Shown: in pieces, positions 1-12,921 of the stretch
Layout of the letters: each line of letters opens with the position of its first letter
How positions within the stretch are numbered: the stretch's first letter is position 1
Source: Candidatus Heimdallarchaeota archaeon
GTDB lineage: Archaea > Asgardarchaeota > Heimdallarchaeia > Hodarchaeales > Hodarchaeaceae
Length of the DNA: 12,921 nt
Reading direction: 5' to 3'
NCBI GenBank assembly: GCA_019057635.1
Contig: DXJL01000197.1
Location: 1-12,921 of the forward strand
Notes under the pieces: generated by a model
What the model saw: only the letters and a program-made list of their open reading frames with translations
What the model was told of the DNA's origin: nothing
Database searches by the model: none
Program-made: the position numbers and the translations under genes

Positions 1-171
1 TTATGGTTAAATGCAGAGAATGAGGAATTAAATAAGAAGTATAAGAACCATTTCCATTTTAGAGAACCGATTGATCCTGAAAAGATTATTGCTCGACTTA
101 AAGCGGGGATTCTTACGATTACAGCTCCCTATGCGAACAAAAAGCCTAAAACAAAAGTTAATATTGAATAA
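1..171 (+). CDS. Small heat-shock protein (Hsp20/alpha-crystallin family), 3' fragment; start lies upstream of the window
   Basis: Not in the ORF track. Frame 1 is open from base 1 to TAA at 169-171 and reads LWLNAENEELNKKYKNHFHFREPIDPEKIIARLKAGILTITAPYANKKPKTKVNIE. IDPEKIIARLKAGILTITAP matches the alpha-crystallin beta8-beta9 signature (A-x-x-x-x-G-I-L-x-I-x-x-P), and the tail VNIE is the sHSP I/V-x-I motif. It lies directly upstream of cdc48. Confidence 0.88.
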   Translation, partial: LWLNAENEELNKKYKNHFHFREPIDPEKIIARLKAGILTITAPYANKKPKTKVNIE

Positions 172-189
172 AGATCATATAGAGATTAA

Positions 190-2415
<2,226 letters not shown>

Positions 2416-2427
2416 GTTGCAATAAAT

Positions 2428-2449
2428 CTTTCTCCTCTCTTTTTTTCTT
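2428..2449 (+). terminator. Pyrimidine-rich/oligo-T archaeal-type terminator candidate after cdc48
   Basis: CTTTCTCCTCTCTTTTTTTCTT begins 13 nt after the cdc48 stop and contains a T7 run. Confidence 0.5.
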
Positions 2450-2496
2450 AGCTTCAAGTAAAACCTTTTTAGAGGGTAGATCTCTATAGAGAAATT

Positions 2497-3285
2497 ATGC
2501 GAGCCATTCATGATTTTGAGATACGCGACATTGCAGATGTTGACCTAGCTGGAGGAACACTAATTGAGTGTTTTCCTTCAACAAGTAGTTTAGCTTTGAT
2601 AGTTGCTAACATAATTCTAGAGGCTGGTGGGAGACCTGAACATTGGAATTATGATCAGGTAGCTGTAGGAGATAGTAGTCAATTACCATCCGTTTGTATG
2701 GTATATTTCAATAGACCCAAATTTCCTATCCGCATTTATGCAAATAAAAATGAAGGGACTAAAATCGCGCTTCTTGCCTCAGAAATTCCCCAGTATGCTC
2801 CCATTACTCGTGAAATTGGAAGAAAAATTTTTAACTGGGCAAAAGAAAAAGGAATCAGTCGGATATTATCCATAGAAGGATTCGTTAGTGAACAAGCACA
2901 TTCTCCACAGCAATTACCTGTGAAACTTTTCGGAGTGGGTACGACTGATTCATGTAGAGCGATTTTGGACTCTAAACAAATTCCTCCCTTGAACCATGGT
3001 GTGATTAAAGGATTAAGTGCTGTTTTACTTAATGAAGGATGGTTCAATAAATCTGAGGTTATTGTTTTATTGGGGGAAGTACGACAACATTATCCTGAAA
3101 TACGAACAGCTGCCCGTATTATTGAAGTCTTAAATCAACTAGTTCCATCTTTAAACATTGGGATAGAACCAATTCTAGCTCAGGCTGAAAAAATTGAACA
3201 ATTAGCCCTATCGATGAGAGGACAAGCTAGTGCTGCGGTTGATGATGAAAAACAAATTGGTAAACCAGATAAAACGTACATCTAA
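2497..3285 (+). CDS. PAC2-family proteasome assembly chaperone-like protein (archaeal PbaA/PbaB type)
   Basis: Pattern of the PAC2 family: TLIECFPS (usually LIEGFPG), S-x-x-LP-x-V, FPIRIY, LLASEIP, IFNWAKEKGISRILSIEG, LFGVGT, GVIKGLSAVLL, YPEIRTAARIIEVLN, then a C-terminal helix. It ends in KTYI with a penultimate Tyr. Confidence 0.85.
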   Translation: MRAIHDFEIRDIADVDLAGGTLIECFPSTSSLALIVANIILEAGGRPEHWNYDQVAVGDSSQLPSVCMVYFNRPKFPIRIYANKNEGTKIALLASEIPQYAPITREIGRKIFNWAKEKGISRILSIEGFVSEQAHSPQQLPVKLFGVGTTDSCRAILDSKQIPPLNHGVIKGLSAVLLNEGWFNKSEVIVLLGEVRQHYPEIRTAARIIEVLNQLVPSLNIGIEPILAQAEKIEQLALSMRGQASAAVDDEKQIGKPDKTYI

Positions 3286-3297
3286 CTAGATAATCAA

Positions 3298-3621
3298 TCA
3301 ATTAATTTGCTCTACTAAATCTGCTAATTGAGCTTGTAACTCTTCAGAGCCATCGCCAAGTGCGGACAGTTTTTCCCATGCCTCAGTTGTCAAAGCGAAG
3401 GTATGGAGACGGCTAGGAAGAATTAAATTCCATTGATAAGCTCCCATCTGAAAACTAGGGGCTTCTTCTAAAATAATGCTGAATTCAAGGGATAATTGTA
3501 GATAAACTCGCTGTTCTGTTGGAGTTAGTTCACTTGAATCGACAGGAGGAGGGAATGTGGTAATTAAAGGCATTTTACGGTTTTTTAAACTAGATTCATC
3601 CACGGGTTCCTCAAAACTCAT
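3298..3621 (-). CDS. Hypothetical protein, 107 aa, acidic
   Basis: Fills the gap between the PAC2 gene and serS with no overlap. It has an ATG start with SD-like AGGTGA 7 nt upstream and a TATA-like TTAAATA near 3659-3665 on the minus strand. No family recognised. Confidence 0.7.
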   Translation of the reverse strand: MSFEEPVDESSLKNRKMPLITTFPPPVDSSELTPTEQRVYLQLSLEFSIILEEAPSFQMGAYQWNLILPSRLHTFALTTEAWEKLSALGDGSEELQAQLADLVEQIN

Positions 3622-3739
3622 GAGTATCTCACCTAGATGAAGTTATGGTCAAAAAGCCTATTTAAGTGAATCTGATACAATTTTTCGCAGAACATAAATT
3701 AATCGCTTTAAATTGCTTTACAACACCCAAATCTCATAC

Positions 3740-3772
3740 TAAAAAGAAGAAAAATGATAAGAGGAGGTGAAT
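3740..3772 (-). terminator. Pyrimidine-rich/oligo-T terminator candidate after serS
   Basis: Minus strand reads ATTCACCTCCTCTTATCATTTTTCTTCTTTTTA just after the serS TAG. Confidence 0.45.
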
Positions 3773-3778
3773 CTCTCT

Positions 3779-5059
3779 CTATTCAACTAATGCAATCATC
3801 GATTTTCCGTGCATATACGGGCGTAATACTTCAGGTATTACAACGGAACCATCTTCTTGCTGGTAATTTTCCAATAGAGCACATATAGTTCGTTCCATGG
3901 CAATTGCAGTTGAGTTCAAGGTGTGGACAAAAGTTTTTTCTCCACCAGCTTTTCCTGTAGTGACATTCAACTTTCTTGCTTGGTAATCGGTGACATTTGA
4001 ACAAGAAACCAATTCTCGGTACGCATTTTGAGCAGGGAACCATGCTTCAAGGTCATATTTTTTTGCTGCATTGGCATTGAGTTCACCTGAAGCGATGTTA
4101 ACTATGCGATACGGGAGTTTTAGTCCTTGAAATAGAGCTTCCGCGTTCCGAATCATTTCCTCTTGCATCTCTTCTGATGATTCTGGATGTGCAAAAACGA
4201 ACTGTTCAACTTTCATGAAATGATGAACTCTAAATATTCCTTTTGTGTCTTTCCCATGTGATCCTGCTTCCCTTCGGTAGCATTGTGAGAGACCGCAATA
4301 TTTTCGAGGAAGAGTATCCACATCAAGTAATTCATTCATATGCAATGCAGCAAGTGTTTGTTCTGAGGTAGCAATGAAAAACACGTCCTCATTCTTATCA
4401 TAGTACAATTGTTCCTCAAAATCTGATAATTCGCTAGCCCCTTCCATAACATTTCTTCGAAGAAAGGGAGGTGTCCAGAAAGGAGTAAATCCTTTTTCTG
4501 ACAATACCTGTATTGCATACTGAATCAATGCAAGGTTTAGAAGTACCAGATCATTTTTCAGGTAAAATGTTCTTGAACCGCTCACTTCAGCCGCTTTTCC
4601 GAGCTCTGCTAAATCAAGCGATTCTACTAGATCCGTATGGCTTTTTATTGGGAACTTAAATTTAATCTTGTCCCCCCAAGTTCGAATTGTTACATCACCT
4701 TCCTCATTTTCAGCGATTGGAACTCCAGGTAATAGAATATTTCCTATAACATATCTCAAACTGTCCCGCTCTTCAAGAATTTTATTACTCTTCTTCTCAA
4801 TTCCTACAATATCGGTCTTGATTTTATTAACTCGTTTCATTAGAGAAGTAATATCTTCCCCTTTCTTTTTAAGTGGACCAATCTGACGACTAATTGTATT
4901 TCGTTCTTTACGAAGATCATTAACTTGTTGTAACAGCTTACGCCATTGTTCATCTAATTTAATCACTTTATCCACGCGTAAGACGTCATTAAAGCGCTTT
5001 TTTTCTGATTCACGGATAATTTCTGGATTCTCACGGAAAATTTTAATATCAATCATCAC
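3779..5059 (-). CDS. serS: Serine--tRNA ligase (class II, standard type-1 SerRS)
   Basis: N-terminal MIDIKIFRENP plus coiled-coil tRNA-binding arm, ATSEQ, motif 2 YRREAGSHGKDTKGIFRVHHFMKVE, KKYDLEAWFP, ELVSCSN, and motif 3 HTLNSTAIAMERTICALLENYQ. The start is GTG 5059 or the adjacent ATG 5056. Confidence 0.98.
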   Translation of the reverse strand: MMIDIKIFRENPEIIRESEKKRFNDVLRVDKVIKLDEQWRKLLQQVNDLRKERNTISRQIGPLKKKGEDITSLMKRVNKIKTDIVGIEKKSNKILEERDSLRYVIGNILLPGVPIAENEEGDVTIRTWGDKIKFKFPIKSHTDLVESLDLAELGKAAEVSGSRTFYLKNDLVLLNLALIQYAIQVLSEKGFTPFWTPPFLRRNVMEGASELSDFEEQLYYDKNEDVFFIATSEQTLAALHMNELLDVDTLPRKYCGLSQCYRREAGSHGKDTKGIFRVHHFMKVEQFVFAHPESSEEMQEEMIRNAEALFQGLKLPYRIVNIASGELNANAAKKYDLEAWFPAQNAYRELVSCSNVTDYQARKLNVTTGKAGGEKTFVHTLNSTAIAMERTICALLENYQQEDGSVVIPEVLRPYMHGKSMIALVE

Positions 5060-5079
5060 AAATTACCTTAGGGGATTCG

Positions 5080-5097
5080 TATATATTTTAAATTTGT
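5080..5097 (-). promoter_or_regulatory. TATA-box candidate for serS
   Basis: Minus strand ACAAATTTAAAATATATA ends about 24 nt before ATG 5056, the spacing expected for a leaderless or short-leader archaeal transcript. The AT-rich background lowers specificity. Confidence 0.4.
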
Positions 5098-5224
5098 AAA
5101 CGAGTTAAAACTAGCGAGAAAATAACTAATTAAATTGTTTTACGTTTAATTCGATGTAAAAAGGAATTCAACTTCTGTTTTCTATGATTCAAAAATGAAA
5201 ATAGATGAAAGTTTGCTCTTTCGT

Positions 5225-6607
5225 CTATCGTAAAGGATCTGCATCAACATATTTCCAAAAAATAAATACAGAAACCAGGATAATAACAGAGGCGAGTGGG
5301 CCAAATAATAGGTAACCTTGGGAAAATGTTCTTCCTGCATAATTAGTAACAGATGGGAAAAAATCAATCATAACCCCAATGAGTAAATACCCTACAAATT
5401 GGAAGATATTCAAGGGGATGGATTCAAACCCATAATACATACCTGCACGACTTTCTCCTGTTTCTTGTTCATCCTTCTCTACGATATCACCAACAATTGC
5501 ATAAGGGAGAAGATAATATGCCGATAATCCACCAGCAGCTAGTATAGCAAAAATTATGCCTTGTACGAGAAGCGGAAATGGAATAAATTCAAGTTGGCCA
5601 ATAAACATCATTAGAGGCATGACAAATGCAAGATAGATCATTGAGTAAATGTAACTTTTTGTTTTGCCGTATTTTGGATTAGATCCAACTCTTGCCCAGA
5701 ATACGTACCCAGTAAAGATACTCAGTAATAAAACAACACCAAAAATAAGATAATCCACAGTACCAAAGCCGAGTACATCCTGAATCCAGGCTAAAACAAT
5801 TCCTAGTAGTCCTGAAATCATGATCGATAAAGTTCCGCGAGCTAAAGTCCAAGAAATATAGTTGTGGTTCGAGAATACGACTTTTAACTCTTCACGGATT
5901 GGCGGTTGAGGGATGAACACCTTTTTTTCGTGAATTACAAATAAGGAGGGGATAAAGAAGACAATAACTGAAGTTGCAAATATAAGGACAATAAACGTGA
6001 TGAACATTCCATTGGTCAGAAAGGGGAGAAGTTTGTTTGCTTCTTGAAAAGCTGATGGAGTAAATTCTTCTGATGAAGCACCTATTATAGCTGGTATTAG
6101 GAAAGAAGTTCCAGCACCAATGACAAACGCGATTAAATTCACTGTATTCTGGTAACCACTTACCTCAAGCCTCTCTTGTTCAGTTGTGATCTCAGGAAGC
6201 CATGCTTGATATGGAGTAAGTAAAAATCCATATAACGCCTGGTAAAGGGAATTAAAGATTAAGAGATAACTAAAGATTACCCCAGTATCAGTTACTCCAG
6301 CGATGAATATATGAGGCGAGTACAGCATAAAGAAACACACGGCTAAGAGAGGGGCACCTATTAGAATGAAGGGCTTTCTACGTCCCCAACGTGTTTTAGT
6401 ACGATCAGAAATGTACCCTGAGAGATAGCTTGTAAGAGCAATTACTAATTTTCCAATGGCTACACCCAGAAATGCGAGAAAGGGGTCCTCCGATAAACCA
6501 AAAAATGCATAATAGACAAAACCAGTAAAAAGATCAGCCATATCAATAGTAATAGATGATCCAAGTCTTCCTATACCATAACTTGCTTTTTCTTTGAATG
6601 TTAACAT
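5225..6607 (-). CDS. MFS transporter, glycoside-pentoside-hexuronide (GPH/MelB-like) family
   Basis: About 12 hydrophobic segments; N-terminal KEKASYGIG; loop motif GYISDRTKTRWGRRKPFIL; PYQAWLPEIT..QER; C-terminal IVGDIVEKDEQETGESRAGMYYG. The ORF-track GTG 6616 is part of SD GGTGA, so ATG 6607 is preferred. Substrate unknown. Confidence 0.92.
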   Translation of the reverse strand: MLTFKEKASYGIGRLGSSITIDMADLFTGFVYYAFFGLSEDPFLAFLGVAIGKLVIALTSYLSGYISDRTKTRWGRRKPFILIGAPLLAVCFFMLYSPHIFIAGVTDTGVIFSYLLIFNSLYQALYGFLLTPYQAWLPEITTEQERLEVSGYQNTVNLIAFVIGAGTSFLIPAIIGASSEEFTPSAFQEANKLLPFLTNGMFITFIVLIFATSVIVFFIPSLFVIHEKKVFIPQPPIREELKVVFSNHNYISWTLARGTLSIMISGLLGIVLAWIQDVLGFGTVDYLIFGVVLLLSIFTGYVFWARVGSNPKYGKTKSYIYSMIYLAFVMPLMMFIGQLEFIPFPLLVQGIIFAILAAGGLSAYYLLPYAIVGDIVEKDEQETGESRAGMYYGFESIPLNIFQFVGYLLIGVMIDFFPSVTNYAGRTFSQGYLLFGPLASVIILVSVFIFWKYVDADPLR

Positions 6608-6650
6608 GATTTTCACCGAAAAAAGATGTACCAGATTGAAGATAGGTTGG

Positions 6651-6705
6651 TTTATTAACTGAAATTAAAAGAATTTCGGCATTCTTAATGAGAACTAATT
6701 ATAAG
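6651..6705. promoter_or_regulatory. Divergent promoter region with TATA-like boxes for the MFS gene (-) and the crotonase gene (+)
   Basis: Head-to-head gap of about 124 bp. TTATAAG at 6699-6705 (+) lies 26 nt before ATG 6732, and TTAATAAA lies at 6651-6658 on the minus strand. Confidence 0.4.
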
Positions 6706-6731
6706 AAATTTTCAAACAGCAGGTATGATTC

Positions 6732-7481
6732 ATGTTAAAAATAACAATTAAGCAAAAAATCGCTGTTATTGAATTAAATAATGAAGTAACAAATGCTATT
6801 GGCCCTACATTGGTCTCTGCACTAAGAGCGAAATTACATGAGATGAGTAGTGATGATGAAATAAGAGCTATCATCCTAACTAGCGCTAATACGAAATTCT
6901 TTTCTATCGGACTTGATATTCCCGAATTATACGAATATTCTAAAGAAAAATTTACCCAATTTTATACTGCATTTAATGAATTATGTATGGAGATATATAC
7001 CTACCCTAAACCGACTATTGCAATGATAAATGGGCATGCCATAGCTGGTGGGTGCATCTTGGCGCTTTGTTGTGATTATAGATTTATATCTCAGGAAAGG
7101 AAACTAATGGGGTTGAATGAAATTAAATTGGGAGTCCCAGTACCTTATCCAGCATTACAGATTCTCGATAATATGATTGGATCAGAGCATACAAAAGATT
7201 TTGTTTATATGGGTGAATTTCATCCACCTGAATCCCTTCTAGAAATTGGAATTATCGATGAAATAATTCCTCCTGATGAATTATTTGAATATTCATTGGA
7301 TAGATGCCAATCATTGGGTAAAAATCCGTCATTAGCGTTTGCAAAAATCAAACTTGATCTAAAAATGCCAGTGATTGCGCAAATAAAAACAGAAATAAAC
7401 TCTCATATCTTATCATTTGTTGATAGTTGGTACAGTCACGATACACGAGTCCTTCTAAAGGAAGCGATGGGGAAATTCTAA
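6732..7481 (+). CDS. Enoyl-CoA hydratase/isomerase (crotonase) family protein, most like delta3,delta2-enoyl-CoA isomerase
   Basis: FFSIGLDI (first oxyanion-hole segment) and PKPTIAMINGHAIAGGCILALCCDYRF...MGLNEIKLG. Only the second catalytic Glu (GLNE) is present. Confidence 0.93.
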   Translation: MLKITIKQKIAVIELNNEVTNAIGPTLVSALRAKLHEMSSDDEIRAIILTSANTKFFSIGLDIPELYEYSKEKFTQFYTAFNELCMEIYTYPKPTIAMINGHAIAGGCILALCCDYRFISQERKLMGLNEIKLGVPVPYPALQILDNMIGSEHTKDFVYMGEFHPPESLLEIGIIDEIIPPDELFEYSLDRCQSLGKNPSLAFAKIKLDLKMPVIAQIKTEINSHILSFVDSWYSHDTRVLLKEAMGKF

Positions 7482-7511
7482 CAGTCAACCAACAAAAGCT
7501 GGGAATTTCAA

Positions 7512-8720
7512 ATGACTGTATACTTTGCATTTTTATTGCATATCTATCAACCTCCTGTACAGATAGCTCCTGTTGTTAAAAAGGTTGTCAATGAATCCTA
7601 CCGTCCCCTTGTTAATGCTCTTAAAGAAAATCCTCTGGCAAAGATTAGTTTAAACATCAATGCCACTTTAACAGAGCAACTTGATGATTATGGATATGGA
7701 GATATTATAGAAGGGATAACAACATTGGCATCTCGGAATCAGATTGATTTCACAGGTTCTGCAAAGTTTCATCCTCTTTTACCCCTTATCCCAGAACCTG
7801 AAGTAATTAGACAAATTCGGCTGAATAATGAAACTAATAAGAAATACTTCGGGAGTGTGTATAAGCCAAGAGGCTTTTTTCCTCCTGAAATGGCTATTAG
7901 CGAGGAAATTTTTCCTGCGTTAAAAAAATTAAAGTTTGATTGGGTAATTGCATCAGGGATCGCAAATACTTTGCCTGATTTTCCCACCACAGTGATCTCA
8001 CAGCATCTTTCAAGTGGGATACATCTTGTTTTTCGAGATGATTATATTTCCATTGATTGTGCTTTTGATAAGCTAAATAATGTAGAAGCTTTTGCTAACC
8101 GACTGAAGTACAAAGCACAAGATCATGATTATTACATCATTCTCGCAATGGACGGAGAAACATTCGGACACCACGTTAAACATTCTATTAAAGACTTTTT
8201 ATTACCATTGTTCCATGATTTACCCTTAAGACAGGATATTCGTTTGTGCACAGTATCTGAAATCGTCAATAAATTTCCTAAGGGGGAGAACCAAACACCA
8301 AGAGCCTCTAGTTGGAGTACCATGCCTTATGATTTAGAGAGAAATGTACCCTTTCCTTTATGGTTTGAACCGTCAAACGTATTGCATCAAAAGCAACATC
8401 AGTTCATAATGTATGCCCTTACGACCGTTAATCTCCTTCAAAAATACTATGAAATAATGGATTCAGATCAAAAACGATTATTTGATAATGCTCGGACCTT
8501 TTTAGATCGTGGAATACATAGCTGTCAACAGTGGTGGGCTTCCAAAAGACCATGGTTTTCTCCTGATATGATTCTTCGGGGATTAAGCGAGATATTGCTT
8601 GCTAGTGTAAATGCTAAAAGGTGTGTTCCATTAAACGTTCTTTCTGATGTTCCTGAAACGATTTCATTAATTCTAGAAGAAATGCTTCAGATACATAAGG
8701 AAATTGTCTTATCCTTATGA
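7512..8720 (+). CDS. Glycoside hydrolase family 57 (alpha-glucan-active enzyme; exact specificity unresolved)
   Basis: GH57 conserved regions: HIYQP, ESYRP, HPLLPL, GFFPPEMA (nucleophile Glu), AMDGETFGHH (acid/base Asp), SSWS and HSCQQWW. Confidence 0.93.
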   Translation: MTVYFAFLLHIYQPPVQIAPVVKKVVNESYRPLVNALKENPLAKISLNINATLTEQLDDYGYGDIIEGITTLASRNQIDFTGSAKFHPLLPLIPEPEVIRQIRLNNETNKKYFGSVYKPRGFFPPEMAISEEIFPALKKLKFDWVIASGIANTLPDFPTTVISQHLSSGIHLVFRDDYISIDCAFDKLNNVEAFANRLKYKAQDHDYYIILAMDGETFGHHVKHSIKDFLLPLFHDLPLRQDIRLCTVSEIVNKFPKGENQTPRASSWSTMPYDLERNVPFPLWFEPSNVLHQKQHQFIMYALTTVNLLQKYYEIMDSDQKRLFDNARTFLDRGIHSCQQWWASKRPWFSPDMILRGLSEILLASVNAKRCVPLNVLSDVPETISLILEEMLQIHKEIVLSL

Positions 8721-8740
8721 AGTAAAATGAGTTTTAATTA

Positions 8741-8768
8741 TAAAAAAAGGGAAGAAAAGTGAAGGAGT
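8741..8768 (-). terminator. Pyrimidine-rich/oligo-T terminator candidate after the gelsolin gene
   Basis: Minus strand reads ACTCCTTCACTTTTCTTCCCTTTTTTTA just after the stop, within the 52-bp convergent gap with the GH57 gene. Confidence 0.5.
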
Positions 8769-8772
8769 ATAA

Positions 8773-10002
8773 TTAAACATATTTGCGTCCTTCTTCTCTA
8801 TATCTTTTTACTCGCTGTTCCATGTCCTCTTCCCCACGAACTTCTTGAAGATCACATTTTATACCAATTCTGTAACCTGCCTTAACAGTGAAACCTGCTT
8901 TACAAATACCTCGTGCTTGGCGGCCTGCAGTCCTTTGGGTTATCAAACCCGACCCCTCAGTAAAAGCAAGAACAGCTGTCTTTGTAGATTCATTAATCTC
9001 AAGGGTTGCAGATTCGTTCCCGCCTAATTCAGTAAATTCACCATCAACATAGTATAAAGTATATTGGCTCTTTCGAGATGGTACGGGGGCTGTAGGAGCT
9101 ACTCCGAAACCAGTTTGAACTGGTTGGGGTGTAGGTTTGGGTTCGGGTTTAGGCTCATCTTTTATTGGAGGAGGCTTTGGAACATATTGTTCTTGTCGTG
9201 GTGGACCTGAAATTTCACTTGTTGAAGTACTGGAAGGTGGAGGAGCTAATTCAGCAGGAGGTGTTACAGGTTCTACTGGAGCAGTTAGATCAGCGAGAGA
9301 ACCACTCATACTTGCTTGAATAGCGGATGAATCGTCTTCCCGTATTAAATCGCTACCGCTTATGGAATTAAAAAGATCCCAAAATCCCTCTGGTTCGTAC
9401 CCTTCACGAATTTGGTAGACCATTGGGGTTCTGTCGCGATCTACATCTAATTTCCGGGCCACACGATTTCCTGCAACTTTTTCACCAATCTGTGAGCTGG
9501 CACCAACCCAGACATACAGATCATCGAACGCATCCAATACAAATACGTCATCAGAGACAAAGCTTTCACGTTTCAAAGGCACTTTTTCAATTGCTATATC
9601 ATCTGATGATGAACCATCTGAAAGATCAGTATCACGGACTCTGTAGAGAGCATAGCTAATGTCTTCTTTATTTACTTCTACGTGTTTTAGAAACCCAGGT
9701 GTGTCTCCTGTCACGACTACGAATTCTAATAATCCTTTAAACTCAGCTGATTCATTTCCTTCGACTTCAGTGTCGATATCTATTTCTTTATCAGCGAGAT
9801 CCAATTGTTTTGCAGCCCAAGCACCAACTGCTCTATCATCAGCATATGCTTGAGATCCTAACCAGATGAACACCTTTTTCTTGAGGCCTGCGGAGACATC
9901 AGAATTATCGATGATATAAACGTCCCCATTCAAGAATTCAAAGGATCCATTTTTCTTGTTTATTTCAACTAGTTTTTTTCCTTGAACATGTAACACACGC
10001 AT
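8773..10002 (-). CDS. Gelsolin-family actin regulator: two gelsolin domains, Pro-rich linker and an extra C-terminal domain
   Basis: Domain 1: FLNGDVYIID..VFIWLGSQAYADDRAVGAWAAKQLD..EVEGNESAEF. Linker: GDTPGFLKHVE. Domain 2: LYRV..VPLKRESFVSDDVFVLDAFDDLYVWVGASSQIGEKVAG..IREGYEPEGFWDLF. These follow the gelsolin G1/G2 consensus. ATG 10002 is preferred over the ORF-track TTG 10008. Confidence 0.9.
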   Translation of the reverse strand: MRVLHVQGKKLVEINKKNGSFEFLNGDVYIIDNSDVSAGLKKKVFIWLGSQAYADDRAVGAWAAKQLDLADKEIDIDTEVEGNESAEFKGLLEFVVVTGDTPGFLKHVEVNKEDISYALYRVRDTDLSDGSSSDDIAIEKVPLKRESFVSDDVFVLDAFDDLYVWVGASSQIGEKVAGNRVARKLDVDRDRTPMVYQIREGYEPEGFWDLFNSISGSDLIREDDSSAIQASMSGSLADLTAPVEPVTPPAELAPPPSSTSTSEISGPPRQEQYVPKPPPIKDEPKPEPKPTPQPVQTGFGVAPTAPVPSRKSQYTLYYVDGEFTELGGNESATLEINESTKTAVLAFTEGSGLITQRTAGRQARGICKAGFTVKAGYRIGIKCDLQEVRGEEDMEQRVKRYREEGRKYV

Positions 10003-10025
10003 GAACAATCAACCTTTAATGTGAA

Positions 10026-10042
10026 TTAATAAGTAGTTTTCG
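10026..10042 (-). promoter_or_regulatory. BRE-TATA promoter candidate for the gelsolin gene
   Basis: Minus strand CGAAAACTAC-TTATTAA: a purine-rich BRE-like element followed by a TATA-like box ending about 24 nt before ATG 10002. Confidence 0.45.
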
Positions 10043-10306
10043 ATCTTTATTCTCTCTTTTAACCAATATCAAAGAGATTTTTTCTGTGAATGAATTTCTT
10101 TCAATCGATTTGAATTGTCTAACCTACAATGTTGACCTTTATTTATGTAGCTTATTTAATTAACTTTGTGCATATTTTCTCTCTTTTCCATTTATTCGTC
10201 TCTTGGATCCGACATTATGAATAAGGGGCATTAAACTTGGAAAGCATGTAAAATATAGTACAAAACAAGCTATATTATGATGATATCAATTGAATAGCAT
10301 TCAGCG

Positions 10307-10324
10307 AGGAACCTTAAGGTTCCT
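10307..10324. repeat. Perfect 18-bp palindrome AGGAACCTTAAGGTTCCT
   Basis: The sequence equals its own reverse complement, and its central TTAA contains the stop codon of the 10314-11237 gene. Confidence 0.9.
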
Positions 10325-11237
10325 TCCCTTCTAGCTTCCTAATTTTTTCCTTTAACTTCTGGACTTGATATGTAAGGACTTGATTTTGAGCTAGAATATC
10401 CATTACAAAGTCTTTTAGTTTTCTTACTTCCCTTTCATCATGAGTCGCTAAATCGATCGCAATGTTTACCGTTGATCGTAAATTTTCTAAAAGATCATCA
10501 AACCATTTGACCGGATATTTACCCTCATTCCCTTTCTGAAAGTCGATCCACTCACGGACCCACTCCTCAATAAATGATTCGATGAATTGTAAAAATGATT
10601 TTTCCTTTAAATATGGTAAATTGCGAGGAAATAGTAAGAATAGGTTCATTACCCTGCCTGTTAATGCAATTCTAGGATCTTTACTACTTGGAGCAGGAAC
10701 CAAGAAATCGTAACTTACATGTATCATATCCGTACGATTGGGAACATTTAGAGGTTCCTTAAATCCAACCTGAAATTCGTTTAGTTTCCCCATATAGGAT
10801 ATAGTCTGCCCTTGTACAGCTAGCAATAATGTAGTTTCTTCATTAATGAAGCTGGGACTATAAACCACCTTAGGTCCTCTAGCATCATCAAAAGCTGCCA
10901 CTACAATACCTATTAAATTCTCTCGCAGTGTATCACGATCTTTTCGCCGAGTTTGGAGCTGCAAATCGATATCCGTGATGTCTATCATTTCATCTGCTAA
11001 AAGAATGTATAAATCTTTCTTGTACTTCTGATAATATAAACGAGAAAACGCGTACTCGGGTAGATTCTTCTGAAGAATAACAGTATCATCCATTTCAAGA
11101 GCTGGATCATTATAAAGTTCAGCAATCAATATATCCTCATCAGTTTTTGTAAGGATTTTTTGACGTTGAAGTTTTTGGTCGATAATATACAAACCTTGCT
11201 CGTTAATGAGCCAAAATCGATAATAATTCCCTATCAT
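10314..11237 (-). CDS. Uncharacterised cytoplasmic protein: N-terminal longin-like segment, uDENN/longin-like domain and C-terminal leucine zipper
   Basis: aa 108-128 LIGIVVAAFDDARGPKVVYSP resembles the beta1-beta2 hairpin (F-x-x-x-x-G-P) of NPRL2/folliculin/SMCR8/C9orf72-type longin domains. N-terminal RFWLINEQGLYIIDQ resembles a longin hairpin. Heptad repeat at aa 271-302. SD-like GGAG upstream, and only 33 bp separate it from the previous gene. CDS status is solid; domain calls are by eye. Confidence 0.65.
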   Translation of the reverse strand: MIGNYYRFWLINEQGLYIIDQKLQRQKILTKTDEDILIAELYNDPALEMDDTVILQKNLPEYAFSRLYYQKYKKDLYILLADEMIDITDIDLQLQTRRKDRDTLRENLIGIVVAAFDDARGPKVVYSPSFINEETTLLLAVQGQTISYMGKLNEFQVGFKEPLNVPNRTDMIHVSYDFLVPAPSSKDPRIALTGRVMNLFLLFPRNLPYLKEKSFLQFIESFIEEWVREWIDFQKGNEGKYPVKWFDDLLENLRSTVNIAIDLATHDEREVRKLKDFVMDILAQNQVLTYQVQKLKEKIRKLEGKEP

Positions 11238-11270
11238 AAAGTAATTGCTCCAATCATCAATTCTAGCTTA

Positions 11271-12920
11271 TCAAAGTTTGGTCAACTGCAGTAAATCTTT
11301 TTGCTCGGCTTCAATTAGTAGATTGATATTTATCGCATGATCTATGAACTCGATGGCTTCACTACGTTTATAATGCTTGGAAAGATGTGAAATAATTTGT
11401 TCAGAGAAGAAGTAATGAGCACCTTCAATATGAAACATGACCTTCTTAATTTCCTTGAACATCTTAACATGTTTTCGTGAAAGCTTCACAGAATCAAGTG
11501 TGAGAACTCCTTCGTTGAGGATATACGCAGAAAAGTAGTGGAGAGGTATATACTTCCTTACCATCTTCTTAACAACGGTATCAGGGATTTGGTCGCTGCT
11601 ATAGAAGTCTTGCAATTCAGCCGTGTATTTATCCTCAAGTTCGTTTCCCAAAGCTTTCAAATGAGTTTGGAAATAATCAGGTAATCGTACCTCGGAGATA
11701 ATAATGAAACTGGAATGATCACCGTGCCAAATTAACATGTGTAAACCCTCACGACTGAGAAATTCAATTTTGTCACGCTCTTTTTCCTCCTCAGACTGGG
11801 AAGTCATGCTTTCTGACAGTTCTTCCATGAAAGAGGACAAAGCAGCACTCATACCAGACAAAGCATCAGTATCGGTTTGGAACTCAGCGATTGTTTTCTC
11901 TGAGTAAAACTGCAAACCTGATTGATGACGAGCTAAGATTAAACGAATCGATTTTATTTCCTCAAAGCTTTGCTCAACAGCAATATCATGTCTTAAAATG
12001 AGTTGTTTACGGGTTCTTCTTCTACGACGAAATACACGGATAGTGCTAACTGCAATAACTACAGAGATCAAAACAACTACCACAGCAATTAAAACAGTAG
12101 TGATTACTTCAAAAATGTCTATTGCTGGTGGAAGGATTTTATAGGATTCTAATTCATTAGCTGGCATACTATAAGTATAAGGTAAGCCTGATAAGCTAGG
12201 AGCTGAGTAGATAGTAATATTCGTGAATTTAATAGCATCTCTAGTATAGATACCATCAATAGTGTACGTAGCTCGATAACTTGAATTATCAGTCTGTTTT
12301 ACCCCTTCGTAGATTCGTGTAGTCCCATTTTCGTATTCTAACACAATATAAAAGGTGATAGTTACTCTTCCTAGGGGAACCTGTTGAGTGACACCCGCTC
12401 CACCTCCAGAGACATAAGCTAAAGTAGCAATAAAAATAATGTCTTCACCTTGTTGGATGTTCTTTCCAGGTTCTATTTCAAAACTTATTTCTGTTTCATA
12501 TCCATCTATAGAAACATTAAATGAAATTGATTGGCTTTCATATCCATAAATGCTTAAAATGACCGTCATATTGTATTTTCCATATTGAATACCTGTTGTT
12601 TCTAGTACAATTGAAAATGGTGCGTTTGCTGAAAATGTAACATGACTAATATCAACAGAGGAGTCATTTAACAGAATATTTGCGTTATCGATAGTGCTAA
12701 TGATATCTGATTTGTAAGTTAGGAACTCTTCAATTGTCACAGTAATGGTTTCCTCTACCATAATTTGATTACTACTAATAATATAAGGATCTATTGTTTG
12801 TGTAGGCATTTCCACAATGTTAAATGTCAGTAAAATGAAATTCTCTTGATAGATAGAGTGACTAAGAGTAATATTAATTTCATAAGAACCTAAAGATAGT
12901 GAACTTGAACTTAAATTGAA
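11271..12920 (-). CDS. Large single-pass membrane protein (5'-truncated): extracellular Ig-like beta repeats, TM helix, cytoplasmic longin-like domain and C-terminal winged-helix-like domain
   Basis: The frame stays open upstream of the ORF-track GTG 12815 to the window edge (FNLSSSSLSLGSYEINITLSHSIYQENFILLTFNIV-EMPT), so the true start is outside the window. TM VITTVLIAVVVVLISVVIAVSTI is followed by RVFRRRRRTRK. The cytoplasmic part IRLILARHQSGLQFYS..DTDALSGMSAALSSFMEEL..IEFLSREGLHMLIWHGDHSSFIIIS..helix has the beta-beta-alpha-beta-beta-beta-alpha-alpha order of a longin fold. Confidence 0.75.
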   Translation of the reverse strand, partial: FNLSSSSLSLGSYEINITLSHSIYQENFILLTFNIVEMPTQTIDPYIISSNQIMVEETITVTIEEFLTYKSDIISTIDNANILLNDSSVDISHVTFSANAPFSIVLETTGIQYGKYNMTVILSIYGYESQSISFNVSIDGYETEISFEIEPGKNIQQGEDIIFIATLAYVSGGGAGVTQQVPLGRVTITFYIVLEYENGTTRIYEGVKQTDNSSYRATYTIDGIYTRDAIKFTNITIYSAPSLSGLPYTYSMPANELESYKILPPAIDIFEVITTVLIAVVVVLISVVIAVSTIRVFRRRRRTRKQLILRHDIAVEQSFEEIKSIRLILARHQSGLQFYSEKTIAEFQTDTDALSGMSAALSSFMEELSESMTSQSEEEKERDKIEFLSREGLHMLIWHGDHSSFIIISEVRLPDYFQTHLKALGNELEDKYTAELQDFYSSDQIPDTVVKKMVRKYIPLHYFSAYILNEGVLTLDSVKLSRKHVKMFKEIKKVMFHIEGAHYFFSEQIISHLSKHYKRSEAIEFIDHAININLLIEAEQKDLLQLTKL

Positions 12921-12921
12921 A

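Follow-up and report, generated by a model that had tools for sequence, protein, structure and literature searches.

A gene cluster in a Hodarchaeales (Asgard) archaeon offers a testable but unproven link between the cell surface and small GTPases, with actin as a possible further step. Its core is formed by g1 and g2, which, judged from gene order and co-occurrence in related genomes, are a conserved two-gene unit; the third gene, g3, which codes for a calcium-type two-domain gelsolin, is conserved next to them but has upstream signals of its own. Our preferred reading, to which we give somewhat less than an even chance, is that g1 and g2 would be co-transcribed, that the cytoplasmic tail of g1 would bind g2 and retain it at the membrane, and that g2 would act through its GP-motif longin domain on a Rag- or Arf-family small GTPase encoded elsewhere, more probably as GAP than as GEF. 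A functional tie to g3, with a possible output to actin, would be the weakest step. The initial annotation, which had read the cluster as a module leading from a surface receptor via a longin regulator to actin, is partly supported.

The window, i.e., the whole of contig C181 with its 12,921 bases, carries three minus-strand ORFs (Table 1), as expected from the three co-oriented genes described before, and the distances given for the soluble gene after g1 (33 bp) and for the gelsolin (about 310 bp) were recovered as well, the latter as 305 nt, or 311 nt up to the ATG. The contig stops within g1 and so leaves its ORF open at the 5' end, and for g3 an alternative start, the ATG at 10002, yields 409 aa, the same length as in the orthologues. 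Spacers between g1 and g2 measured 22-58 nt by match coordinates (11 loci) and -1 to 121 nt under the first-ATG rule (15 loci), those between g2 and g3 114-316 nt. An alignment of five close relatives revealed long invariant blocks in the g3-side half of the g2-g3 spacer and poor conservation in its g2-side half; covariation was slight, and comparison of this spacer with Rfam returned no family match.

Table 1. Features of the g1-g2-g3 cluster, with positions in the window.
Feature	Position	Strand	Description
g1	12920..11271	-	ORF of 549 aa, 5' end open
g1 membrane-proximal ectodomain	12117..12920	-	residues 1-268 of the partial ORF
g1 transmembrane helix	12039..12113	-	residues ~270-294, then RRRRR
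g1 longin-like domain (candidate)	11499..11966	-	tail-model residues ~20-175
g1 winged-helix-like module (candidate)	11289..11498	-	tail-model residues ~176-245, C-terminal
g1-g2 spacer	11238..11270	-	33 nt; GGAG ~11-14 nt 5' of g2 ATG
g2	11237..10314	-	ORF of 307 aa
g2 domain 1	10923..11237	-	residues 1-105, longin/roadblock superfamily; 2 beta, alpha, 3 beta, alpha
g2 domain 2	10518..10922	-	residues 106-240, FLCN/SMCR8/NPRL2-type longin
GP motif F116-D117-D118-x-x-G121-P122	10872..10892	-	start of strand 2, g2 domain 2
Candidate arginine-finger loop S185-x-D187-x-R189-I-x-x-x-G194-R195	10653..10685	-	g2 domain 2
g2 C-terminal helices, coiled coil and stop codon	10314..10517	-	residues 241-307
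g2-g3 spacer	10009..10313	-	190 nt adjoining g3 carry conserved blocks, including a ACATAAATAAAG box
g3	10008..8773	-	ORF of 411 aa counted from TTG start
g3 gelsolin D1 and D2	9736-9936 and 9379-9588	-	Pfam Gelsolin
g3 proline-rich linker	9079..9288	-	residues 241-310, 31% proline
g3 C-terminal domain and stop codon	8773..9078	-	residues 311-411

The product of g1 had been described as a single-pass surface protein; this topology holds, but the 549 residues are no more than the C-terminal portion of a giant surface glycoprotein that crosses the membrane once and is truncated by the contig end. The N-terminal remainder of the ectodomain lies beyond the contig, and orthologous ORFs range from 735 aa to beyond 2,265 aa. 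The sole strongly hydrophobic segment in the 549 aa (Kyte-Doolittle 19-residue maximum of 3.19 at residues ~272-294) is followed by the basic run RRRRR, which implies a C-terminus inside the cell. Ahead of this segment 268 residues contain 8 N-x-S/T sequons, as compared to 3.4 ± 1.6 expected from shuffles, of which 9 in 1,000 reached 8, and the 251 residues past it contain none. Likewise, the full-length orthologue of locus L004 (2,046 aa), whose N-terminus is hydrophobic and signal-like, carries 77 sequons over an ectodomain of 1,767 residues and none in its tail. No Pfam family matched the g1 ectodomain. Its identity to the close relatives L001-L003 is 71-81% and to L004 and the distant orthologues (L006-L016) 31-41%, whereas the tail keeps 66-73% identity to the distant orthologues and 88%, as compared to 31% for the ectodomain, to L004. 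By these identities the ectodomain is fast-evolving and the cytoplasmic tail strongly constrained.

The tail comprises ~250 residues with a mean column identity of 80% among 12 orthologues, and it is predicted, at low confidence, to consist of a longin-like domain followed by a winged helix. Its AF2 model shows the order beta, alpha, 3 beta, alpha, and in a VIA-align comparison with 48,161 chains reached a best Z of 9.2 (Sec22b, Npr2), slightly higher than the 7-8 typical for unmatched models; ranks 1-28 were all longin-fold and the first different fold appeared at rank 29. The cytoplasmic longin-like domain proposed earlier for g1 is thus favoured by an almost purely longin match list, although the model behind it is poor (pLDDT 57.1). 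The winged-helix module matched MukF, MCM C-terminus, RPA32C, EF-Sec and COR with Z of 6.0-6.7. The GP motif is absent from the tail, and profile comparison of the tail with g2 and the g2 paralogues showed no similarity (hhalign probability <1%).

For g2, the AF2 model (mean pLDDT 79.8) indicates two longin-type domains, in line at fold level with the longin part of the longin/uDENN-like assignment made before, whereas the DENN core was not borne out. Domain 1 matched VAMP7 and Sec22b longins, roadblock/LC7, p14-MP1, MglB and a Mon1 longin with Z of 9.6-11.5. The best match of domain 2 was the longin of a Lokiarchaeota Roadblock-Longin protein (8yqg; Z 14.6, 147 aligned, rmsd 3.1), followed by Lst4 (13.1), C9orf72-SMCR8 (11.6), FLCN-FNIP2 (11.1) and GATOR1 (10.8), which supports its modelled assignment to the longins of the FLCN/Lst4/NPRL2/C9orf72-SMCR8 kind. 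At the sequence level g2 matched neither Pfam families nor solved structures, and the full-length protein was found in one GTDB genus only. Its C-terminal part shows two modelled helices (243-265 and 268-304) and a weak leucine-zipper-like match to a GCN4 chimera (E 1.3); g2 is taken to be a cytosolic protein that probably dimerises through its coiled coil.

The motifs of domain 2 are strongly conserved: in 30 orthologues F116, D117, D118 and G121 are invariant and P122 nearly so, and among wider relatives G and P are each present in 54/63 (86%), while the candidate arginine-finger loop keeps D187 in 62/62, R189 in 61/62, G194 in 60/60 and R195 in 58/62. According to section 2.4 of PMC12290439 the GP motif is specific to GAP-type longins, and adaptins, TRAPP subunits and DENND proteins, i.e., non-GAP longins, are described there as lacking it. 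The position of the motif in g2 corresponds to the description in that section, and its spacing equals that of C9orf72 W33-D34...G38-P39. As far as the available text of PMC12290439 describes its longin class, g2 shares with it the FLCN/Lst4/NPRL2/SMCR8-C9orf72 fold, the GP motif, near-invariant arginines and occurrence in Heimdallarchaeia, but differs in the extra N-terminal longin/roadblock-like domain, the C-terminal coiled coil and its location 33 nt past the gene of a giant surface protein with a longin-like tail. Two g2 motif strings were not found in two supplementary files of that paper.

Fold, GP motif and conserved arginine also liken g2 to FLCN-FNIP2, NPRL2-NPRL3 (GATOR1) and C9orf72-SMCR8, although it lacks the DENN or other C-terminal domains of those proteins. 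FNIP2 and NPRL3 are reported in the same text to be without GP motif (PMC12290439), and the GP-bearing g2 beside the GP-less g1 tail recalls these GP-less partners; unlike in the eukaryotic heterodimers, however, the candidate partner here would not be soluble but the cytoplasmic tail of a surface protein that spans the membrane. Foldseek with the whole g2 model placed multi-longin GEF subunits on top (E 5.6e-5 to 1.4e-4). The tri-longin Rab GEF subunits (Mon1-Ccz1, BLOC-3, Fuzzy-Inturned/CPLANE) resemble g2 in having longin domains in tandem and head the list because several longins follow each other, but g2 carries only two longin-type domains where they carry three, TM-scores were only 0.16-0.27, and the GP motif points to GAP-type longins and away from this group. 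The Lokiarchaeota Roadblock-Longin protein (8yqg longin, 8yqk roadblock) likewise combines a roadblock/longin-type domain with a following longin, yet despite being the best structural match of domain 2 it has no detectable sequence similarity, and domain 1 lacks the N-terminal helix of the classical roadblock (topology in PMC10933270). In the literature collection searched, no paper contained the term 'Roadblock-Longin'.

In related loci g1 lies directly 5' of g2 in 15 of 16 cases; counted by genomes, the two genes adjoin in 16 of the 17 with full-length g2 (match-to-match gaps of 24-125 nt). Moreover, orthologues of both are jointly present or jointly absent in 19/20 scorable genomes of the genus, G262 having been excluded since a contig end truncates its g2. 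The exception, G211 (locus L014, genome 74% complete), has g2 and g3 without an adjoining g1, and a search of this genome for the g1 tail found none. Orthologues of g1, g2 and g3 are all absent from G127, G172 and G217; in this genus g2 is missing from three genomes, 87%, 80% and 71% complete, and these have no g1 or g3 orthologue either. Adjacency alone is weak evidence because the whole 20-kb neighbourhood keeps its gene order in the genus, with synteny extending past the gelsolin through seryl-tRNA synthetase, PAC2 and Cdc48. In the closed genome G301 (locus L011), however, the g1-g2 pair is found in a different neighbourhood, 145 kb away from the gelsolin, which remains next to a transporter remnant.

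It is also conceivable, if somewhat unlikely, that g2 works alone: as a folliculin-type longin forming soluble homodimers through its coiled coil, it would regulate a Rag/Arf GTPase, which is also the probable role of its paralogues. In that case g1 would be an adhesin or a surface-layer glycoprotein without relation to g2, its tail would have another binding partner, and the adjacency would be inherited gene order. This would fit the coiled coil in g2, the syntenic neighbourhood, the L014 arrangement and the fact that 8yqg is by its title a homodimeric longin. Furthermore, neither of the two g1-tail paralogues in the same genome has a g2-like neighbour (the next gene encodes a secreted 531-aa protein on C153 and an opposite-strand DUF2461 on C150), and four other strong members of the g2-longin family are free-standing cytosolic proteins. 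The tight g1-g2 spacing, the relocation of both genes as a pair in L011 and their joint presence or absence speak against it and for a unit of g1 and g2.

As the earlier caveat had noted, there is no GTPase gene in the window, and locus L007 showed none over 10 kb upstream of g1. The suggested small-GTPase link gains only indirectly, from the paralogues: a profile scan across the genome (9,607 ORFs) detected 6 strong members of the g2-longin family, two of these, paralogues of the g2 longin, adjoin Gtr1/RagA-type GTPase genes, C12_271 within a Rag operon and C48_358 beside two Rag-type genes, and 4 of the 7 strongest Rag-type matches of the genome lie at most 2.5 kb from such a paralogue. In this Rag-type context the family resembles the eukaryotic longin GAP heterodimers. 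The longins might instead be unrelated to GTPases and serve as adaptor or sorting modules like SNARE longins, adaptor sigma subunits or SRX, by which the giant surface protein might be exported, anchored or turned over. Among the best-scoring matches of the g1 tail are Sec22b, VAMP7, adaptor sigma/mu N-terminal domains, TRAPP subunits and SRX, g2 domain 1 matches VAMP7, Sec22b and COPI zeta, and a common fold is by itself no proof of function. We consider this quite unlikely given that the GP motif, reported absent from non-GAP longins in section 2.4 of PMC12290439, is kept in most g2 relatives and that g2-longin paralogues occur in or beside Rag GTPase gene clusters.

By sequence comparison g3 is an extended two-domain gelsolin and an orthologue of the published B3_Heim 2DGel: it matched Pfam Gelsolin in two stretches (E 2.3e-24), residues 2-219 matched the Heimdallarchaeota 2DGel 7whf (E 6.6e-85), and it shares 94.6% identity with its counterpart in the B3_Heim locus L001. 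The multidomain gelsolin announced before consists of two repeats, the linker and an extra C-terminal domain. The available text of PMC9433394 lists B3_Heim PWI47685 (409 aa) among the 2DGels and gives its C-terminal extension as 193 aa, the protein studied there being that of LC_3; in g3 the extension of this type is the proline-rich linker plus a ~100-aa domain.

A complete pathway, in which a signal from outside acts at g1 to gate a longin heterodimer of g1 and g2 that via a small GTPase directs actin severing or capping by the gelsolin, appears very unlikely to us. It would be in line with g3 following g2 in 15/16 loci and in 17/18 genomes having both, with the joint loss of all three orthologues in G127, G172 and G217 and with the g2-g3 pair kept in L014 without g1; besides, Asgard crawling depends on the actin cytoskeleton, and among the proteins co-immunoprecipitated with Lokiactin, five homologues of gelsolin and an ARF GTPase were enriched, according to the available text of PMC13716822. 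Synteny is, however, all that ties the gelsolin to the module: g3 has its own conserved upstream blocks while the region directly 3' of g2 is unconserved, the g2-g3 spacer measures 114-316 nt, the cluster is without GTPase gene, no fusion of the g2-longin family with a gelsolin domain was confirmed here, and, as seen in G301, g3 can be separated from the g1-g2 pair.

The C-terminal domain of g3 matched nothing in Pfam at E up to 10. Three related genomes also encode this domain on its own, in ORFs of 95-141 aa, and the Atlas clusters closest to it consist of small Asgard proteins; one such cluster carries Pfam Gelsolin on 28% of its members (score 0.90), which is taken as a lead only.

The initial annotation described three consecutive, co-oriented genes, the second of them 33 bp downstream of the first, and both points were borne out: three minus-strand ORFs follow one another (see the table of coordinates), with spacers of 33 nt between g1, the 3' part of a giant surface glycoprotein gene, and g2, which encodes a predicted tandem-longin protein, and of 305 nt between g2 and the gelsolin gene g3. 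The plus-strand ORFs of this region (60-78 aa) all lie within g3. The three-gene cluster is a confirmed observation, and its interpretation as a signalling module is, as a whole, partly supported. The window makes up all of contig C181, in an assembly that comprises 214 contigs and 3.19 Mb at 36% G+C. Named homologues are labelled mostly as Hodarchaeales/Hodarchaeota, with a few labelled Heimdallarchaeota, Promethearchaeota, Thorarchaeota or Hermodarchaeota, and the closest named one among the compared loci is that of Heimdallarchaeota archaeon B3_Heim (L001), with 87-100% protein identity over the genes of the window.

Coordinates of the three genes and of related features in the window, in the same genome (G000) and in related loci (L) and genomes (G)
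Feature	Coordinates	Strand	Remarks
g1, surface glycoprotein (3' part)	12920..11271	minus	549 aa, ORF open at contig end
g2, tandem-longin protein	11237..10314	minus	307 aa
g3, gelsolin	10008..8773	minus	411 aa from TTG; 409 aa from ATG at 10002
Conserved part of g2-g3 spacer	10009-10200	minus	up to 190 nt from g3
g3 C-terminal domain	8776-9078
Stand-alone copy of g3 C-terminal domain	L030:1504-1770
Stand-alone copy of g3 C-terminal domain	G102:C1:406681-406929
Stand-alone copy of g3 C-terminal domain	G280:C17:47791-48027
Transporter-like gene	5225-6616		463 aa
Transporter remnant, B3_Heim	L001:14624-14725
Transporter remnant, G301	L029:2840-2932
Giant protein upstream of g1	L001:221-5209
Giant protein upstream of g1	L004:3-3725
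Run of Rag-type and longin genes	G000:C12:1853-5597 (L031)	minus
Locus of surface protein, Rag-type genes and longin paralogue	G000:C48:2126-15999 (L027)		surface protein of 3,111 aa
Arf-family GTPase	G000:C153:10782-11693 (L024:1783-2694)		303 aa

Comparison of 16 related loci placed g1 directly upstream of g2 in 15 of them and g3 directly downstream of g2 likewise in 15. Among 301 sampled genomes of the phylum, 17 encode a full-length g2 (the source genome included), all of them from one GTDB genus, and an additional copy is truncated at a contig end; in 16 of the 17, the distance between g2 and a g1 orthologue is 24-125 nt. Orthologues of all three genes are absent from G127, G172 and G217 (87%, 80% and 71% complete). 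The shared gene order runs on in most loci through genes for a transporter, seryl-tRNA synthetase, PAC2 and Cdc48, so that the adjacency of g1 to g2 and of g2 to g3 is partly inherited synteny. Of the synteny proposed initially as a check, the order of the three genes held, apart from two informative exceptions. In the closed genome G301, g1-g2 is found between a DNA-alkylation-repair gene and glycoside hydrolases, and g3 remains beside a transporter remnant, 145 kb from g1-g2. At L014, g2-g3 is kept, a divergent dehydrogenase-like gene precedes g2, and no g1 tail was found in the genome (74% complete). The pairing of the genes g1 and g2 is real and conserved, and the tie of the gelsolin gene to this pair is weak. 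In B3_Heim and G301 only a remnant of 31-34 residues is left of the window's transporter-like gene, and the gene is missing from L003 and L014, which shows local gene loss within an otherwise conserved block.

A promoter candidate of its own had been put forward for g3, and the spacer is in keeping with it. Among five relatives, the part next to g2 is poorly conserved, and the part next to g3 holds long invariant blocks, including a TATA-like ACATAAATAAAG box, a pattern that fits a separate g3 promoter; these 190 nt may represent a promoter and a conserved leader. Also among the invariant blocks is an inverted repeat, CTCTTTG ... AAAGAGAG, whose loop varies. A consensus fold of the leader displayed a compensatory change in one of 31 predicted pairs, and an Rfam search of the whole window returned no match.

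The product of g2 had been called a longin/uDENN-like protein, and only the longin part of this designation was retained. Pfam and NCBIfam searches with g2 gave nothing above noise, and the best match of its profile among all PDB sequences (E-value 0.2) was not meaningful; the assignment comes from a model built with 30 orthologues (pLDDT 79.8). In this model residues 1-105 form two beta strands, a helix, three strands and a helix, residues 106-240 form a second alpha/beta domain, and long helices with a coiled coil follow at 243-304. Structural alignment with VIA matched domain 2 best to the longin of the Lokiarchaeota Roadblock-Longin protein 8yqg (Z 14.6, rmsd 3.1, 147 residues aligned), a term for which the literature search found no paper. 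Residues ~105-267 aligned with Lst4 (Z 13.1), C9orf72-SMCR8 (11.6), FLCN-FNIP2 (11.1) and NPRL2 of GATOR1 (10.8), so that by model and alignment the longin fold of g2 is closest to those of FLCN, NPRL2 and SMCR8/C9orf72. Domain 1 matched both the longins of VAMP7 and Sec22b and the roadblock proteins MglB, p14/MP1 and LC7 (Z 9.6-11.5); according to the available text of PMC10933270, an N-terminal helix sets roadblock apart from longin, and g2 domain 1 is devoid of that helix. Foldseek with the whole model ranked multi-longin GEF subunits first (BLOC-3, Mon1-Ccz1, CPLANE; E 5.6e-5 to 1.4e-4), at TM-scores of at most 0.27. A tri-longin Rab GEF subunit such as Mon1, Ccz1, HPS1/4, Fuzzy or Inturned was nevertheless rejected at these TM-scores, g2 consisting of two alpha/beta domains and a coiled coil. 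A DENN-domain protein with uDENN-cDENN-dDENN core was likewise rejected: there is no Pfam match at E<=1, and after residue 240 only helices and the coiled coil follow up to the end at 307. An exhaustive profile search of 1.84 billion representatives recovered 69 proteins at E<=0.001, none longer than 375 aa, and Pfam recognised no significant family in any of the 41 remote relatives submitted.

Within the longin class, the available text of PMC12290439 describes a GP motif, Gly-Pro ending the loop that leads into strand 2 or opening that strand, which FLCN, NPRL2, SMCR8 and C9orf72 carry and FNIP2, NPRL3 and non-GAP longins lack. Heimdallarchaeial 'FLCN/SMCR8-type' longins are reported there to have both the motif and an arginine finger (PMC12290439). 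In g2 the stretch F116-D117-D118-x-x-G121-P122 places G121-P122 at the opening of the modelled strand 121-126, with the spacing of W33-D34...G38-P39 in C9orf72 as numbered in that text. Among the 30 g2 orthologues G121 does not vary and P122 is at least 90% conserved; of 63 wider relatives, 54 retain G121 and 54 retain P122. The wider relatives also keep D187 (62/62), R189 (61/62), G194 (60/60) and R195 (58/62), and R189 and R195 are candidates for an arginine finger, conserved across the family. Neither two short motif strings taken from g2 nor two taxon words turned up in two supplementary text files of PMC12290439.

As stated initially, the window holds no GTPase gene: neither its contig nor the 10 kb upstream of g1 in the related locus L007 gave a Gtr1/RagA, Arf or Ras match. 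Two paralogues of g2 elsewhere in the genome have GTPase genes beside them. Searching its 9,607 ORFs with a domain-2 profile detected six strong members, namely g2 and proteins on contigs C106, C12, C120, C48 and C69 (E 5.8e-40 to 1.7e-29). On C12, a Gtr1/RagA-type gene (334 aa), a degenerate copy (314 aa), the GP-motif longin C12_271 (271 aa, scoring 121 bits against the family profile) and a second Gtr1/RagA-type gene (310 aa) form one run. On C48, the longin C48_358 directly adjoins a 311-aa Gtr1/RagA-type gene, with a 735-aa Rag-type fusion 1.2 kb away. The genome's seven strongest Rag-type matches are on contigs C12, C48, C117 and C192, and four of them are located within 2.5 kb of such a longin paralogue. 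This arrangement supports a Rag-type client for the domain-2 longin family. By extension from the paralogues, we infer a putative Rag-type client for g2 itself, and a GTPase role of g2, putative as judged from its motif and this context, is plausible. A fifth Rag-type gene is situated 5.3 kb from the C12 run. For the C-terminal half of C12_271, Pfam (E<=10) and a phmmer comparison with g3 both found nothing, and three other g2 paralogues also lack a match to g3.

Adjoining the Rag genes on C48 is a Laminin_G_3/DUF2341 surface protein with a single transmembrane helix. Its tail, of 197 residues, opens with G-L-V-V-S-F-F-D-x-x-x-G-P (motif G-x-V-V-x-F-F-D-x-x-x-G-P). It matches strands 1-2 of the g2 profile weakly (13.9 bits, single-target E 1.3e-6) and the family profile more weakly (7.9 bits, E 1.3e-4), and it was not among the matches of the genome-wide longin profile scan. 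If the fold were confirmed, this protein would be a receptor-longin fusion adjoining Rag GTPases.

The encoded part of g1 possesses a single hydrophobic helix at ~270-294, followed by RRRRR. Eight N-x-S/T sequons precede the helix and none follows it; shuffled sequences gave 3.4 +/- 1.6 sequons and reached eight or more in 9 of 1,000 cases. Orthologous ORFs are far longer (L001 1,429-1,438 aa; L004 2,046; L006 2,064; L012 more than 2,265), and that of L004 has a signal-like N-terminal segment and an ectodomain of 1,767 residues that holds 77 sequons. Of 14 database matches to the g1 tail, 10 carry the label 'partial'. No match above noise to g1 came from Pfam or NCBIfam, nor did Pfam match a family in the ectodomain when the full-length orthologues of L004, L001 and L007 were included. 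Conservation is concentrated in the cytoplasmic tail, with a mean column identity of 80% among 12 orthologues: distant orthologues share 66-73% identity in the tail versus 31-41% in the ectodomain, and L004 88% versus 31%. In relatives, a second giant protein (1,240 to 1,735 aa) is encoded directly upstream of g1; it is 29-32% identical to the g1 ectodomain but does not match the conserved tail, and the arrangement resembles a tandem pair of surface proteins.

The AlphaFold2 model of the g1 tail (21 sequences) was poor, with a pLDDT of 57.1, residues 34-59 below 50 and strand 2 missing. An unbiased VIA search of 48,161 chains with this model nonetheless returned only longin folds at ranks 1-28, headed by Sec22b and Npr2 (Z 9.2) and by NPRL2 and C9orf72 (8.8), with VAMP7, synbindin, TRAPP, CPLANE, AP sigma, FLCN, a Loki longin and Mon1-Ccz1 at lower ranks; residues ~176-245 matched winged-helix domains at Z 6.0-6.7. 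We therefore describe the tail as longin-like plus a probable winged helix with moderate confidence, as a Z of about 9 is only slightly above the level of unmatched models. The GP motif is absent from the tail, and hhalign gave probabilities below 1% against g2, two g2 paralogues and the tail of the C48 giant protein. A word-indexed search for soluble, stand-alone tail homologues yielded 14 matches, all fragments of receptor orthologues. In the Atlas, unnamed Asgard clusters of 215-236 aa were retrieved at 0.85-0.92, to be read as leads only. The predicted complex of the tail with g2 scored 0.00 in both uncontrolled runs, against a mark of 0.32, and speaks neither for nor against binding.

The annotation of g3 as a multidomain gelsolin was upheld. 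Pfam Gelsolin is recognised in two stretches (E 2.3e-24), and residues 2-219 match Heim2DGel 7whf (E 6.6e-85) and Thor 2DGel3 7c2g (E 4.3e-25), so that g3 comprises two gelsolin-homology domains similar to characterised Asgard 2DGels. A start at the ATG, which follows AAAGGTTGA, is likelier than one at the TTG and gives the same length as reported for the B3_Heim orthologue: the available text of PMC9433394 lists among the 2DGels a 409-aa B3_Heim protein whose extension of 193 aa is uncharacterised, and the gene at the B3_Heim locus is 94.6% identical to g3. Calcium-controlled severing and capping are, in the available texts, known only for other 2DGels (PMC9433394, PMC7444086). The extension of g3 consists of a 70-residue linker with 31% proline and a domain of ~100 residues without a Pfam match. 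This domain also occurs as stand-alone ORFs (95-141 aa, 42-45% identity) in three related genomes, and in the Atlas it is placed near small Asgard proteins, with one cluster bearing Pfam Gelsolin on 28% of its members.

In eukaryotes, the longin pairs FLCN-FNIP, GATOR1 and C9orf72-SMCR8 are switches of Rag and Arf GTPases on membranes, and the cluster touches on the origin of such pairs and their first tie to membranes. The available text of PMC12290439 pointed out Heimdallarchaeial GP-motif longins in 2025, without partners or context. To these the cluster adds, first, a concrete candidate for the partner, namely a transmembrane surface protein whose longin-like tail is highly constrained; second, candidates for the client GTPases, in the products of the Rag-type genes that adjoin g2 paralogues of this genome; and third, an actin regulator encoded alongside. 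An outside-in unit could be conceived in which the GP-less longin-like tail of the glycoprotein and the folliculin-type GP longin would form a membrane-anchored GAP for a Rag- or Arf-type GTPase, relaying surface contact to actin via the extended gelsolin, as a receptor-linked forerunner of the eukaryotic longin GAP heterodimers; we consider this scheme in its entirety improbable. If true, it would place the forerunner in the order of archaea that is nearest to eukaryotes. Should there be no interaction between g1 and g2, the cluster would be three individually known or nearly known kinds of genes in one syntenic block. Hodarchaeales strains are now in culture. Asgard archaea were recently found to crawl with actin-filled protrusions, as described in the available text of PMC13716822. 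The literature search found no paper describing a receptor-longin pairing, and the words 'longin', 'Rag' and 'folliculin' are absent from the Hodarchaeales isolation preprint.

Tails of the g1 type are not confined to this cluster. They were detected in 31 of the 301 genomes of the phylum sample, mostly in the genus of g2 (17/20) and in family f4 (7/11), always at the end of the ORF; ORF lengths range from 209 to 6,884 aa, and some of these ORFs are truncated at a contig end. The source genome itself encodes two further giant proteins with such a tail, on contigs C153 (2,316 aa) and C150 (at least 1,264 aa), and neither has a g2-like neighbour. The protein encoded after the C153 paralogue has a signal peptide and looks secreted, and hhalign found no match between it and g2. 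Furthermore, an Arf-family GTPase with an N-terminal extension of ~120 residues is encoded 2.8 kb upstream of the C153 paralogue, on the opposite strand, with an acyl-CoA dehydrogenase gene in between.
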